DNA from: Candidatus Poribacteria bacterium
GTDB taxonomy: Bacteria > Poribacteria > WGA-4E > WGA-3G
NCBI GenBank assembly: GCA_965205015.1
Contig: OZ242029.1
Location: 2,240,001 to 2,304,000, forward strand
Direction: 5' to 3'
DNA: 64,000 nt
Both the position numbers and the translations under genes were made by a program. The notes under the pieces are model-generated. The model saw only the letters and a list, made by a program, of their open reading frames with translations. It did no database searches and was not told the origin of the DNA. Shown here in pieces: positions 1 to 64,000 of this stretch (positions are counted from its first letter, which is position 1; the number at the start of each line of letters is the position of its first letter).

Positions 1-5
1 AACAG

Positions 6-371
6 GTGCTGGTTGTAGCGGATCAGTCCCCAACAACACTACACGGACAAATCTTCTGGGCAGATACAGGTAAACCTATCCACAATGCGATTGTTTCGCG
101 TTCATGGTATCCTTGGGAATTACACCCCTATGACATGTCAATGACGCTGGATCGGTTTGAAGTGGAAACGGACGTGCACGGCACATTTAAATTCCACAAC
201 CTAACACAGGCGCGCTATCAACTCCACATCCGTGCTGTTCACGCGATATTTGAAACAGAGACGGAACGCTATCAACGGACGCTTCTTCACAAACGGGTTG
301 AAATTCCTGCCGCTGGTCCCGAATATCATATCTACATCGGCAGACGAGACGGCACCCCCTTTGCAAAATGA
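6..371 (+). CDS. C-terminal part of a protein with a carboxypeptidase-regulatory-like (prealbumin-like) domain; likely begins before the window
   Basis: 'LHGQIFWADTGKPIHNAIV...ETDVHGTFKFHNLTQARYQL' fits the G...G.P...A.V...TD..G.F.F..L..G.Y pattern; stop overlaps the next start (ATGA). Confidence 0.6.
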   Translation: MLVVADQSPTTLHGQIFWADTGKPIHNAIVSRSWYPWELHPYDMSMTLDRFEVETDVHGTFKFHNLTQARYQLHIRAVHAIFETETERYQRTLLHKRVEIPAAGPEYHIYIGRRDGTPFAK

Positions 372-1129
372 CACATAAGCATTTCTTTACACTCACACTC
401 ACAGCAATCATCTCCATCTTATTTGTCCTGCTACCGGCAAATGCTGGCTTGCACGGCGTGTATAATGATGGGAAAAGAATCATCACTCAGGAGATTGCCG
501 TTCCGAAAGCCGCTGGCGGCTACTACCGAAACCCGGGCAAATACATAGCGTCCGAGGACGAAAATCGCTGGTTTGGACCGGAAATCGACAGTCGCGTGCT
601 TTGTCATAAGACTGCCCATCCCTTTAACGACGCAGGATTCTTTGACATCATCTATACCAGAGAAGAGGCACACGTCTGGCCCTCCTCAAGACCCGGAAAA
701 GTGTGGTGGTATCGGAAACAGGAGTGGCGTTTCGCAACTGACGACACGCCTTGGGGCACAGACACCGTCCACGTCACCCTCGCATCCGAGATCGGTTGGA
801 TGGATATCGACGCTACAGACAGCACTACGGGGTTTCCTTGGAGCGGATTCGAGGAGCATTGGCGCGAGGGAGACTTCGTAAAATCCAAGTCGGAAATAAT
901 CGGTTATTACCCGTACGAGCGCGACGGCGCGAGATACCTCGCGCCGAAATATTACAAAAGCGGAACTTTGGACTACATCTGTGCGACGGGGACGGGATGG
1001 CTTAACTTGAAGGTCCTCAGCCACACCGAAGGACACTTTACGGACCCCGTATTGCGTCCCAAATCCAATCAACTCAGCCGCCGCGAAAAAGGCACAGACA
1101 ATTGGTACGACTGTCTACCGCTGAAATAG
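368..1129 (+). CDS. Secreted hypothetical protein, family A copy 1
   Basis: Signal peptide (..LLPANA); collinear paralog of 2581-3324 (WFGPE, TDDTPWGT, TTGxPWSG, HWRxG, WYDC). Confidence 0.8.
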   Translation: MTHKHFFTLTLTAIISILFVLLPANAGLHGVYNDGKRIITQEIAVPKAAGGYYRNPGKYIASEDENRWFGPEIDSRVLCHKTAHPFNDAGFFDIIYTREEAHVWPSSRPGKVWWYRKQEWRFATDDTPWGTDTVHVTLASEIGWMDIDATDSTTGFPWSGFEEHWREGDFVKSKSEIIGYYPYERDGARYLAPKYYKSGTLDYICATGTGWLNLKVLSHTEGHFTDPVLRPKSNQLSRREKGTDNWYDCLPLK

Positions 1130-1216
1130 TTATTTTCTGCGGATGGGATAGTAAAAAGGGCAGGGTTTCACCGGATCCGATAAAAAAATACCCATCTCAG
1201 TGTCAACGTTAGCAAC

Positions 1217-1720
1217 TCATCGCGTCGGATCAAAAATGAACTTAAAGGTTTCTTCGTCCGGATCTTTCCCTTCGGCTTTGAGTGCCTGAATATCGGCTTC
1301 AATATCTGCGATCGCCTCGTTTTGATGTTCAATAATCTCTTTCGGATACTTCTTATCCGTCGCGATTTCCAAAAGTAAGGTGTTCAGGGTGAGTGCTTGC
1401 GGGAGCGTATACACCCCAGCACTGTCCATTTCAAACAGCAATTCGGCATACGCTTCGGACTTCGGATGCCCATCATGGAGAATACGCGATGCCTCTTTTA
1501 GCGCGGTTAACGCCCCTGCCGGATTGGTGTCCTTGAGTTCGATATACTTCGCAATCGCATCTTCGGATGCCGCAGCGCGAGCTTCCAGGGTCGATACCGT
1601 TTCCGTGGCTTCCTGTGCCGGTAATGGCTCTGAGGGAGCTGTCGAAACCGGGGACTCGGTGTCCTGACACCCGAATACAAATAGTAGACTGAAGACGATT
1701 AGAAAAAAAACAAATCGCAT
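1217..1720 (-). CDS. Predicted lipoprotein, helical and acidic, function unknown
   Basis: Lipobox 'LFVFGC', GGAGG RBS upstream, Pro/Ala/Thr linker. Confidence 0.75.
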   Translation of the reverse strand: MRFVFFLIVFSLLFVFGCQDTESPVSTAPSEPLPAQEATETVSTLEARAAASEDAIAKYIELKDTNPAGALTALKEASRILHDGHPKSEAYAELLFEMDSAGVYTLPQALTLNTLLLEIATDKKYPKEIIEHQNEAIADIEADIQALKAEGKDPDEETFKFIFDPTR

Positions 1721-1888
1721 CTAATACCTCCTGTGATGCTATCCACTTCTGAGGAAATGCTGATAATTACTTTTTTGTTGGCGAGTCAGAACGAGAACTT
1801 CATTTTTTTTAGCGGAAGTAGTTGATGCCGGAAAAAAGTCGTCAACTTCGCAGGAAAGTGATACAATACATAGCGGAGAGCTGCTTTG

Positions 1889-2578
1889 ATGAGAAACATC
1901 GCACACGCATTAAACGCACTTATCATCTTTTATATCCTCTTCCTTTTGCAAGGGAACGTGAATGCCGCGTTTTGGGAAGACCACTTTGAACAAGAAGCAG
2001 TGGAGGACTGGCAGCACGTCGGAAACGATTCCGTCTGGACGGTCGAGGATGGGTTTTTAAGGGCAGAAATTCAGGCACAGAACCAATGGAGTGTCATATT
2101 TGAACGCTATCAACTCATCGCCTATCCCGGTCCCTATAATGATTTTACAATTACGCTTGCAACCGTCGGTGCAGCGCGCGCTCGATTCGGTATTGCACTC
2201 GCAAAGCATTTCCGAAATCCTGTGACCGAAATGGAGGAGGACGGCTACTACCTCTTTTTCACAAACGATATGCAAGCTTCGAGAGGCGGAGGCGTGTTTG
2301 TCGGACCCGAACGACGTTGGGACACCGACGCACTCCAACAGATGGAACTCCACTTCAAGGACGGCAGATTTCAATTGAGTGCCGACGGTGAATTACGTCT
2401 CGACTTCAGGGATGCAAACTTCGACCACATTGATACGATCGCCTTCGTGCTCGCTGGATTTGTCACAGAGGACGTTAACACGGGGAGCGCGTGGGTAGAC
2501 ACGTTTACGATTGATGGACTCGCCGTCTCACCAAAACGGAAATTAACAACCACATGGGCAAGTTTGAAGCAAGAATAG
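1889..2578 (+). CDS. Secreted hypothetical protein, family B copy 1 (possible ConA/LamG-like beta-sandwich) with C-terminal KLxxxW tail
   Basis: Signal peptide; paralog of 3328-4029; ends LAVSPKRKLTTTWASLKQE. Confidence 0.8.
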   Translation: MRNIAHALNALIIFYILFLLQGNVNAAFWEDHFEQEAVEDWQHVGNDSVWTVEDGFLRAEIQAQNQWSVIFERYQLIAYPGPYNDFTITLATVGAARARFGIALAKHFRNPVTEMEEDGYYLFFTNDMQASRGGGVFVGPERRWDTDALQQMELHFKDGRFQLSADGELRLDFRDANFDHIDTIAFVLAGFVTEDVNTGSAWVDTFTIDGLAVSPKRKLTTTWASLKQE

Positions 2579-2580
2579 CA

Positions 2581-3324
2581 ATGTTACGAAAAAACTTGGA
2601 TCTGATTTTCGATGCATTTTTACTCGTGGTGGTTCTCGGGGTCGTATTTTGGACCACCCATGCCGGAGCGAGATTGAATCCCGGGGAAAGTGCCAAACCC
2701 GCGAATTCAGGGTCCTATTATAGAACCCCGGGTGTAAATGGCACGTGGTTCGGACCTGAAGTCAACTCACTGACCCTCTGCTCGGGTGTTCATAACCCCT
2801 TTAACAATAGAGGTCGGTTCGACATCGTGGAAACCATTGAAAGTGCAGCGGTTTCCCGTTCAAGCATCCGAGGCGCGCTCCGTTGGTATCGTGGGCAGCG
2901 GTGGTATTTCAGCACAGACGACACACCGTGGGGCACGAACTTCTCCTATATTACACTCCGCGACGATTTAGGATGGGATGAAATTAGTGTAGGCGGCGGA
3001 ACAACGGGCTATCCGTGGAGCGGCGTTGAACGACACTGGCGGGACGGGAACATTATCCGAGCGCAAGCCTCCGTCATCGGTTGGCGGCGGTATGCCCGCG
3101 GCGCAGAACGATGGGTCTGCCCGATGTACTACAAAATCGGCGGATGGGAAGGTGAACCCCTTGAAGTCAACTGCAAAACCCTCAGAACATGGTTTCCCCC
3201 AGACTGGAACGTCCTGAAACAGAAAGATGGAGACTTCGGTCCCCCTGTCGAGCGCAAACCCGGGGTCCTGAGTCGGAAAGGAAAGAAAACACAACAGTGG
3301 TACGACTGCATCAAAATCAATTAG
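2581..3324 (+). CDS. Secreted hypothetical protein, family A copy 2
   Basis: Signal peptide; paralog of 368-1129; starts 2 nt after the B1 stop. Confidence 0.8.
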   Translation: MLRKNLDLIFDAFLLVVVLGVVFWTTHAGARLNPGESAKPANSGSYYRTPGVNGTWFGPEVNSLTLCSGVHNPFNNRGRFDIVETIESAAVSRSSIRGALRWYRGQRWYFSTDDTPWGTNFSYITLRDDLGWDEISVGGGTTGYPWSGVERHWRDGNIIRAQASVIGWRRYARGAERWVCPMYYKIGGWEGEPLEVNCKTLRTWFPPDWNVLKQKDGDFGPPVERKPGVLSRKGKKTQQWYDCIKIN

Positions 3325-3327
3325 CCC

Positions 3328-4029
3328 ATGCGAAACAAAAGCCGAACGATCTTCATACTTCTTTATACGCTCATTAACTGCGCCCTTTCCGTCTCCGCCG
3401 AGACATGGCACGACGATTTTGATGCCGAAAAGCCTGAAGCGTGGCGGGTCGTCGGAAACGATTCCATTTGGAAAGTCAGCGACGGATTCTTACACGCAGA
3501 GGTTAAACGGGAGTGGGATGTGCAATACGAACTCTACCAATTCATCGCACTCCCGCCACCCTATAGAAACTTCACAATCACGATCAACGACTTCGGGGGT
3601 GACAAAACACGTTTCGGTTTTTGTGTAGGACGCCGTTTTCCGGATACCCCGAAAGCGGATCCGTTCTTCTACGTGTTTTTCCCAGATGAAATCAGAGCGA
3701 GGCGTTTTGACGGTAAAGGGAGCAGCCATCCATTCCAAATTCGGCTCTCCAGAGAGCCGCGCACCCGCTGGGAAACGGATGCCCTCTCAAAGATGGAACT
3801 CCGATTTAATGCTGGACATTTTATAGTGTTCGCAGATGGCAAACTCCGCACAGCGTTCCAAGACGCGAACTTTGATAAGATCGAGATTCTCGGTTTCGTC
3901 ATGGAGGGCATCAATATCGCAAACGAATGGGTCGGCGCGGCGTGGGCGGATTCCTTCACCATCTCCGGACTGAACGTCTCTCCAGAGATAAAATTGACCC
4001 TAATATGGGGACGACTCAAGCAGAGATGA
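3328..4029 (+). CDS. Secreted hypothetical protein, family B copy 2
   Basis: Shares VGNDSxWxVxDGFLxAE, WxTDAL, ADGxLR, DANFD, AWxDxFTIxGL with B1; ends LNVSPEIKLTLIWGRLKQR. Confidence 0.8.
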   Translation: MRNKSRTIFILLYTLINCALSVSAETWHDDFDAEKPEAWRVVGNDSIWKVSDGFLHAEVKREWDVQYELYQFIALPPPYRNFTITINDFGGDKTRFGFCVGRRFPDTPKADPFFYVFFPDEIRARRFDGKGSSHPFQIRLSREPRTRWETDALSKMELRFNAGHFIVFADGKLRTAFQDANFDKIEILGFVMEGINIANEWVGAAWADSFTISGLNVSPEIKLTLIWGRLKQR

Positions 4030-4051
4030 TAGCACCCGGTTCAGGTGGGGC

Positions 4052-4465
4052 ATGCGGAAGACAGTCTGCGGACTTACCGGGAAATTGTATCCATGGGGCG
4101 ATACGTATGAGGCAACCCACGCAAACCACGGACGGCATCACAACGCTCCGATCGCTGTCGGGCAGTACCCACCCAACGGCTACGGTCTATACGATATGGC
4201 AGGTAACATTTCCGAGTGGTGTCTTGATGAGTATGATCCCGACTACTATACAACAGCCCCGCGTGAAAATCCATTTCCAAACGAGACGATCAAAGCGACC
4301 ATCGATGATTTCAAAAACGTGAAAGACAAAAACCGAGTGCTGCGTGGGGGTTGCTGGAGCGATAACGGATTATTTTTGCGAGTCGCTTACCGTGACTGGG
4401 GACCGCAAAACTACACGAGCGTCTTCCGCGGGTTCCGATGCGTGAAGGACATCCCACTTAAATAG
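4052..4465 (+). pseudogene. C-terminal half of a formylglycine-generating enzyme (FGE/SUMF1) family protein
   Basis: YPWG, PNGYGLYDMAGNISEW, RVLRGGCW, GFRC present; the N-terminal half including RLPTEAEWE is absent. Confidence 0.75.
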
Positions 4466-4771
4466 ATCGGTGAACTTCCCGTCCTTAATATCCTCAAGGG
4501 CCTCCTTGCGAAGATATTCCAAAGCTATCAAAGCCTCCTGTAGTTTACCAATGAGGATTTTCAGCAGAGCGTTTTTCGTTTGTCCTTTGCATTCCACCCC
4601 GGGAACGTCCGGAATCCATCCCCTCCACTCATTCCCTTCTTTTCTAAGATGAACGGTATAGGATTCACCAAAGTCCGGATCCTTAATTTCGATAGTGTGA
4701 ACGCGTTTGCTTTTGATCTGCTTGTCCGGCAAACTATGATCTGTGACTTGTTTACTTATGACGCGTGTCAT
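4370..4771 (-). CDS. HicB-like antitoxin domain protein (orphan)
   Basis: 'YTVHLRKEGNEWRGWIPDVPGVECKGQTKNALL' matches the HicB pattern; 3' end overlaps the convergent FGE remnant. Confidence 0.6.
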   Translation of the reverse strand: MTRVISKQVTDHSLPDKQIKSKRVHTIEIKDPDFGESYTVHLRKEGNEWRGWIPDVPGVECKGQTKNALLKILIGKLQEALIALEYLRKEALEDIKDGKFTDLFKWDVLHASEPAEDARVVLRSPVTVSDSQK

Positions 4772-4884
4772 ACGAATCTGCTCCTTTTCTGATGATCAAA
4801 CTCTGCTTTTAACTCGTTAACAAATAGTATACCACACAAGCAGGGAAATCACATACAAATGTTTGAAATTCCGACAACTGACAA

Positions 4885-6603
4885 CTACCTAAAAAACTCC
4901 CGCTGCTCCCCACCGAAATGCCGCTCCGACTTCTGACTCGGACGAATCCGCCATTCCATCGGCAGCCGAACGAACGTATTGATAATCTCAGGATTCTCAA
5001 AATACGCATCATCGATCTGCCAGAACTGGAGACGCGAATAGTTCCGTCCATTATGCGCAAAACTCCCCATCTTCTCCGCCTGCTGCCGCATCCCCGCACT
5101 GATAGGCGTAATTGTGATAAAGATCCCGATCTCCGCATTGTTCTCGTGCATCACCTGACAAAAAGCGCGCACCTGTGTAATCGAGGGTCTCCCCGTCTTG
5201 ACCTCCGCAAGAATCCGAGCATCTGATTCCTTCATCTGCTGTGTGTTCCATAACGTCATATACCCAACACCATCATGTCCACCATCACCGACATCCCGTG
5301 TTGGTCTCAAGCCGAGTCGTGTCACCGCCCAATTCGAGAAATCGTGATATTTCCGTTTATCGCCATCCTTCAAGAACCGCCGGACCTCCTGCATGTTAGT
5401 CGGATACCCCTCGATTTGATAATCGACTGAAGTCTCCAATCCGTGTCGGTCTGCCAACCGTTGACGTATTGGGTCCAACGCCAAAATCGTTAGGTCAATA
5501 CCGATCCAATTCCGCTTGAGCGTATGCGCCGCGTCGATCGTCGTGCCACACCCACAGAACGGATCCAAAATAATGTCCGCTTCGTTGCTGGACGCGCTTA
5601 TCAGACGCTCATAAAGCGCGAGTGGCTTCTGCGTCGGATAACCCAAGCGTTCTTTTGATTTGCTCGTGAGGGGATTTATATCTGTGATAATATCGTGTAC
5701 CCTTCTCCCCTTTGACGTAGACAAATATCGCTTGAATCTTGGGATTTTACCATTGGGAGGCCAGTAAATCAGCCCATTTGCATCCAACGTATCAAGTTTT
5801 TCGTGAACTGAGAGCGACTCATAATTCTCAGGCGGTTCAACGCCTTCGGGCCATGCTTCTCTGCGTGGTGCCCGCCAGTGATTCCCGACAGTATTTGGAT
5901 CCACATCCCGCCACGGCTGACCGGATTCGCCAAGTCTAACTCCTGAGGCATTTAGATCGCCAACTTGGTAAAATCCCCTTTCATCCTGATGGCGATAGGC
6001 TCTTTTCACATACTCAGGATCGTGATCCATATAGACAGGATTCCATACTGTTTGCTTACTCTTGCTATAGAACAGAATTGTGTCATGGACCCTGCCATAC
6101 TGCTTGCCGTCGTTATGGGCATTGGTGCGTTGCCAGATAATCTCGTTCCTGAAATTCTCCACCCCAAAGATAACGTCCATCACACCCTTGAGATAGTGGC
6201 TTGCAGTCGGGTCGCAGTGCAGATAGATGCTCCCCTTTTGCGTCAGGATACGGTGCATCTCAGCAAGTCGCGGTCCCATAAACGCCAGATACGCACGCAT
6301 CGCACCGCTATTCCCCGACACAGCGCGGCGGAGAACCAAGTCGTACCCCTTGAGGCATTCATCGAGTGCCTTGTAGGTATCACTGGTGTATGCGTAGTGT
6401 TCGATGTCAGCGCGAGCGTCCTGAGCCGCCGTATCCCACGTCCACGTATCCGTAAACGCCTTCTTCTGCGCCAGCGAATCCCCGATGAACGAATTATAAT
6501 CCCGTCCACTATTAAACGGCGGATCCGTACAGATGAGGTCCACCCGTCCCGCATCCATCTCTCGCAGTATCTCTAAGTTATCACCGAAGTAGAGTTTGTT
6601 CAT
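4885..6603 (-). CDS. Beta-class N6/N4 DNA methyltransferase fused to a C-terminal Mrr-like PD-(D/E)xK domain
   Basis: GDNL, DPPF (motif IV), YPTQKP, DPFCGCGTT (motif I); C-terminal DGGHDG...AEVKTG. Confidence 0.9.
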   Translation of the reverse strand: MNKLYFGDNLEILREMDAGRVDLICTDPPFNSGRDYNSFIGDSLAQKKAFTDTWTWDTAAQDARADIEHYAYTSDTYKALDECLKGYDLVLRRAVSGNSGAMRAYLAFMGPRLAEMHRILTQKGSIYLHCDPTASHYLKGVMDVIFGVENFRNEIIWQRTNAHNDGKQYGRVHDTILFYSKSKQTVWNPVYMDHDPEYVKRAYRHQDERGFYQVGDLNASGVRLGESGQPWRDVDPNTVGNHWRAPRREAWPEGVEPPENYESLSVHEKLDTLDANGLIYWPPNGKIPRFKRYLSTSKGRRVHDIITDINPLTSKSKERLGYPTQKPLALYERLISASSNEADIILDPFCGCGTTIDAAHTLKRNWIGIDLTILALDPIRQRLADRHGLETSVDYQIEGYPTNMQEVRRFLKDGDKRKYHDFSNWAVTRLGLRPTRDVGDGGHDGVGYMTLWNTQQMKESDARILAEVKTGRPSITQVRAFCQVMHENNAEIGIFITITPISAGMRQQAEKMGSFAHNGRNYSRLQFWQIDDAYFENPEIINTFVRLPMEWRIRPSQKSERHFGGEQREFFR

Positions 6604-6793
6604 TCGTATTCTTCCACGAACTTGTCACTGCTGGTTTTTCCTTTACCGATTCCACTTCCTTAATAGTAGCTCCGCTACATCCTAAACGACCTAATAAGAA
6701 AACTACTAAAGCTATAAATAGAGGAACAGCAAGGAAACCCCAATTCATCATTCTATCTATCCATTTTGTCATTATTCTGATCTCCTTTGTCAA
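6581..6793 (-). CDS. Small membrane hypothetical protein
   Basis: One hydrophobic segment; overlaps both neighbours; GGAG upstream of the internal MTKW start. Confidence 0.4.
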   Translation of the reverse strand: MTKEIRIMTKWIDRMMNWGFLAVPLFIALVVFLLGRLGCSGATIKEVESVKEKPAVTSSWKNTNEQTLLR

Positions 6794-7382
6794 AATTCTT
6801 CTCTATTCTATACCATTTGTGTAACCCAAAACATAAAAGCACAGCTAGAAATATGGGGTAGATGAGAAACAGAAGGTAAAGTTCGTTAGCCAAATTGTAT
6901 AATCCAAATCCCATCAATACCGTAAAGCACACAAAGAAAAGACCTGGAACAGTAAGTTCAATTACGGACCTTTGCCAATAGGTATTTATTTTTTCATCAT
7001 CGCCTAGAAATTCCCATTCGTTTCTGAAAAATTTATATTCCAATTCATTTTCTAATTTCTTTAACGCTTCATATTTTCGGGAATTCACTCGGAGGTAAGA
7101 GTTTATGGAAAAACACCATATCCAAGATAAAGATAAGCCCAATACTCCCAAGGCTACGATGAGATTTTCAATTGATATTATTTGCAAAAGTTCAGTAGGC
7201 AATTTGTCTTTGTTCTGTAAAAACGCTGAAAAAATTAGAGCTAACCCAGACATTATTAAGATATAGAAGCGATTTGTTGTAGTTCGGCGGTTACTTATGC
7301 TGTTGGCTAACTGTGCTTGGAGTTTGTAGATTTCTATTAATCGTTCCTGCCTTCGGTCCAATTGTTCCGGTTCTGTGCTCAT
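6753..7382 (-). CDS. Multi-pass membrane protein resembling the RipA/8xMP octameric membrane family
   Basis: 'EIYKL..LANSISNRR...NRFY', 'W...INSY..VNSRKY..LKKLE..L...F..EW..LG', 'IE..VP..F'; AT-rich. Confidence 0.65.
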   Translation of the reverse strand: MSTEPEQLDRRQERLIEIYKLQAQLANSISNRRTTTNRFYILIMSGLALIFSAFLQNKDKLPTELLQIISIENLIVALGVLGLSLSWIWCFSINSYLRVNSRKYEALKKLENELEYKFFRNEWEFLGDDEKINTYWQRSVIELTVPGLFFVCFTVLMGFGLYNLANELYLLFLIYPIFLAVLLCFGLHKWYRIEKNFDKGDQNNDKMDR

Positions 7383-7722
7383 CTTTATGCTACCTTTCGT
7401 GTTCTAACAACGTGTTAGAATGCAAATCGTTTCCTATCCAGTTTGCTATTACATAGTTGAGTTTTGGATTATGAATCCTTCATTTTCCAAGTCCAGCCCT
7501 CTTATTCTCACTGTTAGAATAAGAAGTCAACAAAAAAGGAGAATTTCTGCTTCCTAACAGTGCCACTCGAAGGTTGGCTGGAATAGTATATCACAAAAGG
7601 AATAGAAAGTTACAAATTTTTACACCGCGCCTCTACATCCTTCACCACTTTCCTGCTTTGGTCCCACTATCACGAGCGGATAATATTTTATAGGGACAAC
7701 AAATGATTAAAAACTATACATT

Positions 7723-7751
7723 AGTATAGCACATAGCAAACGCAAAGTCAA
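7723..7751 (-). promoter_or_regulatory. Near-consensus sigma70 promoter facing the RipA-like/MTase genes
   Basis: TTGACT-N17-TATACT with TGn extended -10. Confidence 0.65.
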
Positions 7752-7900
7752 GCGAAAAGTCCAAATTCACAAAGCCTTTCAGTTTTCGGTGGAGTGATGG
7801 GAACCTGTATGGAAGCATCGAATACTTCTGGATTTAATGGGATCTTCGGGTGATATAGGGTATATTAGGTTGCGGCGTAAGGTTCTGTGAGAGAGATATG

Positions 7901-8115
7901 AAAATTTCACAGTAAGTATTTGAGAAAAGGTCTATGTGACCCTCTCGAAACGTAGGTGCGGTATAGGGTGAGAGCGGTTTGGAGGATATTGACTTTTTGG
8001 GTGTTTACTGTGAAATTTTAAAAATGGAAACTCGGTCCGATTGCTTGTAAACCCAGTCATGGTATGGGTTTAGAACCTGATTGGGGAGTCAGTCATTTTT
8101 TAGGTTACTGTGAAA
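7901..8115. repeat. Three TTACTGTGAAA-core sites; the first two form a perfect 15-bp inverted repeat
   Basis: AAAATTTCACAGTAA 7901-7915, TTACTGTGAAATTTT 8005-8019, TTACTGTGAAA 8105-8115. Confidence 0.7.
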
Positions 8116-8270
8116 ATATTGTTTTGTTGAATTATATATAACATATTGATATATATGTCCTATCTTGATTTCGCTAAACGGACGGATCCCGCAAATATCA
8201 AAAAGTTTACAATTAGGTATGCCCTGAGTAGTTAGCAAGATTTTCTAACCACGCTGAATAAAAAATAAAT

Positions 8271-8299
8271 TTGCATCCTCAAATTAAATATATTATCAT
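8271..8299 (+). promoter_or_regulatory. Putative sigma70 promoter
   Basis: TTGCAT-N17-TATCAT, 24 nt before the ATG at 8324. Confidence 0.45.
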
Positions 8300-8323
8300 A
8301 CATCAAAAAGGCGAAACCAAACC

Positions 8324-9034
8324 ATGTCCAAGCGCGCAATCCTCACAACCATCGTCATCCCGATCCTGCTGATCTCTGGACTCATGGTCTTCCTCATCAA
8401 CAACCGACAGGAACCCGCAGCCGAACTCGTCCTAACGCAGCAACAAATTCACTTCGGAACGCTCCCAGAATGGGAGGGACCCGTAACGCGATCCGTAACA
8501 GCACGAAACATCGGCGCGTTTCCAGTTCACATCCAAAGCATCCACACAGGGTGCGGTTATGCCGAAATCACAGGTCCAGAGCGAATCCAACCCGATACAG
8601 AAGCCACATTCCAGATAGTTATCAGCCCAGAACTTCTGCCCGATGACGAGACCTCAGCAACCGCCACCATCTTCACAGACAGCCCCAAAACCCCGGTTGT
8701 CCATCTGACAGTTATCGCCACAGCGAAACGATTTGCGACACTCACGCCAAACCTTTGCGAGTTCGGGAACATCCGCCCCGAGACGAGGCATCAAAGGGCC
8801 ATCGAACTCACTGTGAATGCTCCATTCGACACATCGGGCATCCGTCTTCTCCCATCGGGACATGAAGCACTCACATGGGAGATAACACCCTATCTGGACA
8901 CAGATACCGCTCGCATTACAGTCCACCTCGGTTTCCTGAAATACAGAGGCACCTTTGCATCGCTCCTCACTGTTTACTTTCCAAACCAACGAACGCTAAC
9001 CCTCCCTGTTACCGCCGAAGTGCTCCCTCACTGA
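8324..9034 (+). CDS. DUF1573-domain (Ig-like) membrane-anchored protein
   Basis: N-terminal TM; 'FG...RNIG..P..I..I.TGCG', 'FTDSP..P..L.V.A'. Confidence 0.7.
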   Translation: MSKRAILTTIVIPILLISGLMVFLINNRQEPAAELVLTQQQIHFGTLPEWEGPVTRSVTARNIGAFPVHIQSIHTGCGYAEITGPERIQPDTEATFQIVISPELLPDDETSATATIFTDSPKTPVVHLTVIATAKRFATLTPNLCEFGNIRPETRHQRAIELTVNAPFDTSGIRLLPSGHEALTWEITPYLDTDTARITVHLGFLKYRGTFASLLTVYFPNQRTLTLPVTAEVLPH

Positions 9035-9049
9035 CAACCAAATAACCAC

Positions 9050-9079
9050 TTGACAAAATCCCCTAAATTGTAGTATCAT
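9050..9079 (+). promoter_or_regulatory. Putative sigma70 promoter for the membrane protein/secA operon
   Basis: TTGACA-N18-TATCAT. Confidence 0.55.
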
Positions 9080-9118
9080 TAAATACAACAACATGTAAAA
9101 AAACAGAAGAACCCTTTC

Positions 9119-10264
9119 ATGGAAAAACGCTACTTCGATTTCAGGGATATTTTTCAAGTGATCCGCTACGGATTCAGTGGACGAAAGATCGCAGTTCATT
9201 TCATCGGACTCGTTCTTGCATATCTAATTTACCAAACTTTGGTGTATCTCAGTCTCGTCATTGTAGGCGGCACCGCCGCGCAGGACTTTTGGAACAGGTA
9301 TGCCCTCCTACCCCTACCACCCTTCGGTGATGCGGGACTTACACCGACGACTGAAATCGCAATGTGGATAGGGATGGTCAGCTTCGCCTGCATTTTCTTC
9401 TTAGCAAGCACCGTGGCCTCCAAAATCACCATCGAACAACTCCGTGGAGATATCTTCTTTTCAGTTGGGGATGCCTTAACCTTCCTCAGGGGGCATTGGA
9501 AATCCGTTTTCGGCGCGTTCATCGGCTTACTTCTCATCCAGATATTTCTCGCGATCATCCCCCTCAGCATCGCGGGGATCGCGAAGTTACCAGTAGTAGG
9601 AGAGCCGTTCCTCATGCTCACCTCACTGCTCATGCCGCTCGGATTTTTCTTTGGTCTCCTGATGGCGTTGATAGCAATCGTTTTCAGTGTCGGTTTGCTC
9701 TTTGTGCCAGCCGTTGCCGCCACGACAGGTGCCGATACATTTGAAATAATCTATCAGCAATTCGCGATCGTTTGGAACAAACCTTGGCTGTTAATGTGCT
9801 ATGAGGCGATGTTGCTCCTTATCAAATTGATTTTCGTCCCCATTTGGGCGTTCTTTTGCCTCGCAGGCTTTTCGGTTGTGATGCTCCCAACGCGCCTCTT
9901 CCACACCGAAGTGATGCAGCAACTTATGAGCTACGCGAACTTATGGCTGGGTGGTGCTATCGAAAAAATGGCAACACTGCCCTATATTAATAATCTCGGC
10001 GTCTTCAATACCGCGACAAGTGGTCAAATGCCGGCACTGACAGGCATAGCAACGGTTACAACCCCAGTGACCGCTATCTTTCTGACGATCACGCTTCTCA
10101 TGAGTGCGGGGTTGGTAATTGCATACCTGTTTTCGATCGCCTCTGCCGGAAACACGGTAATTTATACGATAGTGCGACAGAGACTCGATGGACAGAATTT
10201 GTTGGAGCCACTCGACTCACAATTAACAGATACGAACGAAGCATCAATGTCAAGTCGATCATGA
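9119..10264 (+). CDS. Multi-pass integral membrane hypothetical protein
   Basis: 381 aa with several hydrophobic helices. Confidence 0.75.
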
Positions 10265-10310
10265 CTTCCTTTTTCAACGTGAAAAGTACCAGGGAGCGAT
10301 AGTTAAAAAG

Positions 10311-13103
10311 ATGTTCCAAAAAATGATAACTAAAGTCTTCGGTAGCAAAGAGGATCGCGATGTCAAAAAGTTTCGCGACATCGTCGAAGCCGTCAACCAA
10401 CGCGAGCCTGAAACCCAAAAACTTACTGACGCACAACTGCAATCCAAAACACCGGAGTTTCGCCGCCAGTTGGATGCCGGCGCATCCCTTGATGACCTCT
10501 TGCCAGACGCCTTTGCTGTCGTCCGTGAGGCCGCCGTGCGAACCTTAAAGCAGCGACACTACGATGTCCAGATCATGGGAGGTATCGCACTCCATCAAGG
10601 CAGTATCGCAGAGATGCGCACAGGTGAAGGCAAAACGCTCACCTCAACCCTCGCCGTCTATCTGAACGCTTTGACTGGAAAAGGTGTCCATCTCGCCACC
10701 GTCAATGATTATCTCGCACGCCGGGATGCCGAATGGATGGGCAGGGTCTACAACTTCCTCGGACTCTCCGTTGGATTGACACTCAGCCTAATGCCGAAGG
10801 AAGAAAAAAGGCTCGGCTACAAATCAGACATCACTTACGGCGTTCACAGCGAATTTGGATTCGATTACCTCTGGGACAACAAATCACTCTCAATTGAAGA
10901 TAAAGTACAGCGCGGACATGTCTACGCCATCCTTGACGAGGTTGACAGCATCCTCATTGATGAATCCCGTACGCCCCTCATCATCTCAGAACCCTCCGGT
11001 AAACCGCCGGAACTTTATAGGCAAATTAACAGCGTCGTCGCACAACTCCGAGAGGGTGAACACTTTCAAATCGATCAACAGGGGAAATCACGGGGCAGTG
11101 CAACCCTTACCGATGAAGGCGTTGAAGAGGTCGAACGGCGTCTCGGTGTCGGGAATCTCTATGAACACACGAACATCGCTATGGTGCATCATGTCAATCA
11201 GGCGCTCTCCGCCCACCAGCTCTATAAGCGCGATGTCGATTATCTCGTCGAAAATGGCGAAGTCCTCCTCGTTGATGAATTCACAGGACGAAAACAGATC
11301 GGGAGACGCCTCAGCGAAGGACTCCATCAAGCGATCGAGGCAAAGGAGCGCGTCAAAGTCGTTGAGGAAAGCGAAACAGGGGCTAAAATTACCTACCAAA
11401 ACTACTTCCGCATGTACGACAAACTCGCAGGGATGACGGGTACCGCCGCGACGGAAGCCAACGAATTCGCACACATCTACGGATTAGAGGTCTCCGTTAT
11501 CCCCACCAACGAACCGATGATTCGGATTGACAATCCGGATCAAATTTACAGCACCGAGAACGCAAAATACAACGCCGTCCTGCAAGATATCGTCGAACAA
11601 ACCGAGAAGGGACGTCCAGTCCTTGTCGGCACTGTTTCGATTGAAAGTTCCGAGAAATTGAGCAAAATGCTCAGAACGAAACACCGAAAAATCCGACATC
11701 AGATTCTGAACGCCAAAGAGCACGCACGCGAAGCCGACATCATCGCACAAGCAGGGGTACCGGGGGCTGTGACAATCGCAACGAATATGGCAGGTAGAGG
11801 TGTAGACATTCTCCTTGGCGGTAACCCCGAAGGGATGACGATCGAAACGCTGCGAAAAAAGAAAGCAAAGACAGAAGCACTGTCCCCAGAGTCGGAAGAA
11901 TACCAAGCAGCATTCGCAGAGGCAGAAGCCATTTGCAACAAAAACAAGGAGAAGGTATTAGCCGCTGGCGGACTTCATATCATCGGCACTGAACGCCATG
12001 AGTCTCGACGTATTGATAACCAGCTCCGTGGACGATCAGGGAGGCAGGGGGATCCAGGCTCATCTCGGTTCTACCTCTCCCTTGAAGACGAATTGATGCG
12101 AAAATTCGGATCTGAACGTTTGCAAGGGTTAATGACACGCGTCGGAATAGATGATGATGTCCCGTTAGAGCATCCATGGGTCACCAAATCCATTGAGAAA
12201 GCGCAGACGCGTGTTGAACAGATGTATTTTGAGATCCGAAAGAATCTCCTCAAATTCGATGACGTTATGGATACACAGCGCGACACCATCTACACCTTGC
12301 GTGATACCGTCTTGGCTTCCGCCACAGATGTCGTCGAGTTACCAGGAAACGAAGGTACAACCGAAAGTGGAGGGCTCGCCGCGCTCGCTGAAAAGGATGC
12401 CAAAGTCCCTGCTTCCCTGAAAACGACTATTTGGGAGATGATTGAGCGGGTCGTCGGAGATGCAATCGAGGACAATATGGGAGAAAAGGTGGGAAGTCCC
12501 CTTGAGACCCCTGATCGGTTTCAGCAGTGGTTGACAACCACCTTCCCAATCGAGCCAACATGGAAAACACCCTTGGCGCAAGCGAGTCCGGAGGATGTTC
12601 AGGAACAGACGCTGGAGGCGTTGCGTGCCGCTTATGAGGAACGCGAAGCCGAAATGGGACCCGGGATGATGCGCGTCCTCGAACGGTTACTCCTTTTGGA
12701 TAGAATTGATGATCACTGGAAAGAACACCTCCATAACATCGACTATATTGAAGAAGGTATTCGGTTCGGCGCAGGATATGGAGGCAAGGACCCGATCGTC
12801 GTTTTCAAAAACGAAGCGCTCTCTGTCTTTGAAAGTATGTATCAACAGATTGAGGAACAGGTCAGTGAGTTCATCTTCAAATCTCGCGTCAATACCGAGG
12901 CACCGCGCAGGGTCCCGAGTCGGCGAACCGGTAGACAGCGTAGACCCCAACCAAGGGCACCCCAAAACAGGGGGGCAGCCGCGACCCCTAATGATGCCGA
13001 ATTTGCTTCACAACAGGCAATGGGGAACGTGCCGAAGGTCGGTAGAAACGCGCCATGTCCTTGCGGAAGCGGCAAGAAATATAAGAGATGCCACGGTGGT
13101 TAG
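10311..13103 (+). CDS. secA: Preprotein translocase subunit SecA
   Basis: [52 protein letters not shown]-terminal SEC-C ([13 protein letters not shown]). Confidence 0.99.
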
Positions 13104-13254
13104 TAGTTTTCGGTTCGGATTTTTTTCAAAAAATCCTTTCAGTTCTCAGTTGTCAGTTACAACAAGAGGCGTATTTTTGCTTGGGTGTTTCCTCTCGGAT
13201 TATCGCGGTTCCCTCTTTTAAGTGATAACTGACAGTTATAAAAGGAGAATCGCT

Positions 13255-13461
13255 TTGAATTCGGAAAACGCATATACACTTTCAAAAACGCTATTGGACA
13301 TTCTCGCATGTCCAGCATGCAAAGGTCCGATAGAACACGATGCAGCAGCACAGAAACTCGTATGTGTCGGTGAATGTCACCGTCGCTATCCGATCCGGGA
13401 AGGCATCCCAGTCATGCTGATTGATGAAGCGGAATTGCCCGACGAAAAACTCGGCGAATGA
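13255..13461 (+). CDS. Trm112/UPF0434 family protein
   Basis: LLDILACPACKG...YPIREGIPVMLIDEA; AAGGAG RBS before TTG. Confidence 0.9.
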   Translation: MNSENAYTLSKTLLDILACPACKGPIEHDAAAQKLVCVGECHRRYPIREGIPVMLIDEAELPDEKLGE

Positions 13462-13482
13462 AGATGTCCGATAGTTTAAAAA

Positions 13483-14709
13483 ATGAAAATTCTATTCTTA
13501 AGCCTCCGGTGTCCGTATCCACCGCATCGAGGCGATCGGATCCGGTCTTACAATTTTATTAAGCAACTTTCGAAACAACATGCCGTCACTCTCGTTTACT
13601 TTGCAGAATCTGAAAGCGATATCGAATCCGCGAAATATTTAGAACCTTTTTGTAAACAGGTAGAATGGGTCCCTTTTCATCGTTCTTTCGCCTTCATGAA
13701 TACAGGGCTCCACTGCTTATCGCGTCGTCCGCTTCAGTTGCATTACTGGTATGCCCCCCAGATGCAACGGAAGATTAACCAACTCCTCGAACAGGAGGAC
13801 TTTGAACTGATTCACGCCCAACTTTTTCGGATGGGACAATACGTGACGGAAGTGCAGGGTCCCACCAAAGTCTTAGATTTGTGTGATTCATTGGCACTAA
13901 ATCTCAGTCGCCGTGCCGAATTGGAAAGCAACCCGTGGCTTGCGAAAATTAAATTAGATTGCACTCCGAAGCGTTTTTTGGTAAAATTAGAAGAAAAGCG
14001 GGTCCGGCGTTACGAAGTCAACATTATGAAGGCTTTTGACTGCGGCACCGTTGTCGCACGTTTTGATCAGGAGTATCTCCTGAAGCAGGACAGCAGTCTA
14101 AATCTGTCGGTAGTGCCAATGGGGGTCGATCTCGGATACTTTCAACCGAAGCCGACAACACAATCCGCACCTTTGCTGCTCTTTACCGGGACAATGAACT
14201 ATTTTCCGAATTCGGATGCTGCGATCTATTTTTGTAATGAAATTTTTCCAAGTATCCGGGAAAGTCATCCGAACGCGCAGTTTTATATAGTAGGCAATCA
14301 TCCATCGGATCAGGTAAAGCGGCTTGAGGCACAGGACGGTGTAGTCGTCACGGGTTATGTCCCAGATGTCCGTCCGTATTTTCAAAAGGCATCTGTTTTT
14401 GTTGCCCCTTTACGTGCGGGGTCAGGCATACAGACAAAGAATCTGGAGGCAATGGCGATGGGGGTACCCGTCGTCACAACCTCTGTCGGTGCAATGGGGT
14501 TGGAGGCAGATATCGGCAAGGAATTGCTCGTTGCGGATACACCTGCCGACTTCGCGAAACAGGTCGTTCATTTACTGAATAATGAGCATTCGCGGGAGAC
14601 GCTCGCACAAACCGCCAGAACTCGTGTTGAGACCAATTATAGTTGGGAAGCCATCGGCGAACGCTTAGAGCATGTCTATACACAGGCAGTTCGTACACAG
14701 AAATTTTAA
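13483..14709 (+). CDS. Glycosyltransferase family 4
   Basis: PYPPHRGDRIR, FTGTMNYFPN, GSGIQTKNLEAMAMGVPVV. Confidence 0.9.
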   Translation: MKILFLSLRCPYPPHRGDRIRSYNFIKQLSKQHAVTLVYFAESESDIESAKYLEPFCKQVEWVPFHRSFAFMNTGLHCLSRRPLQLHYWYAPQMQRKINQLLEQEDFELIHAQLFRMGQYVTEVQGPTKVLDLCDSLALNLSRRAELESNPWLAKIKLDCTPKRFLVKLEEKRVRRYEVNIMKAFDCGTVVARFDQEYLLKQDSSLNLSVVPMGVDLGYFQPKPTTQSAPLLLFTGTMNYFPNSDAAIYFCNEIFPSIRESHPNAQFYIVGNHPSDQVKRLEAQDGVVVTGYVPDVRPYFQKASVFVAPLRAGSGIQTKNLEAMAMGVPVVTTSVGAMGLEADIGKELLVADTPADFAKQVVHLLNNEHSRETLAQTARTRVETNYSWEAIGERLEHVYTQAVRTQKF

Positions 14710-14766
14710 TTTTACCTTTTGCTTTATTTAACGCCTTGCGAGTCATTAAAAAATTGAGGAGGGAAT

Positions 14767-16803
14767 ATGGATAAACCGAAAATAAAATGGAGTTTTACAA
14801 TTGTTGTTGATGTGCTTCTTGTCAACCTGGCATTTCTATTCGCTTATTTGACCAGTAGGCAACTCGGAAACTTTGATTTTTTACAACAAGCCACGGTCCT
14901 CTCCACCCTACTGCAGCGTGCTGATCTATCTCCCTTCCAGCCACAGCATGTTATCGGATTCGGTGTCGCTGCTGCTGTCACGATAGTCCGTATCGGTTTA
15001 CTACTGGCTTTCAATCTCTACAAACCGATATGGCAATATGCCGCTGCGAAGGAATTTCGCACATTAGCAACGGCGATTATCGTCGCAACTGTAGGACTCA
15101 TCGGAATTTCCATGCTCCTGAAAATCGCTTGGGTCCTCTTCTTAATCGATGGATTTTATAACTTCGCACTCATCGGGTTTACCAAATTTTCTGCCCAAAT
15201 CTTTCAACGGGATAAAGAGGCGATACATAGGAGATCCCAAAAAAATAAGGGAGCGATGGGACTACACCCTGGATCGCAATCGTCTATGCAGAAACTGCCA
15301 ACAAAAGTCCTGATTGTTGGCGCAGGTGAAACAGGTATCGGTGTACTTCGCGCCCTGAGAAACCATCCTGAAAAAGGCTACGTACCCGTCGGCTTTATTG
15401 ACGACGCACCCCACAAAGTGGACAGAAGCGTCGCAGGGCTTGAGGTATTGGGTACGACGCGCGACCTAACCTATATTGCGCGCAAGCGCGAGATTGATGA
15501 GGTCGTCATTGCTATCCCCTCAGCACCAGGCGGTAAAATTCGTGATATTATCCGGCAGTGCGAATACCGGGGGTGCCAGTTTAAAATCGTCCCAAACATT
15601 CATGCGATTCTTGAAGGACGAGCCAGCGTCAGTCAGATTCGAGAAGTCCGATTTGAGGATCTTCTGAACCGGTCGACCACGCAAATGGACCTCGCGGAAG
15701 TCTCTAAATATCTCTCAGGAAAACGCGTGATGGTAACAGGCGCGGGGGGCTCAATCGGGTCTGAACTCTGTCGTCAAGTGGCAAAACTGGACCCCGAACT
15801 CCTTATCCTCTTCGGGCGCGGTGAAAATAGTCTCTATCATACAGATATAGAACTCCGAGAATCCGAACCGCATCTCAATCGCGCTTTAGTTATCGGCGAC
15901 ATTCGAGACAATGCTAAAGTTTCACAGGTCACGCGCAAATATCGCCCCGATATTATTTTCCACGCTGCTGCACACAAGCATGTTAAATTCATGGAGAACC
16001 ATCCCGATGAAGCCGTCAAAAACAACATACTTGGCACGCAAAACCTCATCAATGCCGCAATCGAACATGAGGTAGAGGCTTTCATACTCGTTTCATCGGA
16101 TAAAGCCGTAAATCCAACGAGCGTTTACGGGGCATCCAAACGTGTGACAGAGAAATTGGTGCAATGCAAAGCAAAGCAGAACCGCACTCGATTTATCGCA
16201 GTCCGCTTCGGGAACGTTATCGGAAGTCGGGCAAGTGTAATTCCGAATTTCAAACGGCAGATCGCGAAGGGGGGACCCGTCACCGTCACACATCGCGAGG
16301 CGACACGCTACTTCATGACTATCCCAGAAGCAGTACAACTCCTCATCCAAGCGGGAGCTATGGGGAACGACGGCGAGATTCTCATGTTAGACATGGGGGA
16401 CCCCATTAAAATTCTTGACCTCGCCCAAGACCTCATCCGCCTTTCTGGGCTTGAAGTCGACACGGACATCAAAATTGAATTTACGGGTTTAGAACCGGGG
16501 GAAAAATTGTACGAGGAACTCCTGACCCCTCAAGAAGGCGTTACAGCAACAAAACACCAACGCATTTTCGTCGCACAGTTGGAGCAGATAAAGGAACGCC
16601 AACTCCTTTCTCAGATAGAGGAACTCTCACAACTTGCAGACGCCTTGGATTCGGAAGGCATTGTTTCTAAATTCCAGGAGTTGGTCCCAACCTACCAACC
16701 CAAACGCGCCTTCTTGACAGAAAGCGATGAAGAGAGCGCGTTCGAGATTATCCAGTTTCCTACGGAAACGGAAAGGGAAACCGTCAGAGCAAACCGCCGT
16801 TAG
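14767..16803 (+). CDS. CapD/PglF-like nucleoside-diphosphate sugar dehydratase
   Basis: N-terminal TMs, GAGETG, TGAGGSIGSELCRQ, HAAAHKHV, SSDKAVNPTSVYGASK, VRFGNV, GEKLYEEL. Confidence 0.95.
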   Translation: MDKPKIKWSFTIVVDVLLVNLAFLFAYLTSRQLGNFDFLQQATVLSTLLQRADLSPFQPQHVIGFGVAAAVTIVRIGLLLAFNLYKPIWQYAAAKEFRTLATAIIVATVGLIGISMLLKIAWVLFLIDGFYNFALIGFTKFSAQIFQRDKEAIHRRSQKNKGAMGLHPGSQSSMQKLPTKVLIVGAGETGIGVLRALRNHPEKGYVPVGFIDDAPHKVDRSVAGLEVLGTTRDLTYIARKREIDEVVIAIPSAPGGKIRDIIRQCEYRGCQFKIVPNIHAILEGRASVSQIREVRFEDLLNRSTTQMDLAEVSKYLSGKRVMVTGAGGSIGSELCRQVAKLDPELLILFGRGENSLYHTDIELRESEPHLNRALVIGDIRDNAKVSQVTRKYRPDIIFHAAAHKHVKFMENHPDEAVKNNILGTQNLINAAIEHEVEAFILVSSDKAVNPTSVYGASKRVTEKLVQCKAKQNRTRFIAVRFGNVIGSRASVIPNFKRQIAKGGPVTVTHREATRYFMTIPEAVQLLIQAGAMGNDGEILMLDMGDPIKILDLAQDLIRLSGLEVDTDIKIEFTGLEPGEKLYEELLTPQEGVTATKHQRIFVAQLEQIKERQLLSQIEELSQLADALDSEGIVSKFQELVPTYQPKRAFLTESDEESAFEIIQFPTETERETVRANRR

Positions 16804-17022
16804 TTTTTACACTATTAAATCTGGGCGCATCGCTCCCTTCCCCATTAACGGACGGGGATCCCGGGGTCTGGCGAAGTACGCGATGGTTCCAACGAGCCTG
16901 CCCTGTGTGAATTGCACCAGGAGCCTGCTCTGAAACGTGAAATAAAAAACGCGCAGCCCCGATTCAACCCTGTAGGGGCGGTATGTTTATAGGGAATCCC
17001 AATCTGGAACAAGAGCAATTGT

Positions 17023-17688
17023 ATGGATCATACGAAGCGTTTAGGGGTAGACTCTCAGGATGTTATAAAGTTCAATCGCGACTGGGCAAAACGGACGTTC
17101 GATGTCCTATTCGCGGCAATTGGACTCCTGCTTTTATCTCCCCTGTTTTGCCTTGGGATCCTGCTCGCAAAATTGCAATCAAAAGGACCGGTATTTTACA
17201 AAGCAAAACGTGTTGGTAGGGGCGAAATCATCTTTGAAATGTATAAATTCAGGACGATGGTGGTAAATGCCGATAAGATCGGTAGTAGCTTGACAACCTA
17301 TAGGGATAAACGGGTTACACCTATCGGTAGATTCTTGCGATGGACGAAGTTGGACGAACTGCCAAACTTAATCAATGTTATCAAAGGTGAAATGAGTCTC
17401 ATTGGACCACGTCCGGAGGCACCCGATTACGTCAAATACTACACACAGGCACAGAAACAGGTCCTACAAGTGAAGCCGGGGATGACGGGTCCCTCACAAC
17501 TCGCGAACCGCGATGAAGAGGAGAAACTTAAAGGGCACCTCGATGCAGAGCATTACTACATAACAGAGTTGATGCCAAAAAAACTTGCGTTGGATCTCCA
17601 CTATGTTGCGACACAGAGCATCGCTACCGATATGGGATGGTTGCTAAAAACCTTTTGGGTGGTCATTTTCGCGCCATTAAAAAAATGA
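17023..17688 (+). CDS. Bacterial sugar transferase (priming phosphoglycosyltransferase)
   Basis: KRTFD, YKFRTM, LDELP, GEMSLIGPRPE, KPGMTG. Confidence 0.93.
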   Translation: MDHTKRLGVDSQDVIKFNRDWAKRTFDVLFAAIGLLLLSPLFCLGILLAKLQSKGPVFYKAKRVGRGEIIFEMYKFRTMVVNADKIGSSLTTYRDKRVTPIGRFLRWTKLDELPNLINVIKGEMSLIGPRPEAPDYVKYYTQAQKQVLQVKPGMTGPSQLANRDEEEKLKGHLDAEHYYITELMPKKLALDLHYVATQSIATDMGWLLKTFWVVIFAPLKK

Positions 17689-18551
17689 AAAAAAGACGCG
17701 TTTATATTATCTTAGGAAGTATCATTGGACTGTTCTTCTTGCTGCTGATTTTACGGTCAATAGGCAGCAACGTATCAATCGGAGAGAAGGTCGCAGTCGT
17801 AGACATTAGGGGTGTTATCTCAGGATCAGATGAGACGATTAAACTAATTCACACCTACCGCGATGATCCAAGTATCAAAGCGATTGTCGTTAGAATCGAC
17901 TCCCCCGGCGGCAGTGTCGCCCCGGTCCAAGAGATTTACAGTGAATTGAAGAAGGTAGAGAAACCGATAGTCGCTTCAATGGGGGGGAGTGCAGCATCTG
18001 GCGGTTATTACGTCGCGTGTGCCGCCGACACAATTTTCGCAAACCCTGGCACCTTGACAGGTAGCATCGGCGTTATCATGCAATTCACGCAACTAAAAGG
18101 GTTGTATGACAAAGTGGGGTTAGGGCATCGGGTTATTAAGAGCGGCGACTTTAAAGATACAGGGTCACCTTTCCGTGATTTGACGGAGCAGGAACGGACA
18201 GTTCTCCAATCCACCGTAGACGATGTTTACAATCAATTTGTGGATACAATCTTCGAGGCACGAGGGAATTTATTAACGCGTGCCGAAATTGTCGAACTCG
18301 CAGATGGACGGATTTACTCTGGAAGACAGGCATTGGATTCAAAGTTGCTGGACCAACTCGGGAATCTCCCTGATGCAATTAAAACCGCCGGAGCGTTAGC
18401 GGGTATTGAAGGCAAACCCAAGGTCGTACGTAAGGAGAAAAAGACGTCACTCCTCGAACAACTCGCTGGCGTTAAACAGATATCCCCTTTGAATGAAATG
18501 TTCAGTCCTCCCGGTGTCACTTTTCGTTATGAAATGCACCTTGGCAAATAG
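17685..18551 (+). CDS. sppA: Signal peptide peptidase SppA (short type)
   Basis: RIDSPGG, AASGGYY, TGSIGV, KSGDFKD, ADGRIYSG. Confidence 0.93.
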   Translation: MKKRRVYIILGSIIGLFFLLLILRSIGSNVSIGEKVAVVDIRGVISGSDETIKLIHTYRDDPSIKAIVVRIDSPGGSVAPVQEIYSELKKVEKPIVASMGGSAASGGYYVACAADTIFANPGTLTGSIGVIMQFTQLKGLYDKVGLGHRVIKSGDFKDTGSPFRDLTEQERTVLQSTVDDVYNQFVDTIFEARGNLLTRAEIVELADGRIYSGRQALDSKLLDQLGNLPDAIKTAGALAGIEGKPKVVRKEKKTSLLEQLAGVKQISPLNEMFSPPGVTFRYEMHLGK

Positions 18552-18660
18552 CCGTCAGTGAATAGGATCTACAAAAGACTGTTGTGATTATCAGATTTAT
18601 CCTAATGATCGAAGATCTCATCATGGTAAATCACATAAATCATAAAAATCTTGATCAAAA

Positions 18661-19830
18661 ATGGATGACACGTATCAAGTTAACCAAAACTGGGAAAAAC
18701 TTGCGAGTCGAATTGTCAAACCCCAACAGGTTGTACTTGTGATAGGGTCAACCGATGTTGGAAAATCGACCTTCTGCCGTTTTTTGGTCGATTCTGCCAT
18801 TCATCGGGGTCTGAAAACCGTTTTTGTGGATACAGATGTCGGGCAATCTCAAATCGGGCCTCCCACCACAATTGGTATGCGATCCTTTGATCCAGAAAGT
18901 TCCCCCGTCCAATTCAATGGTATTGCTGATCAGTTATATTTTGTCGGTGATTTGTCGCCACGGGGGCACTGTCTTGAAGTGCTAACAGGGACGCGATTGA
19001 TGGTAGATCGAGCGCGTGAAACCGAGGCGGATTTCATTGTCGTCGATACGAGTGGTTACATTCACGACGCACCCGCTGTTAAGCTCAAACAGCACAAGAT
19101 CGAACTCATCAGGCCTAACCACGTGGTATGCATCGGTCGTTCCAGCGAATTGGAACAGATAACCGCATGCTACGGTCAACAGGACTGGCTCAATATTCAT
19201 TACCTTCTTCCACACCAAAATGTTCGATCTAAGAGTAGCAAGGCGCGTCGCCAATACCGAAAAGCCCAATTTAATGCCTATTTTGGCGAAGCTTGCGGGT
19301 TTCCAAAACTTGCTGTTAGAAGTGGCGAGATTTGTAGGACGCCCACGTCTGGTGTTGAAAGTGACGAAGTTTGCGGGTCTCCAGAACCTGTTCTGCAAAA
19401 GTCCGAAAATAGCATCCAAGATCTACCGTTTGAACAGATTCGCGGGGAGCGCACCCCTTTCTTTATCGGACGCATCGCAAATGAGAAAGAATTGGAAATC
19501 CTCTCTCGACTCGCCGAGACGCAAATTGATTACGCCGAATGGGGGCATCGTACCTTGTGCCTCATTGCGTCAAAACCGCTTTCCAAAGCAACCACCACCT
19601 ACATCAAAAACTATTTAAGTTTGACGCGCGTCACAACAGGCGTCCGCGCATATTTTGAACGCCGTTTGATTGGCTTAATCGACACTACCGGTAATACCTA
19701 CGCCATTGGGATCATTGAAGCCGTTGATTTCCAAAAGCGAGAATTCAGTATCCGTTGTCCATTTTCAGAGGAAGGCGATATTACGAAGCAGGCATGTGTC
19801 ATCCAATTTGGTAGTTACCAATTGAGATGA
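18661..19830 (+). CDS. Clp1/Grc3-family polynucleotide 5'-hydroxyl kinase
   Basis: Walker A GSTDVGKS, DTDVGQSQIGPP, YFVG..SP.G, VDTSG, clasp RRQYR. Confidence 0.85.
   Translation: MDDTYQVNQNWEKLASRIVKPQQVVLVIGSTDVGKSTFCRFLVDSAIHRGLKTVFVDTDVGQSQIGPPTTIGMRSFDPESSPVQFNGIADQLYFVGDLSPRGHCLEVLTGTRLMVDRARETEADFIVVDTSGYIHDAPAVKLKQHKIELIRPNHVVCIGRSSELEQITACYGQQDWLNIHYLLPHQNVRSKSSKARRQYRKAQFNAYFGEACGFPKLAVRSGEICRTPTSGVESDEVCGSPEPVLQKSENSIQDLPFEQIRGERTPFFIGRIANEKELEILSRLAETQIDYAEWGHRTLCLIASKPLSKATTTYIKNYLSLTRVTTGVRAYFERRLIGLIDTTGNTYAIGIIEAVDFQKREFSIRCPFSEEGDITKQACVIQFGSYQLR
19285..19401 (+). repeat. Three degenerate 39-bp in-frame tandem repeats inside the Clp1 gene
   Basis: GEACGFPKLAVRS / GEICRTPTSGVES / DEVCGSPEPVLQK starting at 19285, 19324, 19363. 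Confidence 0.7.
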
Positions 19831-19866
19831 AGCAAATCCGTTGGGTGGACCTGTGGTTCGAACCTA

Positions 19867-21801
19867 ATGGACAGACTCGACATGGATAAAAAAACTTTCA
19901 CAAAGAATCCAACCTTTACTCGATTTGTCCGGTATCACGTCCCTTACACCGGTTCCCTTCTCTTGGCAATGGCTTTTGCAGTGGTAATTGCTGTGTGCGA
20001 ATTAGGGGCTGTTCAGATTTTAGCCGATACGATTAATACACTTGAAATTGTCGGTGGAAACCCTTTCGACGAGACTGTATCCATCCGGTACTTCCAGCGC
20101 GAAGGTCTGTTCGCTTTTGAGGGATTCGAGATGTTGTTGGTGGATGCTGGGGATGCTCTCAAAGCCTTCCTATGGCTGCTTGGGGGGTTGCTCATCCTCG
20201 TTTTTATCAAGGGTTTCTTCGTTTACGGCAACGATTACGTAATGGCGCGTGTCGGACACAAACTATCGTTCCGACTGCGGAACGCCCTTTACGAACGAAT
20301 CGTATCCGCAGCGTTAGGTATCTTACGCGAAGAACGCACCGGTGATCTCATGGCACGCGTCACAGACGATGTCCGAGTGTGGCAGAACCTCGTCGCCGCG
20401 ATGGCGAACATTATCCGCGCTGTTGTCCTCGTAAGTGTCTTTATCTCTGTAATGCTGATCACAAGTTTCAAACTCACCCTGTTCGTCCTGCTTATTCTTC
20501 CATTTCTTGCTTACTTCATCACGTCTATCGGCGCGCGAATTCGGGGCGCCAGCATAGAAATTCAGCAGCAGAGTGCAAATATCTATTCCCAACTCAAAGA
20601 GACACTTACCGGTATCAAAATCATCAAAAGTTTTACCGCTGAACACGCTGAAATCAAGCGCTTTGAAGCCATCAACTGGAATCAGTACTGCTCGGCGATC
20701 CGACGCGCCCGTTTCGCTGCAATTCTCCCACCAACGATCGAATGGTTGGGAGCCCTCGGGGTCGCAACTGTTTTCGGGTTAGGCTGCTGGCAAGTCATTA
20801 TAGGACAACTCTCCACAGGATGGTTTATCGGCTATGTTACAATGGTCAGTTGGATGTTCAAGCCGATTAAGACGATTGGGAACGTCAACAGTGCCTTACA
20901 ACAGTGCCTCGTCTCCGCGGAACGGATCTTTTATCTTCTCGACTTCGGACCAGAGATGCCTCAGGAGAACGACGAACGTCAGTATAATCTCCGTCCGAAA
21001 TCTGAGGACACAGCGGGCGGGATTCAACTGAAGAATATCCACGGCACCGTCACATTTCAGAATGTCTCTTTTACCTACCCGCAACCTTTAGCAACGAATT
21101 CGAAGAATCGGCACACAAGGTCGAAACCTGTTATTGACAACGTAACCTTTGGAGCAAAGCCGGGGGAAGTTGTAGCACTTGTCGGACCGAGCGGTAGTGG
21201 AAAGACAACCCTCCTTAACCTACTGTTACGTTTCTATGAGGCGAGTTCTGGGAAAATCCTGATCGACGAGGTCTCTATTTCCGAGTTAAATTTGGAGTCA
21301 TTGCGAGAAAATATTGCGCTTGTTCCACAAGACACGTTCCTATTTGATGGCACGATTTTGGAGAACATCGGCTATGGATGCCCAGATGCCACGGATGAGG
21401 CGGTTATCGTCGCGGCGAAAAAGGCAAACGCACACGAGTTTATTATGAAAACTCCGCAAGGTTATAAGACCCCAATAGGTGAGGCGGGTATGAAACTCTC
21501 AGGTGGAGAGCAGCAACGTTTATCTATCGCCCGCGCCCTCTTAAAGGATGCCCCGATTCTCATCTTAGATGAAGCCACGTCCTCATTGGATACACAGTCT
21601 GAGGCACTCATCCAAAAATCGCTGGTAAACCTAATGGAAGGGAGAACCAGTTTTATTATTGCGCATCGGCTTTCAACCGTCGTTCGGGCTGACAAAATTC
21701 TTGTTATCAAGGATGGGGAGATTCTGGAAACGGGAACACACGAAACACTATTGGCAAGTGGGGGGTTGTATCAAAAACTCTGCGAAATGCAGCTGAATTA
21801 A
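19867..21801 (+). CDS. MsbA-like ABC exporter (fused TMD and NBD)
   Basis: GPSGSGKT, LSGGEQQR, ILDEATSSLD, IAHRLST. Confidence 0.93.
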   Translation: MDRLDMDKKTFTKNPTFTRFVRYHVPYTGSLLLAMAFAVVIAVCELGAVQILADTINTLEIVGGNPFDETVSIRYFQREGLFAFEGFEMLLVDAGDALKAFLWLLGGLLILVFIKGFFVYGNDYVMARVGHKLSFRLRNALYERIVSAALGILREERTGDLMARVTDDVRVWQNLVAAMANIIRAVVLVSVFISVMLITSFKLTLFVLLILPFLAYFITSIGARIRGASIEIQQQSANIYSQLKETLTGIKIIKSFTAEHAEIKRFEAINWNQYCSAIRRARFAAILPPTIEWLGALGVATVFGLGCWQVIIGQLSTGWFIGYVTMVSWMFKPIKTIGNVNSALQQCLVSAERIFYLLDFGPEMPQENDERQYNLRPKSEDTAGGIQLKNIHGTVTFQNVSFTYPQPLATNSKNRHTRSKPVIDNVTFGAKPGEVVALVGPSGSGKTTLLNLLLRFYEASSGKILIDEVSISELNLESLRENIALVPQDTFLFDGTILENIGYGCPDATDEAVIVAAKKANAHEFIMKTPQGYKTPIGEAGMKLSGGEQQRLSIARALLKDAPILILDEATSSLDTQSEALIQKSLVNLMEGRTSFIIAHRLSTVVRADKILVIKDGEILETGTHETLLASGGLYQKLCEMQLN

Positions 21802-22087
21802 TCCGAAGCGTGTTAGGAATATAGGCGAGTGAGGCGTGTAACCGCAACGCCTTTCCTGCGTAAGGTGACTCATTTATAGAAAATCACGCGTAAATTGTCG
21901 AAACGCTAAAAAAAATACAATTTGGATAAACCTCTTACCCCTTGTTAACGTCACATATATTAGAAAACGCAGTCGGTGTTATTCAATTCTTTGCAGCCTC
22001 GATCCTCGGCTGGTAGATAAGACCGGTAGATCGAGACTACAGGGATGAAATTGGTAAACACATTGGTGAAAACAAAACCGCCGCTGC

Positions 22088-22663
22088 TTAATTTCGCCCT
22101 TTTTTCGTAATAGCACCTTCAAGATCGGCTTCACGGTAGACGGCTTCAGAGAGGTCAACCTCATATAGATATGCATCTTTGAAATTAGCACCGAGCAAGA
22201 CAACACCTATCAGCTTAATTTCACCGAAAATCGCCTCTCCGAGGTTCGCGTCCTCAAAACTGGTGAGTGAACCGAAAAGTCCCGACACCTCGCATCTTGG
22301 GCAACCGAGGGTAGCGCGACGCAGGTCAGCACGTCGGAAGTTCGTACCACAGAGCAGACTGCCGCTGAGGAACGCACCACATAGATTCGCTGCTTCAAGG
22401 TTGGTATCCGTTAAATTAGAACCGACCAAATACGTCCGATGTAAGGTCGCACCGGAAAGATTCGCACCGGTGAGATTCGCATCGTTCAGGTTCGCATCTG
22501 TTAAATCCGCGTTCCGTAGGTCCGTACCGCTCAAATCCGCTTCCGACAGATCAACACCCACGAGCGGTTGATTCGCTAAATCTAAGTTTGCCAGGTTTTC
22601 ACCAGCAAGAGATTCACCGGCTTGACACTTTTTAATTATTTCATTCTGTGTGAGTTGAGCCAT
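22088..22663 (-). CDS. Pentapeptide repeat protein
   Basis: A(D/N)Lxx repeats throughout; GGAGG RBS. Confidence 0.9.
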   Translation of the reverse strand: MAQLTQNEIIKKCQAGESLAGENLANLDLANQPLVGVDLSEADLSGTDLRNADLTDANLNDANLTGANLSGATLHRTYLVGSNLTDTNLEAANLCGAFLSGSLLCGTNFRRADLRRATLGCPRCEVSGLFGSLTSFEDANLGEAIFGEIKLIGVVLLGANFKDAYLYEVDLSEAVYREADLEGAITKKGRN

Positions 22664-22867
22664 TAATTACCTGCCTCCAGTGTTATACGGCGTTTTTTGG
22701 GGGCTACTTGCAAGCCAATCATGTTATCCAGAAGATATATAAGTTATGTTTAATAGCATACCACATACGCAATTAAAAGTTAAACTTTTTTCCATAATTT
22801 TTGCTGTGTTAGGTAACCCTAAATAACATCTCGTTCGGGAGATCGAGGCTACAGTGAGGTTGAAGAA

Positions 22868-24502
22868 ATGAGAGACTATTACCCGGCATACCCAATAGAA
22901 GCTGAACTTTTTGCAGAGGATGAGGAGAGGGAAGATAACCCCACAGAATCACCAAGGGATGAGACCTTTGCGTACCTACAGAAGATAGCAAAGACCCCTT
23001 TGTTGGAGCCTGAGCAAGAAACTGCACTCTTTAAAAGATACCGAGAAGGTTTCCAGACGTTTACGAACCTGCTAAATCAACTTCCAGATTGGATGATAGT
23101 CTCGCTTAACATTGCTGAAAACAGTACTTCAGACAAAAGCCGAAAATTAGAACCCGCGCAATCAGAACACGGATTAATTATAGACCAGGTCCGCGCCGAA
23201 ATCCAAGCCCTTGGTGTCCTGTTGGAAAAATTAGAAACGAAGGCGAATTTGTTAGAACAGACACGCTGGAAAATCTTTGAAGAAAACTTATATCTCCTCC
23301 AAAAATATGTTGACCCCACTGCATCCCCTGAATTGATGCAGGTTGGAAGCCTCGGACTCTTGAAAGCTATTGACGATAGCGGCACAAAACGGGGTACGGA
23401 ATTTCGGACATACGCTCGCAAAGCGATTCGCAGCAACATCAACACCTTCAACAAAAAGACAACGAAAGTACAACAACGACAAGTTGAGTTCCCTTTAACA
23501 GAAACACATCGGATTCCCGAACTCTCTCGGATCGCAGCGGCATGTTTTGACAAAGAACAGGAGTCTTTGGCTTTTCAGGAATTCGACGTTATCCGCCATG
23601 AGGTTGAAATGCTCTTGGAAAAATTACCTGCCGATATGTTAGGCGGACGGACGACGACCTGCAAGCCGCACACACTCCGGTTTGTACTTGAAGATGTCCG
23701 AAGGGAATTTGCACACGTCAAGTGGTTGGCGGAACAATTGGAAGCGGCGGACCAAGTCACGCACGGAACGAAACTAAAAATTGTTGAAGCGAATCTGCGC
23801 CTCGTCGCCAGTATTGCCAAACAACATCACTTTAGTAAAACATCCTTGACCTTCTTGGATTTGATGCAGGAAGGTAGCCTCGGATTAATGCGAGCCGTAG
23901 ATAAGTTCGACCACACACTGCGATTCCGATTCAGCACTTACGCCACTTGGTGGATTATGCAATCTATCAAACGTGCGCTTGATCAGCAGGGACAGATGAT
24001 CCGTGTGCCATGCTATATCGGTGAAGCGCGTCGCGCCATTAAGCAGGCACAATCGGACCTGACAACCCAGCTCGGACGCGAACCCACTACGACTGAAATT
24101 GCCAAAGAAGTCGAACTTACCGAGAAAAAGGTTTCCGAAATTTTCAACGCCACAAAGGATCCGGTTCCACTTGATGCACCGATCAATGAAGACTCCCCGG
24201 ACGGCGCGTTTTCCGAATTGATTCCAGATCAATCCCAAATTACGCCTGAAAACTATTTGCTCGATTATGCAAAAGTTGAGGTTATCACAGAGGTTCTCAA
24301 CCGAACACTCAATCCGCGGGAGACACAGGTCATCATTCTGAGATACGGCTTAATGGACGGCACCGAGTATACCTTAGCCGACATTGGGGATAAACTTCGG
24401 ATTAGTCGTGAACGGGTCCGACAGATAGAGGCTGAAGCGATTGTGAAGCTCAAACGCCACGACTCAAAGACATTGCTCCGAGATCTGCTGCAAGATTTCT
24501 AA
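22868..24502 (+). CDS. RpoD/SigA-family sigma70 factor with a duplicated region 1.2-2 module
   Basis: YLQKIAKTPLL (r1.2); EANLRLVASIAK, DLMQEGSLGLMRAVDKFD, FSTYATWWI (r2); r3; r4 TLADIG...SRERVRQIE. Confidence 0.92.
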   Translation: MRDYYPAYPIEAELFAEDEEREDNPTESPRDETFAYLQKIAKTPLLEPEQETALFKRYREGFQTFTNLLNQLPDWMIVSLNIAENSTSDKSRKLEPAQSEHGLIIDQVRAEIQALGVLLEKLETKANLLEQTRWKIFEENLYLLQKYVDPTASPELMQVGSLGLLKAIDDSGTKRGTEFRTYARKAIRSNINTFNKKTTKVQQRQVEFPLTETHRIPELSRIAAACFDKEQESLAFQEFDVIRHEVEMLLEKLPADMLGGRTTTCKPHTLRFVLEDVRREFAHVKWLAEQLEAADQVTHGTKLKIVEANLRLVASIAKQHHFSKTSLTFLDLMQEGSLGLMRAVDKFDHTLRFRFSTYATWWIMQSIKRALDQQGQMIRVPCYIGEARRAIKQAQSDLTTQLGREPTTTEIAKEVELTEKKVSEIFNATKDPVPLDAPINEDSPDGAFSELIPDQSQITPENYLLDYAKVEVITEVLNRTLNPRETQVIILRYGLMDGTEYTLADIGDKLRISRERVRQIEAEAIVKLKRHDSKTLLRDLLQDF

Positions 24503-24521
24503 AGAGGATGACTATAATATA

Positions 24522-25823
24522 GTGAAAATCGCGTATTTCGACTGTTTCTCAGGTATTAGCGGCGATATGACGCTTGGTGCCCTCGTTGATGTTGGCGTAC
24601 CCTCCGAAATGCTTAGGGAGAGGTTGTCTACGCTCAAACTCGATGCCGAGTTCAGCCTACGCTTTGAAAAAGCCACGAAACACAACATTACTGGGACCAG
24701 AGCGATTGTGGAGGTGCATCCCGCACACACCTCACACGCAGATTCGCATCATGAGCATGAGCATGCCCATCACCATGCCCATGATCACGGGCATCACCAC
24801 GCTCACGGACCGACGCGTCATCTCTCCGATATTTTCACATTGCTCGATGACAGTGATTTAGATCCAGAAATTCGAAATACCGCGAAACGCGTCTTTGATC
24901 GACTCGCTGCAGCAGAAGCGAAGGTTCACAATATGAACAAAGCCGACGTTCATCTCCACGAGGTGAGTGGGATCGATTCAATTGTGGACATTGTCGGGTC
25001 TGTCATCGGTTTGGCGCATCTCGGTGTTGACGCTGTTCACGCATCACCCCTCTCTCTCGGTAGGGGTTTTGTTCGATGCGCTCACGGATTTATGCCCGTT
25101 CCTGTCCCCGGCACTATGGAACTCCTAAAAGGTGTTCCCGTTCATCAAACCGATATACCGAAGGAACTGGTAACGCCGACGGGAGCGGCGCTCATTACGA
25201 CGTTATCACAGGAATTCGGTGTCATGCCCGAAATGCGATTGGATCGCGTCGGGTACGGGGCGGGGACTCGCGACCTCGAACAACGCCCAAACCTCCTCCG
25301 GCTCTGTCTCGGTGAAAAAACCTCAAGTATCCGTTTACAAACGACCCACCCTCACGCCGAAACTGACAATGTAGACATCATTGAGACCAATGTAGACGAT
25401 ATGTCCCCAGAAATTACGGGATATGTCACCTCTCAACTCTTTGAACACGGCGCGTTTGATGTCTTTCTGACACCGATTTTCATGAAAAAGAACAGACCCG
25501 CGACACAGATAACTGTCCTCTGTCCTACTGCACACCGCGACACACTCATCGAACTCCTTCTCACCGAAACCACAACCTTTGGTGTCAGGCTCTCTTCCGC
25601 CAATCGGGTCAAACTACGGCGCGACTTCATCCAAGTCGAGACGCAATGGGGAACAATTCAAGCGAAACGTGGGTATCTCAACGGTGCCCTTATCAAGACC
25701 GTTCCGGAATATGAGGACTGCAGACGGCTTGCGGAACAAAATAGCGTCCCACTCCGACAGATCTATGCAGAGGCACTCAACAACCTTGAGCCTATTGATA
25801 TCGTAGATCGATCTAAAATCTAA
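24522..25823 (+). CDS. larC: Nickel pincer cofactor biosynthesis protein LarC
   Basis: YFDCFSGISGDM, His-rich tract, HLHEV...DSIVDI, ELVTPTGAA, ETNVDD, MKKNRP, PEYED. Confidence 0.95.
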   Translation: MKIAYFDCFSGISGDMTLGALVDVGVPSEMLRERLSTLKLDAEFSLRFEKATKHNITGTRAIVEVHPAHTSHADSHHEHEHAHHHAHDHGHHHAHGPTRHLSDIFTLLDDSDLDPEIRNTAKRVFDRLAAAEAKVHNMNKADVHLHEVSGIDSIVDIVGSVIGLAHLGVDAVHASPLSLGRGFVRCAHGFMPVPVPGTMELLKGVPVHQTDIPKELVTPTGAALITTLSQEFGVMPEMRLDRVGYGAGTRDLEQRPNLLRLCLGEKTSSIRLQTTHPHAETDNVDIIETNVDDMSPEITGYVTSQLFEHGAFDVFLTPIFMKKNRPATQITVLCPTAHRDTLIELLLTETTTFGVRLSSANRVKLRRDFIQVETQWGTIQAKRGYLNGALIKTVPEYEDCRRLAEQNSVPLRQIYAEALNNLEPIDIVDRSKI

Positions 25824-26026
25824 ACTTGCCTTTCACCTATTTCCTCCCGTTTCACATACGCCAGAAGGTTGATTTTATCTTTTTTAAGCCTTTTTGCCGA
25901 AAATCCGCCTCTTTATAACCGTAGCGATGCCTGAAAAAATTAGGAAACCCGATTGGACTGTAAGACCCATCGGGGCAAAAGCGCGATGGTTAGAAAAATG
26001 AATTTTCAAGTAAAAACAAGGTTTAT

Positions 26027-26131
26027 ATAAGTCAGGACTTACGCAATTTGCGGGTGATACGCTATAGTTCACACGCCGCTGGCGAGGTTTGAAACCTCGC
26101 CAGCATAGAGGCTGCGTAAGTCCTATAAGTC
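26027..26131. mobile_element. MITE-like element with 12-bp TIRs and 7-bp flanking direct repeats, carrying an internal palindrome
   Basis: ATAAGTC|AGGACTTACGCA(26034-45)...TGCGTAAGTCCT(26113-24)|ATAAGTC; internal GCTGGCGAGGTTT-G-AAACCTCGCCAGC 26078-26104. Confidence 0.75.
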
Positions 26132-26177
26132 AGAAAAAGTGCAACTATAGTGAATTTGAAAAATAAATAGACACCTT

Positions 26178-26203
26178 GTAGGGGCAGGTCTTGTACCTGC
26201 CCG
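26178..26203 (+). repeat. GTAG-type REP-like palindrome (related copies near 16972, 36183, 41659, 50562)
   Basis: GTAGGGGCAGGTcttgtACCTGCCC; GTAGGGGCACCCcttgtGGGTGCCC at 50562. Confidence 0.65.
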
Positions 26204-26373
26204 CCAATACACCTGTGATTCTTTAAATCAGCACTTGCGTGAAACATGTTGAATCCGTTGAAAGTGCATCCAAAGGTCTGTATTAATGGGTATCGGGCTT
26301 CGGTTAAAAGGGTTTGTGGCAGACAAACGTTTGCAACTGCCACACGTCCCACCTACAACTGAGAACTATAACA

Positions 26374-27642
26374 ATGAAATTTCGTGACGCTATCACCGCA
26401 GGTATTGCGCACCTTGCCCAAAATAAACTCCGTGCCGGTTTGTCCATTCTCGGTATCTTCATCGGGATTGCGAGTGTGCTTTGCATGATCGCAATCGGCG
26501 ACGGTGCGAAACTTATTGTCGCCCAGGACATCGAAACACTCGGTGGCGCAAACCAAGTCCAGTTCTGGACCCGGACCTCTATCTGGAAACGTCGACGGTT
26601 CGTTCGGCGCACCACCGAGCGATATACCCTTGAGGACGCTCTGGCTATTGAGGCAGAATGCCCGAATGTTCTGTATGTCCTGCCCAAACACGAAGGCTAC
26701 GAGACGTTCGTGACCAGCCGAAACGGAAACCAAGCCAGGCCGCTTCTGGAAGGTGTTACCGCAGACTACGCACACGGTATGAGATGGAAGCTGCAAGCGG
26801 GCAGATTCCTTTCCGAGGGCGATATTGAAAACGCAAAGCAGGTGTGTGTCTTGGGGGCCGATACCGCGACTGAACTGTTTGGAGAGGAATCCCCAATTGG
26901 ACAGGAGGTAAAGGTCCGGTATCATTGGCGGGGAGCGATGGTGAGGTTACGGGTCGTAGGGGTGATGAAAACAAAGGGACGTAGCCTCAGTTTCGGGTGG
27001 TATTCTTTAGATGATGCTTTATGTGTGCCGCTAACAACATACCAGCAACGGATCACGGGTACCCGCTATCTTGAAGACATGGTCGTCTTTTTTGAAAAGG
27101 GTACGGAGATTGAAAGTATCATTGATTCAGTCAAGCAGATTCTGCGTAAGAGACATCGGGGAAAAGATGACTTTATCGGCTATTGGATAGCAAAATGGAC
27201 AGCCAGGCGACTTGAACACATTGAAAAAGTGATAAAAATTACTTTGGGGAGTATTGCCGGCTTTTCGCTCTTTGTCAGTGGCATTGGCATCATGAATATA
27301 TGTCTCGTCTCTGTTGGTGAGAAGACGCGAGAGATAGGCTTGCGGAAATCGGTGGGTGCGAAACGGATTCACATTTTCTATCAATTCTTGACGGAATCGA
27401 TCTGTCTGTGTTTGTGTGGCGCGGTACTCGGTATTGCAGGAGGCTGGTTAGCCGCACACGGTATGGCGCAACTTGCTGTTCGCATTGTAAAGGTTGTGCC
27501 AGAATGGCCCGTTGTCCTCTCTGTACCGTGGATATCGACGTCCGTTATCTTCTCAATTTTCATGGGCATCACTTTCGGGGTCTATCCAGCAATACTCGCA
27601 GCGCAACTTTCACCGATTGAGGCACTCCGCACCGAAAATTAG
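26374..27642 (+). CDS. MacB/FtsX-family ABC transporter permease
   Basis: NKLRAGLSILGIFIG, GIGIMNI..VSV.EKTREIGLRKSVGA, PIEALR. Confidence 0.92.
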   Translation: MKFRDAITAGIAHLAQNKLRAGLSILGIFIGIASVLCMIAIGDGAKLIVAQDIETLGGANQVQFWTRTSIWKRRRFVRRTTERYTLEDALAIEAECPNVLYVLPKHEGYETFVTSRNGNQARPLLEGVTADYAHGMRWKLQAGRFLSEGDIENAKQVCVLGADTATELFGEESPIGQEVKVRYHWRGAMVRLRVVGVMKTKGRSLSFGWYSLDDALCVPLTTYQQRITGTRYLEDMVVFFEKGTEIESIIDSVKQILRKRHRGKDDFIGYWIAKWTARRLEHIEKVIKITLGSIAGFSLFVSGIGIMNICLVSVGEKTREIGLRKSVGAKRIHIFYQFLTESICLCLCGAVLGIAGGWLAAHGMAQLAVRIVKVVPEWPVVLSVPWISTSVIFSIFMGITFGVYPAILAAQLSPIEALRTEN

Positions 27643-27680
27643 CAATCGGCAGAATAGCGGTCAGTAGAAGCGGGTATCGT

Positions 27681-29549
27681 TTAGCAAAGGTTTCCTCTTT
27701 GCTGGTGGCTGATGGCTGATGGCTGACGGCTATTTCCATGACACAAATCACAGGTCTTGCACTGGTAACTTTCGTCAACAGGTTCACCAAAATAGTCTCG
27801 AATCACGCGCATTCGGCAGGTCGTCTCTAACGCATAAACGACCATGTGATCGAGTTGACGCTGTTTGTGGCGGACGTAATCGCCCGCCTCAATCTGCTCA
27901 TCCGTCAGTGTGCTGAGCATTTGGCTGTCCTCAAGGAGTTCAATCAGGAGCAAGTCTTCCTGTCCCCAATACTGAATATAGCCGTCGCTTTGCAATTCGG
28001 CGAGGTCTTCTATGATCACCTTTGGGTTTTGTCCGATGGCTTCACAGAGTTCCAAAATCGTTTTTGATTTTCCACCCCGCAATTGGCGAAGTAATTCACG
28101 CTGGGTTGCCTCCGTTGGTTCTCCTTTTTCAATCCAAGATCCGCGAAATCTCACAGAAAGTTGGGACGGCACGTTATACCATCGCTTCAAAAACCCAAGT
28201 TTTTCAAGATAACTGAGGCAGACATGGACTTTTGTCCCTTTAGCACCGCTCATCCACTCCAATTCATCGTTGGAAATTGTGCGATACCTTTCGCTTCCCT
28301 TGAAATTTTCAACGACCTTTAAGAGTTTAAGCAAAAACTGCTTATCGGGTGCATTTTCTTTGATAAACCACTCGTGTAACCCGCGGTCATCGTTACAAAA
28401 AAGTAGGATACATAGTGAATCCTCATCATCTCTACCCGCCCTACCGACCTCTTGGCAGTACTCTTCAAGCGTACCCGTAAGCGTCCAATGCACGATGTAT
28501 CGGATATCGGGTTTGTCTATACCCATACCGAAGGCGTTTGTGGCAACAACAATATCCAAGCCGTTTTCACTATTGTCGAAAAAGGCTTCTTGCACGCGTG
28601 TGCGTTCATGGGGTTCAAGTCCAGCGTGATAGAAATCTGCTCGGAATCCGCGCCTTTGAAGAAAGTCGGCGATCTCTTCAGTATCTCGCCGCCGTCCCGC
28701 ATAGATGATCCCATTTTTCGGTGAGGTCTTCAGATGTCCCAGACGGACGGGTAGGAGATTTGGGGCTTGGTCGGTGAGAAACCTTTCGAGGTGTTGATAC
28801 TTTTCATCGTCATCTTCACTCTGTTGGACGATCAATTTCAGGTTGGGACGCTCGATCCCTTGTGTAAGGATACGAGGGGTCGGTATGTTTAGCACAGTGA
28901 GGATATCTTCTTGAATCTCTGGTGGTGCCGTTGCAGTGAAAAGTGCGATCACACGCGGTTGGAGGACGTCAACTGTATCTTTGAGCGATAGATAGGCAGG
29001 ACGAAAATCACGTCCCCATTGCGAGATACAGTGTGCCTCATCGATGACGAATAGCGAAATAGGGAACGCATTCAAGATGTCCAAGAACCGTCGGCTCCGA
29101 AGACGTTCTGGTGAGATATAGAGGAGTTTTATTTCGTTCCGTCTCAGACGCGCCAATTCGCTCTGGTATTCTTCCCATGTCTGTGTGCTGTTTATGAGCG
29201 CAACCGAATGAATCCCTTGTTCTCGCAAGGCATCGACCTGGTCCTTCATCAATGAAATGAGGGGTGAAATCACGATCGTTATGCCGTCGAGCATCAGGGC
29301 AGGAAGTTGATAGCACAACGACTTTCCGTGTCCCGTTGGGAATACGGCGAATACGTTTTCGCCGTCTAAAATTGCCTCGACAATCTCGCGTTGCCCTTTA
29401 CGGAAGGAGGTATAACCGAAGTAGGTATTAAGTGCTCCCAAAAGGGGATCTGTTGGCGGGTCGCAATCCTGTGTCGGAACCCCTGACGCATCGGGTTCCG
29501 CATCAAGGATAGCATCTACCTCTTTAAGCAAGTCTCGCAAGTTAGACAT
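27681..29549 (-). CDS. recQ: RecQ-family ATP-dependent DNA helicase
   Basis: PTGHGKSLCYQ, DEAHCISQWG.DFRP, TATA, ATNAFGMGIDK, QEVGRAGRD, C-terminal Zn-binding CxxCDxC. Confidence 0.9.
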   Translation of the reverse strand: MSNLRDLLKEVDAILDAEPDASGVPTQDCDPPTDPLLGALNTYFGYTSFRKGQREIVEAILDGENVFAVFPTGHGKSLCYQLPALMLDGITIVISPLISLMKDQVDALREQGIHSVALINSTQTWEEYQSELARLRRNEIKLLYISPERLRSRRFLDILNAFPISLFVIDEAHCISQWGRDFRPAYLSLKDTVDVLQPRVIALFTATAPPEIQEDILTVLNIPTPRILTQGIERPNLKLIVQQSEDDDEKYQHLERFLTDQAPNLLPVRLGHLKTSPKNGIIYAGRRRDTEEIADFLQRRGFRADFYHAGLEPHERTRVQEAFFDNSENGLDIVVATNAFGMGIDKPDIRYIVHWTLTGTLEEYCQEVGRAGRDDEDSLCILLFCNDDRGLHEWFIKENAPDKQFLLKLLKVVENFKGSERYRTISNDELEWMSGAKGTKVHVCLSYLEKLGFLKRWYNVPSQLSVRFRGSWIEKGEPTEATQRELLRQLRGGKSKTILELCEAIGQNPKVIIEDLAELQSDGYIQYWGQEDLLLIELLEDSQMLSTLTDEQIEAGDYVRHKQRQLDHMVVYALETTCRMRVIRDYFGEPVDESYQCKTCDLCHGNSRQPSAISHQQRGNLC

Positions 29550-29657
29550 ATTTTGTTAAGGGGTGTCGGTGGGTGTTGTCGACGCGGGACCTTTTTTGAG
29601 AAGGTTCAACCGTCGTCGACGGTGACTGAAAACCGTTAACCGAAGACCACTAACCAA

Positions 29658-30470
29658 TCACGAAAAGAATCGGAAGCGTAGGATGTGAAAAATTGCGGCG
29701 ACACCATCTTTCCAACTCACCGTCTTTCCTTCGTGATAGTCTCTGCCGCGGTAGGAGATAGGCACCTCAACGATTTTGCACTTTCGTCTGGCAAGTTTCG
29801 CCGTAATTTCAGGCTCAAAACCGAACCTATCGGAGTAAAGCGAAATCTCCCTTAGAATCGATGTCCGGATTACCTTATAGCAGGTCTCCATATCGGTAAG
29901 TCTTGTGCCGTTGACGATGTTCGCAAGGGTCGTCAGAAATTGATTTGCGAGGTAGCTTCGCAACAACCCGGTTTGTCTCCCCTCCATAAACCGAGAGCCG
30001 TAGACAACATCGGCTTCTCCAGTTAGGATAGGTTGCAACAATTTCGGATAATCTTTGGGATCATACTCCAAGTCAGCATCTTGGATGAGGGTAATTTCAC
30101 CCGTGATGTGCTGGAATCCCGTACGGAGTGTTGCTCCTTTTCCCTTATTCACCTCGTGGTAAAAGACTTTTGCGGAGATCTTGGAGGTATTTTCTGTAGA
30201 ACTTTTGGATTTCGGAACTTCGCTATCAGAAGCAGCGTTTTCGCGTGGAGGTGTCTGGGGTGTTGAGATATACTGGTGTATCCCGTCTGAATCCTCTTGA
30301 ATGGCTTCAATTTCCTTTAAAATATCGCGTGTGCCATCTGTTGAAAAATCATCAACGAGAATCAACTCTTTTTTCATACCGATTTCAACGCTGACGACCT
30401 GTTGCAGCAACTCCTTGAGGCTTGCAACCTCGTTATAAATCGGAATCACAATGGATAGCGTAGGCTCCAT
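29658..30470 (-). CDS. Glycosyltransferase family 2 (DPM1-like)
   Basis: SIVIPIYNE, DDFSTDGT, NKGKG, QDADLEYDP, TDMETCYK. Confidence 0.93.
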   Translation of the reverse strand: MEPTLSIVIPIYNEVASLKELLQQVVSVEIGMKKELILVDDFSTDGTRDILKEIEAIQEDSDGIHQYISTPQTPPRENAASDSEVPKSKSSTENTSKISAKVFYHEVNKGKGATLRTGFQHITGEITLIQDADLEYDPKDYPKLLQPILTGEADVVYGSRFMEGRQTGLLRSYLANQFLTTLANIVNGTRLTDMETCYKVIRTSILREISLYSDRFGFEPEITAKLARRKCKIVEVPISYRGRDYHEGKTVSWKDGVAAIFHILRFRFFS

Positions 30471-30619
30471 CTGGATGCCCCCAATGTTTTCCCTCTATAA
30501 ATATATCATCCCTACGGGACGAAAGAGGATTGGAAATCTGGTTACGGCACACGGTGTGTACCTCCTATTTTAGTATGATACCCAATCTTTCCTTTTTATG
30601 CAAGTCTAAAAATCGAATC

Positions 30620-32134
30620 CTATGCATACGATAGCCGCTCAACCCTTCTCTCCAAAGGCTCCATCGTCTCAAGAACACGACCCATAAGATACATCCGATC
30701 TGCAGCATAGACGGCATTTTCCCACTGATTGACCCGTTCATCCGGATCCTTCTCCAAATCATAGAGTTCACCGTAATCATGTCCACAATACCAAGTGAGT
30801 TTCCGTGTGTCGGTTACGATCGTTTTGAGTCGCAAGCCGCTTGGATCGTCTACACACTCAACCAACACCGAATCTCGGATGGATGCCGTCTCACCCGTAA
30901 GCATCGGTATCGCATCCACACCATCCGTATCCGATGGGATCGGCATACCGATTGTGGAGAGGACCGTCGGGACAATATCGACGTGGCTAAAAAGTGCTTG
31001 GGTACGCTGTCCAGCGGGAATCATTGCGGGAAATCGCAGCAACGTCGGCACGCGAACCAATTGCTCGTAATGGAAGGGTCCCTTCATCCAGAGACCGTGA
31101 TCACCGAGGAGTTCACCGTGATCCGTCGTGAAGATCACTAACGTGTTCTCCGCGAATCCATACGTATCCAAACACTCCAGAATCCGTCCCATCTGCTGAT
31201 CGATGATATTCACCATATTGTAGTAGTATGCCCTACCCAGTCGTGCGTCGACTTCGGAGACTTGGCGATAATCTGCACCGCCGCCCTGTCCAGCGATGGC
31301 AAACGTGCCACGGATCTCCGACTTTTCAAGTTGACCCTGTCGCGCCTCTAAAAAGTGGGGCGGCTTGTCGTCCAACTCACCTTCGACAAAGTCTGGCAGT
31401 GGGACTCGCGCGGGATCAACGCGCGCCTTGAATTCAGTTGGAACACAGTGCGGATGATGCGGATCTTGGAAGCCGACCGCCAATAGGAACGGCTGAGAGG
31501 TGTCTCGGTTCGATAGGAAATCTATTGTCCGATCCGCTGTCCAGACACTATTATGGTATTTCAGGGGTATATCCCAATCGTACGCTTCGCCACCGAAGCC
31601 CCTTTCACTCAGGCGTGTCGCTTTGCTGTAACTCGCGAACGTTTCCTCAGAAACGCACGAACGCACCCACTCACCGTAATGTCCCGCAACGCCATACGTC
31701 GCATGACCGAGTGCTAATTCCACTGTTTCAAATCCGTAGTAGGGACCCCGGAAATCCGGGTAGCGCGTCGTATCGCTGCGGGTTTCAACTGATTGTTCCG
31801 CAGATGCGCCAAAAGGTTGGAAGTGTGCTTTGCCGATATAATGTGTGCGATAACCGACTTCAGCAAGTCGGGGGGACAACAGGGTTTCGTCTTCGGGGAC
31901 ATTCATGCCAACATTCCACGCCCCGTGACGACTCACATATCGTCCCGAAAAAATTGAGGCGCGGGCGGGTGTACAGACTGGATTCGCACAATATGCCCGT
32001 TCAAAACAGACCCCTTCAGATGCGAACTTGTCCAGATGGGGGGTATCTGTAAACGTTGACCCGTAGCAGCTCAAACTATCTGTCCGCTGCTGATCGGTTG
32101 TGATAATCAGGATATTTGGTTGCTGTGCGCTCAT
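30620..32134 (-). CDS. Cys-type sulfatase
   Basis: PNILIITTDQQR, CTPARAS, GKAH, DPHHP, TDHGE. Confidence 0.93.
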   Translation of the reverse strand: MSAQQPNILIITTDQQRTDSLSCYGSTFTDTPHLDKFASEGVCFERAYCANPVCTPARASIFSGRYVSRHGAWNVGMNVPEDETLLSPRLAEVGYRTHYIGKAHFQPFGASAEQSVETRSDTTRYPDFRGPYYGFETVELALGHATYGVAGHYGEWVRSCVSEETFASYSKATRLSERGFGGEAYDWDIPLKYHNSVWTADRTIDFLSNRDTSQPFLLAVGFQDPHHPHCVPTEFKARVDPARVPLPDFVEGELDDKPPHFLEARQGQLEKSEIRGTFAIAGQGGGADYRQVSEVDARLGRAYYYNMVNIIDQQMGRILECLDTYGFAENTLVIFTTDHGELLGDHGLWMKGPFHYEQLVRVPTLLRFPAMIPAGQRTQALFSHVDIVPTVLSTIGMPIPSDTDGVDAIPMLTGETASIRDSVLVECVDDPSGLRLKTIVTDTRKLTWYCGHDYGELYDLEKDPDERVNQWENAVYAADRMYLMGRVLETMEPLERRVERLSYA

Positions 32135-32163
32135 AGATATTTCTTCTCTTGGCATTGACAGTT

Positions 32164-32763
32164 TTAGTGTGCTTGTATTGCTTTGAAGACAGAATTCATA
32201 GCCCCGAATAGCGTCGGCAAATTATCTATAGTAAAGTTAGTTCTATTTTGAATGAAGGTATCGCCAACAAGCTGACCAAATTCCCACAATTTTCCGTCGG
32301 TAACAATACCATACACCGGAAAATCGGAATCGTCATTTATTTTTTGTGCTGCCACCAATTCAGCCAGACATTGTCCCCAACCTTGTTCAAAGTCGTTCTT
32401 TTTCGCCTCAACTAACACTACCAGAGGTGTGCCGACAACCGTCATGCCTAATTCAGACCGTGTGGCAATAAGATAGTCTGGAGTGCCGCTCAAAGTCTCA
32501 TCATAGGTGATAGATTTCTTTACCCAAAGTCCGTAGTTTTCGGCGTAATCTTTATAAGCCTCTCTTACGATAGGAAATATAATGACTTCACACCTTGATC
32601 CCTCAGATCCGAAAACATCAATATACTGCCTACTAAACTCAAGTTCTTGTAAGAATTGTTCTGAGGGATTTTTAGCCGCAACGCCAAAAAAGTCATGAGA
32701 TGCGTATTTGATTCTGAATTTTTCTTGCACTTCAGAAATCGTCTTAAAATCGCTAAACGCCAT
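32164..32763 (-). CDS. Conserved hypothetical protein with PD-(D/E)xK-like (HsdR N-terminal-like) motifs
   Basis: GTPDY...VEAKK...GWGQCLAELVAAQ...YGIVTDG..WEF. Confidence 0.7.
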   Translation of the reverse strand: MAFSDFKTISEVQEKFRIKYASHDFFGVAAKNPSEQFLQELEFSRQYIDVFGSEGSRCEVIIFPIVREAYKDYAENYGLWVKKSITYDETLSGTPDYLIATRSELGMTVVGTPLVVLVEAKKNDFEQGWGQCLAELVAAQKINDDSDFPVYGIVTDGKLWEFGQLVGDTFIQNRTNFTIDNLPTLFGAMNSVFKAIQAH

Positions 32764-32822
32764 GAGGACTACCTCCCACAATTCAATGCCAATTTTAAAC
32801 TCGTTTGAAAACGAATTATAGA

Positions 32823-33644
32823 TTATGTGCAAAATGGTTTTAAATAGGTATAACTCTGCTCCGCTGCGTCTTCAGGTTCCATAATCTCTCGGAACGCTTG
32901 ATGCACCGTCACATAGCCATCGTAATCGATCGCCTCCAATCCGCGAAACACCAGTGGATAATCGATGCCACCTTCGTCTTGCAACCTAATGGGATCGTGC
33001 GGGACTACACCTTGAATCCACGTCAAAAGGTGTGTCTTTCCTTCTGGGCGGCGGATGTGATTCTGAAGGTAGACGTTGAAAAGATACGGTGAAAAGCGTT
33101 TGAGTGTCTCAACGCCGTAATCCTGAGCACATAGGTCGAGGTTGGCAGGTTCATAGATAATTCCGAAATTTTTTCTACCGACCCGCTTCAACACATCAAC
33201 CGAACCCTCCACTGTTTCAAACAGACTCTGTGTATGCGATTGATGTGCCAGACGGATACCGCGCTCAGCGGCTTCATCGGAGGCACGTTGTGCCCACGGA
33301 ATGTCTGCCTCGACCTTCATCGCGATGCGGATGAGATCCGCGCCAAGGAGTTCCGTTAAATCCAGGTAAGGGGTTATGTTGCGGAGTCCATCTGGTCCCT
33401 GTTCGTTGTTGAGGGGAACGGGAAAATCACCTGTGATCATTGAGACCTTCAGGTTAAGCGATTCCGCCTGTTTACGCGCGGCGGTGATTTGCTCCAAAGG
33501 CGAATGGATACCGACTTGGGAGGCACGCATACAGACGGCTTCGTAGCCGAGTCCTGCCGCCAGTTCAGTCAGTTGTTTGAAGTTATGCGTGGCATCTCTT
33601 TTCGATGCCGTTTCTGCGACGCGTACCGAAAGTGAGAGTTTCAT
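32823..33644 (-). CDS. Sugar phosphate isomerase/epimerase (xylose isomerase-like TIM barrel)
   Basis: LGYEAV, G.IDY..VF..L..IDYDGYVTV. Confidence 0.8.
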   Translation of the reverse strand: MKLSLSVRVAETASKRDATHNFKQLTELAAGLGYEAVCMRASQVGIHSPLEQITAARKQAESLNLKVSMITGDFPVPLNNEQGPDGLRNITPYLDLTELLGADLIRIAMKVEADIPWAQRASDEAAERGIRLAHQSHTQSLFETVEGSVDVLKRVGRKNFGIIYEPANLDLCAQDYGVETLKRFSPYLFNVYLQNHIRRPEGKTHLLTWIQGVVPHDPIRLQDEGGIDYPLVFRGLEAIDYDGYVTVHQAFREIMEPEDAAEQSYTYLKPFCT

Positions 33645-33786
33645 ATTTTAATTTTACCTTGCGGAGAAATCACGGGCGTTAGAACGATCGGGGGCGTTCC
33701 TCAAATCCGCTCTCCATTACATTACGAGCTACGGGTTATGATGCTATCTTAGGAGGTAAACTGCGTTAGACGAAAACCTCTGAAAA

Positions 33787-34638
33787 CTATAACAACAAAA
33801 TATCGGCGATTGAAAGTGCCATCAGGACCAGGCTAATCATACCATTCAGCGTGAAAAAAGCGAGATTGACACGGGACAGATCCGTCGGTTTAACAATGGC
33901 ATGCTCATAGATGAAGATTAGCACAACAATCCCAACACCGATATAATAGAAAAGTCCTAATTCAACGAGAAGCGGAAGTCCGAGAAGTAGCAATACTGCG
34001 ATGACGTGTAAGGTAGACGAGAGCCATAACGACCCCCGGATCCCGATTTTCGCCGGAATCGAGTGCAGTCCATGCTTTCTGTCAAAATTAACATCTTGGC
34101 ACGCATAGATAATGTCAAATCCGGCTGTCCAGAGTAGCACCACAAGGCAGAGGATGATCGGTGGCAAGGCAAAAGCACCCTGAATCGCAATCCACGCGCC
34201 GACAGGTGAAATGGAGAGGGAAAGTCCGAGCCAGAAATGCGAGAGCGCAGTGAAACGCTTCGTATAGGAGTACCCCATAACGACAGCAAGTGCCACCGGC
34301 GACAGTGCAAAAGCGAGCGGATTCAATCGCCACGCCGCGAAAACCAGGAGTCCAGCCGAAGCGATCGTGAAACCCCACACAGCACCTTTCGTAATCAAGC
34401 CTGCAGGGATCGCACGCGTAGCGGTGCGTGGGTTCTTCGCATCAAACTCTGCATCGGCGAGTCGGTTGAACGCCATCGCGCAGCTGCGCGCCCCTACCAT
34501 CGCCACGAGGATCCAGCCAAACTTCGCCAGCGAAGGGAATCCATCTGCAGCAATGAAGGCACTCATGACGGCAAACGGGAGCGCGAAGATCGTGTGTTCA
34601 AATTTGATCATCTCCAAGATAATCTTAAGTTTCCGCAT
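33787..34638 (-). CDS. ubiA: UbiA-family prenyltransferase (MqnP/4-HB polyprenyltransferase-like)
   Basis: KFEHTIFALPF, NRLADAEFDAKNPRT..R.IP.G, YSYTKRFT, GFDIIYACQD..FD. Confidence 0.9.
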   Translation of the reverse strand: MRKLKIILEMIKFEHTIFALPFAVMSAFIAADGFPSLAKFGWILVAMVGARSCAMAFNRLADAEFDAKNPRTATRAIPAGLITKGAVWGFTIASAGLLVFAAWRLNPLAFALSPVALAVVMGYSYTKRFTALSHFWLGLSLSISPVGAWIAIQGAFALPPIILCLVVLLWTAGFDIIYACQDVNFDRKHGLHSIPAKIGIRGSLWLSSTLHVIAVLLLLGLPLLVELGLFYYIGVGIVVLIFIYEHAIVKPTDLSRVNLAFFTLNGMISLVLMALSIADILLL

Positions 34639-34728
34639 TCTTTAATTATTCCTTGCGGAGGGACAACCGGCATTTAAACTATTGCAGGACGATACCCTCT
34701 TAGCCGACTGCTGATTGCTGATGGCTAT

Positions 34729-35982
34729 CTAAAACGGTAACAAATTGCCTGCTGCGTCAAACGCAAGCGGTTTCGTTTCGCCGATAACCTCTAACCTCGA
34801 ATGCAGCTTCGCATCTTCGAGCAGTACCTCAGAGATGTCGAGTTCCGTTAATCTCAACGTACTCTCAATACGGATCACCCGTGCGTCCTCCGGTTCGGTG
34901 AGACCGATGGTGTCGAGTGCCACTTCAATCGCTTCTTGGTCGGTGTCGTAGTAGAACGGAATTTTCGATTTCTGTGGTCCAAGCGCAGTGATACCATTCA
35001 TATAGGTAGAGTGCCGATCGATCTGGTCCACGAGGCGGGTCGTTGTGAAGTCGGCGAGTCCGATGCCCGTCGCGTTTCCGTCACTCTCTTCCGTGAGGTT
35101 TCGGACGAATATACGGAGAATCGCGGGTTTTGCGGGTTCCGGCTCAAAGTTCTGCATCATCCTGCCGATGACGTTCGTATCCATACCGGTACCACTGATG
35201 TTTTTGCCTGTCCAATCCACGATAAGCAGATCGAGTTCATCAAAGGGCAGTCGTCCCATCAGCGATTTCGCTTCGACGAGGAGTTCACGTTCGGTTTGAA
35301 GGAGTTGTGCAGCGGGCATAGCGACCGCTTTCGCGGTATCTTCGTGCGCGTTCTCAATCAGCCCAATCCCGAAAGCGATTTTTCCGCTATCGAGGATGAA
35401 GCCCCCCACAGCCGTAATAACGTGCTCGAACCCGTACTGGAAGAATGCGCGATGGTAGAAGTTCGCACCCTCCTGTTTGCCGAGTCCGATAACCATCATC
35501 TTCATCACGCCGCTCTCGATGGACCCGTTAAAATCCGTGTGCGCCTTAATGCGATTGAGTGGGACAACGTGATCTGCTTCAGCGGCATACCGATCGAAAA
35601 AAACGGGCAAGCCATCCGCCGTCTTTCCGAGTTCCACGACCTCCATTGTCGCCTTCACGGGTGCGCCGACAGTCTCTTCAGTGATACCGTAATGCTCCAG
35701 TACACTCCGCTGTCCTTCGGGCGTTGCCCCACCGTGGCTTCCCATTGCTGGAACGACAAAGGGGTGCGCACCGAGTGTTTTGAGATAATCAGCAGTCGCC
35801 TTGACCGCGGTTGCGACATTCGCAACACCTCGACTCCCTGCGGTAATGGCGACAGTCTCGCCGGGTTTGATAATCGCGGCGGCGTTAATCCGCGCCAGTT
35901 CTGCGTGAATCGCGGCGGGGAGATCGGCGAGAACGGGTGCCTCAAACCGCTGCTGAATCCGTGTCATTTTTGGAAGTGCCAT
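34729..35982 (-). CDS. LarA N-terminal-like (DUF2088/DUF362) protein
   Basis: AITAGSRG, PAMGSHGGAT, NRIKAHTDF, GKNISGTGMDTNVIGR. Confidence 0.8.
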   Translation of the reverse strand: MALPKMTRIQQRFEAPVLADLPAAIHAELARINAAAIIKPGETVAITAGSRGVANVATAVKATADYLKTLGAHPFVVPAMGSHGGATPEGQRSVLEHYGITEETVGAPVKATMEVVELGKTADGLPVFFDRYAAEADHVVPLNRIKAHTDFNGSIESGVMKMMVIGLGKQEGANFYHRAFFQYGFEHVITAVGGFILDSGKIAFGIGLIENAHEDTAKAVAMPAAQLLQTERELLVEAKSLMGRLPFDELDLLIVDWTGKNISGTGMDTNVIGRMMQNFEPEPAKPAILRIFVRNLTEESDGNATGIGLADFTTTRLVDQIDRHSTYMNGITALGPQKSKIPFYYDTDQEAIEVALDTIGLTEPEDARVIRIESTLRLTELDISEVLLEDAKLHSRLEVIGETKPLAFDAAGNLLPF

Positions 35983-36118
35983 GCGTTTCCGTCCTTTATG
36001 TTTTCACCTGTCGGTGGACTTTATCGGGAATTCTATCAGAAACGGGGTAGGAATGCAAGGGAAATATGGTGTGGCAATCAGCGGTCAGCAGTCGGCGGTC
36101 GGTAGTTAGTCGCACAAG

Positions 36119-36208
36119 GTAGGTGCGGTTTGATGAAGTTTCAATAAATAACCCGATAATTTGATATTTCCCCCAGGCCCGGTAGGTACGGTTTCCTAAC
36201 CGCACCGG
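36119..36208 (+). repeat. Dispersed repeat related to the 41581-41731 element
   Basis: GGTAGGTGCGGTTTGATGAAG matches the reverse complement of 41711-41731 with one mismatch. Confidence 0.65.
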
Positions 36209-36344
36209 ACTTGCACTGGTAGCATTTAACGGGAGATAATTCGTCTGAATCGCGGATTATACGGATTGCGCGGATTGTAAGAGGGATTTGTGTATTGCCG
36301 AATCTGAGCCCCAGCGGGGCGACATCCGAAATAAGCTCCGTTTT

Positions 36345-36623
36345 TTAAAGTGATCTCAAACGATCCTGTCTCTCCTCCCAATCCGGAAGATACGCAGACA
36401 TAAAACTCTTGAACAATTTGCCGTGATTCGGAACAAGGAGATGCACCAATTCATGGACAATTACGTATTCCGTCAATGCCTCCGGCAGATTGAGCAAATC
36501 CGTGTTAAGTGTCAATCGTCCCTTCATTGAGATAGATGCCCATTTCTGCTGCATCTGACGGAGATGAATCTCTTGCACCTTCACACCGATACGGTCTGCC
36601 CACTGCTCTACTGTCCCTTTCAA
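36345..36623 (-). CDS. M48/YgjP (DUF45) metallopeptidase, short or truncated, type I R-M associated
   Basis: KWAS, EYVIVHELVHL..PNHG..F. Confidence 0.8.
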   Translation of the reverse strand: MKGTVEQWADRIGVKVQEIHLRQMQQKWASISMKGRLTLNTDLLNLPEALTEYVIVHELVHLLVPNHGKLFKSFMSAYLPDWEERQDRLRSL

Positions 36624-37286
36624 ATCCTCTCTACAATTGCTTCTGCGCGTTCACCAATGGAGATCAGGAAGGGTTTCGAGCTGCTTTCGCCCGTTACTGT
36701 CCGATACAATGCCTTTCTTAAATTCTGCACCTTGGCGGTATCGGAGGCATCGCTTTCGTTTATTCTCTGCAGGGTGGCTTCGTTCAATTCATAGATAGCA
36801 TCTGGTAACTCAAATAGATTACTGTCGGTATGTTCCTGCAGCAGTGCTCGTGTTCGGTGTGCTTCGTCAATCAGCACTGCCACGCTTTCACGAGTATTGA
36901 GCTTCGCCGGTCTCTTATCGCCATTCATCGGTGACGTGAAACAGGTTATTGTCGGGATTTCCAAAGTCGATTAGGGTAACGTTACGATTGCGATTTTCAC
37001 TTGCAACAAAAGTTGGTTTTTCACCGCACATCCAGGAAAGTGCTTCCTGATTTCCTTCAAGTGTTGCCCTAAGTAAACCGAGTGATCGCATAACGTCCGC
37101 GCAATTGGCATCGTCTACGACACCCTTGTTGAGTTTCAAGAGTTGCGCTTTCAGCACGTCGGTAAGGTAACGCTCGGTGGCATTACCGCCACGCATGCGC
37201 ATGGCTTCTGCTGGTGAAATCGACTGCCAACCGATTTCATCGGCGTATTTGAGGAGTGGGTCTTGGACTGCGGAACGTTCAGACAT
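36620..37286 (-). pseudogene. hsdR: Type I restriction enzyme HsdR remnant (N-terminus, DEAH fragment and C-terminal fragment)
   Basis: MSERSAVQDPLLKYADEIGW...LIDFGNPDNNLFHVTDEW, then in another frame VLIDEAHRT; only about 0.67 kb of a roughly 3 kb gene. Confidence 0.8.
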
Positions 37287-37308
37287 GACTGTATGGTGTG
37301 GTGATCCG

Positions 37309-37849
37309 TTAATCAGGGAATGTGACGCGTGTGTAGATATCCTGTAGCGGCAATTTGCAGTCAATGGAGCTCAGTAGCAGAACATCTTCAGATGCGTGGA
37401 ACGCTTTCTGTACCCACTGTGTCTCCGTAAGACGGTAATGCTCAACGTGAATCCTGTCTTGTGAAACGAGGAGATATTCTCGCAAGGCGTTGAGCTCTTG
37501 ATAGTGGGCAAATTTCTCGCCTCTGTCAAAAGCTTCGGTAGACGGTGAAAGCACCTCTACGATAAGGATAGGGTTGAGGAGCGTATTGAAGACGTTGTCT
37601 TCAAATTGGGGGGGCACAGAAAACAACAACGTCTGGATAAAAGTAGGAGCCTTTCGGGCCCGTTCGCACGCGCATATCGTTGGTAACGAATTCTTCCGAG
37701 AATAGTTTAGCGATTGGAATCAATTCCATGGGGATAAAAGGGATTTCATCATATTCTGAGTATCTTAAGTCTTTCGGTTTCTTTGTAAACACAGTAATGT
37801 CGCCAAAACGCGCTACTCTCCAATGATCTGGGAAATCCATATTATTCAT
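37309..37849 (-). pseudogene. HsdS N-terminal fragment fused to a frameshifted Uma2-family endonuclease fragment
   Basis: FPDHWRVARFGDI...IPFIPME (HsdS start) joined to DMRV...YPDVVV; frameshift in the G7 run 37608-37614; then P.LIVEVLSPST..DRGEKF..Y. Confidence 0.75.
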
Positions 37850-37946
37850 GGCATCATTTTCACCGGTTCAACCTATGCGGTGCCAGTTTTTCGCGAATGA
37901 AGCAGATTGAGCGGGGTCAGGCCGCATCATTAACTTAAGTTCGTTA

Positions 37947-38303
37947 TTAAAATGGGATATAAATAATTTGGTCAATATATTCCTCTTCGTCAGAGGCACC
38001 AACGATGAGAAGCAACTGGTCAATAATTTTACCCATTGGCACTTCGAGATTAATCGTAAAAATGCCGGGAACATGGTGTCCCGCTGATAGATGGTCGGAG
38101 AGATGTTCAGGCATACTTTGCCGATTGTTTGTTATCAAGTTAAATTGGTTCTGTTCACACCACTCTAAGATTTCTGGGTCCGGAGTACCTCTCGCTGGGA
38201 CATCTTCATCACCAATTACCAAGACCGTTAGTGAGGGTTCATGCCTCAGCAATTGCGTACGGTATCTCGGAGAAATATTTTCGTCTATCAGAAACCGACG
38301 CAT
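37947..38303 (-). CDS. DUF5615 PIN-like toxin
   Basis: RFLIDENI, G.PDPEIL.W, LIT.N, HVPGI. Confidence 0.85.
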   Translation of the reverse strand: MRRFLIDENISPRYRTQLLRHEPSLTVLVIGDEDVPARGTPDPEILEWCEQNQFNLITNNRQSMPEHLSDHLSAGHHVPGIFTINLEVPMGKIIDQLLLIVGASDEEEYIDQIIYIPF

Positions 38304-38305
38304 CT

Positions 38306-39739
38306 TTATCCCTGTTCATTTTTGGATGGAGATTGTGTTGTGCCGGCTGATCCGTTTTTTGGAATGTGGGGATGTGAAGTATCAGAATTGGCTTCCCTTT
38401 CTGCTATAAGTTTACGCAAGCGAATAACAGCGGGTGACGGATTTTTCGTCTGTTCTTCTCGTGCCTTTCGGCAGTATTCCAGATAATCCTCAAAATATGC
38501 ACCAACTTTTTCTTGATTTTGAAGATAATATAGGATCGTGGCGTAAACCTGTTCCAGTGTGGGTGTATAGTAGTGATCAGCGATGACTACTGGCATTTTG
38601 CTATTGTAAATATATTCGTATAGGATCGTCTCGATACCTACACGTGTTCCTTTAAGACGAATATCATTTTCTGCCAAAAACATAAAGTTATCTTCAAGAG
38701 GATAGATTTGTTTGAATTCATTGATTCGTCTGCGAATACTGTTTTCGACGGGCAAAAAAAGTGTATGCTTATTTTGGATTAGATTTTCAAGTCGGTTTAA
38801 TACTGTGTGGGCATTCCGTCCATAAGTAAGTCCAGTTAGCAAACCCAACGTCAAGAATTCTTTTTCTCTGAAAGAAATTGATTCATCCCAAAGCGTAAAG
38901 AGAAAATCAACGCACACGTCTAAGGCATAATTTAAATGCATTCGGTCTCTGCCTAAGGCAAGCACAAAACTGTTGTAAGGTTCAGAGATTTTCCAATTTG
39001 CCCGTTTTGCCATTTCCAATAGTAGGTCTGAATCAAAATCACCAATACGACACCTAATCCCTAATTCAGAGTCCCCTATGAGGGACCCCCATGTATCTAA
39101 ACTATTACTATCCGTTTTTTGCTTAAGCTCCTGATGATCATTTTTAATTTTTTCGGTGTCATCTTTGATGGCTTGGATATCTTGGCTTATACGTTCACTC
39201 ACTTCTATCTGTACCTGTTCGATTTCATTCAAAAAATCCGATAGCATGGAACGTGTGTACGCTTGCTCAGTCGTGGCATTTTGAATAAATTCAAGTACAA
39301 TTTGATTAAAGGCTTCCTGTTTGAATGGCAGTTGTGCATAGAAATCAATAATCACTCTCTCAATAATGGGACGAATTCTTCGTTCAAAATCCATAGTGGG
39401 CAATTGATGGTTGGGAACAATAATACAATTGCGAAAAAGCGTTGTGATTTTTGCGATTTTTTCACTTCCATTTAGTTGTGTGAATTGGACTTCGTCAGCA
39501 TCTTTAAGTGAAGCAATAACGTTGTCAAATGTATGGGGATCCACTTCAACCGTTTTTGGATCAGTAAGATCAGCAAAGTCAGACGCGTGTTGCTTAACTA
39601 CCTTAACAAAAGACTCTTTGAAAAGTTCCTCTGCTGTAGTTTTGCAAAAATGTTTGAGGGCGTGGTTAATACCACCAGTAATAGAAAATCCAGTGCCTAC
39701 AATGTTATATGCTGTGAAGACTAAACCGAGTATTGTCAT
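38306..39739 (-). CDS. Hypothetical AT-rich N-terminal region fused to a C-terminal DUF433 antitoxin domain
   Basis: C-terminal LEDNFMFL..DIRLKGTRVGIETIL...TLEQVYATILYY; 2 nt upstream of the PIN gene. Confidence 0.75.
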   Translation of the reverse strand: MTILGLVFTAYNIVGTGFSITGGINHALKHFCKTTAEELFKESFVKVVKQHASDFADLTDPKTVEVDPHTFDNVIASLKDADEVQFTQLNGSEKIAKITTLFRNCIIVPNHQLPTMDFERRIRPIIERVIIDFYAQLPFKQEAFNQIVLEFIQNATTEQAYTRSMLSDFLNEIEQVQIEVSERISQDIQAIKDDTEKIKNDHQELKQKTDSNSLDTWGSLIGDSELGIRCRIGDFDSDLLLEMAKRANWKISEPYNSFVLALGRDRMHLNYALDVCVDFLFTLWDESISFREKEFLTLGLLTGLTYGRNAHTVLNRLENLIQNKHTLFLPVENSIRRRINEFKQIYPLEDNFMFLAENDIRLKGTRVGIETILYEYIYNSKMPVVIADHYYTPTLEQVYATILYYLQNQEKVGAYFEDYLEYCRKAREEQTKNPSPAVIRLRKLIAEREANSDTSHPHIPKNGSAGTTQSPSKNEQG

Positions 39740-39837
39740 GGATTTTCATCTCCTATCAGGCATTTGTTTTTTGATAAGTTCCTATTATCATTATAGCATA
39801 TTTATGCTGTTAATTCAAGATTTAGGAAACCGCCCTT

Positions 39838-41459
39838 TTAATGCTTTTGATTCAATCCAAGCCATGCCAACACATCTTCCAATGCTTTATCCGCCTTCTC
39901 GCGGGCGATGCGTGCCTCCGTTAAATCCGCCAGAATCTCATTCACTGGACGGTGTTCAACCTTATCACCGACATCCACAAACTGGGAGGGACTCAGGTTG
40001 TAATCTGTTTTTGGGCATCCTTCAGTGTGATCACACGGCTCAATTTCTCACGAGATTCCCACGCCTGATAGACCTCCGTCGCGGCATCAATTCCTTCATC
40101 GGTCAGAATATTTTTCGGTTTTCCCTTCTCGAAATGCTGAGAGAGATTGATGAGCAGTATCTGATCTTTACGTTCTGCTGGCTTGCTGCGGTTCAATAGG
40201 AAAATAATACCCGGCGCGCTGGTATTATAAAACAGGTTTTCGGGTAGAAAGACCACACCTTCGATCAGGTCTGCTTCAACAAACTTTTTACGGATATCGC
40301 GCTCCCGATCAGTGTTCTGACTCCCGGAACCGCGAGAGACTGCACCGGTATCCAGCACAATCGCAGCGCGACCATTGTCTGTTAGAGACGCAAGAATATG
40401 CTGCACCCATCCCCAATCTGCTGAGGAGCTCGGCGCGATTCCGTAAGAAAATCGGTTCCAACTGTCGCTCTCGTAAAAAGCGTCGTCATACTCCTTCTGA
40501 TTCCACATCGGATTGGCGAGTACATAGTCAAAACGTTGCAGCGATGAATTGTTCGCAACGAAACGGGGGTTACGGAAGGTGTCGCCTATCTGGATATCTG
40601 CGCCGATGAAATCGTGCAGAAAGGCGTTCATTTTCGCCATGGCGTAGGTGGTGGGAGTCAATTCCTGTCCGTAGATTTGGGGTGCTTGGCTTGTGTCGTC
40701 TGGACGTGTCTGCTCGAATAGCAGACGGGGTTTAATAAGCAGACCGCCAGAGCCGCACGCGGGGTCATAAATGGTGGTGTAGGGTTCGGGATTGATTAAC
40801 CACCCGACCTCCTTCGGAGTGTAGAATTCACCCGCGCTCTGTCCTTGCCCTTCGGCGAACTTCCGTAGCAGATACTCATAGGCGCGACCGAGGATATCTG
40901 GTTCCGTGTCCTGCAGTCCAAGCCGATGGCGGCTTAGCACTTCAATCAACGCCTCCAGTCGTTCCTCGTCAAGCGTGCGTTGTCCGCTTTGGCTCTCGTT
41001 GAAGTCCTTCACGTCAAGGACACCTTGCAAGAGTGGGTTAAGACGTGCGACCTCACGCATCGCCTCAGTGACAAACTCTCCCAAATGCCCGTCGGCGGGG
41101 TGGTTGCGAAGTGTCTCCCAATGATATTCCTGCGGAATGTAAAAACGGACAACCGGGTTGCCTCCCGTTTTCAGTGCGTTTTCAAGGTCTAAATCAATGA
41201 TTTCCCGTGCGGTTTCTTCATCACCGAATTCTTCTATCTGTTTCGCGAATTCGTCATCAAACACGTCGGAGAGCCGTTTGTAGAAGATCAGTGGTAGGAT
41301 GAAGTCCTTGAATTTTGGGGCATCGCTCGCGCCTCGAATGGTATTCGCGGCATCCAATAGCCATGTTTCGAGGGTGGAGATATCCAAGTGCTCATCGTTC
41401 TCGGATGGGAAAGGAAGTGTGGTTTGGCCTGTATCTGTTTCGGTGTTCTTTTTCGGCAA
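39838..41459 (-). pseudogene. hsdM: Type I R-M methyltransferase HsdM with a frameshift near the C-terminus
   Basis: GRAYEYL, GEFYTP, DPACGSGG, ANPMWN; ORF stops at 39993 but the typical tail DYNLSPSQFV...LAWLGLNQKH* continues in another frame to 39838 across the T5 run 40008-40012. Confidence 0.85.
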
Positions 41460-41580
41460 TGGTTGGTTTCCTCTGGGGAATAGTTATCAGTTATCGGTTG
41501 TCAGTAGGCGAGGTGTTTTTGCTGGGGTGTTTCCCTAGGAACCTCGCCAGCGGCGCGAAGGAGCGTTCTTGAGGAGCGAT

Positions 41581-41731
41581 GCGGTTGATGAAGTTTAATA
41601 AAATATTTCGGTAATTGATGGGAGACCATGAATTGCCCTACTACAAACGGGATTGCTCGTAGTCGTGCGATTTATCGCACGTCCAATAATTACCGAATTA
41701 AAAAGTTAATCTTCATCAAACCACACCTACC
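41581..41731. repeat. Nested composite palindromic element (outer IR, inner IR, two divergent GTAG REPs)
   Basis: GGTTGATGAAG...CTTCATCAAACC; TTCGGTAATT(41607)/AATTACCGAA(41688); REPs at 41620-41644 (-) and 41659-41681 (+). Confidence 0.65.
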
Positions 41732-41741
41732 AGGTCTGGAA

Positions 41742-42491
41742 TTAGCGTTTGAGCTCTGCCCACTGTATTGCTAACTTGCCGTGTGGTTCAACGGGCAGAA
41801 ACGTTTCAACGCCCTCCATTATCAGGCTGATCTCGTCCTCATCTAACGCACGGGTAAAGACTGCATAATCGTCCATTATACCGGCAAACGTCTCGCCGCC
41901 GGAGCCGCCAAGACGGTAGGTCACATTGTTACCGCGTGTCTCTTGGAAGTCGGTCTCAGCGACCATATCGCCGTTCGCGTAAATCCTGAATTTATCGCCA
42001 TCACCTTGGACGATAACATGCATCCACTTATCCTTTTCGACGATCCCACCTTCGCTCTGACACAGCACTGTCCACCCGGCGACCTGTCCGCGCCAAGAGA
42101 GGAGGCCTTGAACTTTGTTGAGGAAGAAGGTATTATGCCCCGAAGCCGTCGGGAGACTCCGCCAGATATGCTCCCACTCGGTCCCCTCAAAATTCGGTTT
42201 AATCCAAGCGGAAATCGTGAAGGGATCTGCTTTGAAGATGTCTCCGTGGAGGGAATCGGAAACTTGCAGTTGGACAAAAGCCATTGCATCTAACTCGATA
42301 GCGTCTCCAAATTTGCCTTTAACCCAATTGGATCCGCCGTCAATCTCGCCATCGTTTCCGTTTCCAGATGCATCCTCCGCATTACCCTCAAAGGGGAAGT
42401 ATGCCACCAAATCTGGATCCTCACCCGCAATTCCTATAGTGGTGCTCATCATCATCAAGGTGACTGCCAAAGTTAACATAAAGACTTTCAT
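41742..42491 (-). CDS. Secreted LamG (ConA-like) domain protein with C-terminal KLxxxW tail
   Basis: Signal peptide; LVAYFPFEGNAEDASGNG, GKFG.A, FTISAWI, F.G.MDD...TRAL; ends LPVEPHGKLAIQWAELKR. Confidence 0.9.
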   Translation of the reverse strand: MKVFMLTLAVTLMMMSTTIGIAGEDPDLVAYFPFEGNAEDASGNGNDGEIDGGSNWVKGKFGDAIELDAMAFVQLQVSDSLHGDIFKADPFTISAWIKPNFEGTEWEHIWRSLPTASGHNTFFLNKVQGLLSWRGQVAGWTVLCQSEGGIVEKDKWMHVIVQGDGDKFRIYANGDMVAETDFQETRGNNVTYRLGGSGGETFAGIMDDYAVFTRALDEDEISLIMEGVETFLPVEPHGKLAIQWAELKR

Positions 42492-42538
42492 CGGAATCGC
42501 TCCTTTTAAGTAGTTCGTTATTGAGAAAGACTCAAAAA

Positions 42539-42850
42539 CTAAGACGTACCGCGCCTTTGCTTCTTTTCCCATTCCCTTGCACCTTCTCGCGTCGTCCTAT
42601 TGCCAACCCGCTGGATATGGACATCTTTACCGTAATTCCGTTGGTGCTCCTTTTCGCGGCGGTCTAAGTCGTTAGTAATCCCACTACGGATAATTTGGTT
42701 ACCGCGCTTTAGATGGTATTTATAGGTATCACGTTTAGGTTCTATAGGGACGCCTCTCGCCTCAAGTACCTCTTTTACTGCTCGTTCAATTTTTGATTTT
42801 GAAAGTTTCCCTCGCTTGGGCGGATATTTGACGACTCTTTGTCTTGGCAT
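42539..42850 (-). CDS. Small basic protein with a minimal GIY-YIG-like domain
   Basis: YKYHL...SGITNDLDRREKEH...A.EWE. Confidence 0.6.
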   Translation of the reverse strand: MPRQRVVKYPPKRGKLSKSKIERAVKEVLEARGVPIEPKRDTYKYHLKRGNQIIRSGITNDLDRREKEHQRNYGKDVHIQRVGNRTTREGAREWEKKQRRGTS

Positions 42851-42920
42851 TCTACTTACCTACTCGGTTTCACCTATGTAGAGATTTTTCGGAAAACGAC
42901 TCTATCCCTTTCTCCTTAAA

Positions 42921-42950
42921 AGTATATCATAAATTTTTGTAAATCGTCAA
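42921..42950 (-). promoter_or_regulatory. Putative sigma70 promoter for the GIY-YIG-like gene
   Basis: TTGACG-N18-TATACT with TGn extension. Confidence 0.5.
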
Positions 42951-42961
42951 CCTTTAGGGAA

Positions 42962-44325
42962 GGTCACTTACCCCCATTTTTTTCTGAAGGTTTGTGGTGA
43001 AAGGTTTTAGTTGTAAAAAGTGTGAGAAACTCAGTGGGTTTATGATAAAATACCTCCTTACAGCAACTGTTTGTAAACGCATTTTACAAAACATGTAAGG
43101 AGGTATTTTATGAAAAAGAGATACCCAAAACGGGTAAATCCAGAAACGATGATAACACGTTTTGGAGAAATCTTCAAGTCTGTTGGTATGAAAAAACCGG
43201 TTTTTCGGAATCTGGTATTGGTCTTGATAGCGATCAGTGTTGCCCCGACGTTTCGGATCAATGAAGTTGCGTCGCGTTTGTCGCTCGTCGTCAAGCGGGA
43301 GAAGTCGAAACAGAAAAGGTTTCTGCGTTTCCTTGACACCCCACTGCCGATTGATGCGCTCAAAGAAGCGTGGTTCGTGTCGGTTGTGGGTTGGTTTTTC
43401 AAGGATGCGGGTGCTCATCTGTATTTGCTCGTTGATGAGACGTCTCTGATTGCCGGGTGGAAAGCCCTTGTTGTTTCGATCCCGTTTCGGCATCGTGCGA
43501 TCCCTGTCTTTTGGTTCATCTATAGCGATCACCAGCTTCACGAGGGTATCTATAAGAGTCATAATGAGATTATCCAATACTTCTGTGTCCATGTTTATCA
43601 AGAGGCTTTAGGGGTGGTGTCGCGGCATCAACAACGACCTGTTCTGGTGTTTGACCGTGGTTTTGGGCGTGCGCGATACGTCATCAAGTTTCTCAAGGCA
43701 CGGGATATCCCGTTCGTGATGCGTGTTGCGAGAAATGTCGGTATCCGGCATGATGGGAGTCTGAAGAAACTTGATGACCTCGAAGCGGGCTGGTATCGGC
43801 ATATCCTTTATCAGGCGCAGGAGCAGATACCGCTTCAACTCTATATCCTCAGAGATGAGACCTTCAAAGACCCGATGTATCTTATCTCCAATCGCCTCAG
43901 TGGACATCAGATACATCACTGCTACAAACGCCGCATGCAGATTGAACACGGGTTTCGAGATATAAAGTCGTGCTTCGGATTTGGTAAACTCGTCTTGAAA
44001 AAACCGACACAAGCGCGTCTGGAGGTCCTTTGGTTATGTGCCTGCCTCGCTTATGGATTGCTGTTTATCAGTTACGAGAAGGTCGCCTCTACGCATTGGC
44101 AGAGGGCATATAATAGTAATAACAGAAAAACTTTTTCTGTTATTACTATTATCAAACGCGTGCTCACCGACTTATGGAACCAACACTTTCTTATCTCCTT
44201 TTTCACCGAGATAGGTGCCAGAGGGGATCCACTTTTCGGACCCACTCACTGACTGACTTTCTCACAGAAAAACCTGACTACATCAACTACAATCTACTCT
44301 CGAAAAAAAATGGGGGTAAGTGACT
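42962..44325 (+). mobile_element. IS4-superfamily-like insertion sequence, about 1.36 kb
   Basis: 21-bp TIR GTCACTTACCCCCATTTTTTT (42963-83) with its inverse ending at 44324; flanking (T)TAGGGAA direct repeats. Confidence 0.9.
43110..44252 (+). CDS. DDE transposase (IS4-like, YREK motif)
   Basis: LVDET, FDRGF, Y(2)R(3)E(6)K = YKRRMQIEHGFRDIK. Confidence 0.92.
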   Translation: MKKRYPKRVNPETMITRFGEIFKSVGMKKPVFRNLVLVLIAISVAPTFRINEVASRLSLVVKREKSKQKRFLRFLDTPLPIDALKEAWFVSVVGWFFKDAGAHLYLLVDETSLIAGWKALVVSIPFRHRAIPVFWFIYSDHQLHEGIYKSHNEIIQYFCVHVYQEALGVVSRHQQRPVLVFDRGFGRARYVIKFLKARDIPFVMRVARNVGIRHDGSLKKLDDLEAGWYRHILYQAQEQIPLQLYILRDETFKDPMYLISNRLSGHQIHHCYKRRMQIEHGFRDIKSCFGFGKLVLKKPTQARLEVLWLCACLAYGLLFISYEKVASTHWQRAYNSNNRKTFSVITIIKRVLTDLWNQHFLISFFTEIGARGDPLFGPTH

Positions 44326-44430
44326 TAGGGAACACCTGCACACGCTTTCGATTTTATGAAAATCTCACATCTTCTGAAGAAAAAAGGTGTAGTTTGGCAC
44401 TAAAGAAACAAATGATATTAGGAGAAAAGT

Positions 44431-45333
44431 GTGAAATTATTTTCTGTTGTTCTGGTACTTGTCTTTCTGGCTTGGAACCGTGTGGTGATTCCAGAGGAAA
44501 TAGTAACCCCTTTGAAGGCTGTTAAAGTGCTTCCAGTAGAAGGTCCTGAAAATAACCAACCCTCTGGCTTGACGATTTTCAATAACACTTTATTTACAGT
44601 CTCTGACAAACACGACGACACTATTTTTCGTATCCAACTTAACGGCAATAAAGCCGTTTTAGTGCCGCATGTTCAATTTGAACCGTCAGAACTTGTTACA
44701 GAAAAGGCTCTTGACTTTGAAGGGATCACGTGTGATAGCGAAGGTAACTTTTACATTATCAGCGAAAGCACTTTCAGAATTCTTCGAGTGAGTGCTGATG
44801 GAAAAGAGGTTTCTTGGGTCTCTCCCAGTTTACAGTCTTATGGGGAAAAAGTCGGGCTTTTTCAAACCCGAGGGGCTTATTTGGAAGGAATTACCTTCGT
44901 TGACGAAAATCAATTTGTTGTTTGCGCGGAGAGGCAACCCCGAGGAATTATTGAAGTCAATACCGACACAACGCCTCCAAAAATTACAGCATTCAAATAT
45001 AATACCACCAGAGCCGAGCTGCCAAAAGACAGAAATCCCGATTTCACTGGACTCTTTTGGGAAAACGAAATTCTCTATACGCTCCAAAGAAACGCTTACG
45101 TATTATGCAAGTTAGTTAAAAACCAGCAGGGATTTGAGGAAGAAAATTTCTGGTCATACAAAGCCATTGTGACTCGCGAAGAATTCCAATATGAGAATAT
45201 GATATTTGGGAGAGCCGAAGGGCTATGCATGGACAAAGATTACGTGTATGTGATCCTTGATAATAATGGTGACGCGAGGCGCGCAGTTCCAAGTGACCGG
45301 AGGCCTCTGCTATTAATTATGGAACGCCCTTAA
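44431..45333 (+). CDS. Secreted beta-propeller (phytase-like esterase/SdiA-regulated-like)
   Basis: PSGL, VSD, DFEGI, LEGI, AEGL, LDNNG blade motifs. Confidence 0.7.
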   Translation: MKLFSVVLVLVFLAWNRVVIPEEIVTPLKAVKVLPVEGPENNQPSGLTIFNNTLFTVSDKHDDTIFRIQLNGNKAVLVPHVQFEPSELVTEKALDFEGITCDSEGNFYIISESTFRILRVSADGKEVSWVSPSLQSYGEKVGLFQTRGAYLEGITFVDENQFVVCAERQPRGIIEVNTDTTPPKITAFKYNTTRAELPKDRNPDFTGLFWENEILYTLQRNAYVLCKLVKNQQGFEEENFWSYKAIVTREEFQYENMIFGRAEGLCMDKDYVYVILDNNGDARRAVPSDRRPLLLIMERP

Positions 45334-45396
45334 TTGGCTTCCGCGAATCCACGATTATCAACAGTTTGAACAGGGGACCTTAAAGGAAAAAGAAAC

Positions 45397-45717
45397 ATGC
45401 ACTTAGAAGACATCATCGCCAGAGCACGACATATACGAGTGCTTTATGAAGACTATGAGCGGGAAAATTATGGACGTGAGTGGTCAACGGCTGAAATTGT
45501 CTTGGGACTCATGGGGGACCTTGGGGATTTGGCGAAACTAATTCAAGCCCATTTAGGTATCCGTGGGACACTACCCACGCAAGAAATTGAGGCGAAATTA
45601 GCACATGAATTGGCAGATTGCCTTTGGTCGGTTTTGGTTCTATCGGACAAATTGCAGATTAATCTTGAAGATGCCTTTGTTGCCACAATGGATGAATTGG
45701 AAGAGCGTTTTAAATAA
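45397..45717 (+). CDS. MazG-like nucleotide pyrophosphohydrolase
   Basis: GDLGDLAK...HELADCLW..LVL. Confidence 0.8.
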   Translation: MHLEDIIARARHIRVLYEDYERENYGREWSTAEIVLGLMGDLGDLAKLIQAHLGIRGTLPTQEIEAKLAHELADCLWSVLVLSDKLQINLEDAFVATMDELEERFK

Positions 45718-45728
45718 CACTCATATCT

Positions 45729-46943
45729 TCATAAATCCGAATGAGCAATCTTCGCATAGACTCCATGAAGTTTCTCGCCGATGCTTCTCCAATCGTAATC
45801 CCGCTCCACACGAGCACGTCCATTTTCACCGATCCGACGGCGAAGTGAGGCCTCCGTGAGCAATCGGGTGACCGCTTCGGCAAAGACCGTGGGTTCGTCG
45901 GCGATGAAGATCTCCTCGCCGTCTTTGAGATCCAATCCCTCTGCCCCGACTGAGGTAGAGACAATCGCCTTACCCATCGCCAACGCCTCAAGGATTTTCA
46001 GACGGGTGCCGCTTCCGATCCGCAGCGGCACGACAAAAACCGTCGCTTCGGCAAAATACGGCTTGATCTCCGGGACACGTCCCGTCACAACGACCCCTTT
46101 TCTCTCCGCCAACTTTTGGACACGCGCCGATGGATTCCCACCAACAATCGAGAATCTGACATCGGGGACGCGCTCTTGAATCCGTGGCAGGACCTCATCC
46201 GCAAAGAAGCCGACAGCGTCCTCATTGGGATACCAGTCCATACTCCCGATATAGATCAGATGTGCCGGAACTTCAGCGGAAAAATCTGGCAGGTAGTGTG
46301 TAACATCAACACCGTTTGGGATTATCTCAATAGTATTTTTCGCACAATGTCGTTGGAATACGGCGGCATCAATGTCAGAGGTACACGCCACCGCATCGAA
46401 CTTTGGGCTTAGCACCCGCTCATACCGTTGAAATGCGAGTTGCTGCGTCCAGTACGCGAATTTATAGAACGGATTGATAGTTTCACGGCAGAGTCGCCGC
46501 CAGATTGCAGAATCGACGTTCTGTTGTGAAAGCACACTCGGCAGGCGCGCTTCTGTATGGAATTGCGCTGTGTGAAACATTTCATAATGGACGAGATCAA
46601 AGGTTCCGGTTGCGATTAATTCTTTAAATTTCTGGCGGTAGGTGGGAAGATCGTAACGGGCAACGGTGATCGGTTGTCGTTTGAGGGACGCTTTAAGAAG
46701 CGTACCGAATGATACAGGGGGAAGCGTCTGCGCGTTTGGGACGAGGTGGACCTGAATTCCTAACTGCTGGAGTTGCGCAACACCTTCCGCATCCGTCGGT
46801 TGTGTCTCCAAGGCGAGCAGAGTTACATCGTCTTTCGTGGCAATCTGTTTGAGGAGGTTAAATACCCGAATACGGCCCCCATCGGTGAGTGGAAATGGCA
46901 CGGTAGGCGATAGGAAGAGGATCCGCATTTTTTCGTCAGACAT
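45729..46943 (-). CDS. Glycosyltransferase family 4
   Basis: PFPLTDGGRIR, GSMDWYPN, GSGTRLKILEALAMG. Confidence 0.92.
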   Translation of the reverse strand: MSDEKMRILFLSPTVPFPLTDGGRIRVFNLLKQIATKDDVTLLALETQPTDAEGVAQLQQLGIQVHLVPNAQTLPPVSFGTLLKASLKRQPITVARYDLPTYRQKFKELIATGTFDLVHYEMFHTAQFHTEARLPSVLSQQNVDSAIWRRLCRETINPFYKFAYWTQQLAFQRYERVLSPKFDAVACTSDIDAAVFQRHCAKNTIEIIPNGVDVTHYLPDFSAEVPAHLIYIGSMDWYPNEDAVGFFADEVLPRIQERVPDVRFSIVGGNPSARVQKLAERKGVVVTGRVPEIKPYFAEATVFVVPLRIGSGTRLKILEALAMGKAIVSTSVGAEGLDLKDGEEIFIADEPTVFAEAVTRLLTEASLRRRIGENGRARVERDYDWRSIGEKLHGVYAKIAHSDL

Positions 46944-47988
46944 CTATAACGGCTGCCTCGTCAATGGTGATTTCCTGATTTGTAGCGTCGATGCGAGCCC
47001 TCATGCCCATGGGAATAACGAACATTGGATCGGTGTGTCCGAAGTCCATATTGGTGACAATCGGCATCTCATTTAACCCGTATTCCTCACGGACGGTTTC
47101 ACAGAGGGCAGTGTCGTACTCGTGAAAGGTGTCGGGATCAACACCACCGCCGGGGCGTCCGAGGAGTATACCGCCAAGTCCTTCGAGAATACCCATCGCG
47201 GCGAGGCATCTCACAAACTCCGTTAGGAACGAGGGTGGCGGTGCGTCTTCCGAAGTTTCCAAGAAAAGAACAGCACCTCGAAGATCGGTGGGAGCCGGAA
47301 AAAAGTCGGTGCCTCGGAGCCAGTCCAAAACCTCAACACAGCCCCCAAAAAGTTGTCCTTCAATGACCCCTTCCTCCTGATGAAACTTCCAACCGGTACA
47401 GGGGTTCAATTTTCGGCGAACTGACTGATTTTCTGGATTCTCCCACGGCAAATATTCGACTGTCCATCCTGTGCGGTTCGGTTCAAGAACGCCAATCGGT
47501 TCGGTAGAAAAGAGGGTCCGCCGGACGGAATCCACCATGTATGGAAACATCCCACAGTTTTCGGCAAACCCTGCCATGAACGAGGGACCGTAGAACGACA
47601 CGAGACCCACTTTAAAACAAGCAGCGTGCGATATAGTGGTATCCGAGAAGCCCATGAAGACCTTGGGATTATTCCGAATTACATCCAAATCGAGGTATGG
47701 GAGGGTGCGAATGGAATCTTCACCACCGATCGTTGAGATGATACCGTCAATTGTACTATCGGCGAAAGCCGCCATCAGATCGTCGGCACGCGCTTTGGGA
47801 TTTTTGGAGAGCCAGACTGCATTCCGCAAAGCGTGTTCCGTTTCGATAACCGTCACGCCGAATTCTTCTTCAAATTGATGTTTACCTATCTCGTAGCGGT
47901 AGGGAACAGTGCCGGGACCCCCCCAAGAGAGCGAAATCGCTGCGATACGGCTACCGGGACGTAGCAGCTTGGGTTTTATTTTATCCAT
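46936..47988 (-). CDS. S66 family LD-carboxypeptidase/MccF-like peptidase
   Basis: RADDL, IGGED, GFSDTT, LFLETSE, DFGHTDP. Confidence 0.92.
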   Translation of the reverse strand: MDKIKPKLLRPGSRIAAISLSWGGPGTVPYRYEIGKHQFEEEFGVTVIETEHALRNAVWLSKNPKARADDLMAAFADSTIDGIISTIGGEDSIRTLPYLDLDVIRNNPKVFMGFSDTTISHAACFKVGLVSFYGPSFMAGFAENCGMFPYMVDSVRRTLFSTEPIGVLEPNRTGWTVEYLPWENPENQSVRRKLNPCTGWKFHQEEGVIEGQLFGGCVEVLDWLRGTDFFPAPTDLRGAVLFLETSEDAPPPSFLTEFVRCLAAMGILEGLGGILLGRPGGGVDPDTFHEYDTALCETVREEYGLNEMPIVTNMDFGHTDPMFVIPMGMRARIDATNQEITIDEAAVIDV

Positions 47989-49054
47989 CGGGAAATCTGA
48001 CGCTCTCCTTCAATCTGTCAATGAGTACGAGCAGCCGTTCCTTGGCTTGCTGGCGTGAACTCAACGTCGGAGGGGGTGGTTCAAAAATAGTCCCGCGCTC
48101 GCTTTGCACCCAGCCTTTTGTGCTGTCGTCAACCTTAATACGGAGCCATCTGCTCTCAAGATCGAGATAAACCTTCAATCGATTGTTCTCACTTCGGATA
48201 TTATATTTCAAGGGAGGACTATTTATCTGCCAACGCATACCGTCTGTGCCTGCTGACACCCGCGCCCGTCGCGATAGCGGTATCTTCTCCGCAACAAATT
48301 CTTGGAGCAATTTGGAAGGTAACTTTCCTTGTGCGAGGGAATCCTGCGATGCCGCATCCGCCTCAAACAGAAACGTCAGAATTTCAAACTTCGATAATTG
48401 AAAAACGTTGAGCTTCCCTTCACCCTTCACAACGCTGTAAGCCTGCTTATATCCGTTATCTTTGATGAGCCACCGTCTGTTTGCTTGTTTAGTGGAGATT
48501 TCCAAATCCTGTGAGAGTGAAATTTTGTTTGCGTCAAACGCCTCCCTTAGATCGGGGAGATAGACCTCAACATTGCTGTCAGCTTTCACGACTGTATAAG
48601 CAGCCCCTATGGTATCCCTGAGGAGCCATTCTTCGCCACTTAGCAAAACTTCAATAGGGGATGCGCTCGGACGGAATCGAATATCTTTTGTCATATCCGA
48701 AAACATCTTTTGCCAATCCGTTCCTGTCTTCAAAGACGCGTCCAAACGGGCTGTTTTCAATCTCGCACGATGCGCCAACCCCGCTGTAAATAGAAGTTCA
48801 CGCTCCAATTTACGGCTATTCAGGTTGCTAATGAATTGTGGGTCCAAACTAAAGCGGTAAACATCTTTAGTATATACAATCGGCTTCGAGTCAACCGTGG
48901 GTCTTCCGCGTAGGGCTGTCCGTGTGTGGATTTGGAGTTTCGGTACCTTTTTCTGCTCAACCGGTGGGGCTTGGAGGAGATAGACACAGATGCCAAAACC
49001 GATCGCAAAGATAAAAATAATGAGAAATGTGAGTCTTTTCAAAAACGCTTTCAT
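47981..49054 (-). CDS. Membrane-anchored hypothetical protein with internal repeats and SH3b-like segments
   Basis: N-terminal TM; three W.(I/L)...Y.(V/I)...(L/V).V(Y/F) repeats; WLRIK...GWV. Confidence 0.7.
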   Translation of the reverse strand: MKAFLKRLTFLIIFIFAIGFGICVYLLQAPPVEQKKVPKLQIHTRTALRGRPTVDSKPIVYTKDVYRFSLDPQFISNLNSRKLERELLFTAGLAHRARLKTARLDASLKTGTDWQKMFSDMTKDIRFRPSASPIEVLLSGEEWLLRDTIGAAYTVVKADSNVEVYLPDLREAFDANKISLSQDLEISTKQANRRWLIKDNGYKQAYSVVKGEGKLNVFQLSKFEILTFLFEADAASQDSLAQGKLPSKLLQEFVAEKIPLSRRARVSAGTDGMRWQINSPPLKYNIRSENNRLKVYLDLESRWLRIKVDDSTKGWVQSERGTIFEPPPPTLSSRQQAKERLLVLIDRLKESVRFPDG

Positions 49055-49191
49055 ATTTTTGTCCTACTGCTGAACTTTTTTCTCTTTAAACGGATATTCG
49101 GAAAAACCGGTTGACATTAAGTTGCTGACAGTCCACAATTAACTTCAAAAAATCTCTGTGTATTTCATTATTGTCTACGATTTGGAAAAAT

Positions 49192-50484
49192 ATGCAAGAC
49201 TTAAACGCCTTAGCAACTGAACTAAATGAGCAGCTTCGCGCCGCATCACCAGCGGTCTTTGCACTCCTCTCCGAATTAGGAAAACGTATCTACCTACCAA
49301 GAGGCATCTTAAGCCAAACGGCAGAGGCGGGTGCGAAAGCACATCGTTTCAACGCCACACGGGCGATCGCTTCGGAAGATGGTGACATGATGCATCTCGC
49401 GGTCTCGCGAGAACTCGTGCCAACACTCCCGTTGGAAGGCATCTACGGGTATGCCCCCGTGCTCGGTCAACCCGAATTACGGGAGGCGTGGAAAACGCAT
49501 CTTTTGAAAGAGAATCCTTCGCTTGCCGAGGCAACACTGAGTCTACCAATTGTGACGAGTGGCATGACGCACGGGTTTAGTCTACTCGCCGAACTTTTCG
49601 TTGACAGTGGGGACGCACTCATCCTCCCCGACAAGATTTGGGGGAACTATCGACTCATCTTCCAAACCAAAGCAGGGGCGCGCCTTCAAACCTATCCGTT
49701 CTTCAACGCTGCAGGCGGTTTTAGCACACAAGGTTTTCGTGAAATACTTACCAACACGACCGACGAGAAATTGCTGATTCTCCTGAATTTCCCACACAAC
49801 CCCACAGGCTACGCGATTAACCGCACGGAAGCGCAGCGTATTGTGGACGCAATTGTAGCGCGTGCCGACGCTGGAAGCCGTATTCTTGTTATGATTGACG
49901 ATGCCTACGCCGGGTTGTGGTATGACGCATCCGTCATGCACAAATCGCTGTTTGGGTTGTTGGTCGGATGTCATCCGAATGTCCTGCCCGTGAAGGTAGA
50001 TGGTGCAACGAAGGAGGAATATGCGTGGGGACTACGCGTGGCATTTATCAGTTTTGGGCTCGGAGAGATAGCGATGCAACCGCTTGAACAGAAATTCAGT
50101 GGCCTGATTCGAGCGAATACCTCCGGTGCATCACAAGTCTCTCAAACGCTTATCCTCGAAGCGATGAAGGCACCCGATTATGCTGAGCAAAAACAGCGAA
50201 ACTATGAGATTCTCAAGGCGCGCGCGTTAAAAGTGAAAGCGGTAGCATCTGATGCGCGGTATGCGAAACTTTGGGAGGTCTATCCGAGCCATGCCGGCTA
50301 TTTCACGTGTCTGAACCTCAAATCCGGGAACGCTGAGAAAGTTCGGCAACGACTTCTTGAGGCGCACGGTATCGGCACGATTTCACTCGGTGAAACCGAA
50401 CTGCGGGTGGCTTATTCGTGCCTTGAGGAATCGGATATTGAGACTGTCTTCAGGACAATCGCAGAGGTTGTTGAGGACGCATAG
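49192..50484 (+). CDS. Class I/II PLP-dependent aminotransferase
   Basis: NFPHNPTGY, DDAY, DGATKE..WGLR. Confidence 0.9.
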   Translation: MQDLNALATELNEQLRAASPAVFALLSELGKRIYLPRGILSQTAEAGAKAHRFNATRAIASEDGDMMHLAVSRELVPTLPLEGIYGYAPVLGQPELREAWKTHLLKENPSLAEATLSLPIVTSGMTHGFSLLAELFVDSGDALILPDKIWGNYRLIFQTKAGARLQTYPFFNAAGGFSTQGFREILTNTTDEKLLILLNFPHNPTGYAINRTEAQRIVDAIVARADAGSRILVMIDDAYAGLWYDASVMHKSLFGLLVGCHPNVLPVKVDGATKEEYAWGLRVAFISFGLGEIAMQPLEQKFSGLIRANTSGASQVSQTLILEAMKAPDYAEQKQRNYEILKARALKVKAVASDARYAKLWEVYPSHAGYFTCLNLKSGNAEKVRQRLLEAHGIGTISLGETELRVAYSCLEESDIETVFRTIAEVVEDA

Positions 50485-50608
50485 CCCGTCGGTTGGATTG
50501 AATGTGGTGAACGCCACACGCGGATATACTATGGTGAATCGTCAAAATATGTAGGCATCTTGTAGGGGCACCCCTTGTGGGTGCCCCAAATTCTATAAAA
50601 AATTAAAT

Positions 50609-51244
50609 CTATCGCCGCTCATTTTTCAAAGCACCCCACGCCGTAGCGAGTTTGCCTTCGGGTTCAACGGAGAGCGTCCCGATGGTGTATCGGAAATAGA
50701 TGTCGTCTTCAGCATCGTTAGGTCCACACCATACCCAATTCGCTTCACACTCGGGGTCTTTGAGAATTTGTTCCATGATTGCGGCACCAAACCCCCATAT
50801 ACCACCCCCGAACTTTTCATAGATTTCGAGTTCATCTTCCCAATCGCTATCGTCGAAATCGACCTCTTCCCAGCCGTCTTTCCGATCGGCAAGGACTTTA
50901 CCGGTATCACATCGCCACCCGTCTTCGCCTGTGCCGATGTAGTCGGGTTTATCGTTGAGGATAATATCGGCGAGAAACCCGCCTCTACCGGCGGCACCGG
51001 GTTCAGCATCGTGGACATAGACAGCGATCTGTGCGAAGCCTTTGTCCAGTTCGAACTCACTGACCGTGGGAGCTTGCCAGTTCCCGCTCGCAGCGACCTC
51101 TTCACCGTTAACGAACGCAACCCAAGTGTTATCACCACTGACCCGCAAGGTGCCTTTTGTTGGCGCGGCATCCACTGTTTGCATCAGAAGCATACCGCTC
51201 AGGAAGAGCATGAGTGTGAAAGAAAACATTAATCGGTTTGTCAT
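50609..51244 (-). CDS. Secreted lectin-like/beta-sandwich protein with C-terminal KLxxxW tail
   Basis: GDN...FVNG, GW..VDFDDSDW, ANWVW, YFRY; ends LSVEPEGKLATAWGALK. Confidence 0.8.
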   Translation of the reverse strand: MTNRLMFSFTLMLFLSGMLLMQTVDAAPTKGTLRVSGDNTWVAFVNGEEVAASGNWQAPTVSEFELDKGFAQIAVYVHDAEPGAAGRGGFLADIILNDKPDYIGTGEDGWRCDTGKVLADRKDGWEEVDFDDSDWEDELEIYEKFGGGIWGFGAAIMEQILKDPECEANWVWCGPNDAEDDIYFRYTIGTLSVEPEGKLATAWGALKNERR

Positions 51245-51321
51245 AAAAACCTCCATAAAAGCACGGTCGGAAACCGTACCAATTGTTTGTTGTGGCACAC
51301 AGCATGTGCCGATTCTTTTGT

Positions 51322-52227
51322 CTATGTATTTGATTCAAGTGCTAACCGTCCAGCGAGATCCGCCACAAATTGAGAGGCGATGCGCCCTGAACGTCCACTT
51401 GAGGATGCCTCCCATTCCAACGCAGCTCGGTGCAACGCTTCCGTTGGAACGGATAGCCCGTGTTTCTGTGCATAATGGGAGACAATCTGCAAATAGGTGT
51501 CCTGTGAAATCCGTTGGAAAGCGAGGCGCACCCCAAAACGGTCGCTTAAGGAAACCTTTTCCTCTGTCGCCTCACGCGGATACAACTCATCTTCGTCGTT
51601 CTGTGGGTATCGGTTCTCTTGGACCTGTCGCGGCATCAAGTGTCGGCGGTTTGAGGTGGCATAGATAAGGACGTTGTCCGGGCACGCCGAGATGCCACCC
51701 TCTAACATCGCTTTCAACTCACGATATTCAGGTTCATCTTCGTTGAAGGCGAGATCGTCGCAAAAAAGGATATACCGTTCAGGACGCTCCCAGAGCACCT
51801 CGGCAATCTCTTGGAGATGGACAAGTCCCTCTTTGCTGATACCGATTAACCGCAGTCCATCATCAGCGTAGCGTTTCAGCATCCCCTTGACAAGCGAAGA
51901 TTTACCCGTGCCGCGGTCCCCCCATAACAGGACGTGATTCGCAGGCAGCCCCTGTAGAAACTGACGTGTGTTCCTATCAAGTCTCCTCTCCTGCCGCTCT
52001 ATTCCGATCAGATCCGATAGCCCCACGAGATTCGGATATTTAACGGGAATTAAATGCCCCGATCCGTTCTGGGATCGCCACCGAAAAGCGATATGGTTAT
52101 CAAGTTGGGCATCAAGCACCGCACTCGACGATTGAACTGGGAGTCCACCCAAGCGGGTCAATACGTTATCTGCCTTCTCCAGCAGTTGGATAAAAAGTTC
52201 TTCCTGATTTCGCGTTTTTTCAGACAT
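51322..52227 (-). CDS. DUF815 family AAA+ ATP-binding protein
   Basis: GDRGTGKSS, FCDDL.F, ATSNRRHL, SLSDRFG, RSGR.A.QF. Confidence 0.92.
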   Translation of the reverse strand: MSEKTRNQEELFIQLLEKADNVLTRLGGLPVQSSSAVLDAQLDNHIAFRWRSQNGSGHLIPVKYPNLVGLSDLIGIERQERRLDRNTRQFLQGLPANHVLLWGDRGTGKSSLVKGMLKRYADDGLRLIGISKEGLVHLQEIAEVLWERPERYILFCDDLAFNEDEPEYRELKAMLEGGISACPDNVLIYATSNRRHLMPRQVQENRYPQNDEDELYPREATEEKVSLSDRFGVRLAFQRISQDTYLQIVSHYAQKHGLSVPTEALHRAALEWEASSSGRSGRIASQFVADLAGRLALESNT

Positions 52228-52383
52228 TATTTTTGGTTATCGGTTATCAGTTGTCGGTTAAAGAGAGTTCCTGTAACAATCCTCTCGTTCTTGGAATATT
52301 CCAACAGTGGATGGATTGTTACAAACCCATCTCTTAACTGATAACTGACGACTGACACCTATTTAAGATGTGTGCTTACTATT

Positions 52384-53178
52384 TTACGGGTTCTTTAACT
52401 GTCCCCACGTTAGCGTCAATTTGCCCGCTGCATCAACAGCGAGCGGACCGCCGAAAGTCAGCGTTCCAAGATTCCCCGAATCGTCAGGATTCAGACCGTG
52501 CCAATCCATGAACACAAGACCTGCCTTCTTCTCCGGATTGTCCGTCCCTTCCTCGTATCCGGGTGTGAAACCGATTTCCGTTCCTTCCTCGATTTTGACA
52601 TCGGTGAGCCATTCAAATCGCATCGCGACCTCATAAATCATGCCACCTTTGCCGAGTTCCGGGGTCGGAACCGCCGCAATATCGGATTTGGGGAGATTCG
52701 GATTTTTGCCACCACTGAAGTCAGATACGAGGGCTTTTTTCTTAATAAACGCAAAATTGGGTTTGCTTGAAGGCTGCCCGGCTCCGACCTGCTCCCAATC
52801 AATATACAAAAAGATCGTATCACCCGTCCAAGGTTGTGCCGCATTCGCCGCCGGTGCGAAAATATCATCGCGCACCGCCGCTGCGAAATAGAAGGTCTCC
52901 GCGTCATACATCGTCGACCAGGTCATCGTCAGATCATCTTTCCCTTTCCATGCCCCTTGTCCACGAAGCAGCTCATCCTCCGAGTCAAACGCGACCCAGA
53001 CGGCGTACTTCCAGTCATCAAGTTTTCCATCAATCTTGGGGGTGTTCGGGATAAAACCAGCGATGGATTCCCCATATTCCAACCCAAACGCGTCGCTGTT
53101 GTCCTCTGGTAAGAACGCCCCACTCGCTGAAAAAACAAGTAGAGACCCGAAGAGAATCGATAAAATTGCCGTTTTCAT
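52384..53178 (-). CDS. Secreted CBM9-like sugar-binding protein with C-terminal KLxxxW tail
   Basis: PKIDGKLDDW, YD...YFA..V.DD, W.GD; ends LAVDAAGKLTLTWGQLK. Confidence 0.82.
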   Translation of the reverse strand: MKTAILSILFGSLLVFSASGAFLPEDNSDAFGLEYGESIAGFIPNTPKIDGKLDDWKYAVWVAFDSEDELLRGQGAWKGKDDLTMTWSTMYDAETFYFAAAVRDDIFAPAANAAQPWTGDTIFLYIDWEQVGAGQPSSKPNFAFIKKKALVSDFSGGKNPNLPKSDIAAVPTPELGKGGMIYEVAMRFEWLTDVKIEEGTEIGFTPGYEEGTDNPEKKAGLVFMDWHGLNPDDSGNLGTLTFGGPLAVDAAGKLTLTWGQLKNP

Positions 53179-53223
53179 CGCTTACGTTGCCTCCTCTGCT
53201 ACTGCTTGGTTGTTTCCTCTACA

Positions 53224-53883
53224 CTATTGTAATCTCCTCACAGGTTCTAAACTCAGTAACCCAGACACATCTTCAAGAATCGCATAAGTATTGTAACTTT
53301 CAAAAGCCGTTCGTGGCGTGACACCCGAAAGCACAGCGACAAACGCAATGCCAGCACGTCGCGCGGTTTCAGCATCCGTCACGCTATCTCCGACGTAGAG
53401 GCAATTTGGGGTGACGCTCCCCGTCTGGGCAACCGCCAGTCGTAACCCTTCAGGATCCGGTTTATACGCTGCGTCCCCACCCCCAACGATGACTTCAAAT
53501 GCCTCCAATAGCTTCTTTTTCTCAAGAATCGGTTGAATATAGCGACGAGTTTTCTGAGAAACGATGGCGAGTTGAATGTCAAGTTCTCGTAACGCCTTCA
53601 CCGTCTGTGGCACCTCTGCGTAAAACTCCGCCAACGCAACCATCGTCTCATCCGCGCGTTGGAGAAACAGATGGGTAAATTCATCAATACGCTTGGCGTA
53701 TGCGTCTCCTGCTAACGCCGTCAGTATATCCGGTAGCGACAGGCCGATTGTCCGACGCACCGCGGCATCGGAAGCGGTCGGCAAACCCATTTTTTCAAAC
53801 GCATAATTGACACCGTCAATTGTGCCTCGCGCCGAGTCTACCAATGTATAGTCAAAATCGAAGATAATAGTTTGGATTGGCAT
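53224..53883 (-). CDS. HAD-superfamily hydrolase (phosphoglycolate phosphatase-like)
   Basis: FDFDYTLVDS, KPDP, YVGDS..D. Confidence 0.9.
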   Translation of the reverse strand: MPIQTIIFDFDYTLVDSARGTIDGVNYAFEKMGLPTASDAAVRRTIGLSLPDILTALAGDAYAKRIDEFTHLFLQRADETMVALAEFYAEVPQTVKALRELDIQLAIVSQKTRRYIQPILEKKKLLEAFEVIVGGGDAAYKPDPEGLRLAVAQTGSVTPNCLYVGDSVTDAETARRAGIAFVAVLSGVTPRTAFESYNTYAILEDVSGLLSLEPVRRLQ

Positions 53884-53999
53884 CTTCAATTGCCTCAAAA
53901 TTCAGGTTCGGATATTCTGATCGTCATCAATACGAATGTTCACCAGTAACTGTGTAGCGATAAAAAATCAAGACGCAAGCGAATAGTTCCGCTATAGGC

Positions 54000-55640
54000 T
54001 TATAGTTGCTTAGAGACTTGCTCTGCCAATCGAATCAGGGCAGGCGACATGTCCGATTTCCCAAGTGCTGCCTCAATTAGGACAAAATGTTGCGTTTCAG
54101 CAAGTGCAGCGTTCATAGCGGTGTCAAATTCGCCTTCGGTACGGACAGCAAACGCGCGCCCTGTGCCGAAAAGTTCTGGTACCCGAGTATAGTCCCAATT
54201 CTCTATATCGTTAAAGGGCCCTTCAATGAACGGGCGGACGGTGCCATATCCCTGGTTGTTTAAGATCAGAACGATGGGATTGAGCCCATAGCGGATAGTC
54301 GTTGACAACTCGGTGCCAGTCATTTGGAATGCCCCATCCCCTACAACAACAAGTGGACGGGACGTGGGTTTACCCAGTTGTGCTCCAATTGCGGCAGGGA
54401 TTGCAAATCCCATTGAGGTATAGTAGGCGAGGCTAATAAACTCGGTGCGTTCAGGGAGCCGCAAGTCCGCAGCAGCCCAGAGGCTATCACCAACATCCGG
54501 GATAATCGTCATGTTCTCGCGTAGAAGTAGATTCAGTTGTTGGAACAGGCGGTGCATTGTAAGCGGCTGGTCAGGTGCTATCTTAAAAGGTTCTGGTACT
54601 TCCATGACCCATTCCAAGTCTATGTCCCCGCGTTCCTGGAGTTTTGGAGAACGTAATCCGTCGATAAAATCTCCAAATGTGATATCTTCATAAGTGGAGT
54701 AGCCGACGGCAATTCTATCCGAGGTTGCGTATAAACAGCGACTTCGCTCAAGTTTTGCTGTGTAAATGCCAAGATTGACATCCGTCATGAAGGCCCCAAG
54801 AATAATAACGCAATCGGAAGTTTCAACAAGCATAGAGACTTCATCTCTACTCATCCCGCCGCCATAGATACCCAAGTAAAGCGGATGTGCTTCTGGCATT
54901 ACTGACTTGCCCAACAGTGTTGTCACCACGGGGATCTGTTTTTCTTCGGTAAGCCGCAATAATTTGTTTTGGTAGCCGAATCTGTGGAGGTCCGCCCCCG
55001 CTAAAATGATGGGATTCTCACTCTGATTTATGAACCCAATTGCATTCGCTAATGCGGCATTCAACGTTTCTGGGTCACTGTGGTGCCCGCCCGTTGAGGA
55101 ACGTTGATAGACCTGCCCCTGTATATTGACCATATCCCGTGGCAGTTCAATGTAACCTGGACGTTTCTGCCGATAGACTGCATCCAACACTCTGTCTATC
55201 TCGTTAAAGGCGGTAAAAGGTTCGTCGAGGAGTGCTGATGCAACGGTGATCTCGTCATAGATACGTTGTTGTGTATAAAAATCTCTACCTTTATGGTGTA
55301 AGAGTGCCCCCTCACGGCGCTCTTTTATTCCTGGGCTCCCGCTAATCACAACGAGGGGTGACTTTTCAGCGTATGCAGCGGTGACAGCGTTAATCATGGA
55401 TAATCCACCAACACCGTACGTCACACAGGCAGCCCCCATACCCTTTATGCGAGCATATGCATCTGCTGCAAATCCTGCCGTATCTTCTCGTGTCGTGCCG
55501 ATGTGTTGAATCGGACCCTTCTCAATCAGATCGAAGAACTGCACTACATAATCACCCGGGATGCCGAAGATGTGGTCAACCCCGTAATCTCGCAGTTTTT
55601 TCAAAAGGTACTCACCGATAGTAGATTGCCCGTTTTGCAT
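54000..55640 (-). CDS. ThDP-dependent alpha-keto acid (indolepyruvate/pyruvate) decarboxylase
   Basis: FGIPGDY, AADAYAR, YAEK.P, LHH, GDGAFQMTG...NNQGY. Confidence 0.92.
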   Translation of the reverse strand: MQNGQSTIGEYLLKKLRDYGVDHIFGIPGDYVVQFFDLIEKGPIQHIGTTREDTAGFAADAYARIKGMGAACVTYGVGGLSMINAVTAAYAEKSPLVVISGSPGIKERREGALLHHKGRDFYTQQRIYDEITVASALLDEPFTAFNEIDRVLDAVYRQKRPGYIELPRDMVNIQGQVYQRSSTGGHHSDPETLNAALANAIGFINQSENPIILAGADLHRFGYQNKLLRLTEEKQIPVVTTLLGKSVMPEAHPLYLGIYGGGMSRDEVSMLVETSDCVIILGAFMTDVNLGIYTAKLERSRCLYATSDRIAVGYSTYEDITFGDFIDGLRSPKLQERGDIDLEWVMEVPEPFKIAPDQPLTMHRLFQQLNLLLRENMTIIPDVGDSLWAAADLRLPERTEFISLAYYTSMGFAIPAAIGAQLGKPTSRPLVVVGDGAFQMTGTELSTTIRYGLNPIVLILNNQGYGTVRPFIEGPFNDIENWDYTRVPELFGTGRAFAVRTEGEFDTAMNAALAETQHFVLIEAALGKSDMSPALIRLAEQVSKQL

Positions 55641-55748
55641 TAAATATTCTTCTCCAGAGCAGCGCGGCATGTTCATCCCAAAGTCCCAGCACTGCGATAT
55701 ATGAAGATGTGAGTGCTTTGTAAGTTCAGATACACCATTAATTAATTT

Positions 55749-56801
55749 TCAAAACTTAAGTTCGGATAGCCCGACCTCCATTGCCGTTTCTTGGATCTGT
55801 CGCCAGGTCTCGTCATCAATAGGGATGCCTTCGCGCTGACGGCGTTCTGTTTGGCGCGCCTCGATTTCTCCCGGTGTCAGAATTTCATCGAATCCCGGTG
55901 CGTTAGGTGAGGCTTTCACGTGGGCGATGAGTCCGTCAACATGCTCATAAAAGTCATCAAGCGGCGTAAAGTTAGCAATATCCAAGGCAATCATCAAGAC
56001 CCCGTTCTGGAGACGGGTGTTCCCAGATCCACTGCAACCGGCACCCGACAACGCACCCCCCAAAATGTCAATCATCAGACCGAGCGCGTATCCCTTGTGC
56101 CCAGCAATACCACCGAGCGGCAACAGCGCGCCCTGCGGAGATTCCATCAAGTCCCGCGGATCTTGGGTCGGTTCCCCTTCACTGTTAATCAGCCAGCCGA
56201 GGGGGACAGACTCCCCACGATTAAACGCCACGCGAATCTTGCCTTGTGCCACGACGCTACTTGTGATGTCAAGCAGAATCGGATGTCCGTTGCGGGTCGG
56301 GGTCGCAATCGCGAGCGGATTCGTTGCCAGCCGTCCATCGCTTCCACCGAACGGAGCGACGTAGAGCGCAGTTCCACCGGCGTTCACCATCGTGATGCCT
56401 ACCATACCGGCTTCAGCTGCCATCAGTGGATAACTCCCGATACGTCCGATGTGATTACAGTTGTAGACGCTGATTGCACTGATTGTGCTTGACTTCGCCT
56501 TCTCAATCGCGAGGGACATCGCTTTCTGTGCGATGACGTGTCCAAAGCCCCAATTGCCGTTAAGGAGCGCGTGCGAAGTCGACTCGCGTTCAATGTGCAT
56601 CGGTGCTCCCGGCTGAATCAGCCCGGAGTCGATGAGTCCAATATACTGCGGAATTCGGATAACCCCGTGGGAATCATGCCCTGCGAGATTTGAAGCGACG
56701 AGCAGTTCTCCGATAATCTCTGCTTCATCGCTGGGGACACCCCCGGCTTCAAAAATGTCAGTCGTGATTTTCTGTAACTGGTTCTGCGTGAAATTTGGCA
56801 C
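55749..56801 (-). CDS. Ldh_2 family (malate/L-lactate/sulfolactate) oxidoreductase
   Basis: GHDSHG, NHIGR, TNP.A, GHKGYAL, PGE.E. Confidence 0.92.
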   Translation of the reverse strand: MPNFTQNQLQKITTDIFEAGGVPSDEAEIIGELLVASNLAGHDSHGVIRIPQYIGLIDSGLIQPGAPMHIERESTSHALLNGNWGFGHVIAQKAMSLAIEKAKSSTISAISVYNCNHIGRIGSYPLMAAEAGMVGITMVNAGGTALYVAPFGGSDGRLATNPLAIATPTRNGHPILLDITSSVVAQGKIRVAFNRGESVPLGWLINSEGEPTQDPRDLMESPQGALLPLGGIAGHKGYALGLMIDILGGALSGAGCSGSGNTRLQNGVLMIALDIANFTPLDDFYEHVDGLIAHVKASPNAPGFDEILTPGEIEARQTERRQREGIPIDDETWRQIQETAMEVGLSELKF

Positions 56802-56821
56802 GCGCCTACCTCTGCTTTCAA

Positions 56822-57607
56822 TTATGCTGCTTCAAACAGTGATGGGAAATGACGATGCGGGTCTGCAGGCTCACGGAAGAGAATCTTTTGGCGTTCCGTT
56901 AGCTCTATGTCCTCCGGTATCGCCACGCGGCGCGAGGTCCACGCGATATGTGAAACGCAATACTTATACAGAAGGGATCTGCGTTGATGTTTGCCGTTCC
57001 ATGCCGCTGTGCCGTGCGTCAGTGCCTCCGTAAACAGAATTGCTGAGCCGGCAGGTGCCTCTGGAATGATGACACTGGGTGACTGTTCGGGTGCCTCAGC
57101 TATCTGTTGTGGGAGTTTGAAATTGCCTTTATGGCTCCCCGGAATGCAGCAGAATCCACCGTAATCCGGTCCGGTATCTGCGAGGTTCCACGTCACAACG
57201 ACGAACCCGTTGTGGATTTCGTTATCTCGGAAAGAGTAGTATTCTCCGGGTGTCGCTCTTGCCGTGGGAGAGGTAGCGCCGTAGTCAGCATGTAGGTGTC
57301 CACGCGGCATTCCTTCCCGCATATACATCCCGTAAATCCGGTCGAGTCGAAAACAATCCCCCAGGCGAAATTGAAGTATCGGCATAATCTTGGGATGGTC
57401 AAGTAAATCACAGAACGGTTTTCCCCACTGCAGAAACCCGGGACCCTCTGGGGCACTTCCAAACCTTTGAACCTTTCCCGGTGTGGGAAGTTGTTGTTCG
57501 TCAACACATTGATTGAGTGCCGCAACCTCTTCCGGACTCAAGACATTCTCAACGACGAGGTAACCTTGCACGTCAAAGAGGTACTGTTGTAACTGTAAAT
57601 CACTCAT
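56822..57607 (-). CDS. Phytanoyl-CoA dioxygenase (PhyH) family protein
   Basis: FDVQGYLV, LHAD, PGSHK, F.EAL.HG, RR. Confidence 0.88.
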   Translation of the reverse strand: MSDLQLQQYLFDVQGYLVVENVLSPEEVAALNQCVDEQQLPTPGKVQRFGSAPEGPGFLQWGKPFCDLLDHPKIMPILQFRLGDCFRLDRIYGMYMREGMPRGHLHADYGATSPTARATPGEYYSFRDNEIHNGFVVVTWNLADTGPDYGGFCCIPGSHKGNFKLPQQIAEAPEQSPSVIIPEAPAGSAILFTEALTHGTAAWNGKHQRRSLLYKYCVSHIAWTSRRVAIPEDIELTERQKILFREPADPHRHFPSLFEAA

Positions 57608-57833
57608 AAGCTTACTCTCCTACTGTTCTATAGGCTTCACGCTTAACGGTGGCATTGTTTTGATAAGAGTTGATAATCAATTTATCACATCCAACCCGAC
57701 TGTGTCAAACAAATTTCAATTTTGTGGTGTGTGGATGCCCTATAGGGTGCAACGCGAATATCGGCTTGCCCGTTTTGGTGCAAGTTATCCATTTTGAGAC
57801 TGGATATAGCGATATATTTACGGTTCCGGTCGT

Positions 57834-57849
57834 TGGCATATAAATTGCT
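57834..57849 (+). promoter_or_regulatory. Putative sigma54 (-24/-12) promoter
   Basis: TGGCATA-TAAA-TTGCT with exact GG-N10-GC spacing, about 50 nt before the ATG at 57898. Confidence 0.6.
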
Positions 57850-57897
57850 CAATTTTTATAACAAGAGTCTATTGTTTGAAAAGGAGGGATCCTACTG

Positions 57898-59067
57898 ATG
57901 AAGCAGAGAATCTTTTTTAGGTCTATGTTGTTATTGATTTTTATACTATCCTTGCCAAGCAGCTTCGCCCAGGAGTCTTCTCAATGGTGCTTGCCGGATG
58001 GGGCCATAGCGCGACTCGGTAAAGGCAACATATCGGTTAGGGTTGTTACGTTTTCACCGGATGGAAAAACCCTCGCAAGCGGTAGTTCTCCCCATATAAT
58101 ACAATTGTGGGATATGGATACCCAACAATGCCATACTACGCTTGAAGCCGATGCGTTTTGGGTCTGGGGACTTATATTCTCGCCAGATGGGCAGCTGCTT
58201 GTGAGTGGTAGTTCAGAAGAGGTGCTGATATGGAGTGCGCACACTGAAGAACTCCACGCAAGGTATCAAAGATGGTATGGTGCTATTGCATTTTCGTCAG
58301 ATGGTAGAACATTAGCGAGCGGAATATTTGATGGGACAATCAAGTTATGGGATACGCGCACGATCCAAAACTGGGAGTCCGCTCAGAGCCACACTGTTCT
58401 TGATGAATATCGCAGCAGCTTTGATAGTTTAATGTTTTCGCCGGATGGTTCGACACTTGCCAGTGCGGGTATAGAAGGCTCTATTTTGTTGTGGAACGTC
58501 TATACCGCTCAATTAGAAACGACACTCATTGGACATAGTGGACCGGTTAATACCTTAGCATTTTCTCCAGATGGTAAGACACTCGCCAGTGGCGGTTCAG
58601 ATAAAACAATTCGATTATGGGACGTAGAAACTCAGGTGGTTAAGAAAATTCTTAGTGGTCATACAGATGGTGTAAGCTCCGTTGCGTTTTCCTCGGATAG
58701 AAAAACGCTTGCCAGCGGCAGTCGAGACGGGACTGTTCGGTTGTGGGATGTACACACAGATCAAGATTGCACCATTCTTAGAGGGCATGAGTATGAGGTT
58801 AATTCCGTTGCGTTTTCTCCAGATGGCAGGATACTCGCCAGTGGCGGTGGAGAGGGGACGATTCTTTTGTGGAAAACTCGATCTGAAGAGCCAGAAGATG
58901 TCAACAATGATGGAAGTGTAAATATTGACGATCTAACGTTTGTTGCTGATCATTTCGGTCAGGTCGGAGAAGGAAATGCAGCGGATGTTAATGGTGATGG
59001 AGTCGTCAATGTCCTTGATCTTGTTGCTGTAGCGGATGCGATAAAGGGAAACCTCTTGTTGAAATAG
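57898..59067 (+). CDS. Secreted WD40-repeat protein with C-terminal dockerin-like domain
   Basis: About 7 FSPDG.LASG...LWD repeats; DVNNDGSVNIDDL / DVNGDGVVNVLDL. Confidence 0.92.
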   Translation: MKQRIFFRSMLLLIFILSLPSSFAQESSQWCLPDGAIARLGKGNISVRVVTFSPDGKTLASGSSPHIIQLWDMDTQQCHTTLEADAFWVWGLIFSPDGQLLVSGSSEEVLIWSAHTEELHARYQRWYGAIAFSSDGRTLASGIFDGTIKLWDTRTIQNWESAQSHTVLDEYRSSFDSLMFSPDGSTLASAGIEGSILLWNVYTAQLETTLIGHSGPVNTLAFSPDGKTLASGGSDKTIRLWDVETQVVKKILSGHTDGVSSVAFSSDRKTLASGSRDGTVRLWDVHTDQDCTILRGHEYEVNSVAFSPDGRILASGGGEGTILLWKTRSEEPEDVNNDGSVNIDDLTFVADHFGQVGEGNAADVNGDGVVNVLDLVAVADAIKGNLLLK

Positions 59068-59161
59068 GGATGGATTTTGGTGTTGACGTAAACCAGAATC
59101 CATTGTAAACTTTGTATTATCGTATATGCTAACACTGCAGAGATACCGAAGGAGGCAGCCT

Positions 59162-60148
59162 ATGGAAAAGCGAATCCTCGGACGAACAGGACTTGAAGTG
59201 AGTGTTTTAGGAATGGGGGGACTCTTTGTCTCAACCGCTGGTGGCAGGAATCGCGCTGACGGACGTAACGCTATCCGCCGAGCCTTGGAACTCGGTGTCA
59301 ACTACGTCGATACCGCACCGAGCTACGGTAACAGTGAAGAGGTCGTTGGAGAGGCTTTAGATGGCGTGCTGCAACCGCACTATCTGTCCACGAAAATCGG
59401 TGGTAGACCGCAACCCTTCGATCCAAAGGATAAGCAACTCTTGCGTCAGTCGGTTGAAGAGAGTCTGCGCTTGCTGAAAAGGGATAGAATTGATATTTTG
59501 ATGGTGCATGAACCCGATCGACCCGGACAATACGATTGGTGGACAAGCCACGAGACATTTGATGGACCCGTCTGTGAGGTATTAGCCGAGCTCAAAGAGG
59601 AGGGAATTGTGCGTTTCACGGGATTGGGCGGCACAACCGCACATCAACTTCCCGCAATTATGGCAACAGGTGTCTATGATGTCGTGCTGGCGGCGCAGAA
59701 CTACAGTCTACTCTGGCGTGAGGCGGCAATCTCAATTTTTCCAGAAGCGAAACGACAGAATATGGGGATTGTCATCGGTGCTCCGTTACAACAGGGTGCA
59801 TTATCCCGCCGCCACACCGAAGTAGAGACAGGGGCATGGTGGCTGAGTCGCCCGCGTCAGGAACAGTTCAAGGCACTCTATCGGTTTTTGGATGAAATCG
59901 AACTCTCGCTTCCAGAGGCAGGACTCCGTATGGTTATCTCCAATCCCGATATTTCTACTGTGCTGGTGGGGGCGAGGTCTGTAGAGGAGGTTGAACAGAA
60001 TGTTCGGGCTGTTGAAGCCGGTCCGTTGCCCTCAGAAATATTAGAGCGACTTCAGGAAATCGCGGATATGGTGCCGTTCCGACCCTTTGAGGAACCCCAT
60101 AGTTTGGCGTTCGGTAGGAAATACAGCGGTCCAGGGCACGCACGGTGA
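59162..60148 (+). CDS. Aldo/keto reductase
   Basis: LGRTGLEVS.LG.G, DTAPSYG.SE, STK, SL.LL..D.ID...VH. Confidence 0.92.
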   Translation: MEKRILGRTGLEVSVLGMGGLFVSTAGGRNRADGRNAIRRALELGVNYVDTAPSYGNSEEVVGEALDGVLQPHYLSTKIGGRPQPFDPKDKQLLRQSVEESLRLLKRDRIDILMVHEPDRPGQYDWWTSHETFDGPVCEVLAELKEEGIVRFTGLGGTTAHQLPAIMATGVYDVVLAAQNYSLLWREAAISIFPEAKRQNMGIVIGAPLQQGALSRRHTEVETGAWWLSRPRQEQFKALYRFLDEIELSLPEAGLRMVISNPDISTVLVGARSVEEVEQNVRAVEAGPLPSEILERLQEIADMVPFRPFEEPHSLAFGRKYSGPGHAR

Positions 60149-60153
60149 CGCGC

Positions 60154-60185
60154 AAAAAAGAGAGGCGCGCTCGGAAAGCGCGCCT
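60154..60185 (-). terminator. Intrinsic terminator between convergent genes
   Basis: AGGCGCGCT-cggaa-AGCGCGCCT stem with a T-tract on the minus strand. Confidence 0.65.
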
Positions 60186-60211
60186 GCGTAAAACAATCAA
60201 TTGATGAGATG

Positions 60212-60982
60212 TTATTCGTTGATATAATCCGAGCGCAACTCAAATGTGTGTGACACCCAGCTACCTGCCTGATTATCAAGTTCAGCCTCAATCGCCATGA
60301 TATCCTCCAGCTGCTCATAAGCCTCGGCATCTTCTTGGCTCGCGAACTCTATCTCAACAAGCCGGTGCGGAGATTCACCATAGTAGTTGTCATAAGCGGC
60401 AGTCGCTTTCAATTGAGGCTGTCCGATAATTGTGGAGGAAACGGACGCAACCCACTCCAGATACGCCTGCTTCCCGCCCAGCGGATAGTCAATAAAAATA
60501 ATACCTTTAATCGGCAAATCGCCTTCCGCATCCTTCGAGTAGTCAGAACGTTGGATAAATGTGTGGGCGATTGATACGCTTGAGTGATTCGGAATATCTT
60601 CGAGAATCGCAGCGATCTCTGGACGGTTCAGATAGGTCGCCATATCAAGAAAACTGTTGAATTCCCATTCGACGAGCCGGTTAGGACTCATTTCTGGGTC
60701 CTTGTTGTCGTAAGACCGTATCCGGACGACCTCTTCAGGAGCTTGCAGCGTTGGTGCAACGGAGGCAACCCACGCGATATACGCATCTTTTCCGCCCTCT
60801 GGATAGTCAATCAACAGAACAAACTTCACTGGAATTGCTTCCATATCCGTCATCGTCTCATCCGTAGCGGTATTTGCTGGCATGCCATCTACTACCATTT
60901 TTTGTGCCTTCTCACAACCCGTCAACGCAACAACCGCGATGAGAATTATCAAAAAGAGATTTGTTAATTTCTTCAAATTCAT
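60212..60982 (-). CDS. Lipoprotein with two tandem copies of an EthD/DABB-like domain
   Basis: Lipobox VALTGC, AGAGGAG RBS; IDYP.GGK.AY..WVASV...YDN...SP.RLVE.EF.S...HTF..RSDY occurs twice. Confidence 0.78.
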   Translation of the reverse strand: MNLKKLTNLFLIILIAVVALTGCEKAQKMVVDGMPANTATDETMTDMEAIPVKFVLLIDYPEGGKDAYIAWVASVAPTLQAPEEVVRIRSYDNKDPEMSPNRLVEWEFNSFLDMATYLNRPEIAAILEDIPNHSSVSIAHTFIQRSDYSKDAEGDLPIKGIIFIDYPLGGKQAYLEWVASVSSTIIGQPQLKATAAYDNYYGESPHRLVEIEFASQEDAEAYEQLEDIMAIEAELDNQAGSWVSHTFELRSDYINE

Positions 60983-61067
60983 TATTTCATCTCCTCTGTT
61001 GAAAAAAATAAATAAAATATTAGAGTTTTCTAACTCTAACATATCACACGATATAATACAATATTTT

Positions 61068-61622
61068 TTAAGAATTTGCTTGCGACTCCCAAATCGGCTC
61101 TGAAGTTTGCGCACGGAAATTCACTGTACGAGCGAGAACAAACAGGAGATCCGACAGCCTGTTCAAACTTCGGATTATCTCAGGATTGACCTCTGCCTCG
61201 CGTGCCAGACGCACAACACACCGTTCACTTCGCCGACACACCACACGCGCGACATGTAAAGTAGCTCCAGCGGTGCAGCCACCGGGCAGAATGAAATTCG
61301 TCAACGGTGGCAGCTCCGCAGAGAGTGTATCTATTGCCGTCTCCATCTCTGTGGTGAAATCTGCCGGTATACGGAATTCAGCAGCTTTCGTATGGGACGC
61401 CGGGGTCGCTAAATCCGCCCCGACATCAAAGAGGTGATTCTGAACCCGCGCCATGAGCTCGGAAAGATCAACATCCTCAACCAACGTCTGCGCATAGCCG
61501 AGATAGGCGTTCAGTTCGTCAACAGTGCCGATCGCCTCAATACGCGGTTCATCTTTCCCCAACCGCGTTCCGCCATAAAGCGCGGTCTCTCCAGAATCGC
61601 CAAATTTAGTATAGATTTTCAT
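61068..61622 (-). CDS. PduO-type cob(I)alamin adenosyltransferase
   Basis: KIYTK.GD.G.T, GTVDELN, FILPGG, RRSER, LNRLSDLLF. Confidence 0.95.
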   Translation of the reverse strand: MKIYTKFGDSGETALYGGTRLGKDEPRIEAIGTVDELNAYLGYAQTLVEDVDLSELMARVQNHLFDVGADLATPASHTKAAEFRIPADFTTEMETAIDTLSAELPPLTNFILPGGCTAGATLHVARVVCRRSERCVVRLAREAEVNPEIIRSLNRLSDLLFVLARTVNFRAQTSEPIWESQANS

Positions 61623-61664
61623 ATCAATTCATTATATACTCTGTCGAAAAAGGAGTCAAGCAAC

Positions 61665-62999
61665 ATGGATAGCTTAGGAAAAATTGTAAAAGTTGACGTT
61701 GTTGATCTACGCGTTCCCACATCGGATACACTCCTCGGTTCCGATCCTTTCCATAAAAAACCGAATTATTCCGCAGTCCTAACGACACTCGAAACGAGTA
61801 CAGGGTACCACGGCATATCCGTAGCGTTCACCGCTGGTGCCGGAAACGACTGGATCGCTTACGGGGTTAAAGACCTCGCGCACCTCGTGGTTGGGATGGA
61901 GATGGCGACTTTCGTTGATAACCCTGGCGCGTTTCACAGGCTTCTCGTTGACCATCACCAGTTACGGTGGCTTGCTGACGGCGTTAACCGGATGGCGATC
62001 GGGAGCATCGTCAACGCGATGTGGGATGCCTGGGCAAAACTGGTGGATAAACCGCTCTGGAAACTCCTTGTCGATTTACCACCGGAGAAGATTGTGGAGT
62101 CTATTGATTGGCGGTACCTGCGCGATGCCTTAACACCCGACGAAGCGGAAGAGATTCTCAACACGCATTGGGACAGTCGCGAAGTACGCGAGCAGACGCT
62201 CCGTCAGCAAGGACCGAAGGCTTATTCCACCGCGGGATGGCTCGGTTTAACAGACGAACAAATTATCGAAACTGTGAATCAGGTGAAAGCCGACGGACTT
62301 GACTGCTTCAAAATGAAGGTTGGACAGGATCTGGATTTCGACAAGAAACGACTCGCCTTCATCCGGGAGACAATCGGTCCACAGGCACGTTTGATGCTTG
62401 ACGCAAACCAGATATGGGGTGTCGATGAAGCAATCGCCTATATGGAAGCGTTAGCACAATTCAAACCGACATGGATTGAGGAACCTACAGCCCGCGACGA
62501 TGTGCTCGGTTTCGTGAAAATCGCACGTGCCTTAGAGAAATACGGTATTGGCGTCGCTACTGGGGAACAGGTACCGTCGCCTGTCATCTTCAAACAATTA
62601 ATCACGAGTGAGGCGATCCAGTACTGCCAGATTGACGCGACGCGGCTCGGAGGGGTCAACGATGTGCTCGGCGTCATCTTGATGGCGGCGAAATACGGTG
62701 TTCCTGTCTGCCCGCACGGTGGAGGTATCGGGTTGTGTAACATGATTCAACATTACGCCATCTGGGATCAAATTTGCGTCGCCGCGCATTCAGAAACACA
62801 GGTGGTTGAGTACCTCAACTTCTTACAAGCGGACGTTTTCCTATACCCAATTCAGGTACGCAATGGTGCCTATGTTACGCCAACGGTCCCCGGTTGGGGA
62901 CTGGAGATGTATCCGGAGTTCGTCGAAGCGCATACCTATCCGACAGGCTCCGTCTGGCAGGGGAGGGAGGCATCTGGAAGTGTAACGTTCTTGGCGTAG
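61665..62999 (+). CDS. L-fuconate dehydratase-like enolase superfamily protein
   Basis: D.R.PTS...GSD, NAMWD.WAK, KMKVG, DANQ.W, WIEEPT, VATGE, VCPHGGG.GLC. Confidence 0.88.
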   Translation: MDSLGKIVKVDVVDLRVPTSDTLLGSDPFHKKPNYSAVLTTLETSTGYHGISVAFTAGAGNDWIAYGVKDLAHLVVGMEMATFVDNPGAFHRLLVDHHQLRWLADGVNRMAIGSIVNAMWDAWAKLVDKPLWKLLVDLPPEKIVESIDWRYLRDALTPDEAEEILNTHWDSREVREQTLRQQGPKAYSTAGWLGLTDEQIIETVNQVKADGLDCFKMKVGQDLDFDKKRLAFIRETIGPQARLMLDANQIWGVDEAIAYMEALAQFKPTWIEEPTARDDVLGFVKIARALEKYGIGVATGEQVPSPVIFKQLITSEAIQYCQIDATRLGGVNDVLGVILMAAKYGVPVCPHGGGIGLCNMIQHYAIWDQICVAAHSETQVVEYLNFLQADVFLYPIQVRNGAYVTPTVPGWGLEMYPEFVEAHTYPTGSVWQGREASGSVTFLA

Positions 63000-63015
63000 T
63001 TGCCTTAACGAAAAT

Positions 63016-63034
63016 GCGCGGTTAAAAACCGCGC
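63016..63034. terminator. Hairpin between convergent genes
   Basis: GCGCGGTT-aaa-AACCGCGC. Confidence 0.45.
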
Positions 63035-63070
63035 TGATGAGATGAGAGAACACTGTCAAGATCGAATCTG

Positions 63071-63826
63071 TTAGAGTTTTGCCTCCTCTGCACGTTCTTT
63101 AAATGCTGCTGCACCTGCCGTAATCCATCCACCAACGCCGGTCATTAAAAACCGCACACCTGCTTTGACATATTTCTCAACCGTGGCATCGAGCGTCAAA
63201 GTCCCGGCAACCCGTCCTGCCTCTTGGATACGAGCAAGCGCGGAGTCAATTGTGTTTTGAACATCTGGATGGGTAAGATTTCCGATATGCCCCATAGAGG
63301 TCGCTAAATCTGAAGGGGCAACGAAAAATACGTCAATATGATCGACGGTCAGAATCTCGTCCAGGTTGTTAACCGCGACGATGTCTTCAATCAGGACGAT
63401 GACGAGCGTTTGCGAGTTGGCGACATCAAAATAGTTGTCCACCCCGTAGCCTTGGCGACTGGTGAACATTCCACGGTGTCCGATCGGTGCGAACTTCGCG
63501 CCCTCTACGACGTTTTGTGCCTCCGCTTTCGTGTTGACGTGCGGGACACAGATGCCCATGGCACCACAATCCAATGTGCGGTAGATGAGTCCCTGGTCGT
63601 TGCGGTTGACACGTGTGATAGAGGTCATCCCCCAGAGATCGCAGGCACGCGTCAGGTCCCCAAGTTCTGCCGCATCCACCCGTCCGTGTTCGCCTTCCAG
63701 CCACACACCATCGTATCCGTTCGGACCGAAGGTATCTATATCATCAGCACTCGTCAACCCTGAGATGACGAACGCCAGGTCGCCAGCCGCTAACTTCTCT
63801 TTAACCCGATTTGGTCTTATTTCCAT
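63071..63826 (-). CDS. HpcH/HpaI aldolase family protein
   Basis: W..EH, LD.GA.G..VPHV, KF.P.G.RG, IED, F.AP.DL..SMG. Confidence 0.9.
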   Translation of the reverse strand: MEIRPNRVKEKLAAGDLAFVISGLTSADDIDTFGPNGYDGVWLEGEHGRVDAAELGDLTRACDLWGMTSITRVNRNDQGLIYRTLDCGAMGICVPHVNTKAEAQNVVEGAKFAPIGHRGMFTSRQGYGVDNYFDVANSQTLVIVLIEDIVAVNNLDEILTVDHIDVFFVAPSDLATSMGHIGNLTHPDVQNTIDSALARIQEAGRVAGTLTLDATVEKYVKAGVRFLMTGVGGWITAGAAAFKERAEEAKL

Positions 63827-64000
63827 AGATTTCTCCTATGAGGTTATTATTTTAGCGTAAGGGTATCAGGAATCCTGAAAGTTGTCTATAAAAAAGTGAA
63901 GTGCGCACTTGAAAAGCACGCACTTCGCGTTCAGCGTCGTAGTTGTACTTTCATTCAATGAATCATACCACTACGAACCGGAATATCAATCTCAGTTTCC

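Follow-up and report, generated by a model that had tools for sequence, protein, structure and literature searches.

An apparently non-primary Poribacteria sigma factor with a doubled region 1.2-NCR-region 2 module and a predicted swapped fold

Sigma-70 factors are among the best-studied bacterial proteins, and their sigma-2 domain is treated as one indivisible core-binding, promoter-opening unit. A gene in the window, i.e. the whole 64,000-nucleotide stretch of DNA analyzed here, from a member of the sponge-associated Poribacteria, raises the question of what becomes of this unit when it is doubled within a single protein, since the module made of region 1.2, the non-conserved region (NCR) and region 2 is present twice in its product, with the copies 176 codons apart. 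The reading that we consider, taken as a whole, to be probable is that the protein is a non-primary Poribacteria sigma factor bearing an ancient duplication, a swapped fold and an NCR-like pseudo-lobe. Within the literature covered by our search, with subscription journals outside that coverage, we found neither an intragenic sigma-2 duplication nor any sigma factor of Poribacteria described; PMC7671368 deals with gene duplication, not intragenic duplication.

The layout of the gene is given below, with r2' and r1.2' denoting the degenerate region 2 of copy 1 and the degenerate region 1.2 of copy 2, respectively; where two dN/dS values are joined by "and", they refer to the first ortholog set and to a second subclade.

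22745..22867, plus strand: conserved non-coding block (22745-22810) and leader, candidate promoter/operator and ribosome-binding site (17-sequence alignment A3)
22868..24502, plus strand: whole gene, sigma-70-family factor of 544 aa with the r1.2-NCR-r2 module duplicated (stop codon 24500-24502)
22868..22957, plus strand: acidic N-terminal tail, residues 1-30, predicted disordered (pLDDT about 30-42; dN/dS 0.22-0.27)
22958..23050, plus strand: canonical region 1.2 (copy 1), residues 31-61 (Pfam r1.2 35-61; dN/dS 0.040 and 0.044)
23051..23257, plus strand: NCR-type helices of copy 1, residues 62-130 (dN/dS 0.21 and 0.15)
23258..23452, plus strand: r2', degenerate region 2.1-2.4 (copy 1), residues 131-195 (Pfam r2 150-191, 22.5 bits; dN/dS 0.13 and 0.19)
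23453..23539, plus strand: linker between the copies, residues 196-224 (indels in alignment A1; pLDDT 41-46; dN/dS 0.51 and 0.59)
23540..23623, plus strand: r1.2', degenerate region 1.2 (copy 2), residues 225-252 (predicted contacts; dN/dS 0.12 and 0.17)
23624..23767, plus strand: NCR-type helices of copy 2, residues 253-300 (dN/dS 0.16 and 0.19)
23768..23992, plus strand: canonical region 2.1-2.4 (copy 2) with WWIMQ, residues 301-375 (Pfam r2 305-374; dN/dS 0.004 and 0.009)
23993..24262, plus strand: region 3, single copy, residues 376-465 (Pfam r3 386-463; dN/dS 0.029-0.034)
24263..24499, plus strand: region 4, single copy, residues 466-544 (Pfam r4 480-529; dN/dS 0.046 and 0.019)

Membership in the sigma-70 family is plain from the Pfam matches to r2 (78.8 bits, cut-off 24), r3 (68.8, cut-off 25.3) and r4 (61, cut-off 24.1). 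In the full-length protein, Sigma70_r1_2 was found at 35-61 with 23 bits (cut-off 22) and Sigma70_r2 in two stretches, the best at 305-374, as the original prediction had anticipated; when the N half (residues 1-215) was searched alone, r1.2 scored 24.4 bits and a weak r2 match at 150-191 reached 22.5 bits (E 1e-4), slightly below the cut-off of 24, while the C half yielded r2, r3 and r4. The sequence motifs quoted in that prediction were all found in the translated frame, as was the complementary decay that it described: copy 1 keeps a canonical r1.2 but lacks the WW dyad, having RKAIRS instead, while in copy 2 the r1.2 is degenerate and the r2 intact, followed by a single r3 and r4. Across orthologs, the r1.2 of copy 1 is near-invariant (invariant columns in alignments A1 and A2) and region 2.1-2.4 of copy 2 shows almost no variation, whereas the linker varies in both length and sequence. 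In the r2' segment (pLDDT 81-92), the WW dyad is gone, as are other positions that read the -10 element, but the helix pattern is retained, along with a basic net charge (+4.7) similar to that of the true r2. Its 2.2-like helix still contains an E-x-x-Q motif, with the Q invariant and the E nearly so in A1 and A2. The r1.2' segment is strongly acidic (charge -6.7) and is predicted to lie against both r2' and the long helix of copy 1; its best outside match is the r1.2 of the single-module sigma P0127. Each copy also contributes a long helix that begins in its NCR part: that at 98-139 runs into r2' and is predicted to cross over to the second lobe, and that at 267-308 runs into region 2.1.

That the two copies are homologous was evidenced by: 1) BLASTP of residues 1-215 against 216-544, pairing 37-191 with 219-367 (29% identity over 162 columns, E 3e-10); 2) hhalign of copy 1 against copy 2 profiles, each representing 38 orthologs, with a probability of 98.7% and E 1.6e-16 (147 columns, 31% identity); and 3) detection of the internal repeat by pairwise BLASTP in 72 of 81 duplicated-form proteins at E<=1e-5 and in 78 at E<=1e-3, with 3 missed. 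These comparisons bear out the tandem duplication of r1.2-NCR-r2 that had been proposed. The accompanying claim that the duplication is still visible in DNA did not hold. A 38-nt repeat does exist (23330-23367 vs. 23858-23895, 76% identity, 528 nt apart), but aligned codons of the two copies are only 46% identical in nucleotides overall, identical aligned residues use the same codon in 18 of 45 cases vs. 16.3 expected from the gene's own codon usage, and synonymous positions within the 38-nt stretch vary among orthologs in both copies. With codon matches near expectation and synonymous positions variable, the repeat is not a trace of the duplication event, and we have rejected a residual DNA-level signal.

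Of 175 Poribacteria species genomes, 108 yielded the full N-terminal module (E<=1e-38), most of the open frames being 540-600 aa long; 54 others gave weak partial matches only, and 13 had no match at E<=1e-5. All ten weak-match genomes sampled carried an open frame of 416-538 aa with a WW-type region 2.3-2.4 motif, and nine of them, L096 having been left out, were placed in a tree of 56 rows built on regions r2-r4 only, where all nine had WW[IV]MQ and clustered with the rest of the single-module rows. Another ortholog of the single-module type is L063. WWIMQ, together with IRVPCY at the start of region 3, is the family signature in the window protein. The original prediction had read WWIMQ correctly in copy 2, but the motif is not peculiar to this gene, being common to the whole sigma family: WW[IV]MQ is present in all 36 duplicated rows and in 13 of the 14 single-module rows (the other has WWILQ), as compared to WWIRQ in 3/3 RpoD and WWIKQ in 3/3 group-2-like paralogues. 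In the r2-r4 tree, the duplicated forms make up one side of a branch with SH-aLRT 99, and duplicated and single forms together (50 rows) split from RpoD and group-2 paralogues, also with SH-aLRT 99. A tree of the modules, from which three group-2 rows were dropped as the motif pattern did not find their r1.2, placed both copies within the WW[IV]MQ family and apart from RpoD (SH-aLRT 100), in agreement with BLAST; sisterhood of copies 1 and 2 was not recovered in this tree, whose inner branches have support of 83-84. Judged from these sequences, the duplicated form has a single origin inside one sigma family, the WW[IV]MQ single-module sigmas, which display the pre-duplication form, and the duplication itself, in-frame and of ~176 codons, is old and conserved. 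As single-module genomes contain 4 to 7 RpoD-like matches each, one-to-one orthology with the duplicated form is putative.

Selective constraint divides the two copies in an orderly manner. In the first set, dN/dS was 0.040 for r1.2, 0.127 for r2', 0.123 for r1.2' and 0.004 for r2, with 0.029 for r3, 0.046 for r4 and 0.51 for the linker; in the second subclade, the corresponding values were 0.044, 0.186, 0.169 and 0.009, with 0.034, 0.019 and 0.59. These are Nei-Gojobori pairwise means, from 60 rows (734 of 1770 pairs used) and 22 rows (66 of 231 pairs used), respectively, in which the pairs are non-independent and dS is near 1. The outer pair (r1.2 and r2) is thus constrained like the core regions, and the inner pair (r2' and r1.2') is looser and mutually alike. 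The extra module is conserved under purifying selection; the ortholog survey and the dN/dS values both show copy 1 to be kept in relatives and not in neutral decay, in line with the original expectation.

With AlphaFold2, we modelled the window protein and a relative sharing 53% identity with it overall; mean pLDDT was 72.2 and 72.6, with the predicted helices of the inner lobe at 80-94. Domain 2 of Thermus aquaticus sigma-A (3ugp, 3ugo, 4ki2, 1ku2) matched these models over 151-154 residues (rmsd 3.2-3.9 Å, Z 13.2-15.6), starting at residue 28-30, in the r1.2 of copy 1, and ending at 375-386, at the end of the r2 of copy 2; the arrangement was read from the VIA tables, i.e. from the first and last aligned residues, the aligned count and the low rmsd. 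Foldseek with the whole model returned only full-length sigma chains at rmsd >25 Å, which are uninformative on the arrangement. Folding residues 25-215 and 216-380 as two chains in ESMFold2 gave 0.70 vs. 0.00 for the best of 3 controls, a mark attained by 116 of 157 solved complexes and by 2 of 215 mismatched pairs, these figures being approximate with our own alignment used. Contact agreement between runs was at least 94%, partner pLDDT was at least 79 and the surest contacts were reciprocal (54-69 with 287-305; 242-249 with 118-129). Packing of r1.2 on r2 is common in solved sigma structures, so the ESMFold2 result may derive in part from those structures, and the two AlphaFold2 predictions and the one from ESMFold2 may share a bias for placing a canonical r1.2 onto a canonical r2. 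All three, as predictions, have r1.2 packed on r2 with the insert between them, as would be expected of an NCR-type insertion. We surmise that a swapped (nested) fold is most likely on these models, pairing the r1.2 of copy 1 with the r2 of copy 2, and r1.2' with r2'; the pairing by constraint, outer vs. inner, matches the pairing by predicted packing.

We therefore postulate the following sequence of events. An ancient in-frame tandem duplication of ~176 codons would have doubled the region 1.2-NCR-region 2 module, after which copy 1 would supply region 1.2, and copy 2 region 2.1-2.4, to one working sigma-2 domain. This domain would bind the beta' clamp helices, recognize and open the -10 element and touch the discriminator. 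A second, sigma-2-like pseudo-lobe would be made of the two decayed segments, r2' and r1.2', and would lie between 1.2 and 2.1, where other sigmas carry the NCR; having lost the aromatic and -12-reading residues, it would presumably be unable to melt promoters. This pseudo-lobe is probably NCR-like, offering a surface to which RNA polymerase, upstream DNA or a regulator could bind; with its E, Q and basic charge, r2' could still bind a coiled coil or DNA by itself, which also fits a decoy or second-site role.

The inner pair can be read differently. The original prediction had pictured copy 1 as an extra sigma-2 domain that may act as an autoinhibitor or anti-sigma decoy. This would mean two unswapped tandem domains, in which r1.2 and r2' form a self-contained N-terminal competitor for binding to the beta' clamp helices or an anti-sigma factor, and copy 2 works with r1.2'. 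The E-x-x-Q core of r2' and its basic charge speak for such an arrangement, a long flexible linker at 196-224 suits beads on a string, and group 3 and 4 sigma factors function without a canonical r1.2. However, both AlphaFold2 models and ESMFold2 pack r1.2 against the r2 of copy 2, and r1.2' against copy 1; r1.2 evolves 3-4 times slower than r2', with which it would have to pair, while r2' and r1.2' have similar rates; and exactly one canonical r1.2 and one canonical r2 are kept, as a single domain built from the outer halves predicts. We consider the unswapped arrangement unlikely, none of our results pointing to autoinhibition or a decoy as such, and with the swap predicted three times and matched by constraint, the "extra domain" would be the inner pair at the NCR position. 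Less likely still is that residues ~70-266, the inner part, are a relic without function, tolerated as a spacer. The r1.2/2.1 junction does accept insertions: most of the differences among single-module relatives (364 to 538 aa) fall there or in the N-terminal tail, and a paralogous sigma in a related genome has, at this very junction, a 99-nt tandem repeat of recent origin (2.2 copies, 93% matches); the linker, moreover, is at dN/dS 0.5-0.6. Yet r2', r1.2' and both NCR parts are at 0.12-0.21, well below 1, their predicted helices are confident, deletion of the module was seen in no lineage among the 108 genomes carrying it, and the open frames are intact except for a few contig-end or low-coverage cases.

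Two further alternatives concern the gene as a whole. An assembly or gene-calling artefact, by way of a chimeric contig or fused neighboring sigma genes, has nothing in its favor and is hardly conceivable, as the same frame of 538-560 aa recurs in many independent assemblies, complete chromosomes included, and an RNA-library contig (X17 record 17, 23144-23943) crosses the junction of the two copies; this recurrence and the 108-genome survey refute it. That the protein is the primary (housekeeping) sigma RpoD would accord with RpoD models being its best NCBIfam matches and with an r1.2-insert-r2-r3-r4 order like that of E. coli sigma-70, but we deem it very improbable. Its scores fall well below the cut-offs of TIGR02393 (RpoD_Cterm; 271.3 vs. 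354 bits) and the RpoD model NF004208 (279 vs. 555), and region 1.1 is absent: Sigma70_r1_1 in Pfam gave no match even at E<=10, and residues 1-30 (mean net charge -6.3) form only a 30-aa tail, insufficient in length for this region. Furthermore, every related genome examined has another gene. In the duplicated clade this gene is of 516-517 aa, found by r2 search in 5/5 genomes and passing the RpoD_Cterm cut-off in 3/3 (356-362 bits, vs. 242-249 for the ortholog of the window gene), and one of 572-627 aa scores above the RpoD cut-off in 5/5 single-module genomes. Scoring below the RpoD cut-off, with a separate gene passing it in related genomes, the window protein does not appear to be the primary sigma. 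Named classes did not fit any better, given 232.2 bits for RpoS (TIGR02394, cut-off 378.7), 270.3 for the cyanobacterial-type RpoD/SigA model (TIGR02997, cut-off 384.5) and 244.8 for MzaA, the sigma of the anti-phage MZA system (NF041931, cut-off 800, only the C-terminal part matching). The features found, i.e. regions 1.2-4 without 1.1, and a distinct primary sigma alongside the orthologs in related genomes, are group 2-like. On these profile scores, we regard the protein as a non-primary, RpoD-like (group-2-like) and lineage-specific Poribacteria sigma factor.

As to expression, GAGG lies 8 nt upstream of the ATG. A consensus promoter and terminator scan of 22600-24700 stayed at chance level (2 vs. 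2.9 and 2 vs. 2.4), and Rfam showed nothing relevant in 22500-24700, its one match being to an unrelated lncRNA model (E 0.71). A conserved upstream 13-mer has 3 sites in the window at <=2 mismatches (vs. 0.7 expected, with 3 sites attained in 4 of 100 shuffles), and since the other two sites are not in front of plus-strand genes, we read no regulon from it; a second upstream motif was at chance level in the window. RNA-library contigs cover the sigma gene at 85-97% identity, a weak indication of expression given that DNA carry-over is possible and that transcription, strand and ends cannot be inferred from them. As for the neighbors, larC adjoins the sigma gene in the duplicated clade only, lying away from it in 5/5 single-module genomes (megabases off in 4, on another contig in G034); with the adjacency confined to the duplicated clade, we did not infer a functional link.

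A whole Poribacteria clade has long retained a doubled sigma-2 under selection, with lobes that, by three predictions, are built from halves of different repeats. If the fold is swapped and the pseudo-lobe NCR-like, as we favor, nature has here provided an example of a domain swap that followed a tandem duplication, and with it a concrete, testable route to the origin of the poorly understood sigma non-conserved region. The protein lends itself to expression and study without cultivation of the organism. A bolder proposition, which we put forward as a speculation with the odds against it, is that we see here the birth of a sigma NCR in action, an intragenic sigma-2 duplication settled by a 3D domain swap, with the pseudo-lobe, which retains the E-x-x-Q face and basic charge of region 2, as a second, specific docking module and not as a passive spacer. 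If true, the pseudo-lobe would dock a coiled coil of RNA polymerase, upstream DNA or a lineage-specific regulator, thereby tuning initiation in the duplicated-form clade, and other large NCRs might be sigma-2 copies decayed past recognition.

Among known systems, the nearest relatives on the tree are the single-module WW[IV]MQ Poribacteria sigmas (L063, L092-L101, P0127, P0131, P0132, P0135), which share the family signatures and are 50-75% identical in r2-r4, but have one r1.2-NCR-r2 module, one Pfam r2 stretch and 364-538 aa. Internally repeated sigma domains are also found in P0129 of Candidatus Acetothermia, with two Pfam stretches each of r1.2, r2 and r4; its repeat unit, however, is r4-r1.2-r2, in a different sigma group and lineage, and not r1.2-NCR-r2 in an RpoD-like sigma. 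Like the group 2 sigmas (RpoS, mycobacterial SigB, cyanobacterial group 2), the window protein lacks region 1.1 but has 1.2, 2, 3 and 4, resembles RpoD closely in sequence and coexists with a separate primary sigma; unlike them, it falls under the RpoS and cyanobacterial-type cut-offs, belongs to a family of its own (WW[IV]MQ, IR[VI]PCY) and has its sigma-2 module doubled. Domain 2 of Thermus aquaticus sigma-A, seen bound to -10 DNA in 3ugp, 3ugo and 4ki2, is the best single-domain structural match, from the r1.2 of copy 1 to the r2.4 of copy 2, with a short NCR in place of the ~200 residues with a second lobe seen here. E. coli sigma-70 has the same order of r1.2, a large helical insert, r2.1-2.4, r3 and r4, and its chains align from r1.2 to r2.4 (e.g. 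7xya_F, Z 14.2, rmsd 6.7 Å, 231/302 residues), with the modelled insert exiting and re-entering the sigma-2 domain at the NCR position. In contrast to E. coli sigma-70, the window protein appears to be non-primary and has no region 1.1, and its insert would consist of decayed sigma-2 parts (r2' and r1.2') derived from an intragenic duplication.

The sigma factor encoded in the window carries two tandem copies of one module, each running from region 1.2 through the non-conserved region (NCR) between regions 1.2 and 2.1 into region 2; primes denote the degenerate halves.

Sigma gene and its Pfam matches (whole protein)
22868-24502, forward strand: sigma gene, single open frame of 544 codons, GAGG 8 nt 5' of the ATG
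Residues 35-61: region 1.2
Two stretches, best 305-374: region 2
Residues 386-463: region 3
Residues 480-529: region 4

Scanned by itself, the N half (residues 1-215) gave a region 1.2 match and a weak region 2 match at 150-191 (22.5 bits, E 1e-4, slightly below the cut-off of 24), and the C half matched regions 2, 3 and 4. The duplication described in the original prediction was borne out at its stated coordinates, as BLASTP paired residues 37-191 with 219-367 (162 columns, 29% identity, E 3e-10) and comparison of the two copies as 38-ortholog profiles yielded a probability of 98.7% (E 1.6e-16, 147 columns). This alignment begins in region 1.2, crosses a helical spacer with a common LP motif and stops where region 2.4 ends, which makes r1.2-NCR-r2 the repeat unit, at a 176-codon period. 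The accompanying claim that the duplication is still visible in DNA did not stand: the same codon is used at 18 of the 45 identical residues, near the 16.3 that the gene's codon usage would predict, aligned codons of the copies are 46% identical overall, and the synonymous positions of the 38-nt direct repeat (23330-23367 vs 23858-23895, 76% identity) differ among orthologs in both copies. This repeat is present because residues are shared and their codons are common, and the duplication of the sigma-2 module is old.

A related-locus search recovered 63 Poribacteria loci, 59 with complete frames of 538-558 aa; contig ends interrupt the frame in two (L021, L035), it is broken in one on a low-coverage contig (L022), and one (L063) is a shorter single-module ortholog with r1.2, a spacer of ~100 residues and r2-r4, retaining WWIMQ. 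When residues 1-215 were searched against 175 Poribacteria species genomes, 108 contained the full N-terminal module (E<=1e-38), 54 gave weak partial matches only and 13 had no match at E<=1e-5. All 10 weak-match genomes fetched have an open frame with a WW-type motif, and nine of them enter the r2-r4 tree as single-module rows reading WW[IV]MQ. An assembly or gene-calling artefact is excluded by the recurrence of the gene among the related loci and by the module in 108 of the 175 genomes. Against 1.84 billion representatives, residues 1-215 had only four matches below 1e-30 (a 553-aa duplicated form, a truncated form and two fragments), followed by single-module members of the same sigma family. 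In the r2-r4-only tree (56 rows, quick IQ-TREE, locus L096 excluded), one branch (SH-aLRT 99) sets the 36 duplicated forms apart from the remaining rows, and the 50 family rows split from RpoD and group-2 paralogues (SH-aLRT 99). The module tree placed both copies within the WW[IV]MQ family, apart from RpoD (SH-aLRT 100), and did not recover them as sisters; by BLAST, r2' is closest to region 2 of single-module forms and to its own copy 2 (42-46 bits; RpoD 37), and r1.2' matches r1.2 of the single-module protein P0127. These results are most simply explained by a single event of intragenic tandem duplication within the WW[IV]MQ family, at the root of a single Poribacteria clade. The succession ABC transporter, pentapeptide-repeat protein (opposite strand), sigma, LarC recurs in 58-61 of the 63 loci and is not retained around the sigma gene in single-module genomes.

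Neighbouring features in the window
22088-22663, reverse strand: 191-aa pentapeptide-repeat protein, divergent from the sigma gene, neighbourhood retained in 58/63 loci
22745-22867: non-coding block ~60-115 nt 5' of the sigma gene, plus leader with ribosome-binding site
24522-25823, forward strand: LarC-type nickel-insertion protein with a His-rich stretch, beginning 20 nt past the sigma stop codon

Pentapeptide-repeat proteins can mimic DNA. Orthologs as low as 58% in protein identity retain the upstream block and leader; the block matched neither an Rfam family nor a consensus promoter, and may serve the sigma gene or the divergent pentapeptide-repeat gene as promoter or operator. The larC gene adjoins the sigma gene in 61 of the 63 loci of the duplicated clade and lies apart from it in five of five single-module genomes, distant on the same contig in four and on another contig in G034. 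Three single-module genomes each have a larC match divided over two or three adjacent frames (G059:C1:4762128-4763395, with stops within one piece; G061:C5:756069-757336; G034:C29:93045-94366), which may reflect a broken gene or else programmed frameshifting, a feature of some known larC genes. Metatranscriptome contigs from four libraries (three studies), at 85-97% identity, span most of the sigma gene, one 800-nt piece running over the junction of the two copies; this is compatible with expression of the gene in relatives, without proving it.

To see whether the extra part is decaying, we estimated Nei-Gojobori dN/dS per segment in two sets, set 1 with 60 rows (734/1770 pairs used, 0.2<dS<1.5) and set 2, a second subclade, with 22 rows (66/231 pairs used); the figures are rough, as pairs are non-independent and dS is near 1, and the pattern is clear and the same in both.

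dN/dS by segment (set 1; set 2)
Tail, 1-30: 0.22; 0.27
r1.2, 31-61: 0.040; 0.044
NCR1, 62-130: 0.21; 0.15
r2', 131-195: 0.13; 0.19
Linker, 196-224: 0.51; 0.59
r1.2', 225-252: 0.12; 0.17
NCR2, 253-300: 0.16; 0.19
r2, 301-375: 0.004; 0.009
r3: 0.029; 0.034
r4: 0.046; 0.019

All segments but the linker are under purifying selection. The canonical halves, r1.2 of copy 1 and r2 of copy 2, are constrained as tightly as the core regions, and the decayed halves r2' and r1.2' resemble each other in constraint, 3-30 times looser. The extra part is not decaying; neutral decay of copy 1 in relatives, which the original prediction had named as a ground for its refutation, is not what the orthologs display, and the low values of the extra part, together with its universal retention, speak against its being a functionless spacer.

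With respect to the kind of sigma factor, the protein scores far under both RpoD models (271 bits, cut-off 354; 279 bits, cut-off 555), and Pfam found no region 1.1 in it, just a 30-residue acidic disordered tail preceding r1.2. Three of three related genomes each carry three RpoD-like genes: 1) one of 516-517 aa with WWIRQ, over the RpoD cut-off (356-362 bits); 2) a group-2-like gene of 338-442 aa with WWIKQ; and 3) the ortholog of the duplicated sigma (242-249 bits). The 516-517-aa gene was also the best region 2 match in five of five related genomes. Given the sub-cut-off scores, the separate RpoD gene and the lack of region 1.1, the protein is a non-primary, RpoD-like sigma; these scores and the other gene that passes speak against its being the housekeeping sigma, as does a gene of 572-627 aa over the cut-off in five of five single-module genomes. 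The proteins and loci closest to it carry the label Candidatus Poribacteria, and 81% of the stretch's sampled words occur in one run labelled sponge metagenome.

We surmise that the two copies exchange halves. AlphaFold2 models of the window protein with 38 orthologs (mean pLDDT 72.2) and of P0123, a 553-aa relative sharing 53% overall identity, aligned with another set of 32 sequences (mean pLDDT 72.6), gave the same helix pattern in both copies (pLDDT 80-94) and a disordered tail and linker. Each model can be fitted as a single rigid body by crystal fragments of domain 2 of Thermus aquaticus sigma-A (3ugp: Z 13.3 with rmsd 3.6 A for model 1 and Z 15.6 with rmsd 3.2 A for model 2, 152/179 residues aligned; 3ugo and 4ki2 similarly; 1ku2, listed for model 2 only: Z 15.0, 3.2 A, 151/240 residues), from 28-30 (first helix of r1.2, copy 1) to 375-386 (end of r2.4, copy 2). 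The superposition tables give the first and last aligned residue only, so that packing is read from where the alignment starts, how many residues it includes (41 + 110) and its low rmsd, which together fit copy 1 r1.2 seated on copy 2 r2. A second predictor, given residues 25-215 as one chain and 216-380 as another, scored 0.70 (best of three controls 0.00); 116 of 157 solved complexes attain this mark, as do 2 of 215 mismatched pairs, counts that are rough, our own alignment having been supplied; contact agreement between runs was at least 94% and partner pLDDT at least 79. The surest predicted contacts are reciprocal, the identical pair offset by one repeat: 54-69 (second helix of r1.2) with 287-305 (long helix into copy 2 r2.1), and 242-249 (second helix of r1.2') with 118-129 (equivalent long helix of copy 1). 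These likenesses, which are not proof, point to a swapped two-lobed arrangement with lobe I of r1.2 and r2 and lobe II of r2' and r1.2'. An unswapped N-terminal decoy or autoinhibitor, as originally proposed for copy 1, seems unlikely to us beside these contacts; the agreement of the three predictions may in part be memory, since packing of r1.2 on r2 occurs in many solved sigma structures.

In the swapped arrangement, the outer halves would build one working sigma-2. In E. coli sigma-70 numbering, copy 2 retains the core-binding 2.2 helix positions and the aromatic -10 positions, with family-specific changes of Asn409 to Ser, Arg436 to Met and Thr440 to Lys, and His455 to Tyr in region 3.0; region 4.2 reads RERVRQ at 584-589. 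The family-specific changes suggest sigma-70-like promoters with altered reading near -12 and the extended -10. As r2' is without equivalents of Lys418, Phe419, Tyr425, Trp433, Trp434, Gln437 and Thr440, it would not be expected to bind or melt the -10 element. It retains its hydrophobic core and a 2.2-like helix in which a Gln is invariant and a Glu nearly so, and its net charge (+4.7) has stayed close to that of true r2 (+4.9); r1.2' is strongly acidic (-6.7). The inner halves would then build a conserved pseudo-sigma-2 lobe seated at the NCR position, a region that varies among sigma factors, and we infer that this lobe may act as an NCR does, contacting the clamp, upstream DNA or a regulator.

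The group-2-like paralogue of the related Poribacteria genome G001 has 442 aa vs 338-339 aa in G004 and G005, and between its regions 1.2 and 2.1 contains a young in-frame 99-nt tandem repeat (L067:1152-1369; 2.2 copies, 93% matches), at the same junction as the old duplication, so that this junction seems prone to tandem expansion in the phylum. Single-module members of up to 506-538 aa (P0131, L097, L098, L101) owe their size to long acidic N-terminal tails or to an unrelated insert of ~150 residues between r1.2 and r2, and thus the junction has been enlarged by other routes also. P0129 (447 aa), named a Candidatus Acetothermia sigma-70 family protein, has an odd architecture with the order region 4, region 1.2, region 2, doubled, with two stretches of each and region 3 not matched. 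The related genomes G001-G005 contain 17 to 75 Sigma70_r2 matches each, many within open frames of 900-1280 aa that resemble ECF-type sigma domains bearing very long fused extensions.

We found no description of intragenic sigma-2 duplication in the literature searched, whose coverage lay outside subscription journals. Sigma-70-family factors whose 1.2/2.1 junction carries a lineage-specific insert are known; what appears to be new is an insert that is itself a decayed sigma-2 copy, arisen by intragenic duplication, with a probable domain swap, and conserved across a large clade.
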